A stretch of 53,754 bases of DNA from positions 1-53,754 of IMG/VR virus record IMGVR_UViG_3300032218_003168; one strand, given 5' to 3'. Positions 1 to 53,754 of the stretch are shown in pieces. Source of the DNA: a virus (Duplodnaviria > Caudoviricetes). A model generated the notes under the pieces. The model worked only from the letters and a program-made list of their open reading frames with translations, searched no databases and had not been told where the DNA came from. Each line of letters begins with the position of its first letter. The first letter of the stretch is position 1. The translations under genes and the position numbers were made by a program.

Positions 1-92
1 ACAGTCGTACCAAGTCTTGGAACAACTGTTGTAAGATCAACTTCTGATACGTTGATACCTGGGCTGATTAGAGTATTAGTAATCGCTACCAT
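1..92 (-). CDS. gp18: Tail sheath protein gp18, N-terminus (runs off the window)
   Basis: Manual translation gives MVAITNTLISPGINVSEVDLTTVVPRLGTT, matching the SPG(V/I)xxxExDLT N-terminus of sheath proteins. It has a GGAAGGAGA Shine-Dalgarno and lies directly downstream of gp17, as in T4. Not in the ORF track. Confidence 0.9.
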   Translation of the reverse strand, partial: MVAITNTLISPGINVSEVDLTTVVPRLGTT

Positions 93-136
93 TTATTATC
101 TCCTTCCATGGAAAAGGTATTTGAAATTTCTGTAAT

Positions 137-144
137 TATTTATA
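137..144 (-). promoter_or_regulatory. T4-type late promoter TATAAATA for gp18
   Basis: Exact TATAAATA on the minus strand, overlapping the gp17 stop and about 45 nt upstream of the gp18 ATG. Confidence 0.8.
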
Positions 145-1789
145 AATTATCATTTTCTAATTCAAACATCCAACTTCCACCAGAAGCACCAGAAAGTTCT
201 AAAGCTTCATATGGATCATCCATGCCGTTATCAACAAAGCCGAATGGAGAAAGATCTTGCATAATTTCATCGTCAGTTTTATCTCTTAATCTCATGAGCG
301 TATTTATGTCTGTATAATCCTTAAAATATTGTTGTTCTGAGAGCCAACCGAATAAAACAAGACCCATAACTAAGTCGTCATGTGCTCCTTCTTCGGCTTC
401 ATAACTTTTACCTTTACGAGAAAAACGAGATAGTTCTTCAATAGTGTGAAAATCGTTTATTATAAGTTGGTTTTGTTCGATCAAAAGTTTAAGTAGAGAG
501 CAACCGTTTGCTTTTACAGGAGTTGTGGTTCTTACGCCCATATCAAACCCTGTACCGAAACCACCGCTAACTTTTTTGCCGTTTCTACCATTATTTTCTG
601 TAAACAAAATATTATCATATTCAAAATCATAATGAAGAGAGTGACTAACCTGAGCACCCATATTATTAACTTCAACTAGAACTGGAGCTTTATTATAAGC
701 TAGAGCTATACGATGAACAACTTCAGCATAGTCTAATGGAGTTATTAAATTATTACGATAAACGCAAACTTGCTGATAAGGCATTTTTGTAACATCAACA
801 ACATGAAATGCTGAATAGTCTAAAGCTCTACCTTCTGAAACGTCAACAACAATAGCATATCTATGGTCTTTGATTGGACTTGAGTAAACAGATAAACCAT
901 CTTTGGTGTTTAGTGGTGTTTGGTGAACAAGCTCTTTAAGTTTCCAGCCAGCAATAAGAGTACCAGAGCTACCCATAAACTCAACACAGTATTCCTGCTG
1001 GAATTTTTCTGTATCAAAGTTCATAGAAGATAGAGTGTCTGCTTTCCATTTTTCATCACGTCCAGGAACAGCATCCCACATAACTTTAATTGGATGATAA
1101 TTGTTTCTTTTTTCTCTAGCATTCTGCCAAATAGCATAAAAGTGATTCAACCCATTTGGGGTCGAAACTAGAATAATTTTAGATTCATCGCCTGACGAAA
1201 TGGTAGGATAAACTGAGGTAAAAAATGTGTCCCAGTTTTCAATAAACGCTGCTTCGTCGATAAACAGTAGGTTGATAGAGTAACCACGGATAGCAGAAGC
1301 AGATGTCGCTGTGGCGATTACACGAGAGTTGTTTTCAAGTTCAAACGAACCCTTGTTCCATTCTTTTACACCGTGCTGCAACCAGCGAGGTAAATGCTCA
1401 TAAGCAAGTTGAACACGACCAAGAATTTCACGAGCTGTTTCGCCTTTGTTAGCTAATAAAGCAACAGTTTTGTCTTTATGAAATATAATGTACCATAAAA
1501 TAAATCCGCAAGTGACAGTAGATTTACCAGCCTGACGTGCAGTTGCAATAACGTTAAAACGGTTCTCTTTCATAGCTGTAATCATCTCTTTCTGATAATC
1601 ATACAGCTTGAAACTTACAAGACCTTTATTGATATTAATAATTTTCATATGAGATTCGATAAAATATATCGGATCTTCAGAACATTTTATATACTCAGTT
1701 ACGAGTTCAGGAGTCCATTCTATCGATTGATTTGAACGTTTTAAATTTTGATTACCATTGTAACCTTTTAACTTACTTAGATCCACCAT
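140..1789 (-). CDS. gp17: Terminase large subunit
   Basis: LYDYQ adenine-binding motif, Walker A ARQAGKST, Walker B LLFIDEAAF, STPNG coupling motif, and nuclease acidic motifs VVDVSEG, DYSA and HDDLVM. N-terminus Y.GN.NLKR is T4-like. Confidence 0.97.
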   Translation of the reverse strand: MVDLSKLKGYNGNQNLKRSNQSIEWTPELVTEYIKCSEDPIYFIESHMKIININKGLVSFKLYDYQKEMITAMKENRFNVIATARQAGKSTVTCGFILWYIIFHKDKTVALLANKGETAREILGRVQLAYEHLPRWLQHGVKEWNKGSFELENNSRVIATATSASAIRGYSINLLFIDEAAFIENWDTFFTSVYPTISSGDESKIILVSTPNGLNHFYAIWQNAREKRNNYHPIKVMWDAVPGRDEKWKADTLSSMNFDTEKFQQEYCVEFMGSSGTLIAGWKLKELVHQTPLNTKDGLSVYSSPIKDHRYAIVVDVSEGRALDYSAFHVVDVTKMPYQQVCVYRNNLITPLDYAEVVHRIALAYNKAPVLVEVNNMGAQVSHSLHYDFEYDNILFTENNGRNGKKVSGGFGTGFDMGVRTTTPVKANGCSLLKLLIEQNQLIINDFHTIEELSRFSRKGKSYEAEEGAHDDLVMGLVLFGWLSEQQYFKDYTDINTLMRLRDKTDDEIMQDLSPFGFVDNGMDDPYEALELSGASGGSWMFELENDNL

Positions 1790-2195
1790 TCTTCATGTCC
1801 TCAATGACTTTCTGAAGGTCTGCGGTAGAGCCGACAAATAGGTTGTTTGTTACTTGTTGTGCTTGTTCATTCGTTGGCGAATCAGCAGCGCTGATTTCAC
1901 GGATTCTTTTTTGAATATCTAACAGGTCTTTATTAGCATCAAGCATCGTTTTCATAAGAGTGCCGAGAACTTCGAAAGCTCTAGGATGTTGACTTGAATC
2001 TGCAATCTGAGATAATTTTTCGATAGCGTAACTACCATTTTGAATTATCTCATGTATATTTGCACGTGCCATTTCGAAATCGTTTTTAGCACTATCATCA
2101 TGCGCTTTAATTTCCAATGCTTTTACTGGATTGTCTTTAGTCATTGGTGTTAAATTTAAAGCTGAACTCAAAGGATCATTATTAGATTGGGTCAT
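1773..2195 (-). CDS. gp16: Terminase small subunit
   Basis: HPRAFEV and NNLFVGSTADL motifs typical of T4-like gp16; adjacent to gp17. Confidence 0.93.
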   Translation of the reverse strand: MTQSNNDPLSSALNLTPMTKDNPVKALEIKAHDDSAKNDFEMARANIHEIIQNGSYAIEKLSQIADSSQHPRAFEVLGTLMKTMLDANKDLLDIQKRIREISAADSPTNEQAQQVTNNLFVGSTADLQKVIEDMKNGGSK

Positions 2196-3028
2196 TGATT
2201 CACTTCTGTAATTGTATTAATAAAACCATAATCGTCAGTTGCCAATATACTAGAAACTGGTATAGAAGCAGCAGCGTTAGAAGTAGGCAAACCGTTAGCT
2301 GTTAAACCTGGTTGTGATTGTATCCAAGCAACAGCGGCTGTGTTACCAACAGCAGTACTGAGCATACCATCTTCAACTGATGGTGTATAAAAAACTGTAT
2401 TTGCATATTTAATAACTGGATTTGTTTTAACTGGCCCATATATGTAACCTTTAACAGTAAAAGTCAAAGTCCAGATAAGAGACTGTCGTTGCGTAAACGC
2501 TCCATCATAAGTATCCTGCGGAGATATTGATGTCATAATAACTGGTACTTCCATCGTTACACCCATTTCAGGAATAAGGTGTAAACTTACTGTAAAATCT
2601 GGAGTAAAATATGGAAGGATCTGTTCTACAATTTTTGTTCCGTCTTCAGCATTTTTTACCATAATATAAAGATTAAAATCTATATTATACGGAACAGGAT
2701 TATATTGATATTTCAAACTACCAGCAGATGTGTTACCATGAGCAATTTTTCCAACAGTATGTAATTTTCTAGCTGGATCATAACGCATAGATGTCATTTC
2801 GAATGACATAACTGGCATAGTAACTGTTGCAGACGGACGGTCTATATTAGAGTCTTGTTCTATACGTGCAAGCATTTTTTCTTTTGGGGCATATGTAATC
2901 GGAACTTTGATAAGCGCCGTCATATTATTATTACTGTCTGTTCTGATTATAGAAATATCATCAAATAGAGTTCCTATTAGAGTAACATATTTACGAATAG
3001 TTTGAAAATAAAACGTTTGACCGAACAT
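2192..3028 (-). CDS. gp15: Tail sheath stabilizer/terminator
   Basis: FYFQTIRKYVTLIGTLF, VPITYAPKEK, PVPYNIDF, QILPYFTP and YIYGP motifs; synteny. Confidence 0.93.
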   Translation of the reverse strand: MFGQTFYFQTIRKYVTLIGTLFDDISIIRTDSNNNMTALIKVPITYAPKEKMLARIEQDSNIDRPSATVTMPVMSFEMTSMRYDPARKLHTVGKIAHGNTSAGSLKYQYNPVPYNIDFNLYIMVKNAEDGTKIVEQILPYFTPDFTVSLHLIPEMGVTMEVPVIMTSISPQDTYDGAFTQRQSLIWTLTFTVKGYIYGPVKTNPVIKYANTVFYTPSVEDGMLSTAVGNTAAVAWIQSQPGLTANGLPTSNAAASIPVSSILATDDYGFINTITEVNQ

Positions 3029-3750
3029 TAAATAGCTCCTTCACTGAATGGGTCTGTATGAGAGAAATCGATGAACCCTGCAGCTTCAGCAGCAAAATCT
3101 TGATTTGTTCCAGTTCCTGTAATAGAATCTAAATCGTATGATTCCATTACCAAATAATTTCCATTTTCATCAGTAATCCAATTACTTTGTTCATCTTCAA
3201 TAGCATAATCTAAAATATTGGTACTACGATTTACTTGAATACTATCGATAGCATCGATGCCTGTATTGAATACTTCATTACTATATTCAAACAATTCACA
3301 AGTTACTTCCCATGTTTGTAATGCACCAAGCTGGAAAAACATTTCAAACTTGTTAACAAATTTAATTTGGAAACATTTATTGTTTAATGGAAAGTAAATA
3401 AGGTCGCCTTCGTTTGGACGTGTAAGCGTAGTATAAGCACCGATCTCTCTACTAAAAGTTCGTTGCGCAACAGAAAATACAACTTGATCACGGATTTCAA
3501 GACCAAATTTAGACATAAAGTTACCGTCGCCACCAAATCCATCAACTGATTTAATATAGAACTCGCATAGGTATGGTTTTGTATATGATGATTGATCGTC
3601 AGATGTATAAAGTTTATCTAAATGATTAATATCACGGGTAATATAATACATGTCTAAACCATGTATTTGAATAGATTCAACAACAAGGCTCTCTAACAAA
3701 TCTTGTTCGCCAGAGTTTCTAAAATTGTTGAAGTAAAAATTGGTTGCCAT
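3028..3750 (-). CDS. gp14: Neck protein
   Basis: EQDLLESLVVESIQIHG, SKFGLEIRD, RPNEGDLIYFP, CELFEYS and C-terminal DF...PF motifs. Confidence 0.93.
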   Translation of the reverse strand: MATNFYFNNFRNSGEQDLLESLVVESIQIHGLDMYYITRDINHLDKLYTSDDQSSYTKPYLCEFYIKSVDGFGGDGNFMSKFGLEIRDQVVFSVAQRTFSREIGAYTTLTRPNEGDLIYFPLNNKCFQIKFVNKFEMFFQLGALQTWEVTCELFEYSNEVFNTGIDAIDSIQVNRSTNILDYAIEDEQSNWITDENGNYLVMESYDLDSITGTGTNQDFAAEAAGFIDFSHTDPFSEGAI

Positions 3751-3752
3751 AA

Positions 3753-4490
3753 TTACCCGATCATATCTGTAGCTGGGAGGCTACTATCAGCAATCATTTT
3801 TTCGATTTCTTTAATTTCCTGTTCGGCTTCATTGTATATCTGCTGACCATTAAATGTAATACCGCCTGGTAGTTGCATACCACTAAACTTCTTTAGATTA
3901 TTACCCCACTGACGTTTGATCAAAGCGATAGCATGGTTTTGTAACAAACGCTCACCGAAAGCTTTTGTATATACATCTGGATCAACTACTTGATATGCTT
4001 CGGCAATGATATAATCTCCAACATGAACAAGATTCCAATCCATATCAATATATAATTTACCGATCATACGATTATAACGCAATGGCTGCTGGCCAACTAA
4101 CATAGTTTCGAGAAACTGAACATGTTGAAGTGCCATATAATATGGAACCATTGATACTGATGTGAGTGTGTAAAGATCATTTAATGCGATCTGATAACGG
4201 ATATTAAACAAATTATTTGTGTTAAGCGATTGTCCAATAGGATATAAATTAACTACGCCAATAATATTATCTGGAACAGGAATAAATTTATTTTGAATAT
4301 CATTAGCAGTAACCTGATATTTGTAATAAGTTTTTTCAGCACCGTCGAAATGATAGTCCCAGAAATAACGTAGAGCTTCGTCTACACGATCATCTACTTG
4401 ATCGTCATCTACGTTTATTTCAATAACAGGAGCGCCGAGGCTACGTAGGCAATAATTTTTAAACTCTTGTCTTGATCTTGGTACTGCCAT
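3753..4490 (-). CDS. gp13: Neck protein
   Basis: YCLRSLGAPVIEINVDDDQ and KRQWGNNLKKFSGMQLPGG motifs. Confidence 0.94.
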   Translation of the reverse strand: MAVPRSRQEFKNYCLRSLGAPVIEINVDDDQVDDRVDEALRYFWDYHFDGAEKTYYKYQVTANDIQNKFIPVPDNIIGVVNLYPIGQSLNTNNLFNIRYQIALNDLYTLTSVSMVPYYMALQHVQFLETMLVGQQPLRYNRMIGKLYIDMDWNLVHVGDYIIAEAYQVVDPDVYTKAFGERLLQNHAIALIKRQWGNNLKKFSGMQLPGGITFNGQQIYNEAEQEIKEIEKMIADSSLPATDMIG

Positions 4491-4522
4491 TTTAAAATCC
4501 TATATATACAGTGTATTTCATT

Positions 4523-4530
4523 TATTTATA
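4523..4530 (-). promoter_or_regulatory. T4-type late promoter TATAAATA for the gp13-gp17 operon
   Basis: Exact TATAAATA on the minus strand, about 30 nt upstream of the gp13 ATG. Confidence 0.8.
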
Positions 4531-4543
4531 ATGGAGAGATATC

Positions 4544-5515
4544 GTGAAAAAAATATTGTTAAGTTTGTTTTTTTCTTTAATTTCTATTTCTGTACTAGCA
4601 GAAGATTTAAAAATAATTGTACCCTCAAATGATGACAGTTATAATATAAATGCTAGAGTATTATCGAAGTATTACGGGAAATATCTACCAGAAAATCCAA
4701 ACATCATTATACAAGCGATTCCTGGAGCTGCTAGTTTAACAGCGGCTAACTACCTTTATAACGTAGCCCCAAAAGATGGTAATACGATAGGGATCGTTTA
4801 TAAAGAAATTCCATTCGTTGGTCTACTTGGTGGCGAAGGAGTTCAATTTGATCAAACAAAATTTAATTGGATCGGTTCGATTATAGATGGTCGTAAAGAC
4901 GCTGTAATGGTTTGGTCTAACGAGACAACTTTTAGATCTAATTTTATCGTTGGAGCTGAAGGGGCTACATCTGGAAATCTAGCTAAATTCATAAATCAGA
5001 TAATGCATGCCGATTTTAAAATTGTTAATGGTTATCCAACAACTGGTGCTAATAGATTAGCTCTTATTAGAAAAGAAGTAGATGCTGTAATATATAATTT
5101 AATTGGGGTAAAAGTAGGAACTCCAGATTGGGTTAAACCAGACAGTAGTATCAGACCTGTATTACAGTTTGGGAATGGTAAACTCAGACACCCCGATTAT
5201 CCTAACGTAAATACTGTAGCAGATTATATTACAGATGAGAATGATATGGAGTTACTTAAAGTTTTTGAATCACAATTTGTGCTTTTAAGACCATTTTTAG
5301 CCCCTCCTGGAGTCCCTGAAAAACGAGTAAAAGAACTTCGTGAAGCATTTGAAATGACTATGAAAGACCCAGAATATCTAGCAGAAACCAAAAAGATTAA
5401 TTTAGAAGTTTCTCCAATTGATGGAAATACAGCTCAATCAATTATATCCTTTACTTCTAAATCAGACCAAAGTATAATAACAATGTTAAGACAAATATAT
5501 CAGGTGAAACAATGA
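4544..5515 (+). CDS. Tripartite tricarboxylate transporter (TctC/Bug) family periplasmic binding protein
   Basis: Sec-type signal peptide (MKKILLSLFFSLISISVLA), PGAASLTAANYLYNVAPKDGNTI, KFNWIGS, RHPDYPNV, RPFLAPPGVP..RV..LR.AF...MKDPE. GTG start with a GGAGAG SD. Confidence 0.85.
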   Translation: MKKILLSLFFSLISISVLAEDLKIIVPSNDDSYNINARVLSKYYGKYLPENPNIIIQAIPGAASLTAANYLYNVAPKDGNTIGIVYKEIPFVGLLGGEGVQFDQTKFNWIGSIIDGRKDAVMVWSNETTFRSNFIVGAEGATSGNLAKFINQIMHADFKIVNGYPTTGANRLALIRKEVDAVIYNLIGVKVGTPDWVKPDSSIRPVLQFGNGKLRHPDYPNVNTVADYITDENDMELLKVFESQFVLLRPFLAPPGVPEKRVKELREAFEMTMKDPEYLAETKKINLEVSPIDGNTAQSIISFTSKSDQSIITMLRQIYQVKQ

Positions 5516-6195
5516 TTGAACATAAATTATTCCCAACTCTTATTACTGAATTTCATTATCCGGATAAAGATAATTTTAAACAAATTTTTATTGATAATAT
5601 TTTTAAATTTACAACACCTGAAGGATATTCAGAAGAAAAAACAGGACATGTAACATTACATCATAACAAAAATTTTGAACAGTTATTTAAATTTTCAACA
5701 GAATCAGTAAAACAATACGTAAATCGTTTACATATAGATATTGATAAATTTGATTTTAATGTAGTAAAAACATGGATGAATATTAAAAAAACAGCGAAAA
5801 CTCAACGTCATGCTCACCCCGATGCTCATATATCTTTTACGTATTATATTAATATGCCAGAAAATTGTTTATTGCCAATAAGGTTTTACCACCCAGAACC
5901 AGTGGAACCTTATCCTGGTTCTATTGAAAATAATAATACGAAAAAAATATGGGACGAAATTAATTCTTCAACTTGGTCTTTTACACCAAAAGAAGGACAA
6001 CTATTCGTATTTCCATCTATGTTGCAACATGATACTATCGGCGAAAATTTATTTAAAAAAGAACCAGGAATAAACAAAGAAAATATACTACAGTATAGGC
6101 TTTGTTTAGCTGGAGATATATTACTTACATATAAAGATAAAACACCAAGCCCTATAGGTATTCAACCAGTTAAAAATTGGAGAAAATTTTCATGA
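5512..6195 (+). CDS. Putative 2OG-Fe(II) oxygenase (TIGR02466-like phage family)
   Basis: LFPT N-terminus, W.N...H.H (WMNI..HAHP), SFTYY, and P.EG...VFPS.L.H motifs. Confidence 0.8.
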   Translation: MIEHKLFPTLITEFHYPDKDNFKQIFIDNIFKFTTPEGYSEEKTGHVTLHHNKNFEQLFKFSTESVKQYVNRLHIDIDKFDFNVVKTWMNIKKTAKTQRHAHPDAHISFTYYINMPENCLLPIRFYHPEPVEPYPGSIENNNTKKIWDEINSSTWSFTPKEGQLFVFPSMLQHDTIGENLFKKEPGINKENILQYRLCLAGDILLTYKDKTPSPIGIQPVKNWRKFS

Positions 6196-6791
6196 TTTAT
6201 AATAATCCTGTCGAAAGAGCACGCATTAATCAACCATGGGTTTGGCAAGATGATATTTTTACAGAAGAAGAAATTGATTCTATTATAAAGTATTGTGATT
6301 ATGAGGGTGTAGAAATTGGAACTATTTTTGGGTCTGAAGAAAAAGAAACCGTAGAAAAATTTAGAAAATCAGGTATAAAATTTCATAAAAGAGATCAAAA
6401 TACCGCTTGGATATTCGATCGGATTAACACTGCTATTGAAGCGAATAATGAAAGATACTATCGTTTTAATTTAAATGGCTATGAATATTTTCAATATACA
6501 ACGTACGATAAAGAAGGAAGATATGATTGGCACATGGACATGGCTATGGGTTTAGATCCTGGTAATTGCCAGGAACCAAGAAAATTGAGTATGACTATTT
6601 GTTTAAATGATGATTATACTGGTGGAGAATTTCAAATTAATTTGGGTAAAGAAAAAGATGCAATTACAATCCAATCTAAAAAAGGAAGAGCATTTTTCTT
6701 CCCTTCTTTCGTTCTCCACAGAGTAACACCTGTTAAAAAGGGCGTTCGCAAATCTTTGGTTGTTTGGGTCACTGGTCCAAAATTTGTATAG
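6192..6791 (+). CDS. 2OG-Fe(II) oxygenase, PKHD/prolyl-4-hydroxylase-like
   Basis: HxD (WHMD), RKLS, YTGGEF, FPSFVLHRVTPVKKGVRKSLVVW. The ATG at 6192 (ATGA overlap with the upstream stop, GGAG SD) is preferred over the track start at 6177. Confidence 0.9.
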   Translation: MIYNNPVERARINQPWVWQDDIFTEEEIDSIIKYCDYEGVEIGTIFGSEEKETVEKFRKSGIKFHKRDQNTAWIFDRINTAIEANNERYYRFNLNGYEYFQYTTYDKEGRYDWHMDMAMGLDPGNCQEPRKLSMTICLNDDYTGGEFQINLGKEKDAITIQSKKGRAFFFPSFVLHRVTPVKKGVRKSLVVWVTGPKFV

Positions 6792-8021
6792 TCACCAGCT
6801 GGGTTCGAATTCACCGATATAATATTTTTTAGTTTTTATAGATCCTTTTAACATTTCATTACCAAAATTACCAAATTTTTTTATTCTATAAGAATATGCT
6901 TCGGTATATGCACCAGTGATGATATTTTCCATTCCATGATATTTAGAAAGTAGTTTTAATTCAGGACTTATTTTTTTTGGTTTGCCAACAACATAATTAA
7001 GTCCTCTTAAATCTGGGTAAATTTTATGCATAAGAAACTGATCGAAATCGTGCCAATGATTGTGCCCGAATTTTCGCTCTAATTCATGTTTAATAGCATT
7101 ATTTTTTATATTAAGATATACAGCGTAAAATTTTTTATCTGTTTCTAGAGCTTTTTTTGCAACATGAGCTTGTTTAATAGGTATCAAAGGAAAATCTGGA
7201 GTCCAGAAAAAATATTCAAATTTACAAACTTTATCAATTATTTTGTTATTCATCAATTTATCATAAGTGTATCCTACATCTGAAAAACTTGCAAAAAAAG
7301 ATTTTCCGTCTATGCTTAATACTGGTTTATCTACTCCGGATACAAAAGCTATACTATCTTGGGACATCTTATTAAGATTATATCCAGCAAAAAGCTTCAT
7401 TGTTTGAGGAATAGGAACTAACAATCCCCTAAAACTTCCACCATTTGTTTTAAGCATACCGAGAATTTCAAAATTTCTAGTTTTAACATCGTTAAATAAA
7501 AAATCAGAACTATCAGATACTGTTATTTTAGTTAGAGGGCTTTTCTCTTTTATTAACTTTAACATAGGAACTACATTTAACTCGTATTCTAAAAAAAATT
7601 TAAGATGTTCGTCTACTAATAATTCAGACCTATCTATTCCATCTAAAAGCTTTTCCCATGTAGAAGTAAATACTTCATCAATAAAAATATCGTTATCTAA
7701 AAATGTTTGCAAAATCTGATGTGAATCAGAACCGCCTGAATACCCAACTATTAGGTATTTGTATTTGTCTCTTAACTGAATAGCTCTTTGCTTATACAAT
7801 TCCTGTAGTGATTCACTTGGTTCTTTTGTCCAATCATATTTTGAAAAATGATTATCGTGAAATATAAATTTAACATTACTTTTATCATTAAATATATTTG
7901 TTTTTTTATATTCGTTTAAAATTTCATCAGCTATAGAATGGCGGTCCGTATGGATATTACCATTGTATAGATAATATCCATTGTCTAAAATTGGTTCGTC
8001 TGTTGGTGATATGATTTTCAC
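6792..8021 (-). CDS. PP-loop (adenine nucleotide alpha hydrolase-like) ATP-dependent enzyme, paralog A
   Basis: LIVGYSGGSDS PP-loop after a beta-strand. Shares DWT.EP...L..LYK.RA...RD and I.IDE blocks with 10654..11694. Confidence 0.7.
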   Translation of the reverse strand: MKIISPTDEPILDNGYYLYNGNIHTDRHSIADEILNEYKKTNIFNDKSNVKFIFHDNHFSKYDWTKEPSESLQELYKQRAIQLRDKYKYLIVGYSGGSDSHQILQTFLDNDIFIDEVFTSTWEKLLDGIDRSELLVDEHLKFFLEYELNVVPMLKLIKEKSPLTKITVSDSSDFLFNDVKTRNFEILGMLKTNGGSFRGLLVPIPQTMKLFAGYNLNKMSQDSIAFVSGVDKPVLSIDGKSFFASFSDVGYTYDKLMNNKIIDKVCKFEYFFWTPDFPLIPIKQAHVAKKALETDKKFYAVYLNIKNNAIKHELERKFGHNHWHDFDQFLMHKIYPDLRGLNYVVGKPKKISPELKLLSKYHGMENIITGAYTEAYSYRIKKFGNFGNEMLKGSIKTKKYYIGEFEPSW

Positions 8022-8902
8022 TTATACTTCTCGATCATTTTTAATTCTTTTTCAATTTTTTGACGCATCATATTATCATCGTAACATGTACGTTTGTATT
8101 TGTATTTTTCAACGGCTTCATTAATTTCTGGGTCATTACATAGCTGATCAAAGTATGGTTTGATTTCTAAACCGAACTGTTTAAACTCTTTAGGAACAGC
8201 GAAAGAGCTATTGTTCTCGTAAAAGAAATCTTCTACGCCAGACTCTTTTCCTGAGTTAGCACCAGTGCTAGAATTTAATACTTCTTTCAGACTACCAATA
8301 CCAGGAAAAATGTAGATAGAAAAATCAATCTCTTTATTCATAAGAGCTAAATTTATTTCAGCAAAATCTTTATACTTAAGCTTCGTTGCATTTGTAATGT
8401 TATAATGACGGAGGAGTATATTTGTTAAATACCCAGAAGACCCAGCTTCCATCGTTATACCATAAAATGATTTGTCTTTCTTTTTTAAAGACTCAAAATA
8501 TTCATTGGCATTTTTCGATTTATCATCTGGGTTAGTTACAACCGATTGATAAGTTGTAGTAAATGATTTGATAAAATAAAAATCATTGTCTCTATCAAAA
8601 GTAGGACCTACTTCATATCTATTAATAGTATATGATGCGATTGGGCCAAATGTTAAAACTTTTGACCCACTTCTAGCAATGGCCAAAGCTCTTTGGTCGG
8701 CATTTTCGCCATTGTTACCAAGTACAGAACGAAGAGTGAAATTATACTTATCTTGTATAGAATTTAATCGTTTAACTAATACAGAACCAGTAACCATACT
8801 AGGAGAAGATGGTGCATTTCTAGTAATAATTGCAATTTCTTCTTTTGCAAACAAAGGTTGAGAAATCAATAGCATTAATGCTATAAAACATAATCTAATC
8901 AT
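8018..8902 (-). CDS. Divergent TctC/Bug-like secreted binding protein
   Basis: Signal peptide MIRLCFIALMLLISQPLFA, about 290 aa. The G..G..A segment, Y......AL...EIDF and FAVPK motifs match the Bug-family layout but are degenerate. Confidence 0.5.
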   Translation of the reverse strand: MIRLCFIALMLLISQPLFAKEEIAIITRNAPSSPSMVTGSVLVKRLNSIQDKYNFTLRSVLGNNGENADQRALAIARSGSKVLTFGPIASYTINRYEVGPTFDRDNDFYFIKSFTTTYQSVVTNPDDKSKNANEYFESLKKKDKSFYGITMEAGSSGYLTNILLRHYNITNATKLKYKDFAEINLALMNKEIDFSIYIFPGIGSLKEVLNSSTGANSGKESGVEDFFYENNSSFAVPKEFKQFGLEIKPYFDQLCNDPEINEAVEKYKYKRTCYDDNMMRQKIEKELKMIEKYK

Positions 8903-8916
8903 AATATACTCCTTTA

Positions 8917-9480
8917 TTAGATTTTACTAGCTAGTATAGTAAAATTTATTGTATTTTCATTTTTAAAAATTGTTTTTAAATCGTCGTCTATTTTACCTTC
9001 CAATACTGCAATTTTATCATCTGAATTATGTATTTTATAATCTATAATATTTAAATTTGCATTTTGCAAAGCAGTAGTATATTTTAAAATTGATGAATCT
9101 GTATTAGATGTAATAATATTATTAATTAATACTAATTTGTTACTTGTATTGGCAATATCTTGTACTACATCATTCATAAATTCTCGTTCTACCCACTGAA
9201 GTACGTTATGACAAATTACAAGATCAAAAGTTGTGTTTGGGTGTGACGAATATTCAGGAACGAATGGATCATATTTCGCTAGTTCAACATTTGTTATATT
9301 AAACAAATTAAAACTATTTTGAACACTATTGGAATAACCGCAACCGTAATCTAAAATACTTGAAATATTATAATTATCAACCAAATCTTTTATACGAATT
9401 CTACCATTAGAACCTATAAAAACATAAAAATTTGATGTTTTATTTGATCGATTATAATTATTTGACCATAATTGCGTCAT
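8917..9480 (-). CDS. Class I SAM-dependent methyltransferase
   Basis: Motif I SILDYGCG, YDP, FDLVIC..VL..V; GGAGG SD. Confidence 0.8.
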   Translation of the reverse strand: MTQLWSNNYNRSNKTSNFYVFIGSNGRIRIKDLVDNYNISSILDYGCGYSNSVQNSFNLFNITNVELAKYDPFVPEYSSHPNTTFDLVICHNVLQWVEREFMNDVVQDIANTSNKLVLINNIITSNTDSSILKYTTALQNANLNIIDYKIHNSDDKIAVLEGKIDDDLKTIFKNENTINFTILASKI

Positions 9481-9498
9481 TGTTACCTCCTGATGATG

Positions 9499-10242
9499 TC
9501 ATATATTTATCACAAGTTCTACGTTTGGTGTAAAATTTTTCATTGTATAAATTTTATTTAAAACATTTTCATAATTTCTGCTGTATTGATACTCAATTTT
9601 TGGTCTAAAAGAAACACCATAAATTGAGTTTTTAAACTCTTGGTGATCATCAAATTTTTTCCATTCGTCTTTCATAGCTTTAACTAATTCAGGCGTCCAC
9701 ATAAAAAAATACAAACTAGAATCAATACCAATCAACGCATCATTATAAAAATCCCATTCATTTACACAATCATATCCATGCTCACCTATAACTGCTACAC
9801 CACCATTGTCTACTGCATATTTGGCGGCTATATAAGTTGCAACAGAATTAGGAGCTACACTGTTTATTTTTTTAAATATTTGTTCGTAGAAAACGGTTAG
9901 CATCTCTGCTTCTGTTTTTTTAATAACAATTGGTGTTATGTTATTTCTTTTACAATAATGGAAAGCATAAGAAGATTCTAATTTGTTACCTGGGGTTTCT
10001 ACGATAATAGGAATTGCCGTTTCCTCGAAACAATCCATAACAAATTCAGAGTCCATACCACCACTTAGTGGAACGTATATTTTATTATATGTGTTTACAA
10101 TATCATCACGAGCTTTTAAAGATTCTTTTAAAAATCCTTCGTGTATTACTTCTGAAACATTATATGATACAGAAAAAACAGTAGAAGGATCGGTCAACCT
10201 ATCTCTTATGTTAGTTGTTAACCACTGGTTTTTCGTTGCCAT
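9499..10242 (-). CDS. PP-loop ATP-dependent enzyme, short paralog C
   Basis: IYVPLSGGMDSE PP-loop; FFMWTPEL resembles FFWTPDFP in paralog A. Confidence 0.65.
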   Translation of the reverse strand: MATKNQWLTTNIRDRLTDPSTVFSVSYNVSEVIHEGFLKESLKARDDIVNTYNKIYVPLSGGMDSEFVMDCFEETAIPIIVETPGNKLESSYAFHYCKRNNITPIVIKKTEAEMLTVFYEQIFKKINSVAPNSVATYIAAKYAVDNGGVAVIGEHGYDCVNEWDFYNDALIGIDSSLYFFMWTPELVKAMKDEWKKFDDHQEFKNSIYGVSFRPKIEYQYSRNYENVLNKIYTMKNFTPNVELVINI

Positions 10243-10657
10243 TTAATATATCCCAAATAGGAAAAAATACACCATAATTTTTAGTCGGATTTTCGTGATG
10301 AATTAGATGCCATTTACCGCTTGTTAAGAACGGATATAGATTAATTTTATCGTTATGCTCAACCGCCTCTTGTATATACCCCGCCCAAATATAATAAAAA
10401 ATAGCAACCCACCACTGCCCCGTAATTAATGAAAATAACAGAGTCGGTATTACTTCTGTAAGCCACTGATCAATCGTACTCTCTATACTATCGAAATATA
10501 GAAAACAATTTTTCCAGTTAAGCCCTTCAACAGTTGATTGAGATACTTGCTTATGATGGTCCATATGATACTTACGCATAAAAGGAACTATATGAGCCGC
10601 TCTATGCGTAAAGTATAATAACAATGTCCAACATAAAAATGTAACTACGTAAATCAT
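10211..10657 (-). CDS. Fatty acid hydroxylase/sterol desaturase family membrane di-iron enzyme
   Basis: His boxes HRAAH, HMDHH, EH and HLIHH followed by NYG.F...WD; hydrophobic segments. Confidence 0.85.
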   Translation of the reverse strand: MIYVVTFLCWTLLLYFTHRAAHIVPFMRKYHMDHHKQVSQSTVEGLNWKNCFLYFDSIESTIDQWLTEVIPTLLFSLITGQWWVAIFYYIWAGYIQEAVEHNDKINLYPFLTSGKWHLIHHENPTKNYGVFFPIWDILNGNEKPVVNN

Positions 10658-11694
10658 TCTAAGTAATAAGATTTACTATCGAATGACATAGATCCAGTTA
10701 CTGGACCATATTTTTTAATAGTTTGCAAACCTTCTAAAAACATATTATACATATCACTATTTTGATTTTTTAACATGTACATATCTCTTGAAGATATAGA
10801 AGTTGTAAAAGATTTTTTAGATTTAAATATTAATGGAGTTTTTAAATTATAAATTAATTTAGCTATAACTTTTTCTTTACTACCGAAAAGTAAAGAAAAT
10901 TGACTGTCTTTATTTAAATTTATAATTGATCTGTTAATGATATGATTTTGTTTTGCCATAATTTTAATAGCTATAGGATCTGGATCTGTATAAAAATTAA
11001 CACGTTTAAAATTTTCATTATTATACAAAGAACCATAATCATTAAATGATAAATCAGATATTTTAAAATGTGGTTTTGGATAATTAAAATATTCTGGTTT
11101 ATCAGACCCCATAATATATGCTGTTTGTTTTTTATTATTTTTTCCTACAAATGTTTTTAAATCATGCCACCATAAATGGTGTACACTTTTCCATGCACCT
11201 ATGTATTTTGTCCATTCATTTCCATATTCTCTAATCAACGAAAAATTATTTGGATTATTAAACCATTCTGTATAATCATAATACGATAATTTTGTATTAG
11301 GTAAATTCATATTTTTAAGAGTGTTTTGACAGTTATGATAAACATCACCGTTATGATTTTCATCAGATCCTTTATATGAATCCTGTGAAAATGCGCCAAC
11401 CATAATTAGTTCGTCGATATGAATATTATTATAATAAAAAGTTTCTAATATATTAGTAGAATCGACACCACCCGAATAACATAAAATCAAATATTCGTTT
11501 TCATCACGTATTTTTTGAGCTCTTTCTTTATATAACTGTTCTAAAGGCTCGAGTGGTTCGATTGTCCAATCTACTTGAGAAAATTCTTTATCGTAATAAT
11601 AAAAAAAAATATTTTTACCTTTTTTTTCAGCTGCTACAGCATCTAACTGTGTTGGGTAAATATTTTTTTCATTATCATAATAAAACATATGCAT
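10654..11694 (-). CDS. PP-loop ATP-dependent enzyme, paralog B
   Basis: LILCYSGGVDS, G.DKP and KQ.H motifs shared with paralog A. Confidence 0.7.
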   Translation of the reverse strand: MHMFYYDNEKNIYPTQLDAVAAEKKGKNIFFYYYDKEFSQVDWTIEPLEPLEQLYKERAQKIRDENEYLILCYSGGVDSTNILETFYYNNIHIDELIMVGAFSQDSYKGSDENHNGDVYHNCQNTLKNMNLPNTKLSYYDYTEWFNNPNNFSLIREYGNEWTKYIGAWKSVHHLWWHDLKTFVGKNNKKQTAYIMGSDKPEYFNYPKPHFKISDLSFNDYGSLYNNENFKRVNFYTDPDPIAIKIMAKQNHIINRSIINLNKDSQFSLLFGSKEKVIAKLIYNLKTPLIFKSKKSFTTSISSRDMYMLKNQNSDMYNMFLEGLQTIKKYGPVTGSMSFDSKSYYLE

Positions 11695-11705
11695 TTTAAA
11701 ATACT

Positions 11706-12122
11706 TTAATTTTTAAGACCTTTTAAAAGCTCTTCTATTTCTGATTCTTGAAGTTCTGGAACTATCATAGTAGGAGCAGCTGTTAATTTAATTAAAGTTT
11801 CTTCATTTATAGATTTTGTAACTCCAACAAGAGGAGCTATATGATTAATATCAGTGTTAATGTTTGGGTCTAAAACTGATTCTAGTAATTTTAACCAATT
11901 TAAAGGTGTATTTTTTACTATCAATTTATTTAAATCTTCTCCTTCTTCTGGTGGGACAGAAAGATTAAAAGATACATCTGTACGGCAACGTACAGGTGTT
12001 CCATCTTCTTTACGATTTCCATCAGAAGCTAACATTTCTTCTGTGATATTATCAGTCCAATATCTTGCAACGATAAGATGATCATTTGGCCATAGTTCAA
12101 TGATTTTGTAATGAATGTTCAT
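11706..12122 (-). CDS. Hypothetical protein, translationally coupled to the adhesin (possible chaperone or accessory protein)
   Basis: 138-aa ORF with an ATGA overlap with the upstream gene; no recognisable motif. Confidence 0.55.
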   Translation of the reverse strand: MNIHYKIIELWPNDHLIVARYWTDNITEEMLASDGNRKEDGTPVRCRTDVSFNLSVPPEEGEDLNKLIVKNTPLNWLKLLESVLDPNINTDINHIAPLVGVTKSINEETLIKLTAAPTMIVPELQESEIEELLKGLKN

Positions 12123-13564
12123 GCTACTGGTCCTGTTCTAGTTCCTGTGTTAATGTATGCGGTAATATTAGCATTACCTGTTATCGAATTTCCTTGTGTT
12201 CCTGCAGGTCCAGTAGGACCAGTACTACCAGGTGTTCCAGTAGGTCCTGTTCCTCCAGCTGAACCAGCTGGACCTGTTGGTCCTTGACTGCCTGTCGGAC
12301 CTGTACCACCAGCCGCCCCAGCTGGTCCTGTTGGACCTGTTGGCCCCTGTGATCCACCACCACCGCCCGATCCCCCGTAGCTACCAAATGGGGCATATGG
12401 ATAAGTACTAGCACCTCCTGTAGCGCCACCTGCCTGAAGCGCCCCTCCATCACCACCTCGGCCACTATAAAAAGCACCTTGATATGTACAAATTCTTCCA
12501 GCGCCACCACTGCCGCCATAATAACAACCGCCGCCGCCACCTGGGTTTCCATAACCCCAACCCCATGGCGTCCCATTACCACCTGGTCCACCTGGTCCAT
12601 ACCATCCACCACCACCGCCACCGCCACCTGGTTCGTACGAACATGGTTGTCCTTTTGGTCTTCCATAAAAAGTTGCTTGCCCGCCGCCGCCACCGCCGCC
12701 GCCACCGTATCCACCAGGACCGCCAGGACCACCAGGACCAGCTGCGCCACCTGGACCGCCAGGACCGCCAGGACCACCAGGACCACCAGGACCAGCGCCA
12801 CCACCAGGTCCGCCAGGACCGCCTGAACCACCTGGCCCACCTGGCCCACCTGGCCCACCAGTACCGCCGACTATTGATGTTGTGTTATTAAGATAAAGGA
12901 AAACATTCGAATTAGTGTCTGCTGTAAATGCAGAACCACCGCCATATCCAGTACCACCAGTTCCACCTGCAGTTCCAGGACCACCTGTTCCGCCAGCAGT
13001 ACCAGTGCCACCAGTACCACCTGGACCACCAGTACCACCAGTACCACCAGTAGTTCCATTACCGCCAGTTCCACCAGTACCACCAGTAGTTCCAGGAGAT
13101 CCTCCACCTGCATTCATATTTCCTGGGGGATAGTTTCCACCACTAGCTCCTGTGCCACCAGCGCCTCCACCTCCTCTAGAACCAGTACCGCCAGTAGTAC
13201 CAGTTCCACCTGCAGTTCCAGGAGTACCAGTTCCACCTGCAGTCCCAGTTGCGCCTGTTGTTCCTATAGTTCCAGGAGTTCCAGTAGTTCCTGTAGTACC
13301 AGGAGTTCCAGTAGTTCCTGTAGTACCAGTTCCACCAGTTATAGTATTAGCATTTTGAACATATAACCAGCTACCAGCAGCCCAACCAGTACCTGTTCTA
13401 AAAGCAGGAGTAGTGTTTGAAGTTGCAGTAATAGGGGCATTAATTAAAGCAATAACGTTAACGCCATATGCAGGAGAACCAGCTTGTGTATAAAGATTTA
13501 CATTCTGTGATGAAGAAGTAATATTTACGATTTGAGTTGGTCTTGTGATAAAATTAACAAACAT
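12119..13564 (-). CDS. Glycine-rich, gp38-like receptor-recognition adhesin with four Gly-X-Y runs
   Basis: Layout resembles T2/T6/S16 gp38: beta-strand caps (LYVQNANTITGG, LYLNNTTSIVGG), polyglycine motifs separated by aromatic loops, and C-terminus GNSITG...INTGTRTGPVA. Sits at the end of the fibre cluster. Confidence 0.65.
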   Translation of the reverse strand: MFVNFITRPTQIVNITSSSQNVNLYTQAGSPAYGVNVIALINAPITATSNTTPAFRTGTGWAAGSWLYVQNANTITGGTGTTGTTGTPGTTGTTGTPGTIGTTGATGTAGGTGTPGTAGGTGTTGGTGSRGGGGAGGTGASGGNYPPGNMNAGGGSPGTTGGTGGTGGNGTTGGTGGTGGPGGTGGTGTAGGTGGPGTAGGTGGTGYGGGSAFTADTNSNVFLYLNNTTSIVGGTGGPGGPGGPGGSGGPGGPGGGAGPGGPGGPGGPGGPGGAAGPGGPGGPGGYGGGGGGGGGQATFYGRPKGQPCSYEPGGGGGGGGWYGPGGPGGNGTPWGWGYGNPGGGGGCYYGGSGGAGRICTYQGAFYSGRGGDGGALQAGGATGGASTYPYAPFGSYGGSGGGGGSQGPTGPTGPAGAAGGTGPTGSQGPTGPAGSAGGTGPTGTPGSTGPTGPAGTQGNSITGNANITAYINTGTRTGPVA

Positions 13565-13568
13565 AGCT

Positions 13569-14261
13569 TTACTTTACGTTAGGTAAGAATGAACCGTATA
13601 AGTTAGTTCCGTCAGATACGAAAGAGAAAATATCTCTAGCAGCTGCAGTTGTTGTTAATGGAGGGGCAGTTCCAGCTGGCCATTTGAATACAGCATTCCA
13701 TGTAAGTGTTCTAGAACCAGTACCGTCTTGAATAACATGTAATAGATATGTTGTTACTTTAAGATTCGTTGGGGCTGCAATTGTTCTATTACCACCAAGT
13801 GTAACAGTAGCAATTTGGCCAGCAGATACATCCCATGTAATTGTAGCAGCATCAGTTAGTGTCTGGTTAAGTGTATTAGCTTGAGACGAAACAGTTCCAT
13901 TAAAAGTTACTGTATTAGAAAATGATTGAGTGTTAGTCCATGCAAACTGAGCCGATACGTTAGTTCCAACAGCGCCTGTTGACCCCCAATAAGCATTAGC
14001 AGAAGGACCACCAGAATATAAAATATAGCCAGCTGAACCTGTATTTGTAGCACCATTAACATAAAGTAATCCAACTGATATGGTATTAACTGCTACTGAA
14101 GTAGAATTAATAGCAGCATTAACAGAGCTATTTCCTACAGAAATTGTTCCGTTTACTGCGAATGAAGTTGGCGTTACAACAGCATTAACCGTGCTATTAC
14201 CAACACTAACATAAGTGTTAGCTACAATTCCATTTTTTACTACAAAATCTACTGCTGCCAT
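13569..14261 (-). CDS. Short tail-fibre-related protein
   Basis: N-terminal DFVVKNG. Shares the WTNTQSFSNT module with other fibres and a ~100-aa C-terminal domain with 14304..17915. Confidence 0.65.
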   Translation of the reverse strand: MAAVDFVVKNGIVANTYVSVGNSTVNAVVTPTSFAVNGTISVGNSSVNAAINSTSVAVNTISVGLLYVNGATNTGSAGYILYSGGPSANAYWGSTGAVGTNVSAQFAWTNTQSFSNTVTFNGTVSSQANTLNQTLTDAATITWDVSAGQIATVTLGGNRTIAAPTNLKVTTYLLHVIQDGTGSRTLTWNAVFKWPAGTAPPLTTTAAARDIFSFVSDGTNLYGSFLPNVK

Positions 14262-14289
14262 TTCGGTTCCCTTTCCCCGAGTATATTCT

Positions 14290-14301
14290 TATTTATTTAG
14301 T
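14290..14301 (-). promoter_or_regulatory. Near-consensus late promoter(s) ACTAAATA/AATAAATA
   Basis: CTAAATAAATA in the intergenic gap, about 30 nt upstream of the ATG at 14261. Confidence 0.5.
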
Positions 14302-14303
14302 TG

Positions 14304-17300
14304 TTATTTTACGTTAGGTAGTAACGAACCATACAAATTTGTTCCATCAGAAACGAATGAAAATATATCACGAGCAGAAGCAGTTGTTGTAAGCGTCGGA
14401 GCTACACCAGCTGGCCATTTGAATACAGCATTCCATGTAAGTGTTCTAGAACCAGTAGCGTCTTGTAATACATGTAAGATATATGTTTGAACTTTTAAGT
14501 TTGTTGGAGCAGCCATCGTTCTGTTACCTGCAAGTGTTACAGTAGCGACCTGACCAAGAGAAGTATCCCAGCTGATTGTAACGCCATCAGTAAGGGTTTG
14601 TTGAAGTGTATTAGCTTTGGAAGTGTTTACAGTACCGACAACATCAAGAGTTGCAGCTGGTGATGATGTTCCGATACCTAAGTTTCCGTTAGCAACATGA
14701 TATGCCGCTGTACCTATAGTAAGTGTATTAGCAGTAGTTACAGTTCCAGTAAATGTCGGTGAAGCTAGAAGAGCATAAGATGCAGCTGCTGTACCACCAA
14801 GGTAAGAAGCGTTGTTAGCAGGTAGTAATGCTACTGCAGCTGCCAAGTTAGCAGTGCCTTGATATGAAGCAGCTGCAACTGTTCCCAAATAAGAAGCATT
14901 ATTGGCGGAAATCGTTGCGATATAAGAAGAGTTTACATGAACACCAGTAGCATTAACTACAGTTCCAGTTCCAGCAACAACAAAAATACCACTAGTGTTT
15001 TGTGATAGTCCTGCTGAAGTATTGGCTAGATAACTAGAAGCAATAGTGCCGCCCAAATAAGAAGCGTTATTTGCTGGTAGTAATGCTACTGCAGCTGCCA
15101 AGTTAGCAGTACCTTGGTAGCTAGCTGCTGCGACAGTGCCAAGATAAGAAGCGTTATTGGCGGAAATAGTTGCGATGTATGCAGCGTTTACCGTGATTGT
15201 ATTTGCTGTATTTGTTAAACCAGTACTGAAAGTATAAGAAGCACCAGAAGATACCGTTGACCAATATACGTTACCAGTTCCATTAGAGGTCAATACTTGA
15301 CCAGCTGTACCTTGAACACCTGTAGAGTCAAATAAAGTTGCACCAGATGGTATTGTCAACCCGCCGTTATGAACCGTGCGAACAGAAAAACTCATATTGC
15401 TTGTTATGCTGTTCGCAAATATTGACCAAATTGCTCTTTGGCCATAAGCAGTATTTGTAGAATACATAACAAAATTGTCGTCATTTTGCTGAATGAACGA
15501 AACGTATGTCGAAGTATTTACTGTTTGGAAATTTAAAGATTTAGCATTATTAATATTAAGATTTGCCGCAGAAGTTAATGTACCAGTAATTAACGTATTC
15601 GAAGTTATATAAGTGTTTGTACCACCAATACTGAGGTTAGCACCAGTAAATGAAGCGTTTACAGCTTTCACTGCTGCTGAAGAGTTTACAGTGAAGTAAG
15701 TACCTACGTTGGCTGATGTTGTTACATACAACGTAGCAGTGTTTGTTTGGTTAGTTACGTTAAGTGCAGCTGCTGTTGTTGTTCCTGTAAATGTTGGCGA
15801 AGCTAGAAGTGCATAAGAAGCAGCAGCAGTGCCACCAAGATACAATGAATTATTAGCTGTTGCTGTTGAAGATGTTGAATTGATAGTAACATTAACAGAA
15901 GAATTACCGATAGCTATAACAGTAGAGTTAGCAACAAATCCACCAGTAATGGAACCATAACCACCACCAGTTGTAAATGAAGCAGCATTAACTACGCCAG
16001 TATATGTTGGTAAATATGCTGCGATATTAGCTGATAATGTTGAATTAAGTTGATAAGAAGCAGCAGCAGTGCCACCAAGATATGATGCATTATTTGCCGA
16101 AATAGTTCCAATATAAGTCGCATTAACATGGACACCAGTAGCATTAACTACAGTTCCAGTACCAGCAACAACAAAAATACCACTAGTGTTTTGCGACAAA
16201 CCATAAGAAGTATTGGCTAGATAACTCGATGCGATTGTACCGCCAAGGTAAGAAGCGTTGTTAGCAGGTAGTAATGCTACTGCAGCTGCCAAGTTAGCAG
16301 TGCCTTGGTAGCTAGCTGCTGCGACAGTGCCAAGATAAGAAGCGTTATTAGCAGAAATCGTTGCAATATAAGAAGAGTTTACTGCTAACGTAGTTGCTGC
16401 CGAACCGTCATATGCAGCGCCAACAGCATAATATAAACCAGTTCCGCCTGTCAATGCATAAAGAGCTTTAGAACTAAACTGTACGAAAGTAATAGGATCT
16501 GTACCAATTGTAGTTACAGTTGCGCTTTCAACCCAAGAAGTGCCAGTACCAACCGAACCTTCAGTAACATAAATTAAGTCACCCTTATCGATTTCGTTAT
16601 AACCAGAACCAACATAATCATAATCAGTTGCTCTTGTTAGAACCCAAGCAGAAGATGCGTTTCCTGTATTAGAAACAGTATAGATACCATTCAAAGCAGT
16701 ATTAGTTTGCGCTCTAACAAGAATACGATCTTGATATGCAGCTGTAACTGTATCAACAACAAGAGCTGCAAAAGTTGTAGTTTTTGTAAGAGTTGCACCA
16801 ACACCAGAAGTACCATTATTATATGTAACTGTACCCAAATCTGTATTCGTTACTAAACGAACAGCGGCATGGAAATTAACACCAGTAGCGATAGCATCAG
16901 CATATTGCTTGTTAACAATATCTGTGCTGTTAGTTGCCAAAGTTGTTATTGTACCACCAGTCAATGATACGTTAGCACTATACGTATGTGCACCAGTAAT
17001 TGTATATGTACCTGAGGTGTTTACATATGAAGCAGCTGCAACGCCACCAAGATAAGAAGAGTTATTAGAACTAAGAGTTGCTACGTTTGCTGAAAGAGTG
17101 CTATTTAATTGATAAGACGCTGCAGCTGTACCACCAAGATATGAAGAATTATTAGCAGATAAAAGAGCAACAGCAGATGATAAATTCGCTGTTCCCTGAT
17201 AGTTTGCAGCTGCAACTGTACCGAGGTAAGAAGCGTTGTTGGCTGTAAGAACAGTTGGCAGACCCCAATAATCATTACCAGAACCATCAGTCAATAGCGC

Positions 17301-17915
17301 CTGACCAGCTGTACCCCAAGTACCATTAGCTTGAATGCCAGAACCATTAGCAAGAACTATATCACCAGCAGCGCCGACAACAACTTGCCCACCGACATAT
17401 AAAGTTGATGTATGGTATACGTTAGTACCAGTAAAATTTATGTTACCAGCAAGAGTATAATTTCCAGCTGTATTTACATATGAAGCAGCTGCAACGCCAC
17501 CGAGATTTGTGGCATTGTTAGAAGTTAACGTAGCTACGTTAGAAGACAAACCAGCAGTCGTTTGATATCCAGAAGCAGCAGTGCCTCCAAGGTTTGTAGA
17601 GTTATTTGATGTTCCACTAAAAGCAGTTGAGTTAATTGTTACGTTAACAGAAGAATTACCCACAGCAATAGTTGTAGCGTTTACAACAGCGCCGCCAGTA
17701 GCAGTTCCATAACCAGAACCAGTGCTATATGAAGGAGAGTTAGCACCAACTGTAATTAAATTTGTACCATCTGAAGTATACAAAATTTTATCAGTCATAT
17801 TGAGAGCTAGTTCGCCAGCTGCAATATACTGAGAGTTGGTAGCGTATGAACCTGTCGTATTAGGTGTACGACCAGCAGTTGAAGTGCGTTTTACTTGTAA
17901 TACGTTATTAGCCAT
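14304..17915 (-). CDS. Long tail fibre protein with internal repeats
   Basis: N-terminal LQVKRTS...GELALN..D..LY fibre attachment motif, many NASYLG..AA.Y repeats, DRILV..QT....NGIY.V....W.LTRATD module, GNLGIGTSSP. Confidence 0.85.
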   Translation of the reverse strand: MANNVLQVKRTSTAGRTPNTTGSYATNSQYIAAGELALNMTDKILYTSDGTNLITVGANSPSYSTGSGYGTATGGAVVNATTIAVGNSSVNVTINSTAFSGTSNNSTNLGGTAASGYQTTAGLSSNVATLTSNNATNLGGVAAASYVNTAGNYTLAGNINFTGTNVYHTSTLYVGGQVVVGAAGDIVLANGSGIQANGTWGTAGQALLTDGSGNDYWGLPTVLTANNASYLGTVAAANYQGTANLSSAVALLSANNSSYLGGTAAASYQLNSTLSANVATLSSNNSSYLGGVAAASYVNTSGTYTITGAHTYSANVSLTGGTITTLATNSTDIVNKQYADAIATGVNFHAAVRLVTNTDLGTVTYNNGTSGVGATLTKTTTFAALVVDTVTAAYQDRILVRAQTNTALNGIYTVSNTGNASSAWVLTRATDYDYVGSGYNEIDKGDLIYVTEGSVGTGTSWVESATVTTIGTDPITFVQFSSKALYALTGGTGLYYAVGAAYDGSAATTLAVNSSYIATISANNASYLGTVAAASYQGTANLAAAVALLPANNASYLGGTIASSYLANTSYGLSQNTSGIFVVAGTGTVVNATGVHVNATYIGTISANNASYLGGTAAASYQLNSTLSANIAAYLPTYTGVVNAASFTTGGGYGSITGGFVANSTVIAIGNSSVNVTINSTSSTATANNSLYLGGTAAASYALLASPTFTGTTTAAALNVTNQTNTATLYVTTSANVGTYFTVNSSAAVKAVNASFTGANLSIGGTNTYITSNTLITGTLTSAANLNINNAKSLNFQTVNTSTYVSFIQQNDDNFVMYSTNTAYGQRAIWSIFANSITSNMSFSVRTVHNGGLTIPSGATLFDSTGVQGTAGQVLTSNGTGNVYWSTVSSGASYTFSTGLTNTANTITVNAAYIATISANNASYLGTVAAASYQGTANLAAAVALLPANNASYLGGTIASSYLANTSAGLSQNTSGIFVVAGTGTVVNATGVHVNSSYIATISANNASYLGTVAAASYQGTANLAAAVALLPANNASYLGGTAAASYALLASPTFTGTVTTANTLTIGTAAYHVANGNLGIGTSSPAATLDVVGTVNTSKANTLQQTLTDGVTISWDTSLGQVATVTLAGNRTMAAPTNLKVQTYILHVLQDATGSRTLTWNAVFKWPAGVAPTLTTTASARDIFSFVSDGTNLYGSLLPNVK
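14790..16385. repeat. Intragenic repeats in the long fibre gene
   Basis: Block ~14935-15175 recurs at ~16126-16366 (constant offset 1191), with a third partial copy at ~14790-14935. Core ggtagtaatgctactgcagctgccaagttagcagt at 14821, 15076 and 16267. Confidence 0.9.
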
Positions 17916-17934
17916 GTGGCTCCCTCAATAGCGA

Positions 17935-18123
17935 CTATATAGTCGAGGTTTCTTCTTTTTTGACTTTTTTATTTACTTGTAATTTCTGATTTTCATTTTG
18001 AAGACCAGCGATCAACTTTTCAGCGATCGCTAGTCTTGTTTGAAGCATAATCTCGTTACGAGTAAGATCTTCGATTTTTTTATTCATCATCTCAATATAA
18101 GTGTTGACAAACTCTTCATTCAT
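17935..18123 (-). CDS. Small coiled-coil hypothetical protein (possible fibre chaperone)
   Basis: 62 aa with heptad-like pattern, AGGA SD, co-oriented between two fibre genes. Confidence 0.65.
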   Translation of the reverse strand: MNEEFVNTYIEMMNKKIEDLTRNEIMLQTRLAIAEKLIAGLQNENQKLQVNKKVKKEETSTI

Positions 18124-18132
18124 AGGTATAAT
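18104..18132 (+). promoter_or_regulatory. Perfect sigma70 consensus promoter, antisense to the fibre operon
   Basis: TTGACA (18104-18109), 17 bp, TATAAT (18127-18132). Confidence 0.55.
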
Positions 18133-18150
18133 AATCCTGTAGCTAATTAA

Positions 18151-19857
18151 TTAGAAAGTGCCACCATCAAGTACACCATATGATGGTAAACCAGAGCCGT
18201 TAACTTGTAATACGTAACCAGCATTACCAGCGCCACCAGTACTTAGTTTTGTTAGAGCTGTTGGGTTAGCACCACCAGCATAAAGCAAGTCACCAGCAGT
18301 ATAAGTATTTACACCAGTACCACCATATGTCGCAAGCAATGCAGTTGTAAGAGTCAAACTGTTAGCAACTAGCGCAGAAGATACTGTAGCGTTAGCAGTA
18401 ATGTTAACTGCAGTAGAGTTCGCAACGAAAGCGCCGCCTGTACCATATGGTATCAAATATGAAATCAACGAACCAGTTGAAGTATTTGATGTCGTATCGA
18501 TAGTTGAAGAAGTGTTCGGATTTGTATTCGAAGCAAAGATTTTAAATACAGCATTATTGTTTGCTGAAAGAGCAGCAATACGAGCAAAACCAGAATACCA
18601 TACAGCAGTAGCATTGCCAGCTGGTGAAAACAATCCAGTATCAACAGTATCTGTAGTTGTATTATTTAAACCAAGTTCAATAATATTATCATTTACAGTA
18701 AGCTGCTGTGTATTAATAGATGTAAGAGTTCCAGAAACAGTAAGGTTTCCAGATACACTAATATCTCTAATCGACATAACAGCTGATGTAGCATCTATAT
18801 TAGCGCCAGTAAATGTTACCTTAGTTGTATTAGCGATAAACGCTGTACCAACTGTAAAAGATGCAGCGTTGGACACGCCTGTTGTGTAAATACCAGTAGC
18901 ATTTGCAATTACTGCAGTACCTACGTTAGCAGAAGTTGTAACATAAAGAGTTGCTGTATTTGTTTGACCAACTACGTTAATAGCGGCTGCGTTGGCTAAT
19001 GTAGCATTTGCTGTGAATGTTGTACCAACGCTAATAGTTGAACCATTAACCACGCCTGCATATACGCCAGTTGTATTTGCAGTAAATCCAGTTCCAACTG
19101 TAAATCCAGCTGATGTAATAGCAGCGTTTACTGTATTATTACCAACAACCAACGTTGTTACGTTTGATGATATGCCGCCTGTACCTGTAAGTGGAGCACC
19201 AGTTGTAAATGAAGCAGCGTTAACGGAAGTACCAACAAGAATGTTAGTGCTGAACGTAATTGTGTTCTGGAAAGTTTGAGTATTTGACCAAGTGTACTGT
19301 GCAGAAGTGTTAGTTCCAGCTGCAGCAGCTGCCCAATATACTGGTTGACCAGCACCACCAGAAGTAAGAACATAACCAGCAGTACCTGTATTCGTAGTAC
19401 CGTTAGCAGCAAGAGTGCTGGCTACGATAATTGGTCCATTGAAAGTAATAGTATTACTGAATGAATGTGTATTTGTCCAAGCATACGTAGCATTAACGTT
19501 TATGCTAAGACCTGCTACTGATCCCCAATATACGTTTGTTGAAGCACCACCAGAATAAAGAACATAACCAGAAGTTCCAGTATTACCAGCGCCGTTTGCT
19601 TCAATATAATTTACTTGAACGTTTGCAGCGTATACTTTATTAATACCAGAAGTTGAGTTAGCAACAAGAGCTTGGTTAGCTGTAAGAGTACCAGGCGTTC
19701 TAGTTCCACCAATCGGAACAACACCTGTTCCGGAAGTATCACCAATGAAAAGAACGCCAGAACCGCCAGTAGAGTTAGAATAAGCTAATTCACCAGCTGC
19801 TAGCGTCGCTGGAGTACCAGTAGTTGCGCTTCTTTTAATTTGAATTGTACTTGCCAT
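18151..19857 (-). CDS. Tail fibre-like structural protein
   Basis: N-terminal TIQIKRS...LAAGELAYS, GNLTVSGT...V.DN.I.L motif, C-terminal LDGGTF. Confidence 0.8.
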   Translation of the reverse strand: MASTIQIKRSATTGTPATLAAGELAYSNSTGGSGVLFIGDTSGTGVVPIGGTRTPGTLTANQALVANSTSGINKVYAANVQVNYIEANGAGNTGTSGYVLYSGGASTNVYWGSVAGLSINVNATYAWTNTHSFSNTITFNGPIIVASTLAANGTTNTGTAGYVLTSGGAGQPVYWAAAAAGTNTSAQYTWSNTQTFQNTITFSTNILVGTSVNAASFTTGAPLTGTGGISSNVTTLVVGNNTVNAAITSAGFTVGTGFTANTTGVYAGVVNGSTISVGTTFTANATLANAAAINVVGQTNTATLYVTTSANVGTAVIANATGIYTTGVSNAASFTVGTAFIANTTKVTFTGANIDATSAVMSIRDISVSGNLTVSGTLTSINTQQLTVNDNIIELGLNNTTTDTVDTGLFSPAGNATAVWYSGFARIAALSANNNAVFKIFASNTNPNTSSTIDTTSNTSTGSLISYLIPYGTGGAFVANSTAVNITANATVSSALVANSLTLTTALLATYGGTGVNTYTAGDLLYAGGANPTALTKLSTGGAGNAGYVLQVNGSGLPSYGVLDGGTF

Positions 19858-19884
19858 GACGTGGAATCCTTTTTGTTATTTTGA

Positions 19885-19892
19885 TATTTATA
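19885..19892 (-). promoter_or_regulatory. T4-type late promoter TATAAATA
   Basis: Exact match in the intergenic gap, 27 nt upstream of the ATG at 19857. Confidence 0.8.
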
Positions 19893-19895
19893 AAA

Positions 19896-20114
19896 TTAAA
19901 AACTGCCACCGTCAAGATTAACATTGTTCCCCGAAAATGTGGGAACTGCCGCAACATACTTACCTGTGTTTGCATTATAAGTTATAACTTGTCCATCTTG
20001 AGGGGAAGAAACTGCAACATCAAGTAAATGAGACAAGTACTGCTGGCTTAAAGGAACCGCAGAATTTTTTAAAGTAATTGTTTGATTCGCTAAAGAAAGA
20101 ACTGCTGTTGTCAT
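19896..20114 (-). CDS. Small structural protein ending in LDGGSF
   Basis: L..L.DV......DGQV..YN...GK fibre-type motif; same C-terminal DGGxF as the neighbouring gene. Confidence 0.65.
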   Translation of the reverse strand: MTTAVLSLANQTITLKNSAVPLSQQYLSHLLDVAVSSPQDGQVITYNANTGKYVAAVPTFSGNNVNLDGGSF

Positions 20115-20117
20115 TTT

Positions 20118-20774
20118 TTATTCCGTGAACATAGGTGTTACAGTTTGTGTGACAGACATAACATATCCATTAGCATTCGTATTAGCGTCATATAATATAT
20201 AACCAGTATTTCCTGTTGTGGCAAATATACCAGTTGGATTCATAACTTTAACAATCATGGTATTAGAAGTAGTATTTGCATATGTATTTATAGTATTAGA
20301 ATATGAATATCCAAGAAGCGGAGGTCCGCCTGTTTCATAAACTACACCAGTAACATTTGCTGATCCATTCGATTGATATACTGTATCACCAGTTAAAATT
20401 TTATTTTGTACGTTAGCAATAATCATAGTATAATATGTAGGAACAGAAGCATTTGTCGTAACCGCTGGATCTACGTATATAACACCTTCGACTATTCTAG
20501 TAACATTATTTTGACCATCAGTAAGAACGACGTCATAAAGATATCTAGAACGTGTTAATGAAGAAGTTGTGTTAGAATCTAAAGATAAAGTTATTTGGCC
20601 GTTAGAAAGTGTAACTGAAAAACTAGCTGAATTTACTGCAGCGTATGATGTTCTTATAGAAGCTCTACCAGTATATGCTGAAAGATCTAAGGGATTTCCA
20701 CTATCATCATTTAAAGCTATATTCGTTGTATACGTAGCGCCTTGATCGATGTTTATGTTAGCTTTTGTTGCCAT
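20118..20774 (-). CDS. Virion structural protein (fibre/baseplate adaptor-like)
   Basis: NI.IDQGAT, LDLS.Y, RY.YDV and RIVEG...V.P motifs seen in T4-like aquatic phage structural genes. Confidence 0.65.
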   Translation of the reverse strand: MATKANINIDQGATYTTNIALNDDSGNPLDLSAYTGRASIRTSYAAVNSASFSVTLSNGQITLSLDSNTTSSLTRSRYLYDVVLTDGQNNVTRIVEGVIYVDPAVTTNASVPTYYTMIIANVQNKILTGDTVYQSNGSANVTGVVYETGGPPLLGYSYSNTINTYANTTSNTMIVKVMNPTGIFATTGNTGYILYDANTNANGYVMSVTQTVTPMFTE

Positions 20775-20775
20775 A

Positions 20776-21267
20776 TTACACCGATACTAAAATTCTGTGG
20801 AATTGAACATTTGTATTTGTTGAAACAGGAGTAAACGAAATATTTACGTTACCAGAAGCGATAGTTGAAGTAAACGGACCGATTGTAGCAGCACTATTTG
20901 ATTGCAATATAGAATATTCTGTTGTGTAAGATGTTCCACCATCATGTGTAACTAAAATTTTAGAAGAGTAATAGCTATTGGCATTATTGTCTTTTACAGA
21001 TATAATATATTCAGCAGTTCTGTATGTAGCTAAAGGAAACGAATCAATTATTTGTGTTGATGTACCTGTTGTTCTTACATTTGCAGACCAAATTTGGCTA
21101 TTAGCACCATAACCAAAAGAGCCAGTAATAGCAGCATTACCAACAGGAGTGGTACCACCGTTAGTAGTAACAGCATACGTTGACATTGCATAAGCCAGAT
21201 AGTTAGTCTGACCTCTCCAATAATCGAAAGTGTTTGTAACTGCTACGTTTGCTACGCTATATGTCAT
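20776..21267 (-). CDS. Virion structural protein
   Basis: N-terminal NTFDYWR..TN. C-terminal IDSF....YR..EY...HDG.....EY domain shared with 30132..32399. Confidence 0.65.
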   Translation of the reverse strand: MTYSVANVAVTNTFDYWRGQTNYLAYAMSTYAVTTNGGTTPVGNAAITGSFGYGANSQIWSANVRTTGTSTQIIDSFPLATYRTAEYIISVKDNNANSYYSSKILVTHDGGTSYTTEYSILQSNSAATIGPFTSTIASGNVNISFTPVSTNTNVQFHRILVSV

Positions 21268-21269
21268 TC

Positions 21270-21494
21270 TTATCTCTTTAACAGCTGTTGTAACATATTT
21301 TTAATGTCACCGATGTCATTTTCTAATTTATTAATTCTTTCCGAATCATTTTTTTTATCTTCAAAAAATTTCTTTTGTTTTTTGTAAGCTTGCAATCTTT
21401 CGTAGTCTACACTTAAAACTGCACCACTGTTAGGATCTTTAACGAGACCTTCAACATTAGTTTTTAAATACTCTCCTGTGTATTTATTGCTCAT
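21270..21494 (-). CDS. Small hypothetical protein with C-terminal coiled coil
   Basis: LVKD..SGAV motif and LE.DI.DIK.ML..L heptads; ATGA-coupled to the upstream gene. Confidence 0.7.
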   Translation of the reverse strand: MSNKYTGEYLKTNVEGLVKDPNSGAVLSVDYERLQAYKKQKKFFEDKKNDSERINKLENDIGDIKNMLQQLLKR

Positions 21495-24400
21495 AATTGA
21501 AGCGCCAAAGCTCTTATATTTGAAAGGAATGGCGGTTTAGATGTATCGTTAGACTGCATAACAACTTTAATTTGAAATTTAATAAATGTAGAATAAAGAG
21601 CATTGCTTCCATTCAAATATGAAAGCCCATTCGGTGTTGAAATATAAGCATTAGCATATGAAACAGGATTAATTGCTGGTTTTCCAACTATTAGTGATGT
21701 TCCATTTGCAATAGAAATAATAGCTTGTGGATTACTAGAAACAATTAAAATATTTCCTGGCTGTGTTTGAACATCAAAAAAAGTTGTATTCAACGAATGA
21801 GTTTGACCAGGGGTTGTTGTTCCACCAGTAATTGTAATAGCTGTTGTATTACCTTGGTCTGGATTCAAAGTAACAGCTGTTGTATTAGAAGAAGCTATAA
21901 AATAATAACTGTTAGCTGTGAGTCCAGTTACTGCAGAATTTCCAGAAGGTACATAATAATAAACTCTCTGACCGACTGAATAATACGTATTAGCATTTGT
22001 AATTAAAATTGAATTAGCAGAGTTGTTTACAGAAGTAGTATTAGCACTAAATGTAGCTCCATATCCAGTAATAGTATTATTTGTCGAGCTTGTAGAAACA
22101 ATACCACTTATCTGTGTTGTTGTATTAGCCCCTAACCATGGCGTTGTTGGAGGCGGTACAAGATAATATGCATTACTAGAGTACGAGTAATTAAATCCTG
22201 AATCAAGAGTCAAAGCTGTGTTACTTGCAATAGAAACGACTCTTCTGCCTGTTTCATTGGTTGTAGGGGTCGCAGCCATGTTTATATACCAACCAGGTTT
22301 TAATTCTGTTTGGAATTTGGTATTTACGCCTGTAATTGCTGTACAACTAGCGGTTGCTGATATAGTTCCATTTGTAAAAAGCATTGTATAATATTGAGGA
22401 ATATTAAATACATATTCGTTATAGTTTGTTGGATCACCTGGATTAGAATATAAAGATCCAGAACTATTGATTAAAGGTGTCCAAGTTTTTGATGAAATAG
22501 GATCATCGTCTTGAGAGTTAAGGAATTTAACCCAAACTTGAATATCAGTTCCTGGCGGTCTCCAAGCAGTCAAAATAACGTTAAGATCTTCAGCGTCTTG
22601 GCCAGCAGCAAGAGTTATAATTTTTGATATGTATTTTGTTTGTGAAGCGCCGTTATTAAAAAATTCATCGTAAATAAAACTTATCGGATCAACTTGATTA
22701 CCGATAACAAGTTCTTTATAACTAACTGTATCGATTAAAGGTGAAAGTAAAGAACTACTTGTAACTAAATTAGCATGAAGAGTAAAAGATTTTGCGCTAG
22801 ACATAGAAGCAACTTCTTTAGATTTACTTACTACAAGTCTTTCGTAATCATAAAGATCAGTTTCGATTCCAGGTTTTACACTAGTTTCTTTAGTATCTAC
22901 ATTAAAACTATTGCTTGTACCTTTGTACTTAACACCAAGCAAAGTTCCAGCTGGAACAATTGTTGATAATTGAGGAACTACAGAATTAACTTTTGGATTG
23001 TATAATCCTGAAGTATTAGCGTATGCAACTAAAGTTACAGTATTTGGACCAGGACTTGCAGCTAAAGCATCACTAGAAAATCTGTGTATTTGCAAATTAT
23101 TAGCAGTTAATGGCCAATTTCCAGTAGAATTTGCTACATAAAGAATTTGCTTTGAAGAATCATAAAAATTTACAATACCTTTAATTGATGTATTAACAGT
23201 ACCGCCTGTAGAATTTGAATAAGAATTTGTTGACTGGTAAACGTAATCACCTGCTAAAACACTATAACTTGTACAAGCGAATCCCATATTATATACTTTT
23301 ATATAATCCATATTATCATTGTAAAAATATGCATCACCAGATTGCTTGTTAAATTCAGCTCTATAAAGATTAAATTTAATATATTCTTTTTGTAGAGCTG
23401 TCCATTGAAAATCAGTAGCTCCATAAAACGCTGTTCCGATAACTGGTTGGCTATAAACTTTCGTTTCTGTTTGAAAATCTTGGAAACCAAGTTCAGCGCT
23501 ATAAACCCAATAATCGGGGTCTCCGTTATCTGGTTTAACTACAACAGCATATTCTGTATCATTGTTCATAAATACAGGAGATTCGAATTTAAAATTGGTT
23601 GGCCACTGAAATTTATCAAAAGTAGTAGCGTCGTTATCGATGCCTCTAGCTTGATTCGAATTATTATAGATAGTTGTAGAATAAGCTGCTGCAGATGTTC
23701 CAATTTTTACATTTGACCAAGGAAGGTTAACTGTAGAAAATGGCAAAACTCTTTTTCCATCTGGGTAACCATTAGTAATTTCACAAAGGTAAACAGTTAC
23801 ACCGTTTTTTTGACCTTTTGATTTTTGTTTAAAATAAATGTCAATAGAAGTAGCATAAATTCCAGCTTCACCGTTAGGAGTATTAATAGTCAAACCTTGT
23901 GCAATAGGCTCGTAATAACTAGCATTAATTTGAACATCATTTGGATGTATTACTATATTAGTTGATGTTGTTGAAGTTACAACTGTACAACTTACTGGAA
24001 TATAAGAAAGTTCTGGAGTTATAGATGTTAATGTTATAGTTTCTTTATTTACAGTTATATTTGAAGCTGTAAATTGACCAGAAGCTTGTGTAGTTATAGC
24101 ATCTTGTGTAGTTGTTAAATTATCAGTATCGGCAAGAGTTAAAATTCTCTCTCCCCACTTAAAAGTTCCTTTTGGAATATTAAATTGACCAGCAACTGTT
24201 CCAAAAGCATCAGTTTTTATTGGATCGCCAAAAGCACCATTTTTCTTAATAGAATTATAATCGCTACTATCGGCAATAACACCGCCTGTAGCCACACCAG
24301 GAGCGCAATATTTATCAACCAATACGCTATCAAAAAAAACGTGCATGACTGTATCAGGACGCAAATTATAAGCATAAAAAGAAATAATTCTATCAGCAAT

Positions 24401-24538
24401 AAAAGGATTAAATATAACGTCAGTAACAGCAGTGCCTATTTTTTTTGCGCCTGAAGATACTGGCGTTACTACTAATTTATTTCCAGAAGCAGTAGAAGTA
24501 TTTGTAATAATATCGGTAGTTGTATCAGTTAATGCCAA
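21491..24538 (-). CDS. DUF4815/VrlC-like large structural protein, C-terminal half
   Basis: F....LRP.T....FFD, F..GER...L.D, PIAQ, TSIDIYF, F.FESPV, KYISK.ITL, C-terminal P....IRALAL. TTG start with an AGGAGA SD. Confidence 0.75.
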   Translation of the reverse strand: MALTDTTTDIITNTSTASGNKLVVTPVSSGAKKIGTAVTDVIFNPFIADRIISFYAYNLRPDTVMHVFFDSVLVDKYCAPGVATGGVIADSSDYNSIKKNGAFGDPIKTDAFGTVAGQFNIPKGTFKWGERILTLADTDNLTTTQDAITTQASGQFTASNITVNKETITLTSITPELSYIPVSCTVVTSTTSTNIVIHPNDVQINASYYEPIAQGLTINTPNGEAGIYATSIDIYFKQKSKGQKNGVTVYLCEITNGYPDGKRVLPFSTVNLPWSNVKIGTSAAAYSTTIYNNSNQARGIDNDATTFDKFQWPTNFKFESPVFMNNDTEYAVVVKPDNGDPDYWVYSAELGFQDFQTETKVYSQPVIGTAFYGATDFQWTALQKEYIKFNLYRAEFNKQSGDAYFYNDNMDYIKVYNMGFACTSYSVLAGDYVYQSTNSYSNSTGGTVNTSIKGIVNFYDSSKQILYVANSTGNWPLTANNLQIHRFSSDALAASPGPNTVTLVAYANTSGLYNPKVNSVVPQLSTIVPAGTLLGVKYKGTSNSFNVDTKETSVKPGIETDLYDYERLVVSKSKEVASMSSAKSFTLHANLVTSSSLLSPLIDTVSYKELVIGNQVDPISFIYDEFFNNGASQTKYISKIITLAAGQDAEDLNVILTAWRPPGTDIQVWVKFLNSQDDDPISSKTWTPLINSSGSLYSNPGDPTNYNEYVFNIPQYYTMLFTNGTISATASCTAITGVNTKFQTELKPGWYINMAATPTTNETGRRVVSIASNTALTLDSGFNYSYSSNAYYLVPPPTTPWLGANTTTQISGIVSTSSTNNTITGYGATFSANTTSVNNSANSILITNANTYYSVGQRVYYYVPSGNSAVTGLTANSYYFIASSNTTAVTLNPDQGNTTAITITGGTTTPGQTHSLNTTFFDVQTQPGNILIVSSNPQAIISIANGTSLIVGKPAINPVSYANAYISTPNGLSYLNGSNALYSTFIKFQIKVVMQSNDTSKPPFLSNIRALALQL

Positions 24539-24548
24539 CTTTTATCTC

Positions 24549-27500
24549 CTAGAATGCTAATTTTTTTGCAGTTGAAAAAGAATCCCAAGTTAAGAAAGGG
24601 ATACCAACCTTATTGTAATTTACCATCATATAACCAGATCTGTTATAAACAACTGCATCAGGAATAATTTTGATAACTTCTTGAGCCATAACTCCAACAT
24701 AGAAAATATCGCTCCATAGATAACGATATTTATACAAATTAAGACCATTGACAAGTTTACCAATAAAGCTAATATTTCTCTTTAAACGAATATCAGAATA
24801 TACTAGATTATAACTGATGTTTCCAAATGTAACGTTTGGAAATCTTGCTTGTAAATTTGCAAGAGCCACAGCTTGGACGTGCTCTATCGCCAGATCAGCG
24901 CCTCTAAAAACGCCGAGACTTCCAAGATCGACTACTGAAGGAACGGCTGTACCAGTAGTTACTGTAGTTCTAGTAACTTGTGAAGTAGTTCTCCAATCAC
25001 CATAAACTGTTCCCATTGGTGATTTAGCAAACTGTTCGAAAGGAGCTGATGTGTCAACTGTAATGCTTATCGAAGCTGTAGTTTCTCCGTCCGCATGATT
25101 ATCATAAGGAGGAATTACTATAAGTGAACCATTCCAAGCTTGTGAAACGTGAGCTGCTGATCTAATTTTTGTAGCAAATGGTTGCGCAAGTTGAGAAGTT
25201 TCGGTATAAGGTAATGTTATAACACGTCCTGTTTTTTGTACGTTTGTAGAAACTGCCATATTATCGAACTGAATATTAACAACTTCTCTAACGATAGAAG
25301 GTCTTCCGATGCTATTATCTCTATCTAATGCTAAAGACCATTCAGGATTTGAAGTATCACCCAAACCATAATCGTTTAATGGATCTGCAAAAATACCATT
25401 TTTAAATCGATTTAACCCATTAGCATCAGTTACTGTCATTGATGATGTTTTCTGTTCTAAAACATTCAATGAAACATAATACTCTAAGTTTGTGATACGG
25501 TTATCTAAAACACCAACGTCTTTCATTGTGTAACGACGATTTGTTACAGGTTTTGTAGAAACCGCTGAAGAAGTATCACGAACAAGAGTTGTTGATAATT
25601 TATTAAGAGCAAAAAGTTGCTCTGATTGATCTGACGTAAGCGAAGGGTATGGCGGAATGTTTAATACAGCCAAAGCCATTGAATTATCAGGATACAATGG
25701 ATCTTGCGGAGATATAGAAGATATACCTTCTTTAATTTTTAAAATGTTATCTGGTGTGATAAACACCAAATCTTTTCTTGGAAGATACATAGTATAATCG
25801 GACTGAAGGTTTTTTCCGTATGATGGGAAATTCAAACCAGAAGTAGGAATTGATAATGTTAGTGTATTTGAAGGATTTATTGTAGCTGAAGATACTGCCG
25901 TAATTACAGAAGCTGACGTTGGATTATTGTTCGCATCATAGGTAACATTACCAGTGTCAGCCGCAGTAATAGTTGAAGGTGTTCTAAAATCTATCAAATC
26001 TCGTAATGTGTTTTTGTAGCCTGAAGAATCGACATAAAGAGGCATATTTATTGTTGTTATGCCAGTATTATTTGCAGTATTAGCATCGTCGATTGGATAA
26101 GATTCTATAGTATAAAAACCTACACCAGAAGAAGTATTCGTTGTAAAATAATCTAATTCAACAAGTAAAGTATTAGCGATAGATGTATCAAACCCAGCAG
26201 TTGGGTATAGATAACCTAAATCGTAATGAGTGTCTCTTTGACCTGTGTCATATGTAAATAAAGTTGTGATATTAGAATTATTTGCAGAGTATGTTCCATC
26301 GGTAGATCCATAAACATTTCTTACCTGATGAATATCAGAGAAACCAAGGCACCATGGACCTTTTACACCAGCTGCATTATTAGCAACATTAATTTTAACA
26401 TAACGTCTTTTATTAATTACTTTTTTAGCTGGTATGGTGGTTGTTCTAAGGACATCAAATATAACATCAACTGCCAATGAAGAACTAGGAATTTCTTGTG
26501 TATTAATATTAAACGAAGTTGAATTTGTTACCTGAACATAAGACTGTGGCCCAGTTACGTTATACTGGATAGGAATAACCTTACCAGCTCTGTAAGTCTT
26601 ATAATATGTGTCACCAGATTCAGTTCTTGTGAAAGGAGCGTCTACGACCATAGAACTAGCGCCAGAAACTGATACGACAGTTCTAATCATAGTAGCGGTA
26701 GAGTTTGTTATTTTAATTGTGTCGTATGGATTAAATTGTGTATTAAATGAAGTTCCACCAGAACCTGTAACAGTATTGCTTGTGCTAGAAACAGCTACAG
26801 TTCCAGTTAAAGCAGCTGAATCAACATTAGCTGTCGCAACTAGAGTAAAAGAAGAAGCATCTATATCAGGAAGAGTAGTAACACCGTAAGGTAGTATATC
26901 TGTACCACCTGGTTGAGAACTTGTTAATGTATATGTCAAATCTCCGGAAGTATTCATAGTTGTAGAAATTTTAGTTCTATATGTATACTGAGTATGAAGA
27001 TTATTTGAAGAATCTCTAAGGTTTGCAAGACCTTTAAAACCGAAACTGTATAATTGTTTAGCATTAGAAGGCTGCTGTAATGAAGAATATAAATCCGCTA
27101 CGCCTTTAGAACCACTAGAATAATAAATCGATTTTACTTGGTTTACGTTTTTACCACTATTCATAACCACATTAAACACATGAATAATGTAAGTTGCTGT
27201 ATTTGAACCTATCAATCCACCATTATATGTAAAACATCTAATTGATGCTGTTCCAATTGAAGAACCAATTGGAGTTAAACTATTCCAAAATTTATTTGTA
27301 ATAGCCTGTTGTGCTGTATCATATAAACTAATAGTTTCAGCTTTTGTAAAATTAAACGAACCTGCCAATTCATTAACAACAAAATAATTACCATAAGAAA
27401 AAGTAATTTGTTGCTCTAAATTTGTTTGTTTATCAGTTCCACGTCTTAAAGGATTTATATACTGAGTGATATCATATCCTACTGGATATCCTTGGGCATA

Positions 27501-28538
27501 TCCTTTTCCAGGATTTACTCTACCAACCATAGAATTAGCATCTGGGGCAGCAATTATACTATTGCCTGTTATGGCAGTTACTGTATCTACTCTAAAAGGA
27601 TTTACTACATAGTTTCCAGCTTCATCATAAATTCTAGATGCAATAGCATCCCCTACAACAGAATAAAGATTTGCTGTTTGAACTGAATTTACAATTCTAC
27701 CATAATTGTAAAGAACAATAGGATTAAACCCAGCTGTATTTTGTGTTGCTGGATCTAATGATACAAGTGTAGGGACTAATTTTAAACGATGAGCGCCTGG
27801 AGCGTTCTGGTTTGGATAACCTAATGCATTATCTACCAAAGATATATCTTGGTTTTCTGTAATAATTGATTCTAATAATTGGAACCCAACAACGTTGTTA
27901 CCAGCATATGTTCCATATGCATTAACAAGACCATAAGTTGGTGTTAACACATTAATAAAAACACCATTTAAATAAGCTACACCAGAATCAATATGAATAC
28001 CGTGTGCTTGACCAATTGTGTTTTGTCCAGCAGTAGAATTAGAATAAGTATTAATAGTTGATATAATTTGCCCGTTAGCAGGATTTTTAATATATAATGT
28101 TTCGTTGTTACTGAATACTTTATTGTTTGCTGTTCCAGTGTTTTTATACTTTAAATAAAGAACATTAGTATTAGGATAAACAGCAGCCTTACCAGTATTA
28201 GCGAAAAGAATACCTGCAGTAAGATTTGACGTAGCGCTTGTTACAACAAGATTAGCATATGTTGTAATATCGTAAAGATTATTACTAGTATCTCTATCCG
28301 CTAAACGAACGAAATCGAGTTTAGGGTCATCAGTGATAGAGCAGCCGCTTACAATATCGCCGTTCTTAAACGCCCAGTTACCGAAATTTTCAAACTGATT
28401 TTGAAGAATACTCTGTGCTTGGGTTAGTTCACGTGCTTGAACTGCAACACCAGGTCTAAACAGAATACGATAATACTCATTATTTGCATCATAATCGTCA
28501 AAATATGGAGCAACGTTTAAGTCAGTGTTTAGTGGCAT
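24549..28538 (-). CDS. DUF4815/VrlC-like large structural protein, N-terminal half, ending in a peptidase-S74-like chaperone domain
   Basis: NVAPYFDD, LFRPG.AVQARELTQ.QSILQ, APGAHRLK, RRYTMKD...L..RI.NLEYY, RFKNG. C-terminal YSDIRLKRNI...GVMAQEV....P.AV......VNY. Confidence 0.85.
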   Translation of the reverse strand: MPLNTDLNVAPYFDDYDANNEYYRILFRPGVAVQARELTQAQSILQNQFENFGNWAFKNGDIVSGCSITDDPKLDFVRLADRDTSNNLYDITTYANLVVTSATSNLTAGILFANTGKAAVYPNTNVLYLKYKNTGTANNKVFSNNETLYIKNPANGQIISTINTYSNSTAGQNTIGQAHGIHIDSGVAYLNGVFINVLTPTYGLVNAYGTYAGNNVVGFQLLESIITENQDISLVDNALGYPNQNAPGAHRLKLVPTLVSLDPATQNTAGFNPIVLYNYGRIVNSVQTANLYSVVGDAIASRIYDEAGNYVVNPFRVDTVTAITGNSIIAAPDANSMVGRVNPGKGYAQGYPVGYDITQYINPLRRGTDKQTNLEQQITFSYGNYFVVNELAGSFNFTKAETISLYDTAQQAITNKFWNSLTPIGSSIGTASIRCFTYNGGLIGSNTATYIIHVFNVVMNSGKNVNQVKSIYYSSGSKGVADLYSSLQQPSNAKQLYSFGFKGLANLRDSSNNLHTQYTYRTKISTTMNTSGDLTYTLTSSQPGGTDILPYGVTTLPDIDASSFTLVATANVDSAALTGTVAVSSTSNTVTGSGGTSFNTQFNPYDTIKITNSTATMIRTVVSVSGASSMVVDAPFTRTESGDTYYKTYRAGKVIPIQYNVTGPQSYVQVTNSTSFNINTQEIPSSSLAVDVIFDVLRTTTIPAKKVINKRRYVKINVANNAAGVKGPWCLGFSDIHQVRNVYGSTDGTYSANNSNITTLFTYDTGQRDTHYDLGYLYPTAGFDTSIANTLLVELDYFTTNTSSGVGFYTIESYPIDDANTANNTGITTINMPLYVDSSGYKNTLRDLIDFRTPSTITAADTGNVTYDANNNPTSASVITAVSSATINPSNTLTLSIPTSGLNFPSYGKNLQSDYTMYLPRKDLVFITPDNILKIKEGISSISPQDPLYPDNSMALAVLNIPPYPSLTSDQSEQLFALNKLSTTLVRDTSSAVSTKPVTNRRYTMKDVGVLDNRITNLEYYVSLNVLEQKTSSMTVTDANGLNRFKNGIFADPLNDYGLGDTSNPEWSLALDRDNSIGRPSIVREVVNIQFDNMAVSTNVQKTGRVITLPYTETSQLAQPFATKIRSAAHVSQAWNGSLIVIPPYDNHADGETTASISITVDTSAPFEQFAKSPMGTVYGDWRTTSQVTRTTVTTGTAVPSVVDLGSLGVFRGADLAIEHVQAVALANLQARFPNVTFGNISYNLVYSDIRLKRNISFIGKLVNGLNLYKYRYLWSDIFYVGVMAQEVIKIIPDAVVYNRSGYMMVNYNKVGIPFLTWDSFSTAKKLAF

Positions 28539-28551
28539 TTTTATTTCCTAA

Positions 28552-30132
28552 TTAAACTTTAATAATCAATCTGAAAGATTCTGTTCTGTTGTTAGCACGC
28601 TGAACGTTTGAAACGTTTTGTATATATAACGGGACTATGTTTTTAGCATAAAGGTCACCAATTGTATTTATGCTGATTATAGTGGACACTGTTCCATTAC
28701 TTACAGTATCTCCATCAGCAAAATATTTATCTCCAGACAAATAAAGAACTGTTGAATTTGAAAACGCTACCGTTCCAACAGCATTAGTATTAGAGCTTGT
28801 AATCTTATCGCCAACGTTATAAATTTTTGAAGGCGAAACTGTTGCTTTTAATACTTGACTGAATGTATTTGCCGAAGTTCTAGCACCAATAGCAGTATTT
28901 GATAATATTTTATATGGATTTTTAATGATACCTATTTTATTGTATTGAATTTCTGTAGGAAGTGTACTCAATTCGCTATTTGCAAAATAAAAACTTACAA
29001 TAAATCCTTCACAATTTAATTCGTTTGCTGGATCAGCTCCATGTCCGCCTGGAGGAGGAACAATAGCATAAGCCGAAGCACCAATACCATAACTTGTATT
29101 ACTTACGATAGAAACGTTACACCAAGTAACACCTGTTCCATTATTCAACATTGTAACGCCATATACAGAATTTGATGTAGTATTTACTACAGAATATCCT
29201 GCAGGAACAGATGATGAATCAGCATCGCTTGTAAAAATAACTCTTGGTGAAATATAATAGCTTGTTCCATTATTACCAGCAGTTACAGAACTAAGATCTA
29301 TATTTGCATTTAAAGTAACAAATTTACCTGTTGTATTTACAGTATAATTTGTTATGTATCTTAACTGACCAGTAGCAGTTCCAGAATTGTAAAAATAAAT
29401 GCCGTTTTGAGTATAAAAATTAGCATCCGTCGAAGAGTTGTTCGCAATTTGAATAATAGTTCCGTTATTATTATAACCCTGAACGTATACGTTAGCAGTT
29501 ATTGAATTACTTCCCTGTGGGTTACCAGCATAAGAAATATATCCATTACCACCGTTAGTAATAGCTACAACTTCGACACCGCTATTTTCGTAAGCAGTAG
29601 AAACTGTAGTTGGATTAGGAACAATCGGTATATATGAAGAAGTTGAAAATCTAGAATAAGTAGCAGCACTTATCGAAGTTATATATCTCCAAATATATCC
29701 ATCACCTGGATTAAAAGAACTAGCCTGTACCAAAGAAGGAGGTATAGTTGATGGATTACCGTTGGCGTTATCGATACATTTATAAACCAAATACGAACCA
29801 CCAGCGGTGACGGGAGCTACAATAGCGTAACAACTTGTATTAGAACCAATAAAATCTACTGTATTATCATACCTATTATATACGGTATTTGAAACCCACT
29901 GAACATAATTTATCATTGGTAAAATATCTGTATTAGCAAGTTTTTTACCAAATAAAAGATTCCATTCATTTATGAATTTTGAATTATAATCATCTGTGGT
30001 AACGACTGGAGTTATATTAACATAAGGAACAGGACCAGCGGCGAAAGCATAATACTGAGAAGTGTTTGATGTTATGTTAGTAACAATTTCATCAATTATA
30101 GCTTTTTTATAATTAGAAAGTAACGTTCCCAT
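28552..30132 (-). CDS. gp8: Baseplate wedge subunit gp8-like
   Basis: W.....Y..YD, VYKCIDN, DGY.W.Y, PP.GHG.D...EL, IGIIKNP and R....E....II motifs. Confidence 0.85.
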   Translation of the reverse strand: MGTLLSNYKKAIIDEIVTNITSNTSQYYAFAAGPVPYVNITPVVTTDDYNSKFINEWNLLFGKKLANTDILPMINYVQWVSNTVYNRYDNTVDFIGSNTSCYAIVAPVTAGGSYLVYKCIDNANGNPSTIPPSLVQASSFNPGDGYIWRYITSISAATYSRFSTSSYIPIVPNPTTVSTAYENSGVEVVAITNGGNGYISYAGNPQGSNSITANVYVQGYNNNGTIIQIANNSSTDANFYTQNGIYFYNSGTATGQLRYITNYTVNTTGKFVTLNANIDLSSVTAGNNGTSYYISPRVIFTSDADSSSVPAGYSVVNTTSNSVYGVTMLNNGTGVTWCNVSIVSNTSYGIGASAYAIVPPPGGHGADPANELNCEGFIVSFYFANSELSTLPTEIQYNKIGIIKNPYKILSNTAIGARTSANTFSQVLKATVSPSKIYNVGDKITSSNTNAVGTVAFSNSTVLYLSGDKYFADGDTVSNGTVSTIISINTIGDLYAKNIVPLYIQNVSNVQRANNRTESFRLIIKV

Positions 30133-32399
30133 TATACGTTCACCATAGTTTTAACGTATTTAAATACTGAATTAGCTAACGATGGAGTTACAGTAAATGT
30201 AACGATACCTCCGCCAAGGGAAACTGAATAACTTGGAACTGAAACAGTATTTGATGTTATAATACCATATTCTGCAAGATAAGCTGTGCTACCGTCATGC
30301 ATTACTTTAACAGTTGATGTTTGATAATATTGGCCATTAGCATTTACTGAAATTTCATATGTAACAGATCGATAAGATGCAATAGCAAATGTATCTAAAG
30401 TTTGCGCTGAATTCGCTGCAGCTGACAATGCGTTAGATACAATAGTAGCGTAACCAAGATTAACAACATTAGCATTAACAACGTTGGCACTTACCGTAAC
30501 AGTATTAGCTAATATAGTACCAGTAAATGTAATTGTATTAGAGAACGATTGTGTATTAGTCCATGCAAATTGTGCGTTTACGTTTGTAGCTGGTGTGGCA
30601 GCGCCCCAATAAACTGACTGACCAGCGCCGCCAGAATAAAGAACATATCCAGCTGTACCAGTATTAGAAGCGCCATTAGCAGCTATTGTGCTAGATAAAA
30701 CGACTGGACCACTGAATGTAATTGTATTAGAGAATGACTGTGTATTAGTCCAGGCATACTGCGATGCTACGTTAGTTGTAATAGAACCAAGAGAAACCCA
30801 ATAAGTTACAGAACCGTTTGACGTAAGAACCTGACCAGAAAGACCAGCAGAACCGTTAGCAATAAATGCTGAGTTTGTAGCAAGTACGATATTAGCGTTA
30901 TGTGTGTGTACGTTAGTAAATGTAAATGCTGCTGAAGTATTTACAACAGCAGAACTCAAACGAGCATCAGGTAAAGTACCAGAAGATATATTCGTAGCAT
31001 TAGTATAGTATGCTGGAAGTTGACCACCAAAATTATTAGCATTAGCAGCAGTTAAAGTTGCAACGTTAGCAGATAGAGTAGAGTTTTTCTGATACCCCTG
31101 ACCAACAACATAAGCTGTGGTTGCTAATTGAGTTGTGTTTGTATCAGCTGCAGCTGTTGGAGCTAAAGGTGTTCCAGTAAATGTTGGTGAAGCTAGAAGA
31201 GCATAAGAAGCAGCTGATGTATTTCCAAGATTATTTGCATTAGTTGCAGTACCAGTATAAATTGTAGCGTTTACTGTGGCATAAACTGTAGCATTACCAG
31301 CATAGAAAGTATTAGCTTGAATCGTTCCAAGTGTAGTACCAGCTGGATCGCCAACAGCAGCATCTGTAGATGTATCATAATATGTAAGGAATGCATTTGA
31401 CTGATTTATAGAAAGCAAAGCTTGTTTATCGCCACCAAGATAATAGTGGTAAGCTGTACCAATTATTTTACCATCATTGGTAGTCCATGGAGCTAAGTTA
31501 GCTTGAGTGTGAAGACTGATAACAGAGTCAAGAACAACAAGGTTGTTAGCGCCGATAACAACGCTGTTACCAGAAATAGTTAAGTTGCCAGAGATAGAAA
31601 GGTTACCAGAAATAACACCAGAACCAGTTATGTTAAGGTTAGCGCCTTGAACCATACCAGTAGAATAAATACCACTTGAGTTTGCTAACACAACGCCAGC
31701 AACGTTTGCTGATGTTACAGCATTAAATGTTCCTGTATTTGTAGCGCCAGTTGTTGTAAAATTAGCAGCATTAGCAAGACCAGTAGAATAAACACCAGTC
31801 GTATTAGCAATAAAATTCGTACCAACAGTATGCGATGCAGCATTTACCGTTGTTGTATAAACGCCAGTCGTATTGGCAATAGTAGCAGCATTGATGTTCA
31901 AACCAGCCGTTGTCAAATATGCATTTGTTGTATTATTTCCGATAAAAATAATTGTATCGTTAGCAATAGTAGCGCCAGAACCAGTGGTTAAATCTGTAGC
32001 AGAACCAGTATAAAGACCTGTAGAGTTTACAGTAACAGATCCACCGATAGTATACGAAACAGCATTCATTGTTCCAGTAGTATAAACACCAGCACCATTA
32101 GCAATAAAATTTGTACCTACTGTAATTGATAGAGCGTTTACTGTACCAGTAGTGTAGAAACCAGAAGTGTTTCCTATACTATTAGCTGAAGCATTGGCGA
32201 GTAGTATAGAAATACCAGAGAACGAAGTCGAATTTACCGTAGCGTTTACAGTGCTGTTGCCGACAGTCACATTGTTACTGATTAACGCATTTGCATAAAG
32301 TTCATTGAAATTGCTATTGATGTATCCGAATGCTGTACGTAGAGGAGTGCCGTCCCCAAAGTTTGCTGATGAGCCAGTATTTACGGTAAGTTTTGACAC
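30132..32399 (-). CDS. Baseplate-attached fibre with a gp9/gp10-like N-terminal motif
   Basis: N-terminus (N.G..AN.G.G..LR.AF..IN.NF.ELY) resembles the T4 gp9/gp10 N-terminal motif. SPTFTGTP.APT...TNTTQLATTAYV fibre motif. GTG start with a GAGGA SD. Confidence 0.7.
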   Translation of the reverse strand: MSKLTVNTGSSANFGDGTPLRTAFGYINSNFNELYANALISNNVTVGNSTVNATVNSTSFSGISILLANASANSIGNTSGFYTTGTVNALSITVGTNFIANGAGVYTTGTMNAVSYTIGGSVTVNSTGLYTGSATDLTTGSGATIANDTIIFIGNNTTNAYLTTAGLNINAATIANTTGVYTTTVNAASHTVGTNFIANTTGVYSTGLANAANFTTTGATNTGTFNAVTSANVAGVVLANSSGIYSTGMVQGANLNITGSGVISGNLSISGNLTISGNSVVIGANNLVVLDSVISLHTQANLAPWTTNDGKIIGTAYHYYLGGDKQALLSINQSNAFLTYYDTSTDAAVGDPAGTTLGTIQANTFYAGNATVYATVNATIYTGTATNANNLGNTSAASYALLASPTFTGTPLAPTAAADTNTTQLATTAYVVGQGYQKNSTLSANVATLTAANANNFGGQLPAYYTNATNISSGTLPDARLSSAVVNTSAAFTFTNVHTHNANIVLATNSAFIANGSAGLSGQVLTSNGSVTYWVSLGSITTNVASQYAWTNTQSFSNTITFSGPVVLSSTIAANGASNTGTAGYVLYSGGAGQSVYWGAATPATNVNAQFAWTNTQSFSNTITFTGTILANTVTVSANVVNANVVNLGYATIVSNALSAAANSAQTLDTFAIASYRSVTYEISVNANGQYYQTSTVKVMHDGSTAYLAEYGIITSNTVSVPSYSVSLGGGIVTFTVTPSLANSVFKYVKTMVNV

Positions 32400-32410
32400 G
32401 TTTTATCCTC

Positions 32411-34870
32411 TTAAATTGATACGAATAGCTGGTCAGCAGTATTAATCGAATTATCAGCTGTTATTACTGTCATATCGGCTGTTAGATAATAAGCAACAAC
32501 ATTATTTATTTCCATTGCAGACTCATCGTATAGAATAGAACTTAGTTCTGTGTTTAATTCAGAAAGTTGAAATTGACCGAATAACTCTGAGCCAGCGGAG
32601 TGAAAAGTATTATACAGTACATCTTTGTATTTATCAAGTGTTGCAGAAGTTTTAAGCTGATAAGAGAAATCTTGATAGAAATAACTGTCCTGAATATACT
32701 TGTCAGAATTTAAGAAACTTTTTGTACTCTCCCAATATCCAGGTGATTTACCTATACCAGTTTTTTTAACACGCCCTGTTACCTGACTAGCAGTGTTATA
32801 TTCTGCTACGTTGGCTGTCAAATATGCGCCAGAACCGTTAGCGGATTTTACAATAATTAATGGTGAAGAATCGTAACCAGAACCATTAGATGTTAATGTT
32901 GCAGAAGTAATAATACCATTTGTATAAGATAGGCTCGTGACATTTGAATGCAAACCAGTAACATTATTACTGTATACTAATGCATTACTTTGGAATGTTC
33001 CAGAATTAACGTTAACGACCATAACAGTTGAGTTAACTGTGAAAATCGATCCATTTGCAGTGTTAGAAGTACTGCTTACGTTTTGGAATACAAAATCACC
33101 ACCAGTATAAGTTCCAGCTGTTGTAGATGCAGCATTTAAAGTAAGAGTAACAGAAGAACCAGTTGTTACCGTTCCCTTTGCATAACTGACGAAAGGTCCG
33201 CCACCTGTGAATACTAAAGTATCGCCGTTAGAATAGTTTGATCCACCACCAAGAACATTGATAGAAGATAAACCACCAGCAAGATACATTTCAACGAATT
33301 CGTTTTCTACATAACCTTTACCAGAATTAATAGCACTAACTGTTTTTACTACGTTTCCATTAACAACAGCGTAAGAGCTTGTTACGACAGCGTCTGTTCC
33401 GCCTGGTAATCCATTGATATCATATTGAGCAAAGTTAGATGCGAAAATAGGAGGAGCTAGTCTAGCCTTAGCAGATGGAGTCGAATTATTAGTTGGTGGA
33501 CCATAAAGAATTACAGCTGTTGTGTTTGGTACGCTTTTAATAATAGCATATTCAGCAGTGCCGCTAACAGAAGCATTCGCTTGTAGAAAAATAGTATCGT
33601 TAGCAGCATAATAATACTGAGCATTTGCAGTTCCGAAAGATACAGTGTTAGATGCTGTATTATACGTAGCATTGCCTGAAATTACATTTGACGTTATTAC
33701 TGATCTAACGAATATAAAAGCCGCATTCGTATAACCGTTACCAGATACGATATTTGTTAATGATGAAATAGATCCAAAATCGGCGCTTGTATAATTTAAT
33801 ACTGTTGATATAGCAGAAGAAACGTTCGCTGTTGGGCTAGTTGGAAAATTAAATTGAGCAGCATTCAAAAGAGTATTAGCATAATCGATAATAAGATCTG
33901 TATTATATGAGTAATTTTGAATTGACGAAATACCATTAACGGCGAAACCAGCACCGCTACCAGTAGTATCGTTTGTTCCTTTGTAAACAAAAACTAAAGG
34001 ATTATTGGCATAACCAAAACCACCACTAGTAAGATCAAATGTTAAAGCTCCATTAGCTCCAATTTTACTTACGCTTGTTACTTTTACAACACCATTAACA
34101 CCCTTAGAAACAATTTTATTTGTTGATGGTTCTTTGTGAACAACTTTAAGAATATCGCCTAAATTAAAATTTTGACCACCATTAATGATATTAATTGAAT
34201 CCATAGACCCAATAACTGTTGGTGCATTTAAAATAGCAGTAGAGTTTGACTGTTGTCCTTGTTCTACAATTTTTTCACCGATAACAAAAGAGCCACCTTG
34301 CGGCTGTATATTTGAAAGATATAACGAAGAGATAAGACTGTAATTTACAGGTTCTTTACCATAGCTTTCAATAATTGCAGTTGTATTTGATGAAAGACCG
34401 ATAACTGATTTACCAATATAATCAGCGAGTGCTGGAGTATCAGTTACTTCAACATATGTTGGTTGGTTCCATTTATTATCAGATGGTTTTAGAATATCAC
34501 TACCAGGTAGATAAACGTCTATATCCTGATTGTAGATAAGTTTGAATAATAATTTATAGCATTGAATAGTACCCTTTGAACGATATACATCAAGGATATG
34601 TTTTAAAAGATATCTAGGATTAACAATTACTTCAAAAGGGATACCATAAAGATACTTTTGCTGGAAATGAGTTAGAAAACTGTCTAATGTATTATCAATA
34701 TCACGATAATCCATAAGAGTACGAGCCTGGCGAATAACCTGACCTTCAGTTTCCATCCATTCATAATACGCTTTAACAAACAATACAAAATTTGGACCCT
34801 CAGTAAGATAAAACTGAGGGAACTGAGACTCAACGAAATTCGATATCGTTTTTTCTGTTTCAAAATTCAT
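32411..34870 (-). CDS. Baseplate wedge subunit (gp7-like)
   Basis: FV.F.KAYYE, YRSKGT...KLLF, ILKPSD..W, C-terminal IQDS.FYQDFSY...H.AG...FG; lies between gp6 and gp8. Confidence 0.75.
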   Translation of the reverse strand: MNFETEKTISNFVESQFPQFYLTEGPNFVLFVKAYYEWMETEGQVIRQARTLMDYRDIDNTLDSFLTHFQQKYLYGIPFEVIVNPRYLLKHILDVYRSKGTIQCYKLLFKLIYNQDIDVYLPGSDILKPSDNKWNQPTYVEVTDTPALADYIGKSVIGLSSNTTAIIESYGKEPVNYSLISSLYLSNIQPQGGSFVIGEKIVEQGQQSNSTAILNAPTVIGSMDSINIINGGQNFNLGDILKVVHKEPSTNKIVSKGVNGVVKVTSVSKIGANGALTFDLTSGGFGYANNPLVFVYKGTNDTTGSGAGFAVNGISSIQNYSYNTDLIIDYANTLLNAAQFNFPTSPTANVSSAISTVLNYTSADFGSISSLTNIVSGNGYTNAAFIFVRSVITSNVISGNATYNTASNTVSFGTANAQYYYAANDTIFLQANASVSGTAEYAIIKSVPNTTAVILYGPPTNNSTPSAKARLAPPIFASNFAQYDINGLPGGTDAVVTSSYAVVNGNVVKTVSAINSGKGYVENEFVEMYLAGGLSSINVLGGGSNYSNGDTLVFTGGGPFVSYAKGTVTTGSSVTLTLNAASTTAGTYTGGDFVFQNVSSTSNTANGSIFTVNSTVMVVNVNSGTFQSNALVYSNNVTGLHSNVTSLSYTNGIITSATLTSNGSGYDSSPLIIVKSANGSGAYLTANVAEYNTASQVTGRVKKTGIGKSPGYWESTKSFLNSDKYIQDSYFYQDFSYQLKTSATLDKYKDVLYNTFHSAGSELFGQFQLSELNTELSSILYDESAMEINNVVAYYLTADMTVITADNSINTADQLFVSI

Positions 34871-34874
34871 TTAA

Positions 34875-36710
34875 TTACTTTTGTGTAGGAATTATGTTAA
34901 TGGACACATCAGTTAAATCAATAACAAGAATTTTATCTCTGCTTACTAAAATATCTTTATTATAAGGCACCATATAAATTGAAATATAATTTCCATAAGA
35001 AGAAGTTACTAAATTTGTTATATTTACAAGCCCCGTTGAATAATTTACAGACCCTATAGATGGATTTAATACTGTAAAAGTATTCTGAATATTAGTATAA
35101 ACAACTAGTTTTCCGTAATTATCATCACGGATGAAAGCATTGTTCCAAGCAACTCCACTAGAATCAACATATGTAAAAGAAGAAGAAGTAACTACAGGTT
35201 CGTCATAAAATGGTTCACCACCAGAATAACCTATAGAGGCATTTCTATATTCTTGTTCTGTTGGATTATTAAATTCAATAACAAATGTAGAAGGATAATT
35301 CAATAAAGGACTGATACGTTTAATCATTTTGATTTTAGTATCGTTACTAGTAATGCTACTGTCTGTATTATCAATCGCAGCTGTAAATTTACTGTATCTA
35401 AAATCTTTATTGAATAACTGGAGATTGTTTTCAGAAAAATTATAAATTGTGTCAGTAATTAAACTATTCAGTAGAGAAATAGATTTAGTTGTAGATGTTG
35501 GTTCGTACTGTACAGTAGTATCAACATAACAATAGATATATTGCGGATCAGTTATAACAACTCTATTTGGTAAAGCAATATAATTCGCAAGATAATTTAT
35601 TATCTGCCCTTTAAGATAATCAGGAGCGATAAGACCACCCGCTGGTTTCAAACAAAGAGCAACAGAACCATATTGTTTTGGATTTAATAATTCGCCACCA
35701 TAAACGTTAACACCTTCGATCTGAGTAAAATTACTCATTACCAGAGATGAATAGTCGTCGTTAGTGACAGCTCTCTGCTGTGATGCGAAATATCTTGGCG
35801 CTTCGAATCTGATAGATTCTATTGATTGAGAGTTAGAACTTTTTGTACTTGGAGTGTTTGCGGTTGCAAAAGATGCACTAATAGATTGTGCATAATTACT
35901 TGTTGTTAAATCGCTTATTAAATTAAATTTAGTAACACCATCCGCATCAGTACCAGCAGATAATCTATAGTTAACGATTATAGTAGCACCATTTACTGGA
36001 ATACGGCCAAATAAACCGTCGCCGAAAACAATTTCATATTGATTGCTTTGTGCACCCTGTAAAAAGTATATGTTAGAAGTTTCATTGAGATTAAATAAAT
36101 TTTCGGCTTTTGTAAATATTGTAGGAATGGTCGAATTATTTTCATATACAGAAACAGTTAAACTATCCGTATCAATATTTGGATTTGAAAGTAGGAAAGT
36201 TTGTGTTGGTTGTGTTATATCGATAGTAAATGATTCGTTTATATACACACCTTCAGAAACACTTAAACCATTTATAGAATATGTATTTGAACTGGAAATG
36301 TATGTTGTAGTCTCTGTAGTAGAAAATGTATAACTACCGTTAGCGTTCGTACCAATAAATTTCGTTCCTTTTGGAATAGTGAAAGGATTAGAAATTCTGT
36401 CTGTACCTACAGTAAACGAAATATTTGCTGAAGAGGATTTATATGATCTAGGAACGTAGTTAAGTTCTTTAGCATGCGATACGATAGAGTTATACTTCTG
36501 AGCCGAATCTAAAAACATTTCAGATGCAACCATATTAAGATAAAACGAATTCATAAATGTGTTATAGCTCATAACATCAATTAAAGTGCTAATATTAGAA
36601 GCACCAAAATTATAGTCTTTAAAAGTATCTTGTGATTGCAGATACGTAATAAAATTTTGTTTTAATGTATTAAAATCTAATGATGTTAGATCTATTGAAC
36701 TATTGGCCAT
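34875..36710 (-). CDS. gp6: Baseplate wedge subunit gp6
   Basis: LDF..LK, DYNF..S, EMFLDSA, FGDG.FG, Q.RAVT.DDY motifs. Confidence 0.93.
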   Translation of the reverse strand: MANSSIDLTSLDFNTLKQNFITYLQSQDTFKDYNFGASNISTLIDVMSYNTFMNSFYLNMVASEMFLDSAQKYNSIVSHAKELNYVPRSYKSSSANISFTVGTDRISNPFTIPKGTKFIGTNANGSYTFSTTETTTYISSSNTYSINGLSVSEGVYINESFTIDITQPTQTFLLSNPNIDTDSLTVSVYENNSTIPTIFTKAENLFNLNETSNIYFLQGAQSNQYEIVFGDGLFGRIPVNGATIIVNYRLSAGTDADGVTKFNLISDLTTSNYAQSISASFATANTPSTKSSNSQSIESIRFEAPRYFASQQRAVTNDDYSSLVMSNFTQIEGVNVYGGELLNPKQYGSVALCLKPAGGLIAPDYLKGQIINYLANYIALPNRVVITDPQYIYCYVDTTVQYEPTSTTKSISLLNSLITDTIYNFSENNLQLFNKDFRYSKFTAAIDNTDSSITSNDTKIKMIKRISPLLNYPSTFVIEFNNPTEQEYRNASIGYSGGEPFYDEPVVTSSSFTYVDSSGVAWNNAFIRDDNYGKLVVYTNIQNTFTVLNPSIGSVNYSTGLVNITNLVTSSYGNYISIYMVPYNKDILVSRDKILVIDLTDVSINIIPTQK

Positions 36711-37136
36711 TTATCTGACTCTTTTTACGTAAATGCTGATAGAAAGCGGTTGCGTTGTATTTATTAAAGAAAAAACAATATTGATCGTAACAGCCGTTTC
36801 AGTTCTATCTTGAGATACGTCAACTGATATAAGATTTACTCTAGGTTCATATTGTTGAACTGCTAAAGTAACATATCGTTTAACGTCTTCAACAAAAAAA
36901 GGATCGAATAATTCAAACAGTGACTTGTTTATGTTCGAACCAAATAAAGGATTAAAAGGTTTTTCTCCTAAATTAGTTAAGATTAAATTTCGTAAAGACT
37001 GTTTAACCGAATCAGCATTTTTTAAAACAACAAGTTGCTGAGTAATAGGATGAACTGTAAGATCGTTTGTGAAATCGCTATACGTCTGTTGAACGTATAG
37101 CGTTTCAGTGATTTTATCAGCTCTAGTAATTGCCAT
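36711..37136 (-). CDS. gp25: Baseplate wedge subunit gp25
   Basis: SVKQSLRNLILT..GEKPF.P.FGS and YEPRV motifs. Confidence 0.93.
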   Translation of the reverse strand: MAITRADKITETLYVQQTYSDFTNDLTVHPITQQLVVLKNADSVKQSLRNLILTNLGEKPFNPLFGSNINKSLFELFDPFFVEDVKRYVTLAVQQYEPRVNLISVDVSQDRTETAVTINIVFSLINTTQPLSISIYVKRVR

Positions 37137-37145
37137 TTATTTTTC

Positions 37146-38258
37146 CTATGTATACGTAAATTGGTCGGCTACAACGTTGCTAGAAGCAGCACCAGAAGTT
37201 TTCAATAATATATTTACAGTTTCAGCAACTCCATGATAAGGTGATATTGTAGTAATTTGTGTATCACTATCTACATTAAACGAAGCATAACTGTCACCGA
37301 AAACAACTGTTTGGGTTTGTGTAAATCCAGATCCTGTAATAATAACTTGCGTATTAGCAAATCTAGATCCAGTATTTGGAACAACGCTTGTTACAACTGG
37401 AGTAGGATAAAAATAAGTAAACTGGTCTGCCAAACAAGTAGCACTAGTGCCGCCGTTATTAATTACATACAAATCGACAACACTGGCATATGATGTAGCA
37501 GGACTTACTGCAGTAATTTGTGTATCACTATTAATTACAAATGAAGATGCGTAAGAGCCACCGAATTTAACAGCAGTAGCGCCAGTAAAATACTTACCTG
37601 TAATGACCGTTGTTGTGCCACCACCAATTGGTCCTGTCGCAACACTTATACCAGTTATAACTGGCGGCGCTAACATTTCCATACCAGATAACGAATAAGT
37701 TACGTTACCAAAACCTAGAATGAATGCGCTTGTACCAGAAATACTTGCTGTATAATTTGAAGCAGCGACCAAAGAAGTTGCATTAGTGATGCTTAAAATT
37801 TGCTGAGTTGATGGCGTAGCACCAGTAACTAGAATATATGATCCAGGAGTTAACGTTGTGAAGTTAGTATTTGAGCCAGTAACGTTTGGTGAACCAGCAG
37901 TAACAGCAATAGATAAGTTTGCAGTATTACTACTTCCACTAGCATCTAAAATTTGTACAGAAGAGGTTTGAGTCGTACTTACGTAAATAGCATCATTTGG
38001 CGCTAGTGACATTACAGCTGTAGCAAAAACTGTAGAATATGCATTAACTACAGCGTTGGCGTAAATATACTGGCTATTATTAGCAGCCGCATCACCCTGC
38101 GCTACAGTAATAGAAAAACGATTAGTTGATGCGTCGATATTACATACGTTCAATATCGATAAAGAAGTATAAGATACATTCGTTGGAGCTTTATAAAGTA
38201 ATGTAAGCGCATTAGTATTTGGTTTAATTTGGCCAAGCATTTTAGGTATAGATGTCAT
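37146..38258 (-). CDS. Structural protein with two C-terminal IPT/TIG (Ig-like) domains
   Basis: P.IT.IS...GP..GGT...ITG..F......V.FG and ..SDTQIT..SP...DQFTY each occur twice. The ATG at 38258 with a GGAG SD is preferred over the track start at 38270. Confidence 0.75.
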   Translation of the reverse strand: MTSIPKMLGQIKPNTNALTLLYKAPTNVSYTSLSILNVCNIDASTNRFSITVAQGDAAANNSQYIYANAVVNAYSTVFATAVMSLAPNDAIYVSTTQTSSVQILDASGSSNTANLSIAVTAGSPNVTGSNTNFTTLTPGSYILVTGATPSTQQILSITNATSLVAASNYTASISGTSAFILGFGNVTYSLSGMEMLAPPVITGISVATGPIGGGTTTVITGKYFTGATAVKFGGSYASSFVINSDTQITAVSPATSYASVVDLYVINNGGTSATCLADQFTYFYPTPVVTSVVPNTGSRFANTQVIITGSGFTQTQTVVFGDSYASFNVDSDTQITTISPYHGVAETVNILLKTSGAASSNVVADQFTYT

Positions 38259-38259
38259 A

Positions 38260-38598
38260 TTATACTCCAATAATTACGTTAGGGGCGGCTGTTCCAACAA
38301 TTTCACATTGTCCGCCACATGTACACTGATAAAAATCAAAAACTTTAATTACTGGTCTTCCGTTAATAAGAACACCTCCTTGCGAAGGAACAGCAAACCC
38401 TATACAAGGCAAAACATTTCTTCCTATAACAACAGTATGAACAGTTGTTTTGTCTCCAGCTAGAACAGGTGGGAGTCCATTAATTAATACACCAACTGCA
38501 GTTGGACCATCTGATGTAGTGTAAACTGTCGTAGTTGGGTGCATAACCAATGCTGGTGACGTCATTATGGAAGTTGCGACGGGTCCTGGTCCTGGCAT
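38260..38598 (-). CDS. PAAR-like spike tip protein (gp5.4-like)
   Basis: Two VLING.P....D repeats, His/Cys metal ligands (H, C, CxCGGxC), C-terminal NV.IG; follows the gp5 beta-helix gene. Confidence 0.8.
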   Translation of the reverse strand: MPGPGPVATSIMTSPALVMHPTTTVYTTSDGPTAVGVLINGLPPVLAGDKTTVHTVVIGRNVLPCIGFAVPSQGGVLINGRPVIKVFDFYQCTCGGQCEIVGTAAPNVIIGV

Positions 38599-38618
38599 AT
38601 AAGACTCCTTTTTATTAT

Positions 38619-39479
38619 TTAGTTAATCATAACAGGAGCACCGAGTATCATTGTAGGACCTTCGCTGATTACGTTAATTGTAGGAGAATTAATTAATATA
38701 GAAGCAGCAGTCATTGTTATTGTAGAAACACCAACTTTAAAAATGATAGATGCTGGAGTCATAATTATAGAAGCAGGAGCGGCTGCAGCACTAGCAACTC
38801 CGCCAACCTGAAACGCTCCACCCGCTGCTATAGATACTAATGGTAAACCAGCCAAATTTAATTGACCTTTAGAATTAATATAAGCAGAGCCAAGAGCATC
38901 AAAACTCAAATTGGCATTTACGATATGACCTTCATTTGTCCCAACTTGAAATGCAACGTCTTCAGTTGATGTAACTAAAACTTCTTGGCCAGATTGAATA
39001 GAGTATCCCTGCTCTCCATAATTATCTACACGACCACTATTAGTAATAAACGTTTGATCGCCTTCAACAGTATGTAATCCATTACCTCCAGTAGCAAAAG
39101 TTTTTTTATTTTGAGATGATGCTTCAATGTTATCGCCATCATGAGCTTCATGATTAGCGCCTGCATTTTCAATCATTTTACCATTTTGAGTTTTCTGATA
39201 ACGTTGATCAGCGTAAGAGTCATGTCCTTTAGCTAAAGATTCTGTATAACTATCTGAATATTTCTTATGCGCTCCTTGAATAACATGAGAAAGATCTCCA
39301 CTCTCGTTATATTGCGATACCGAATATTCACCATCCATGTTGATTTGACCATCAACATGTCCTTCTTGACCTTGTTTAAGATTTCTTTGCTGGGCGCTAC
39401 CATCTAAATGTGTGGCCCATTGAGTAAGATAATCGTCAGCTTCGTTTGCATCATCTATTCGTTTATCATTAGATGGCAT
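38619..39479 (-). CDS. gp5 C-terminal beta-helix spike-like protein
   Basis: Short periodic beta repeats, VG.S.ITMT...I.I.SP.I.. ending in IN as in gp5/VgrG spikes; directly upstream of PAAR. Confidence 0.6.
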   Translation of the reverse strand: MPSNDKRIDDANEADDYLTQWATHLDGSAQQRNLKQGQEGHVDGQINMDGEYSVSQYNESGDLSHVIQGAHKKYSDSYTESLAKGHDSYADQRYQKTQNGKMIENAGANHEAHDGDNIEASSQNKKTFATGGNGLHTVEGDQTFITNSGRVDNYGEQGYSIQSGQEVLVTSTEDVAFQVGTNEGHIVNANLSFDALGSAYINSKGQLNLAGLPLVSIAAGGAFQVGGVASAAAAPASIIMTPASIIFKVGVSTITMTAASILINSPTINVISEGPTMILGAPVMIN

Positions 39480-40726
39480 TACAGTCTCCTTGTTACATTC
39501 ATTATCAATCCAGGTATAGCATTATAATTTAACTTACCACCAACTGCTAATCTAGCAACTTGATTAACTAAACCTTGTGCAATGTTACCAGCATTGTTAT
39601 ATGGCGAATTTCCGCCGCCGAACATATTTGCCATTTGAAATGCTACTTTTGTCATTGCTACGTTTTTAGTTGACATCGCTGTAGCACGGGTAATTACGCC
39701 TGGATTTAAATAAGATCTAAACAGACCACTTAATAGACTAGTAATCATATTTCCGCCTCTACCAAACATCATATTTATTGCATTACCGATCAAATTAGCA
39801 GCTGCTTGACCAAGGATTAATTTTAATCCATTATTTTGAACATTGTTTTGATGGTATGTTAATACTGGAACTAATTGAGCTGCTGTTACTTTTTCAGGTC
39901 CACCAGCATATTGTATTAAAGCTTTAATATCTTTTTCTAATGCTGATGAAGTCACCGCAGTAAGATCAATATGCTCTGTACCTGTAAGTGTAGGAGTATT
40001 TGCTAATTTAATAGCAACGTCATGATTAGAAACTAATATAGAAACATCAACTGTTTTACCATCAACTGTATACGTTTGAGTTATAGTTGTTCCAGGAGTG
40101 GCGCTAGCGATCATAGCAGCCAGCGATGTTGGATCTAAACCAAGAAGAACACCACCAAGAGTTGTCGCTGTCGCCAAAGCGGTATTAGCATTCGTTGTAG
40201 CGTTTAATGTTGCAATTGAAGCTGCTGTAGCTTGTGCTGCTTGTACATAAGACGTTGTATAATAACCTGTTGGTTTATTATTGAGCATGCTACGAATACC
40301 TAAATTCATAGCAGCATTTAAACTAGGAGCAAGAGTTGAACCAAGACCTGGCATTACATTATTTAACATTCCCATCATCGGCGCAATTCCAAATTGGCGT
40401 CCTAAGTTACTAAGAACATTACCAAGAGCACCACTCATTATATTACCGACGCCAGCTGGACTGGACACATTACCCATCATAGAAAGCATAAGCATTTTTT
40501 GAACTGCTTGTTGAATAACTGCAGTTTCTGAACCAGGATCTTTTGATTGAATAACTTGAAGGACTGGTCCTTGAGCGGTTGCTGTTGATGGAGCTTTTGG
40601 TTGTGCTTGTGGTGGAGCTGCTTGTACATTTGTACTGTTTACAGCAACCTCTATCAAAGCTACTCCAGAACCAGCGCCTAAATTAGTACCAGCGTTAGAA
40701 CTACCTGTATCTGTTGATAATGCCAT
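39479..40726 (-). CDS. Hypothetical A/G/N/M-rich protein inside the gp5 locus
   Basis: 415-aa ORF coupled on both sides by TAATG overlaps; no catalytic motif recognised. Confidence 0.6.
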   Translation of the reverse strand: MALSTDTGSSNAGTNLGAGSGVALIEVAVNSTNVQAAPPQAQPKAPSTATAQGPVLQVIQSKDPGSETAVIQQAVQKMLMLSMMGNVSSPAGVGNIMSGALGNVLSNLGRQFGIAPMMGMLNNVMPGLGSTLAPSLNAAMNLGIRSMLNNKPTGYYTTSYVQAAQATAASIATLNATTNANTALATATTLGGVLLGLDPTSLAAMIASATPGTTITQTYTVDGKTVDVSILVSNHDVAIKLANTPTLTGTEHIDLTAVTSSALEKDIKALIQYAGGPEKVTAAQLVPVLTYHQNNVQNNGLKLILGQAAANLIGNAINMMFGRGGNMITSLLSGLFRSYLNPGVITRATAMSTKNVAMTKVAFQMANMFGGGNSPYNNAGNIAQGLVNQVARLAVGGKLNYNAIPGLIMNVTRRL

Positions 40727-41232
40727 TATCCTAATCCATTATTGTTTATGTTTGGATTAGCATTATAGTCGGTATCACCATCGTCTTTTGCTAATGCATA
40801 CTGTTCATCATTTTTCTGGTTTGCTTTTATATTTCCAGGATCTTTTGGATCATCTGGTTTACCAGGAGTTGATTTATTACCATCGTTAGAACCATCTGGC
40901 TCTGGGTTTTTTGGATCTGTAACCTCAGCAAAACCAGCTCTATGCATACTACCTATAACACAAGGGATCTGTTTAGTTTCTGGATCTAACCAAAACCCAA
41001 TAAGGCAAGTACCAGGAAGATAGTTAGTTGTGGTTCCAATTTTATTTAAAGAAGGTGTATTATTCATAACAGGATAAGCCCATGGCAAATCTGTATCAGG
41101 GATAGGAGTATCTCCAACGTTGTGATGACCATGAACGATTACTTTTACTTTGCCAGCTTTGTCTGGATCACGAATATCCCTAACTTCGCATGTGAAAAAT
41201 CCAAGACCAATCCCTAACGCTTGTTCGGTCAT
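40726..41232 (-). CDS. gp5 N-terminal OB-fold domain as a stand-alone gene
   Basis: V.D..DP...G.VKV...G.H, LPWA, G....GFWLD...Q.P..IGS. Start at 41232 (ATGA overlap, AAGGAG SD) is preferred over 41253. Confidence 0.85.
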   Translation of the reverse strand: MTEQALGIGLGFFTCEVRDIRDPDKAGKVKVIVHGHHNVGDTPIPDTDLPWAYPVMNNTPSLNKIGTTTNYLPGTCLIGFWLDPETKQIPCVIGSMHRAGFAEVTDPKNPEPDGSNDGNKSTPGKPDDPKDPGNIKANQKNDEQYALAKDDGDTDYNANPNINNNGLG

Positions 41233-42443
41233 GCGTAAGCTCCTTTCAAACATTCAAGATTACATACATATCTAGGCAGATCGGCTGCAGAATGTATTTC
41301 GTGTTCTACTTTTGATATCAACCAACGTCCATACATCTGGTCTTCTTTTTGACCGTCTGAATCTGTTGCCGATGTAATTTTAGGAACGTCGCAAAATATC
41401 GTTCTACCTGCTTCTAAAACTGGGTCTCCGATAGCAGACATATGCATCATCTGTTCTTGCATCTGTGCTAAATTCAATTGCTTATATGGTATAGTCGCAG
41501 GAACATAACTCTGTGGTATATTTGTTTTCTGATTTGGGTTTCGATAACTCATTACAGTTCTTCCAGCATTTTCACCACCGAACAATCCTCTAAATAAATC
41601 ATATGACCAGCTACCCATAGCACTTATTGGATTAATATCATTGAAATTAGAAACTTTATAACTAAGAGTGTTTGGATCAAATACAGCGACACGCTGATTA
41701 ACAACACCAGCTTTTGCACGGTTCATAGCGTCAAAATTTTGAACAACTTTCCATGCTAGGATATTATCGTCTACACTTTTATTGATAGAAGTGCCAATTG
41801 TAAAATCCTGTTTAAATATTTTAACATCTCCAGCGTTTAACATTCCCTCTAAAGTTTCGAAATGAAAACTGCTCCATGTTTGCCAAAACATATAATTTGA
41901 AGATTGATATATAGCCGAAACAGCTTCTTTTCTAAGCATTTCTATTGCATCATAAACCGTTTGGCTTGATATTTTTATATTTCTGTTGCCTTTAGTTGGC
42001 TCGGTTATTATTCCAGAAGTACTGTTAAGTTTAGAGAAAACATCTTGAACTATTGAATCGATTGGTTCGTTATATGCTTCTTGTACATTGATAATTCTTC
42101 CAGAAATAACTTCTCTAGAAATACAACTCAACATATACGTTTTAGATTTTGCCGAACCTTGTATTTCGACTTGACGAACACTATTTAAATGGAAATCATA
42201 ATAAAGAACAGAATCATCAGTTAATTTTGTTATTTGAAAATATACAGTTTCAGTTCCTTGTAATTGTAAACGACCGATCCAATCATCCGTGTCGACAACT
42301 TTAATTTCTGCAGATACACCAGCTGTAAATATAGTTTCAAGAATTGACGCTGATACCATACTAGCTCTCGCATCCCAACTTCCAGAAATAGGAGATGAAA
42401 TGAGAATAGTATCTACAGAAATATCACCAGGATTATACCCCAT
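41229..42443 (-). CDS. Baseplate hub protein (gp27-like)
   Basis: I.E.IF, YMFWQ....FHF..LE, GD..L.AG, G.WLI..V.H; lies between gp53 and gp5. Confidence 0.65.
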   Translation of the reverse strand: MGYNPGDISVDTILISSPISGSWDARASMVSASILETIFTAGVSAEIKVVDTDDWIGRLQLQGTETVYFQITKLTDDSVLYYDFHLNSVRQVEIQGSAKSKTYMLSCISREVISGRIINVQEAYNEPIDSIVQDVFSKLNSTSGIITEPTKGNRNIKISSQTVYDAIEMLRKEAVSAIYQSSNYMFWQTWSSFHFETLEGMLNAGDVKIFKQDFTIGTSINKSVDDNILAWKVVQNFDAMNRAKAGVVNQRVAVFDPNTLSYKVSNFNDINPISAMGSWSYDLFRGLFGGENAGRTVMSYRNPNQKTNIPQSYVPATIPYKQLNLAQMQEQMMHMSAIGDPVLEAGRTIFCDVPKITSATDSDGQKEDQMYGRWLISKVEHEIHSAADLPRYVCNLECLKGAYA

Positions 42444-43294
42444 TACTGTTTCATAACTTTCTTAACGGTTTTTAGGAAATCTGGTATAAAATCTGTTTTC
42501 AATAAATTGATTATTTTATTACCTTCGTTCTTTTCGTTTTCCATATTATAATAACTTACTGGCGACCAGTAATTTGTAACGTCAATTGGTATATTGTTAC
42601 TTAGATAATTGATAGCAGTTATTGTACAGTTCGAACCACTTTCGGTTCCATAAACATAACCAGTGTTTAACGTTCCCTGTAATTTATTAACAGTCAAAGA
42701 GCTAGTATTAGATATAACGACCTGTGCTGTACCATTAGAACCAAAATTAATAACTTCATTTTGTATATACGGTGTGTTACTTGTAGCACCAGTTATAGTT
42801 AATGCTACAGTATAATTTGTTGATAAAGTCCACTCATCTTTTTTTCTAGAATAAGTTACCGCTGTTCCATAAGAATCAAACCCAGTAGCGACCCAATAAT
42901 CTTTTTGATTTACAGTCATACCAGCATATGTATCAGCTGATACTGGATTTGTTGTAGCCCAGTTATTTCTCCAGTAAACAATTTTATTCATAGCGTTCGA
43001 AATAGAACCGTATTTTACTGTAATAAAATCGTTAAATTGACTCGTATCCATATACCATTCATAATATGGGTCTACAATTTCATTTGACAGATAAACAACC
43101 CAACTTAAATACGGATCGTTATATGTTTGGTTTGCTACACTATCTGCTCTGATTCCATTTACTATAGATGCTGGATAATATGCATATGGGTTTTTTAAAG
43201 CGTTAGGAAAAACAACTACACGCTCGGTTATATCAACAACCTTATTGTTTGCGTAATCTATAGTTTTAAAATTAGTGAAATAAGGAGTTGGCAT
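42443..43294 (-). CDS. gp53: Baseplate wedge subunit gp53
   Basis: YF..F..I.Y, R.D.VA...Y.D....WV....N.I.DP..EW, Y..E...NE....I.LL motifs. Confidence 0.85.
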   Translation of the reverse strand: MPTPYFTNFKTIDYANNKVVDITERVVVFPNALKNPYAYYPASIVNGIRADSVANQTYNDPYLSWVVYLSNEIVDPYYEWYMDTSQFNDFITVKYGSISNAMNKIVYWRNNWATTNPVSADTYAGMTVNQKDYWVATGFDSYGTAVTYSRKKDEWTLSTNYTVALTITGATSNTPYIQNEVINFGSNGTAQVVISNTSSLTVNKLQGTLNTGYVYGTESGSNCTITAINYLSNNIPIDVTNYWSPVSYYNMENEKNEGNKIINLLKTDFIPDFLKTVKKVMKQ

Positions 43295-43299
43295 TTATA

Positions 43300-44019
43300 T
43301 TACCCGAAATCAGATTGTGTAAAGTATTCAATTTCTGTCGTCGTCATTCGAATTTCTACCACTGTTGGTGCCGCATCACCTGTAGCAGAACTACCAAAAA
43401 ATGATGGCTGTCCTTCTGGCGTATAATTAACATCGAATGATTTAATAATTGCTGGTTTAAAAACATAACTAAAATATTGAGAAGTAACACAACTCAAAGT
43501 CATTTGAACAATATTAGGATATTTTAAACCAAAACTATTTAAATTTTTCTTAGGAAGTTGATTAAATTTAATAGTGTTTATTATACTATTTAATGTTTCA
43601 GATTCAGTTTTTTTGGTTGGCGCTAAACGCCACATAAAATTATGACTTTTGAAAGCTGGAGCTCTATACATTATAGCAAGCAATGGGTTTGCTATCTCGC
43701 CAGCAACAGCCAGCGCAGCCGCTGCCATTCCAGATACTATACCAAAACTTTCTGTAGAATAATCTTGCTCCTGGTGATCAATTAAAGAATTTGGTATAGG
43801 TAATCTTATAGTTCCTAAATCATTTAATACTGTTGTTGTACCTCTAAGAAAATCGTTAATATTTGTAATCGTCGGTCTTTGATACTCATAAAAACTTAAA
43901 GACATCCAGTAATTAAATGGAGGCGTACCTAAATCTTCTGGGAAAGCTAGCTTTTTACCATTATTAATTGCTGGTATATTTGCTATTTTAGCTATGGTTT
44001 GTACTTCGGTAAGCGCCAT
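43300..44019 (-). CDS. gp48: Baseplate tail tube cap gp48
   Basis: I.LP.P, NP.....Y..P.F..H.F.W..AP....ES, YP, VNYTPEG and E.E motifs. Confidence 0.8.
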   Translation of the reverse strand: MALTEVQTIAKIANIPAINNGKKLAFPEDLGTPPFNYWMSLSFYEYQRPTITNINDFLRGTTTVLNDLGTIRLPIPNSLIDHQEQDYSTESFGIVSGMAAAALAVAGEIANPLLAIMYRAPAFKSHNFMWRLAPTKKTESETLNSIINTIKFNQLPKKNLNSFGLKYPNIVQMTLSCVTSQYFSYVFKPAIIKSFDVNYTPEGQPSFFGSSATGDAAPTVVEIRMTTTEIEYFTQSDFG

Positions 44020-44030
44020 TTAACTTCCTG

Positions 44031-44038
44031 TATAAATA
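44031..44038 (+). promoter_or_regulatory. T4-type late promoter TATAAATA for the gp4-gp2-gp54-gp26 operon
   Basis: Exact match 24 nt upstream of the ATG at 44063. Confidence 0.8.
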
Positions 44039-44047
44039 TATTTTTAC

Positions 44048-44055
44048 TATTTATT
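44048..44055 (-). promoter_or_regulatory. Near-consensus late promoter AATAAATA for the gp48 baseplate operon
   Basis: 7/8 match, 28 nt upstream of the gp48 ATG. Confidence 0.55.
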
Positions 44056-44062
44056 GGTTCCA

Positions 44063-44509
44063 ATGAAAACATACAAAGGTTATTTTAAACCACGAAACCC
44101 ACAAAAATACCGTGGAGACCCACGTAATATTATTTATAGGAGTTCTTGGGAACTTAAAATGATGTCGTATTTAGATACGCATACAGGAGTTTTAAGCTGG
44201 AGTTCTGAAGAGGTAGTCATTCCTTACCGCTCACCGATTGACGGTAGACTTCATAGATACTTTGTTGACTTCTTAGTTACATCAATAAATAGAGATGGAA
44301 TGAAAGAAACGACACTTATTGAGGTTAAACCAGCAGTTCAAACACGTCCACCTGTTCTTAAAGAAGGCAAAAAGACTAGGTCTTATGTTCAATCTGTAAT
44401 GACATGGGGAGTTAATGAAGCTAAGTGGAAAGCTGCGACTGAATACTGTATTGATCGTGGTTGGGCGTTTAAAATATTTACTGAAAAAGAACTAGGTATC
44501 AACTTTTAA
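44063..44509 (+). CDS. gp4: Head completion nuclease gp4
   Basis: P.NP.KY.GD, YRSSWE, WSSEE..IPY, HRYFVDF, EVKP and N.AKW.AA motifs. ATG at 44063 preferred. Confidence 0.93.
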   Translation: MKTYKGYFKPRNPQKYRGDPRNIIYRSSWELKMMSYLDTHTGVLSWSSEEVVIPYRSPIDGRLHRYFVDFLVTSINRDGMKETTLIEVKPAVQTRPPVLKEGKKTRSYVQSVMTWGVNEAKWKAATEYCIDRGWAFKIFTEKELGINF

Positions 44510-45111
44510 TGACAAAGCTTTTCCAAGAGATATTACAGGACAGTCAAAAGGCAGGAAGCAAAAGTCCTACCACAAAACAGGCTATTGACTGGCTACGTAA
44601 ACAGGCTCTTCAAGTTAAAACTGCGAATCCTAAATCACTTATTGATGATGCTGGTCCGTTCAAACGTCTTAGTAGCATTACTGAAAATTCTATTGGTAAA
44701 ATGTATATGTTTAGTTATGATCCTAAACATAAAGATGTTCTTCCGTACTACGATAACTACCCTTTAATATTTCCAGTAGAGATGTATAGCGATAGTTTCC
44801 TTGGTATAAACCTTCACTATCTTCCTCCGATGCTTAGAGCGAAACTTATGGACGCTTTAATGTCAACCATAAATAATAAGAAGTATGATAAAACAACAAA
44901 GCTCGTGATGTCATATCAGATTCTTAAAAGTGCATCGAAATTTAAGTATTTCGAGCCATGTTTGAAAAAGTATTTGTTTAATCATGTTAAATCGCCATTC
45001 GTTTATATTGCACCTGACGAATGGAATATTGCGTTGATGTTACCAACTGAAAGATTCGTCGGAGCTTCCAAGTCACAGGTCTTTAGAGATTCAACATCGA
45101 TGGTAAGATAA
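44509..45111 (+). CDS. gp2: DNA end protector protein gp2
   Basis: YDPK.K..LPYYD..PL, GINLHYLPP..R, C.K.YL..HV and LPT..F motifs. Confidence 0.93.
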   Translation: MTKLFQEILQDSQKAGSKSPTTKQAIDWLRKQALQVKTANPKSLIDDAGPFKRLSSITENSIGKMYMFSYDPKHKDVLPYYDNYPLIFPVEMYSDSFLGINLHYLPPMLRAKLMDALMSTINNKKYDKTTKLVMSYQILKSASKFKYFEPCLKKYLFNHVKSPFVYIAPDEWNIALMLPTERFVGASKSQVFRDSTSMVR

Positions 45112-45791
45112 TGGCATTTAATGTAGAAAAATTTAGAAGTAATATAGCTAAAAATGGTTTAATCCAAACAAACAAATATGACATTAACATGTCGTTTGGA
45201 TTGGGATCTGATCGACAAAGTCCTAGTCCTCAAAATTTTACAATAACCACAAATGGTCAAAGTGTAAATTTTACAGATATTTTAGCTGATTTAAGTAACC
45301 GTTGTATCAGTGCCAGTTTACCAGGTGTTGCTTTAAGAACAATTGATAGTAATAGATATGGTCTTGGTATTATTGAAAAAATGCCATATACAGGAAATTA
45401 TACAGATATATCTTTAACGTTTCTTTGCGATCGTTTAGGGTTAACTTATAATTTTTGGTACTCTTGGATAAATTATATTTTTGCTGTTAATGGCCACGAT
45501 TCTAACGGAACAGTAGATAAAACTTCTGGCGCACGTCCATATTATACTACGCAATATAAAGATTCTTATGCAGGTAATTTGAAAATAACAGTTTATGATC
45601 AAGGAGGTAATCCTTCTTTGGTTTACTCTTTATATAAAGCATATCCAATATCGATAAATGATACGGCTGTAAGTTGGAGCGATAATAATGATCTATTAAA
45701 ACTTACAACCACTATTACATTTCGTGAGTGGTCTTTTGAAGGAACAACTCTTAATGGCAATGGTGGCGGTTCATCAAATCTTTTGATTTAA
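45111..45791 (+). CDS. Tail tube initiator / gp19-gp54 family protein
   Basis: C..ASLPG, PY...Y..I.LTF, Y.L..AYP..I....SW and F..W motifs; lies between gp2 and gp26. Confidence 0.75.
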   Translation: MAFNVEKFRSNIAKNGLIQTNKYDINMSFGLGSDRQSPSPQNFTITTNGQSVNFTDILADLSNRCISASLPGVALRTIDSNRYGLGIIEKMPYTGNYTDISLTFLCDRLGLTYNFWYSWINYIFAVNGHDSNGTVDKTSGARPYYTTQYKDSYAGNLKITVYDQGGNPSLVYSLYKAYPISINDTAVSWSDNNDLLKLTTTITFREWSFEGTTLNGNGGGSSNLLI

Positions 45792-45812
45792 CAATTATAA
45801 TTGAGGTAAATT

Positions 45813-46526
45813 ATGGCACTTCCGAAAATTCAATATCCAACTACAATTATAAAAATTCCACCAACGAACAAAGAGTATATGTTCAGACCAATGTTGGTGA
45901 AAGAAGAGAAAATTCTTCTTATGGCTAAGGCAAGTGAAGATGAAACAGACATCCTAAGCTCTATTAAACAGGTAATCAATAACTGTTGTTTAGACGATAA
46001 GTTTGATGTGGATAGAATTCCTCTATTTGCTCTTGAATACGTATTCCTTAAGCTTAGAGCCATATCAATCGGTGATATTGTTAAAGTATCCTATCGAGAT
46101 TTCGAAGACGATAAAGTATACGATTTCAATATATCGCTCAATCAAGTAGAAATAAAGTATTCAGAAAACTCTGATGCGAAAATTGCCATCAACGATAAAG
46201 CGGGTATTATTATGGCGTATCCATCATCAAATCTATACAACGATAAAGAGTTTCTAGAAACTGTTGGCGAAGAATCTTCGTATCAACTTATCGTAAGATG
46301 TATCGATAAAATTTATGACGAAGAGAATGTATACGATTCAAAAGATTTTGATAATAAAGATCTTATGGAGTTCGTAGAGCTTTTAGACATTATGAGTTTT
46401 GAAAAAATTCGTAATTTTATGCAAAATATTCCAAGCTTATATTATAAAATAGAATATAAAAATGCTAATGGTGCTGATAGAGTAATTGAACTGACTTCGT
46501 TAACTGATTTTTTTACATTGCGCTGA
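45813..46526 (+). CDS. gp26: Baseplate hub assembly protein gp26
   Basis: MALPKI..P, RP.LVKEEKILLMA, EY.FL.LR..S.G, M.YP, C-terminal L.DFF. Confidence 0.9.
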   Translation: MALPKIQYPTTIIKIPPTNKEYMFRPMLVKEEKILLMAKASEDETDILSSIKQVINNCCLDDKFDVDRIPLFALEYVFLKLRAISIGDIVKVSYRDFEDDKVYDFNISLNQVEIKYSENSDAKIAINDKAGIIMAYPSSNLYNDKEFLETVGEESSYQLIVRCIDKIYDEENVYDSKDFDNKDLMEFVELLDIMSFEKIRNFMQNIPSLYYKIEYKNANGADRVIELTSLTDFFTLR

Positions 46527-46690
46527 ACCATAATACGCTAGAGAGCTATTATAAAACAGTTTTTGCACTGGTTCAGCATCATAAATACTCTATTAGTGAG
46601 GTAGAAAACCTTATCCCATTCGAGAGGGATATTTACGTCGATATGTTAATATCGTATTTAAAAGAACTAGAAAATAAACAAAAGGCGTAA
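46508..46690 (+). CDS. gp51: Baseplate hub assembly catalyst gp51, with no canonical start codon; probably reached by a -1 frameshift from gp26
   Basis: Manual translation of the -1 frame: FFYIALNHNTLESYYKTVFALVQHHKYSISEVENLIPFERDIYVDMLISYLKELENKQKA*. F.L.QHHKYS..E.E..IP.ER.IY is the gp51 motif of T4-like aquatic phages. Not in the ORF track. Confidence 0.85.
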   Translation, partial: FFYIALNHNTLESYYKTVFALVQHHKYSISEVENLIPFERDIYVDMLISYLKELENKQKA

Positions 46691-46699
46691 TAATAGGTA

Positions 46700-49324
46700 A
46701 TGGCAAAAAAACCAAAAGCTCCTAAACTTCAAGAAGCCACACCAAAACTTGGTGGAGCTTTTGCTGGCCAACAATATTTTTATAATAAAAAAGGAGAAGT
46801 TGTTGATCAAACTGGCGCTATTCAAACCCCAGTTCAACTAGCAAAAATAAAACCATTTTTAAATGAATACGATCCTAATTATGGTAAAGTAGCACCAAAA
46901 CCAGTTCGTCAGCGTCAAATTCGTAGACCTATTCAACCTGCTCCTGTTACGCCTGTCACTCCGCCTCCAGCTGAAGAACCAGTAGCAACATCAGAGATAG
47001 AACCTACACAACAATCTGCCACTCCTGAAACGCCTCCAGAAACAACACAAAATGAAAAACCTGGATTAGTTAGAAGAGCGGCTGGAGCTGTTCGTAGAAA
47101 TGCAAAACCTTTTGCTAAGTTTGCAGGAAGAAAATTTCTACAGAGTTCTTTTCCCGATCTTTATAATTTACATCAAGAGTATCAAGCATATAAGAAAAAA
47201 AACAGAAATAAAAATTTAGACGATCAAGAAAACAAAACTAAAGCTGATAATAAATCGTCAGAAGATAAAAGAACACAGGCTGACATTAAAGCAGGGTTAG
47301 ATCTTACTAATACTTTGATGAAAGATTCTGGAGATTTGATTCGACAATCTTTAGCTAAAGAAGAAAGAATAACAACTCTACTTAGTGAAATATCTTCAAC
47401 TTTAAGTCAAATCAAATGGTTGTTGATATTAAAAGGTGGTATACCTAGTCTTGGCGGAGCTGGTGTTGGTATTGGAGCTGGATTACTTGCTGGTGGGGCT
47501 GCTGTAGCTCTCGGTGGATTATCTATTGGTTCTGGAATGCTCCTCAAACAGAGCGTAGAAGATTATGCTGATATACCGAATAGACCAGATAAAGATCAAC
47601 TAGATCCATCTTCTACTAAACCAGATGGTACACCAAAAACTGATGCTGAAATGCGTGAAGAAGCATTCAAGCAACGTGGTCAGCGTATGGGCGGTCGTCC
47701 ACCAGCATATGCAGCAGGAACACCACCAGTTACACCACAAGGACCAGTAGCGCCACGTAATGCATTAGTAGATTTAGGTCGTCCACCAGCATATGCAGCA
47801 GGAACACCACCAGTTACACCACAAGGACCAGTAGCGCCACGTAATTCATTAGCAGAATTAAATCAAACGAAAAATATTACAGCTGCTAAAGAAAACACGT
47901 TAGAAAAAAACAATCATTTAAGTGTAGAATCAGATGACATGCTCTTGAAGAGCAGTAAGATAACTTTTGATACACAAAAATTTACTATTGATGCTAAATC
48001 CGTAGAATCTATTAAAAACGATAATCAAAATAACAGAGAATCACAAGGAGCTACTCCAGCTGTTCCTGGTGGCGGATCAACACCTCCTTCTGCTGGTAGT
48101 GAAACAACACCTGGTGGAGGTGGCGGAGGTAGTGGCAGTGGCAGTGGTAGTGGAGGAAGTGGTCCTCAAGCAGCTGGAGGTGGTCCTCAAGGAACCACAC
48201 CACAACCAGCAAATAGTGCTCCTAGTTCAACAACTCCAGGAGCTACTGGGACACCAACGCCAGCTGGAGCTCCTGCAGGTGGAGCTCCAACGCCAGGAGC
48301 TGGAGGAAAATACGACGAAGCTGGTTTGATAGCATTAATGAAACAAGCTGGCGCTACCGATGAAGAAGCGAAAGTATTTGCTAAAATTGCGATTAGAGAA
48401 TCTAGCGGCATTCCAACAGCTCATAATAATGATTCTAGAACTGGTGATGATTCTTATGGACTTTGGCAGATTAATATGATTGGTAGAATGGGGCCAGATA
48501 GATTAAAAAGATTAGGAATAAATGATCCGAAAGAATTATTAGACCCATTAGTTAATGCTAGAGCTGCTCTTATGTTAAAAAGAGGACAGATGGGTCCAGG
48601 TCCAGCTGGTTGGAGACCATGGAGAGGCAGAGGCGATAATAGTATGCTTCCACGTGAAGATGGCTCTACACGTCAGCAAACTGCTCCATCGGCAACACCA
48701 GGTCCAAGTTCAGAAAATAATGATCCATCGGCAACACCAGGTCCAAGTTCAGAAAATAATGATCCATTACAGCAACTAAGACAACAAAGACAAAATTTAG
48801 CTGAATTAAGGGATACTGGGTTCGCCAGAACTAGAGCATTTGCTGAGGGAACCCCTAAGATAGATCCACTCGATGCTGCACGTGGTGTTGCTGGAATTGC
48901 TGCTAGACACACACCGATTGTTGGTAACGTTTTGAATGGTATCAGTGCACTAAGAAATGGTCTTTCTGGTAATTATAAAGGAATGATAGGAGATGCTGCT
49001 AGTGCGTTTACACCATTCGGTCTTGGAGGAATTGTAACTGATCAAGTAATTCCTGATAGTATTAATAAAAAACCACAAGAAAATATTAAACCAACTCCAG
49101 GAGCTATGCCTAGACCAAAGAAACAAGAACCAAGATTACCAAAAGACTCTGCTAAGGCAGCTGCAGAACAGCAACAGAGAGACCCACAACTTACATTACC
49201 TCCATCAAGAATAACAAAACCAAATCAAACTAAAAATCCATCAGCTATGCACGATCAAAACATACAAAGATCATATAGAGTTCATGATCCAGCTGGGAAA
49301 ATTTCTAGAGAGATAGGATTCTAA
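46700..49324 (+). CDS. Tape-measure/hub-like protein with a lytic transglycosylase (SLT) domain
   Basis: IA.RES.G...A.N......SYGLWQIN...LLDP..NA.AA motif, coiled coil, Gly-rich hydrophobic segment and long P/G-rich linkers; follows gp26/gp51. Confidence 0.7.
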   Translation: MAKKPKAPKLQEATPKLGGAFAGQQYFYNKKGEVVDQTGAIQTPVQLAKIKPFLNEYDPNYGKVAPKPVRQRQIRRPIQPAPVTPVTPPPAEEPVATSEIEPTQQSATPETPPETTQNEKPGLVRRAAGAVRRNAKPFAKFAGRKFLQSSFPDLYNLHQEYQAYKKKNRNKNLDDQENKTKADNKSSEDKRTQADIKAGLDLTNTLMKDSGDLIRQSLAKEERITTLLSEISSTLSQIKWLLILKGGIPSLGGAGVGIGAGLLAGGAAVALGGLSIGSGMLLKQSVEDYADIPNRPDKDQLDPSSTKPDGTPKTDAEMREEAFKQRGQRMGGRPPAYAAGTPPVTPQGPVAPRNALVDLGRPPAYAAGTPPVTPQGPVAPRNSLAELNQTKNITAAKENTLEKNNHLSVESDDMLLKSSKITFDTQKFTIDAKSVESIKNDNQNNRESQGATPAVPGGGSTPPSAGSETTPGGGGGGSGSGSGSGGSGPQAAGGGPQGTTPQPANSAPSSTTPGATGTPTPAGAPAGGAPTPGAGGKYDEAGLIALMKQAGATDEEAKVFAKIAIRESSGIPTAHNNDSRTGDDSYGLWQINMIGRMGPDRLKRLGINDPKELLDPLVNARAALMLKRGQMGPGPAGWRPWRGRGDNSMLPREDGSTRQQTAPSATPGPSSENNDPSATPGPSSENNDPLQQLRQQRQNLAELRDTGFARTRAFAEGTPKIDPLDAARGVAGIAARHTPIVGNVLNGISALRNGLSGNYKGMIGDAASAFTPFGLGGIVTDQVIPDSINKKPQENIKPTPGAMPRPKKQEPRLPKDSAKAAAEQQQRDPQLTLPPSRITKPNQTKNPSAMHDQNIQRSYRVHDPAGKISREIGF
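47693..47860. repeat. 84-bp-period in-frame tandem duplication
   Basis: 47693-47761 is identical to 47777-47845 (GRPPAYAAGTPPVTPQGPVAPRN twice). Confidence 0.95.
48685..48767. repeat. 39-bp in-frame tandem duplication
   Basis: 48685-48723 is identical to 48724-48762 (PSATPGPSSENND twice). Confidence 0.95.
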
Positions 49325-49325
49325 T

Positions 49326-51824
49326 ATGGGTATTACATCAACTGTAACTAGTGCGTTGACTAGCGACCTTGCTAAATTTGCTGGTAAAAAATTCCTTGAA
49401 AGTTCGTTTCCTCAGCTTTATGGTTTACATAAAGAGTATAAACAATACAAAAAAGAACGTGAAAAAAACGAAACACCAGAAAATAATAAAACAGAAATTC
49501 AAAAAGATTTCGAAGCAATAGAAAACGATATAAAAGACACTAATACACTGCTTGAAACAGAAGTAGCTGTAATGGGGTCTCAAACTGCTATTATGCAGCA
49601 GATGCTTGACGAAATTAAAGAAATAAGAAAACAATTATTGCTTGGAGGTTTTGGTTCTAATTTACCAGATATAGAAAGAAATCGCCCGAAAGGTAAAGTT
49701 CGAACTAGACCAGGTTACAAATACAACGAAAAAACTCAAAGGTACCATAACGAAAAAACAAACCGAATGGTTTCGGCTGAGGAAGCAACTGGCGTAAAGC
49801 AAGAGAAAAAGCCTAGAGTAAGACCGAAACCAAAAATCGAACCACCTGTACAAGCGGAAGAAAAAGTAAGCAAATCCGTATTACAGAAATTCGTAAAATT
49901 TCTTGAAAAGAAAGGTGCGACTAAACTCGCTCAAAAAATAGGCGTGAAGGTCGCTGCTATGGCTGGAGGGGCTATCGTCCCTGGTATCGGTTGGATTTTT
50001 GACGCTGTGTTGATCGCTTCTTCAATTTATGACATATACGAAGCTTATCAGTATTGGCAAGAATTTAAGAAAGAAGAAGAAGCGGTTAAACCAACCAGCT
50101 ATAAACAACCGTTGGCTCAAACTAAAAACCCTATTCCTGTTCTTCCTGACGCAGTGACTCCTAGTGATAAAAAACAAATTTTAAGTTCCCTTGAGTACAA
50201 GATAACAAATGGTATAACTCTTAAATCTGATGAACTTAAAATTATTGCAGATAAATTAGTTCTTAGTGAAGATCTTATAAAGTTATTGACAGAACTTGCG
50301 AAAAACGGTAGTAGTCAATCGACAGCGCAGGCAGATTCACAAGATAGAACCAGAGAACTTACTGATGTTGGTGCTCGTTTAGGTGGTGGTAGATCACCAG
50401 CAGCTAAAAGTCAAGAAGCGAAACCTGGCGAGGCTGGTAAAAATTTAACAACAGTTACTGCTAAAAAATCTGGCAAATCAGATAAAGTTGGTTCTGCATA
50501 TGCTGCAAACTTTCAAGGATTTCTCGATGATCTAGAAGCTACTGGGTATCAAATTAAAACCCTTGGTGGTTATTCTTTTAGAGGAAATAAAAATAATCCA
50601 AGTATGTTAAGTTATCATGGCATGGGAGCTGCTCTTGACGTTAATGCGGCAACTAACCCATTTCATACTAGACAAACAGATATGCCAAGGAACGTTGGTG
50701 AAATCGCAAAAGCGCATGGATTAGGTTGGGGTATTTCTTTTGAAGACCCAATGCACTTTTCTGCAGCTAAAAGAGAAGGTGGTAGTTTCGATATAGCACA
50801 GCAGAGAATGCCAGGTTATGCTTCTGGTACTCCATATGTTCCACAAACAGGCGTGGCAACAGTCGGTGAATTAGGTTCTGAAACTATTGTCGGTAAAGAT
50901 GGTATAAGAAAAACAGCTGCTGGCGCTCATACTATGATGTTGAGAAAAGGTGAATCTGTTATTCCAGCTGGAGAGAAAAGATCGGCTGCAGAAATTGGTG
51001 CAGAATATAATAATGCTAAAGCATTCGCTAAAGGAACCAAACCAACACTAGATCAATATGCTAATGAAAAAATTCAAAACTTTTTAAACGATCCAGAAAT
51101 TAAATACAACCCAAGAATGCAAATGGGATTAAGGGGTCTTGGAAAAAATGGTAAGTACGGACCTGAAGGAAATATAATAGATTCCAGAGGTGGGGCTATG
51201 CACACTGTAATGGAATCAACTGGCGAGAGAGAAAGAATACTCGGCGGTTATATACCACCAAATGCAAGCGGTCAAAAATTTTTCATGAACGCCGAAGATG
51301 AAATAAAAAATAAAGCACGTTCTATTTCTGATTATAAAAATCAGATAGTCGTACAAACTCTAGGTCGTGAAATATATTCTGGAGATGAAAATTTAAAAAC
51401 AATTTTGAAACACGAAGTTGGACATGCAGCAGCGCAAAAATATTATGATCGTGGTTCTCTAGAAGAAAATCCAGAACTATATGCTAGAGCGCAATCTGTA
51501 TTAGGTGATGCTCAAGCAGTAAAAGGTGGAACTAGCGAAGAAGCTCGTCAAAGACTCCAGGACTTGAAAACACGTTCTGAAACCATGACGGGTGACGAGC
51601 TTGAAGATTGGTCTAGAAAAATTATGGAAGATACAATCCCAGAAGATTGGAGAGATAAACCTCTACTAGAAACACTACAAAATCACGAAGCTAGAACTGG
51701 TTTATATAATGCTATAAACGAAGATATCGATAGAGTTGCTAGAGAATATTATCCTGAACAAGCATTGAGGATACCAGAAGGATCTTCCATACATATGTTA
51801 GATACAATGGGTCAATATAAATAA
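49326..51824 (+). CDS. Second tape-measure/hub-like protein with an M15-type peptidase and an HExxH motif
   Basis: GGY..R......S.H..G.A.D.N...WG....D.MHF (M15 family), YASG.......VGE.G.E tape-measure-type motif, ILKHEVGH. N-terminus is paralogous to the preceding gene. Confidence 0.7.
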   Translation: MGITSTVTSALTSDLAKFAGKKFLESSFPQLYGLHKEYKQYKKEREKNETPENNKTEIQKDFEAIENDIKDTNTLLETEVAVMGSQTAIMQQMLDEIKEIRKQLLLGGFGSNLPDIERNRPKGKVRTRPGYKYNEKTQRYHNEKTNRMVSAEEATGVKQEKKPRVRPKPKIEPPVQAEEKVSKSVLQKFVKFLEKKGATKLAQKIGVKVAAMAGGAIVPGIGWIFDAVLIASSIYDIYEAYQYWQEFKKEEEAVKPTSYKQPLAQTKNPIPVLPDAVTPSDKKQILSSLEYKITNGITLKSDELKIIADKLVLSEDLIKLLTELAKNGSSQSTAQADSQDRTRELTDVGARLGGGRSPAAKSQEAKPGEAGKNLTTVTAKKSGKSDKVGSAYAANFQGFLDDLEATGYQIKTLGGYSFRGNKNNPSMLSYHGMGAALDVNAATNPFHTRQTDMPRNVGEIAKAHGLGWGISFEDPMHFSAAKREGGSFDIAQQRMPGYASGTPYVPQTGVATVGELGSETIVGKDGIRKTAAGAHTMMLRKGESVIPAGEKRSAAEIGAEYNNAKAFAKGTKPTLDQYANEKIQNFLNDPEIKYNPRMQMGLRGLGKNGKYGPEGNIIDSRGGAMHTVMESTGERERILGGYIPPNASGQKFFMNAEDEIKNKARSISDYKNQIVVQTLGREIYSGDENLKTILKHEVGHAAAQKYYDRGSLEENPELYARAQSVLGDAQAVKGGTSEEARQRLQDLKTRSETMTGDELEDWSRKIMEDTIPEDWRDKPLLETLQNHEARTGLYNAINEDIDRVAREYYPEQALRIPEGSSIHMLDTMGQYK
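51816..51823 (+). promoter_or_regulatory. T4-type late promoter TATAAATA for the holin
   Basis: Exact match overlapping the upstream stop, 22 nt before the holin ATG. Confidence 0.75.
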
Positions 51825-51845
51825 AAATAAAAAAAGGAAATTGAT

Positions 51846-52292
51846 ATGGCCAAATTCGGAAAACCAGCAGAGGATGATGATGGTCCTATAGCGCCGCCAC
51901 AACCAACTCCACCTCCTGCCGCTGTTATAATTGAACAACAACCAGCACCTCCGCCTCCTCCTAGCGCTAATGTAGTTGATACACCAGTTTCATTCGATGA
52001 CAGTGCTAATAAAGAGTCATCAGATAAAGAGCAGGAACACTGGGTAAAAGCATATTGGCGTCCAGCAATGGGCTGGCTCTATATGGTTATTTGTTTTATG
52101 GACTTCGTTGGGTTCCCAGCTATCACTATGTTCCTTCCAGTAATTGAAAAGGGATTCGGGATACAAATGGCATATACACCATGGGTTAGCTTAACATTAA
52201 GTAATGGTGGATTGATTCATATGGCATTTGGTGCTATCCTTGGTGTTGCTGCTTACGGCAGAACTCAAGAAAAAGTACAAAGCAAACAATAA
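51846..52292 (+). CDS. Holin of 3TMs (GTA-holin-like)
   Basis: WRPAMGW.Y...C..DF..FP, GAILG..AYGRTQEK, hydrophobic segments, Pro-rich N-terminus. Confidence 0.8.
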   Translation: MAKFGKPAEDDDGPIAPPQPTPPPAAVIIEQQPAPPPPPSANVVDTPVSFDDSANKESSDKEQEHWVKAYWRPAMGWLYMVICFMDFVGFPAITMFLPVIEKGFGIQMAYTPWVSLTLSNGGLIHMAFGAILGVAAYGRTQEKVQSKQ

Positions 52293-52314
52293 AAAGAGGG
52301 GATTTCTCCCCCTC
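52291..52314 (-). terminator. Rho-independent terminator after gp32
   Basis: GAGGGG/CCCCTC stem (52296-52314) followed on the minus strand by TTTTT; lies between convergent genes. Confidence 0.8.
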
Positions 52315-52319
52315 AATTA

Positions 52320-53225
52320 TTATCCAGCGAGCTTCTTGAAAAATTCTAAAGACTCGTCGTCATCATCTTCATCAAACTTTGGCGCTGCCTTTGCCTTAAC
52401 TGTAGGAGCAGGAGCTTCGTTCCAAGGAGAGTCGTCATCATCTACAACAGGTGCCTTAGTACGGGCAGAAGCTGCAGAACCATCAAGCCCGAGAACCTTA
52501 TTAAGCTTCGCCTTCAATTCATCATATGAACGGAAGTTAGAAGGAGCAAGGAATTCCTGAAGTGAGTGGCACTGCTTCCAAGTCTTTTCCATTTCTTCGT
52601 CGCTACCAAACAGCGGGCCAGCGCCAGCGAACTCTGACTTATCATAGTTACGATATCCTTCAACGTTGCGAATCTTCAACTTGAAGTTAGCACCATCCCA
52701 GAGGTCGAATGGGTTCATTGGCTTCTCATCAGCAAACTGAGGATTCATAGCTTCATTGAGCTTGTCGAAAACCTTCTTGCCATACTTAAACAAGAACACC
52801 TTGCCTTCGTTCTCTGGATTCTGTTGATCAGTGATCACATAAACATTAGAGATAAAGGTAAGCTTACGCTTTTGAGTACGGGCGATTGCCTTATCAGATT
52901 CAACGCCAGAGTTCCAAAGCTGAGTGTTCATCTCACCAACTGGATCTGTCTTGCCGATAGTTGTAAGGGAGTTTTCAATGTACCAAGAACCAGTCGGACC
53001 CTTGAACCCATGATTGAACATGCGAATGAAAGGAACGTCTTCGTCACCAGGTGCTGGGAGGAAACGGATAACAGCGTAGCCATTGCCAGCCTTATCCACG
53101 TTGGGGTACCAGAAACGGTCGTCGTTTGACTTATCGTTTTGGTTTCCATTGATCTTAGATAGTTCAGAAGTCAACTTCTCGAGAGAAGCCTTACCTGATT
53201 GTGCCTTAAGCTTAGAAAAGTCCAT
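52320..53225 (-). CDS. gp32: Single-stranded DNA-binding protein gp32
   Basis: D.RFW, GNG.AVIRFLP, H.F.G..G.WYIEN, EGKVFL.KYGKK, PFD.W.GANFKLK, NYD.SEF, acidic tail. True start at 53225 (MDFSKLK, GGAG SD), not 53417. Confidence 0.96.
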   Translation of the reverse strand: MDFSKLKAQSGKASLEKLTSELSKINGNQNDKSNDDRFWYPNVDKAGNGYAVIRFLPAPGDEDVPFIRMFNHGFKGPTGSWYIENSLTTIGKTDPVGEMNTQLWNSGVESDKAIARTQKRKLTFISNVYVITDQQNPENEGKVFLFKYGKKVFDKLNEAMNPQFADEKPMNPFDLWDGANFKLKIRNVEGYRNYDKSEFAGAGPLFGSDEEMEKTWKQCHSLQEFLAPSNFRSYDELKAKLNKVLGLDGSAASARTKAPVVDDDDSPWNEAPAPTVKAKAAPKFDEDDDDESLEFFKKLAG

Positions 53226-53292
53226 AGTATTCTCCGTATTGTTAATATTGATAGTATTGTTTGATGAGCTGTATAAACGCTCAACATTATTT

Positions 53293-53321
53293 AGTATACC
53301 TCTATTCGCCATATTTGTCAA
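53293..53321 (-). promoter_or_regulatory. Sigma70-type (early) promoter for gp32, overlapped by a late-like ACTAAATA
   Basis: TTGACA (53321-53316), 17 bp, TATACT (53298-53293); ACTAAATA at 53295-53288. Confidence 0.8.
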
Positions 53322-53754
53322 GTAAAATCTTTTTGACTTTTTCTCGATCATATTTGAGGAACGGACGATATTTGATAATCTTGGTTGACAAGTCTTGCCA
53401 AACAGGATCATACTCAAGCTTCTTGCTCCAGTAAGGCATACAGCCTACCATATCAACAAGAACGATTAATGTTTCGAGGCTAATCTCTTTACGTAGATAC
53501 AGCTTCAAAACAAAAGGGTGACTGTTACTTTGTATCTTGAAGTTGGAGTTAAAATCCTCATCAAGCTTCGCAGCTTCAGTTTGAAACATGTAGGTGAACG
53601 ACTGATTACGCTTCACCCAGTCGTTGTATACCTTCTCAGCTGTTTGTGAGTAGGCAATTTCCTTGATCCAAGTTTTTTCATTTTCAACAAGGTTGGCAAG
53701 AATATAGTTGACTGGATCAGCATGCTTTGCAACTTTCATAAAGTACAGCTTATC
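53302..53754 (-). CDS. gp59: Helicase loader gp59, C-terminal part (5' end outside the window)
   Basis: The frame is open to the window edge (DKLYFMKVAK...). Y.F..E, HP....YL...IS.ET and KY.PFL motifs; directly upstream of gp32 as in T4. Confidence 0.85.
   Translation of the reverse strand, partial: DKLYFMKVAKHADPVNYILANLVENEKTWIKEIAYSQTAEKVYNDWVKRNQSFTYMFQTEAAKLDEDFNSNFKIQSNSHPFVLKLYLRKEISLETLIVLVDMVGCMPYWSKKLEYDPVWQDLSTKIIKYRPFLKYDREKVKKILLDKYGE

Follow-up and report, generated by a model that had tools for sequence, protein, structure and literature searches.

A putative four-strand polyglycine stalk in a probable gp38-like tail-fibre adhesin of an uncultured T4-like phage

The adhesin gene and its neighbours

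The 53,754-nucleotide stretch of viral DNA analysed here (the window) carries on its minus strand, at 12119-13564, an open reading frame of 481 aa, of which 186 are glycines (39% Gly). This gene, called below the adhesin gene, lies within a T4-like structural module. It forms part of a conserved trio: in all loci examined, a fibre gene lies on one side of it and a conserved small gene on the other. Upstream are found, also on the minus strand, a 230-aa fibre protein (13569..14261) matching PHROG tail-fibre families and a repetitive tail-fibre protein of 1203 aa (14304..17915). These two proteins have a C-terminal domain in common, with 66% identity across the shared C-terminal end. In the 230-aa protein, the conserved domain occupies the last ~100 aa (...FKWPAG..SDGTNLYGSFLPNVK), and it forms the C-terminus of the protein encoded immediately before the adhesin gene in 15 of the 15 loci with upstream DNA. 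A profile of this C-terminal end returned 0 matches among PDB sequences. On the other side, an acidic protein of 138 aa (MNIHYKIIELWPNDH...; 11706..12122, minus strand) has a start that overlaps the adhesin stop by 4 nt. Its homologues follow the adhesin in all 16 loci considered (50% identity to the copy of locus L005). Searches of Pfam, PHROG and the ESM Atlas gave no lead for the 138-aa protein, and Pfam returned nothing for any of the three neighbours. The 230-aa fibre protein is a candidate carrier, on whose C-terminal domain the adhesin would dock, and the 138-aa protein could, at a guess, be a chaperone or an adaptor.

The adhesin chain alternates beta-strand segments and glycine-rich runs, all encoded on the minus strand. 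The N-terminal part of the predicted beta-helix core, or cap (aa 1-76; 13337..13564), ends in NANTITG. It includes AF2 strands E10-15, 36-41, 66-71 and 74-76 (pLDDT 82-94), is aligned to the gp38 beta-helix, and shows 49-68% identity with seven relatives. Run 1 (aa 77-139; 13148..13336), the presumed outward strand of a first excursion, is mostly composed of G-T-T and G-T-P triplets, with 46% Gly and a DNA period of 27 bp. The triplet periodicity is then broken at a putative hairpin turn (aa 140-154, ASGGNYPPGNMNAGG; 13103..13147), which is the predicted distal end of this excursion. The equivalent point is occupied by an aromatic loop (YTLFFDGEFWFANP) in the relative L012 and by an apparent insertion of ~230 aa in P0076. 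Run 2 (aa 155-211; 12932..13102), the presumed returning strand, consists of 19 triplets, mostly G-G-T, with 58% Gly. Between the two excursions, a middle beta segment (aa 212-233, AFTADTNSNVFLYLNNTTSIVG; 12866..12931), whose motif is conserved in all relatives, would form a rung of the beta-helix. A beta-strand segment joining runs 2 and 3 had been proposed in an earlier sequence-only reading of this DNA, and AF2 does place strands there (E213-215, 222-227 and 230-232; pLDDT 76-82).

The second excursion would leave through run 3 (aa 234-296; 12677..12865), the most glycine-rich of the four (68% Gly), in which 21 triplets of G-G-P type then G9 are encoded with a 54-bp DNA period (2.9 copies, 81% matches). 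It is followed by a distal head (aa 297-397; 12374..12676), predicted to be the receptor-binding end, where aromatic/Cys loops are interspersed with poly-Gly blocks (G8, G5). The predicted returning strand, run 4 (aa 398-460; 12185..12373), has 21 collagen-like triplets (G-P-T / G-S-Q; 41% Gly). The chain ends with C-terminal strands (aa 461-481 and the stop codon, ITGNANITAYINTGTRTGPVA; 12119..12184; AF2 strands E461-463, 467-472 and 475-477) that would close the beta-helix.

Four runs of 18 triplets each had been counted by hand, and a triplet listing of the translation with the same boundaries reproduces them: GGT...GSR (aa 77-130), GSP...GYG (aa 155-208), GGT...GGY (aa 233-286, where two of the triplets read AGP in this phase) and GSQ...GTQ (aa 404-457). 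When the maximal runs with Gly at every third residue are counted mechanically, 21/19/21/21 triplets are obtained (aa 77-139, 155-211, 234-296 and 398-460). The value of 18 thus depends on the cut chosen at the poly-Gly ends, while the near-equality of the runs is independent of it. Each of the four runs has glycine at every third position, and a second Gly is present in 14 of the 19 triplets of run 2 and 20 of the 21 of run 3. When the residues of aa 77-460 (46% Gly) were shuffled 5000 times, the longest run reached 7.1 triplets on average and 17 at most, and the fourth-longest never exceeded 7, versus 19 observed. The loops quoted in the same reading (NYPPGNMNA, TFYGRPKGQPCSYEP, TPWGWGY, CYY, RICTYQGAFY and TYPYAPF) are all present in the translation.

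A probable distant relationship with gp38

The resemblance of the cap to gp38, anticipated from the letters alone, is borne out by structure comparison. The gp38 chains 6F45_D (Salmonella phage S16) and 9V85_C (phage PP01) take the first two places among 48161 chains with both AlphaFold models compared, that of the window protein and that of L003, a relative of 336 aa (pLDDT 76.2). The model of the window protein matches 6F45_D with Z 12.9 (rmsd 2.3, 127 aligned residues, 23% identity) and 9V85_C with Z 12.5, the next match among the 48161 chains being at Z 8.7. The L003 model matches 6F45_D with Z 13.9 (rmsd 3.0, 156 of 248 residues). It also matches 9V85_C with Z 13.6, where 205 residues are aligned at rmsd 34.4, hence with no single rigid superposition. 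Only these two chains reach Z >= 8 for L003, the next match having Z 7.6. With Foldseek, the top three rows against the PDB are gp38 chains, but with E-values of only 0.09-0.18. In addition, 26 of 30 ESM-Atlas feature matches are PF05268 GP38 clusters (0.91-0.92), and the BFVD matches include proteins named Gp38.

The order of elements (beta, Gly, beta, Gly with loops, beta), as judged from the sequence and the AF2 secondary structure, is also that of gp38. According to the accessible part of PMC6851490, S16 gp38 is a beta-helix whose turns b5-b6 (18 aa) and b8-b11 (77 aa) form polyglycine-II (PGII) helices 1-2 and 3-10, respectively. Similarly, the second excursion is longer than the first in 19 of 19 relatives. 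By sequence methods the link to gp38 is absent: no Pfam family was found for the window protein at E <= 1, none of 22 family members matches Pfam GP38 (PF05268) at E <= 0.1, and a family profile searched against PDB sequences recovered only Gly linkers and no gp38 chain. The window protein is therefore most likely, from these model comparisons, a distant fold-level relative of the T2/S16/PP01-type gp38 adhesins.

In gp38, attachment relies on an N-terminal alpha-helical domain whose three conserved Trp insert into the gp37 trimer. This domain was looked for in the AF2 model of the adhesin and is absent, the only helix being aa 24-27. The chain begins ~9 residues before its first beta strand, its first Trp is at aa 61, and the structural alignments of both models start at gp38 residue 29-36. 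Attachment must therefore differ from that of gp38. At the other end, identity with seven relatives falls to only 9-18% in the distal head (shared Gly columns excluded), versus 49-68% in the cap. The distal loops are hypervariable, and it is these loops that would bind the receptor.

Concerted variation in run length

Co-variation of the run lengths among homologues had been put forward as a check on the sequence-only reading, and the four runs do change together in 18 relatives, from 5/5/5/5 to 72/71/72/71 triplets. Within one protein, the spread of the four lengths is at most 3 triplets. The mean within-protein SD is 0.65, versus 15.2 (minimum 10.4) in 20000 column shuffles, none of which reached 0.65, although this test overstates independence as the relatives share ancestry. 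Pairwise correlations between runs are at least 0.998 in these 18 proteins, and the result holds after collapse to 10 length classes. Landmark distances, taken between alignment columns, are also correlated between excursions 1 and 2 (r = 0.978, 19 proteins), more weakly for excursion lengths in the subset of short members (r = 0.66, n = 13). The turn of excursion 1 falls at the midpoint, with 47/47 triplets on either side in L012, 18/17 in P0058 and 72/71 in L022, a protein of 1060 aa. The run counts depend on the rule used, runs being merged or split across phase slips or short breaks in L005, L012 and L026. In short members, the four runs were picked by position from up to seven, and eight such members with unassignable runs were left out. 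A quantisation of lengths as 5+6n triplets (5, 11, 17, 23, 47, 53, 71, together with the 54-bp period of run 3) was considered and rejected, as 8, 13.5 and the 20.5 of the window protein do not fit.

The relatives were collected with the GN[AS]ITGN motif, a smaller alignment and the N-cap. A tblastn search of 50,697 phage records with the whole protein, and with its first 80 aa, gave no match, and no cultured relative was found in that set. A word-based search with residues 1-80 returned nothing at E <= 0.01. With the whole protein, word-based search mostly returned collagen proteins (PF01391), P0006 and P0008 being the only true relatives among the 10 matches inspected.

These PF01391 matches raise the question of a collagen-like parallel homotrimer, in which Gly-X-Y triple helices would form between three chains and the equality of run lengths would be incidental. 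The uninterrupted Gly at every third residue speaks for such a trimer, as do the match of run 4, and of no other part of the adhesin, to PHROG collagen-repeat tail-fibre families (E 2e-4), the Pfam Collagen matches of 2 of the 22 family members and the name "Collagen triple helix repeat" borne by one relative in BFVD. However, the window protein itself has no Pfam Collagen match even at E <= 1, and the ~58-68% Gly of runs 2 and 3 is atypical of collagen. Collagen chains are moreover parallel and in register. Since both ends of each excursion are anchored in one and the same beta-helix, its two strands must be antiparallel, which is hard to fit with a parallel trimer. A collagen trimer also gives no reason for four equal runs across 5 to 72 triplets, and we regard it as very improbable.

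A predicted stalk and its known counterparts

Glycine content is specific to each run and is kept in 5 of 5 expanded members, with a Gly fraction of 0.34-0.46 in run 1, 0.48-0.58 in run 2, 0.62-0.72 in run 3 and 0.34-0.41 in run 4. In known polyproline-II-type (PPII) bundles, as described in the accessible text of the preprint 10.1101/2023.11.25.568672, a helix is richer in Gly the more neighbours it has, those at the termini contain little Gly, and consecutive helices are antiparallel in 96% of cases. By this analogy, the gradient observed here fits the inner and outer helices of a PGII bundle.

AF2 confidence is low over all four runs of the window protein (pLDDT <50, about 30-37) and reaches 46-68 over those of L003. 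Gly-rich low-complexity sequence is commonly disordered, and the runs could be flexible, largely unstructured tethers or loops, folding being restricted to the beta-helix and to parts of the distal head; the pLDDT of ~30-37 is in line with this. Yet flexible tethers have no need for a turn at the midpoint of excursion 1, for matched lengths in two separate loops, or for a strict triplet periodicity combined with a run-specific Gly content in every expanded member. Of the explanations considered, this one appears the least probable.

In the organisation that we favour, a small beta-helix core would be assembled from three pieces of the chain (aa 1-76, 212-233 and 461-481). Two of its turns would be drawn out into glycine-rich excursions, as in gp38, with first strands that are here greatly lengthened. 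Excursion 1 would go out via run 1, turn at NYPPGNMNA and come back via run 2, and excursion 2 would go out via run 3, form a small head of poly-Gly and aromatic loops, and return via run 4. The four strands would be left-handed helices with three residues per turn (PGII/PPII), antiparallel and side by side within one chain, with the Gly-Gly-X runs (2 and 3) in the interior and the Gly-X-Y runs (1 and 4) on the exterior. The resulting stalk, for which a length of 16-17 nm had been estimated from the 18-triplet count, may extend over ~17-19 nm and keep the hypervariable aromatic loops away from the fibre. Its length would be set by the number of tandem repeats, and any change in it would require the four runs to change in concert.

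The fold-back units might nevertheless be real and the stalk oligomeric. Three (or two) adhesin chains, each belonging to one fibre subunit, would then pack their strands into a PGII bundle of 12 (or 8) helices, or else adjacent chains would associate through their outer Gly-X-Y runs. Phage fibres are trimers, the gp38-type domain that seats a monomer on a trimer is absent here, and the co-variation of lengths fits such an assembly equally well. In gp24 of the cyanophage Pam3, according to the accessible part of PMC9608196, a glycine-rich PGII-type domain is carried by every subunit of a trimer. On the other hand, in the closest structure, that of S16 gp38, one chain alone sits on a gp37 trimer (accessible part of PMC6851490). 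Run 3 has a Pro and run 2 a Thr at every third residue, so that neither can be fully buried, as the buried helix is all Gly in the known bundles described in the accessible text of 10.1101/2023.11.25.568672. An oligomeric stalk seems unlikely, if less so than a collagen trimer or flexible tethers. We infer a PGII conformation, to which the triplet periodicity, the Gly gradient and the co-variation of lengths lend indirect support, the packing of the four strands in a single bundle and a monomeric state of the stalk.

Overall, the window protein is probably the receptor-binding tip adhesin of a tail fibre in an uncultured T4-like myovirus, related to gp38 and equipped with a four-strand stalk. 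The evidence tips slightly in favour of a more specific proposal, namely that a single polypeptide forms a rigid rod of four antiparallel PGII helices, of ~17-19 nm here and ~5 to 67 nm across relatives, whose length is tuned by concerted tandem-repeat change in four gene segments.

We found no paper describing an elongated PGII stalk of gp38 type in the open-access literature covered. The helices of known natural PGII/PPII bundles have ~6-11 residues and form compact domains. If correct, a single-chain PGII rod whose four strands each have 54-216 residues would represent a novel solution for building long, thin protein fibres, distinct in design from trimeric phage fibres and from collagen. 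The phage could then adjust the reach of its receptor-binding loops, e.g. through a capsule or an S-layer, with the rest of the fibre unchanged, which suggests that reach and receptor specificity can evolve independently of each other. The relatives provide a natural length series (5, 8, 11, 13, 17, 21, 23, 47, 53 and 72 triplets) with which the stability of PGII bundles, their folding register and the way in which four repeat arrays stay equal can be addressed. For protein design, such a stalk would offer a scaffold with a length set by repeat number. Moreover, "collagen-like" labels on genes of aquatic T4-like phages can hide gp38-type adhesins.

Among known systems, the two models have their best match in structure, and their only strong one, in gp38 (Salmonella phage S16, 6F45 chain D; E. 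coli phage PP01, 9V85; T2/T6-type, PF05268; Z 12.5-13.9). In both proteins, two glycine-rich excursions, one short and the other long, extend from a beta-helix core, and poly-Gly blocks alternate distally with variable loops. Both genes belong to T4-like phages and come after a fibre gene. Unlike in S16 gp38, where the PGII helices have 6-9 residues according to the accessible text of PMC13243192, the four runs have 54-63 residues here and up to 216 in L022. The adhesin also differs by the absence of an N-terminal alpha-helical Trp attachment domain and of a Pfam GP38 match, and the upstream fibre, unlike the partner of gp38, ends in a different, conserved domain of ~100 aa.

The Pam3 tail fibre gp24 (PDB 7YFW), in the accessible part of PMC9608196, resembles the proposed stalk by its elongated glycine-rich motifs (GRMs) running along the fibre axis in a stacked lattice, and its variable distal tip is proposed to bind the receptor. 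In contrast with the adhesin, its glycine-rich domain grows from a TNF-like beta-sandwich on each subunit of a homotrimer and contains 12 short GRMs. The gp24 structure is not among the best 50 matches of either model. The snow-flea antifreeze proteins and other PPII/PGII bundles (surveyed by the Laurents group; accessible text of 10.1101/2023.11.25.568672) have antiparallel helices of three residues per turn, the inner ones being Gly-richer than those at the edge. The same gradient is seen here (run 3 > run 2 > runs 1 and 4), with no homology implied. However, the helices of these bundles have ~10-11 residues (accessible text of PMC13243192) and are arranged in two globular layers, unlike a rod of four strands that extends over tens of nanometres. 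Finally, the collagen-like tail-fibre proteins of phages and prophages (PF01391) also carry long Pro/Thr-rich Gly-X-Y tracts in a tail-fibre gene, whereas the four tracts of the adhesin are matched in length, inserted between pieces of a single beta-helix and antiparallel by topology, and two of them are Gly-Gly-X.

Matched lengths of the four glycine runs

The ORF at 12119–13564 (minus strand) encodes a predicted adhesin of 481 aa, 186 of which are glycine. The sequence-only reading had proposed a single-chain, four-strand polyglycine stalk with runs of 18 Gly triplets each, and a triplet listing recovered these runs (aa 77–130, 155–208, 233–286 and 404–457). A mechanical count of glycine at every third residue gave 21, 19, 21 and 21 triplets (aa 77–139, 155–211, 234–296 and 398–460, respectively), while the fourth-longest run had at most 7 triplets in all 5000 shuffles of aa 77–460. 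Because of the Gly, Pro, Thr and Ala codons, G+C rises to 0.49 at this gene, versus about 0.28–0.40 in neighbouring windows. The short ORFs inside it, on both strands, are shadows of the GGN repeats.

From IMG/VR, JGI contigs and two protein searches (handles L for loci, P for protein-search relatives), we gathered 27 distinct complete proteins. Runs were assigned by position: runs 1 and 2 lie in excursion 1, run 3 is the first to follow the middle beta segment, and run 4 is the last one ahead of the C-terminal strands. This assignment was feasible in 18 proteins. The nine excluded were eight short members with many irregular runs of 4–9 triplets (P0120, P0177, L013, L025, P0139, P0121, P0115 and P0083) and L017, a near-duplicate of L016. 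Runs of L026, L012 and L005 were joined where a phase slip of one residue or a break of 5 residues interrupted them, and excursion 1 of L005, an unbroken 106 triplets, was divided at its midpoint for counting.

The triplet numbers of runs 1/2/3/4 are 5/5/5/5 in P0006, 6/6/7/4 in P0008, 6/6/6/6 in P0054, 7/7/7/6 in P0131, 8/7/9/8 in L020, 9/7/9/8 in L024, 12/10/12/10 in P0050, 11/11/12/11 in L003, 13/14/14/13 in L001, 17/14/17/17 in L015, 21/19/21/21 in the window protein, 23/22/22/22 in L016, L018 and L019, 22/23/24/23 in L026, 47/47/48/47 in L012, 53/53/53/53 in L005 and 72/71/72/71 in L022. The co-variation in homologs on which the sequence-only reading had staked its stalk is therefore observed over this whole range, with a spread of at most 3 triplets among the four runs of any of the 18 proteins. 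The mean within-protein SD was 0.65, against 15.2 (minimum 10.4) after column shuffling, and none of 20000 shuffles was as low. The low SD persists when the proteins are reduced to 10 length classes. No pairwise correlation is below 0.998. As the relatives share ancestry, the shuffle figures overstate independence; even so, at least 10 distinct length classes are present, each of which requires a joint change of all four runs. A cruder measure, the distances between three alignment landmarks, dispenses with run calling and agrees: r = 0.978 in 19 proteins. It falls to 0.92 when the two largest are left out, and is 0.66 for the 13 short proteins taken alone. Wherever the hairpin turn of excursion 1 is recognisable, it lies at the exact midpoint (47/47 around YTLFFDGEFWFANP in L012, 18/17 in the fragment P0058, 72/71 in L022).

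The DNA of the runs consists of diverged tandem arrays; the repeat unit is 27 bp long in runs 1 and 2 and 54 bp in run 3 (2.9 copies, 81% matches). With such arrays, any single run could change by slippage or by unequal recombination, and selection for closure of the bundle would retain matched run sets only. The 54-bp period of run 3 (12714–12868) corresponds to 6 triplets, and many runs in the family lie near 5+6n triplets (5, 11, 17, 23, 47, 53, 71). Such a rule fails for 8, for 13.5 and for the 20.5 of the window protein, and the pattern may be a coincidence.

Genes surrounding the adhesin

The window is a 53.8-kb fragment, from an IMG/VR record estimated to be 32% complete. It carries a T4-like structural module, and its large terminase is nearest to those of Sinorhizobium phages phiN3 and phiM12 (57%) and Methylophilales phage Melnitz (50%). 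Two fibre proteins, of 230 aa (13569–14261, minus) and 1203 aa (14304–17915, minus), precede the adhesin gene and have in common a C-terminal domain of about 100 aa (their aligned ends are 66% identical). The same domain ends the gene directly upstream of the adhesin in all 15 loci with upstream DNA. By analogy with gp37–gp38, the adhesin would dock on this conserved fibre end. Since two fibre proteins share one end, it might mount on two fibres, or the short protein might be an adaptor.

Directly 3' of the adhesin, an acidic protein of 127–151 aa is encoded in 16 of 16 loci (11706–12122, minus, in the window), and its start overlaps the adhesin stop through a 4-nt ATGA in five of them (window, L003, L005, L012 and L013). 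It had no family match and no usable Atlas match; a chaperone or an adaptor would be our guess.

A gene set adjoining the module (8917–11694, minus) recurs at L001:6563–8846 and L003:7418–9622. It encodes a membrane protein of the FA_hydroxylase family (PF04116, E 6.6e-16), a protein with a weak methyltransferase match and two proteins with an SGGxDS motif, which we take to be a PP-loop ATPase signature; these two had no Pfam match. The set could be a modification pathway. In addition, a 2OG-Fe(II) oxygenase of a prolyl-hydroxylase-like family is encoded at 6177–6791 (plus; PF13640, E 2.9e-16). The copy in L003 (10469–11083) is 56% identical to it, and L001, L002 and L005 have, close to the module, ORFs that resemble it as judged by the N-terminus alone. 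Pro residues of the GGP/GPT runs might conceivably be a substrate of this oxygenase.

Fold of the cap and the distal head

No Pfam family was found for the adhesin, and PHROGs gave weak "tail fiber" collagen matches confined to run 4. The AlphaFold2 model of the window protein (6 input sequences) is confident for aa 10–80, 210–236 and 460–481 only, all beta strands, with pLDDT below 50 across every glycine run. Among 48161 PDB representatives, its top match was the S16 gp37–gp38 tip (6F45_D; Z 12.9, rmsd 2.3, 127 residues, 23% identity), then PP01 gp38 (9V85_C; Z 12.5), the following match having Z 8.7. Foldseek also ranked these same gp38 chains first, weakly (E 0.09–0.18). The model of L003, a 336-aa relative (23 input sequences), has a mean pLDDT of 76.2 (core 94–98, runs 46–68, distal part 65–81). 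It matched 6F45_D with Z 13.9 and rmsd 3.0 over 156 of 248 residues (chain residues 36–249). Its match to 9V85_C (Z 13.6, 205 residues) has an rmsd of 34.4, and is therefore no single rigid superposition; the match ranked after these two has Z 7.6. Both models thus best match these two gp38 chains, in agreement with the gp38-like cap proposed earlier.

Independently, of 30 feature neighbours in the ESM Atlas, 26 are Pfam GP38 clusters. Among the BFVD neighbours are proteins called "Receptor-recognising protein Gp38"; "Collagen triple helix repeat" is the name given to one member of the family. None of 22 family members matched the PF05268 profile, and the family profile found no gp38 chain among PDB sequences: the link to gp38 is invisible to sequence profiles.

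The segment joining run 3 to run 4 interleaves poly-Gly blocks with aromatic/Cys loops. Identity to seven relatives is 49–68% in the cap and 9–18% in this distal segment, shared Gly columns excluded. Its length ranges from 76 to 141 aa among these proteins, and is only 16–24 aa in very long relatives. Like gp38, the distal head is a mosaic of conserved motifs and variable loops; because of this match, receptor binding would be the most likely function of its loops.

Other architectures occur in the family. The distal heads of L015, L016, L018 and L019 contain an internal two-fold repeat (e.g. Y.PGPKADPP.YY or APAPKGCSP, each twice), which suggests a duplicated binding unit. P0076 and P0072 have, in place of the plain hairpin of excursion 1, a non-glycine stretch of about 230 aa, apparently an inserted domain, which fits a hairpin tip exposed and tolerant of binding modules. 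The short-stalk P0063 and P0073 have an additional C-terminal domain of about 210–225 aa beyond the closing beta strands. In P0046, P0056, P0061 and others (1900–3300 aa), the part of the profile covering cap end, Gly run and middle beta matched 10–21 times; these may be giant arrays of beta-helix-plus-glycine modules.

Stalk conformation and comparison with S16 gp38

In the window protein, beta-helix pieces (aa 1–76, 212–233 and 461–481) alternate with excursion 1 (run 1, turn, run 2; aa 77–211) and excursion 2 (run 3, poly-Gly/aromatic head, run 4; aa 234–460). The triplet periodicity is strict, and Pro recurs once per triplet (GGP, GPT), which suits an extended helix of three residues per turn, not a beta sheet. 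Each excursion exits and rejoins the same beta-helix, so its strands are antiparallel, whereas collagen chains are parallel; this topology argues against a collagen stalk. A polyglycine-II (PGII) bundle is the preferred reading, over both collagen and coil. Glycine makes up about 1/3 of runs 1 and 4 in five of five expanded members examined; run 2 is about 1/2 glycine and run 3 about 2/3. In natural PPII bundles, according to a survey, 96% of successive helices are antiparallel, and Gly increases with the number of neighbouring helices, being scarce in terminal helices, which have two neighbours (bioRxiv 10.1101/2023.11.25.568672). From this gradient and survey, we infer a rhombus of four helices on a hexagonal lattice, in which runs 2 and 3 are the inner ones. 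At the sequence-only reading's 3.1 Å per residue, the stalk would measure 16.7 nm (18 triplets) or 19 nm (mechanical mean of 20.5 triplets), and those predicted for relatives would be about 5 nm at the shortest and about 66 nm at the longest. An elongated gp38-type stalk was nowhere described in the literature searched, whose coverage leaves out most subscription journals.

S16 gp38, as its authors describe it, comprises an N-terminal alpha-helical attachment domain, a five-ringed beta-helix and a polyglycine part (PMC6851490, section 2.7). Two beta-helix turns, of 18 and 77 residues, run along the fibre axis and form PGII helices 1–2 and 3–10, and the "polyglycine sandwich" bears hypervariable loops distally (PMC6851490, section 2.7). 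The order of elements is identical in the window protein, but the Trp-bearing alpha-helical attachment domain of gp38 is absent from it. The PPII segments reported in PMC13243192 have 6–9 residues in S16 gp38 and 10–11 in snow-flea AFP, whereas the runs of the window protein have 18 triplets or more.
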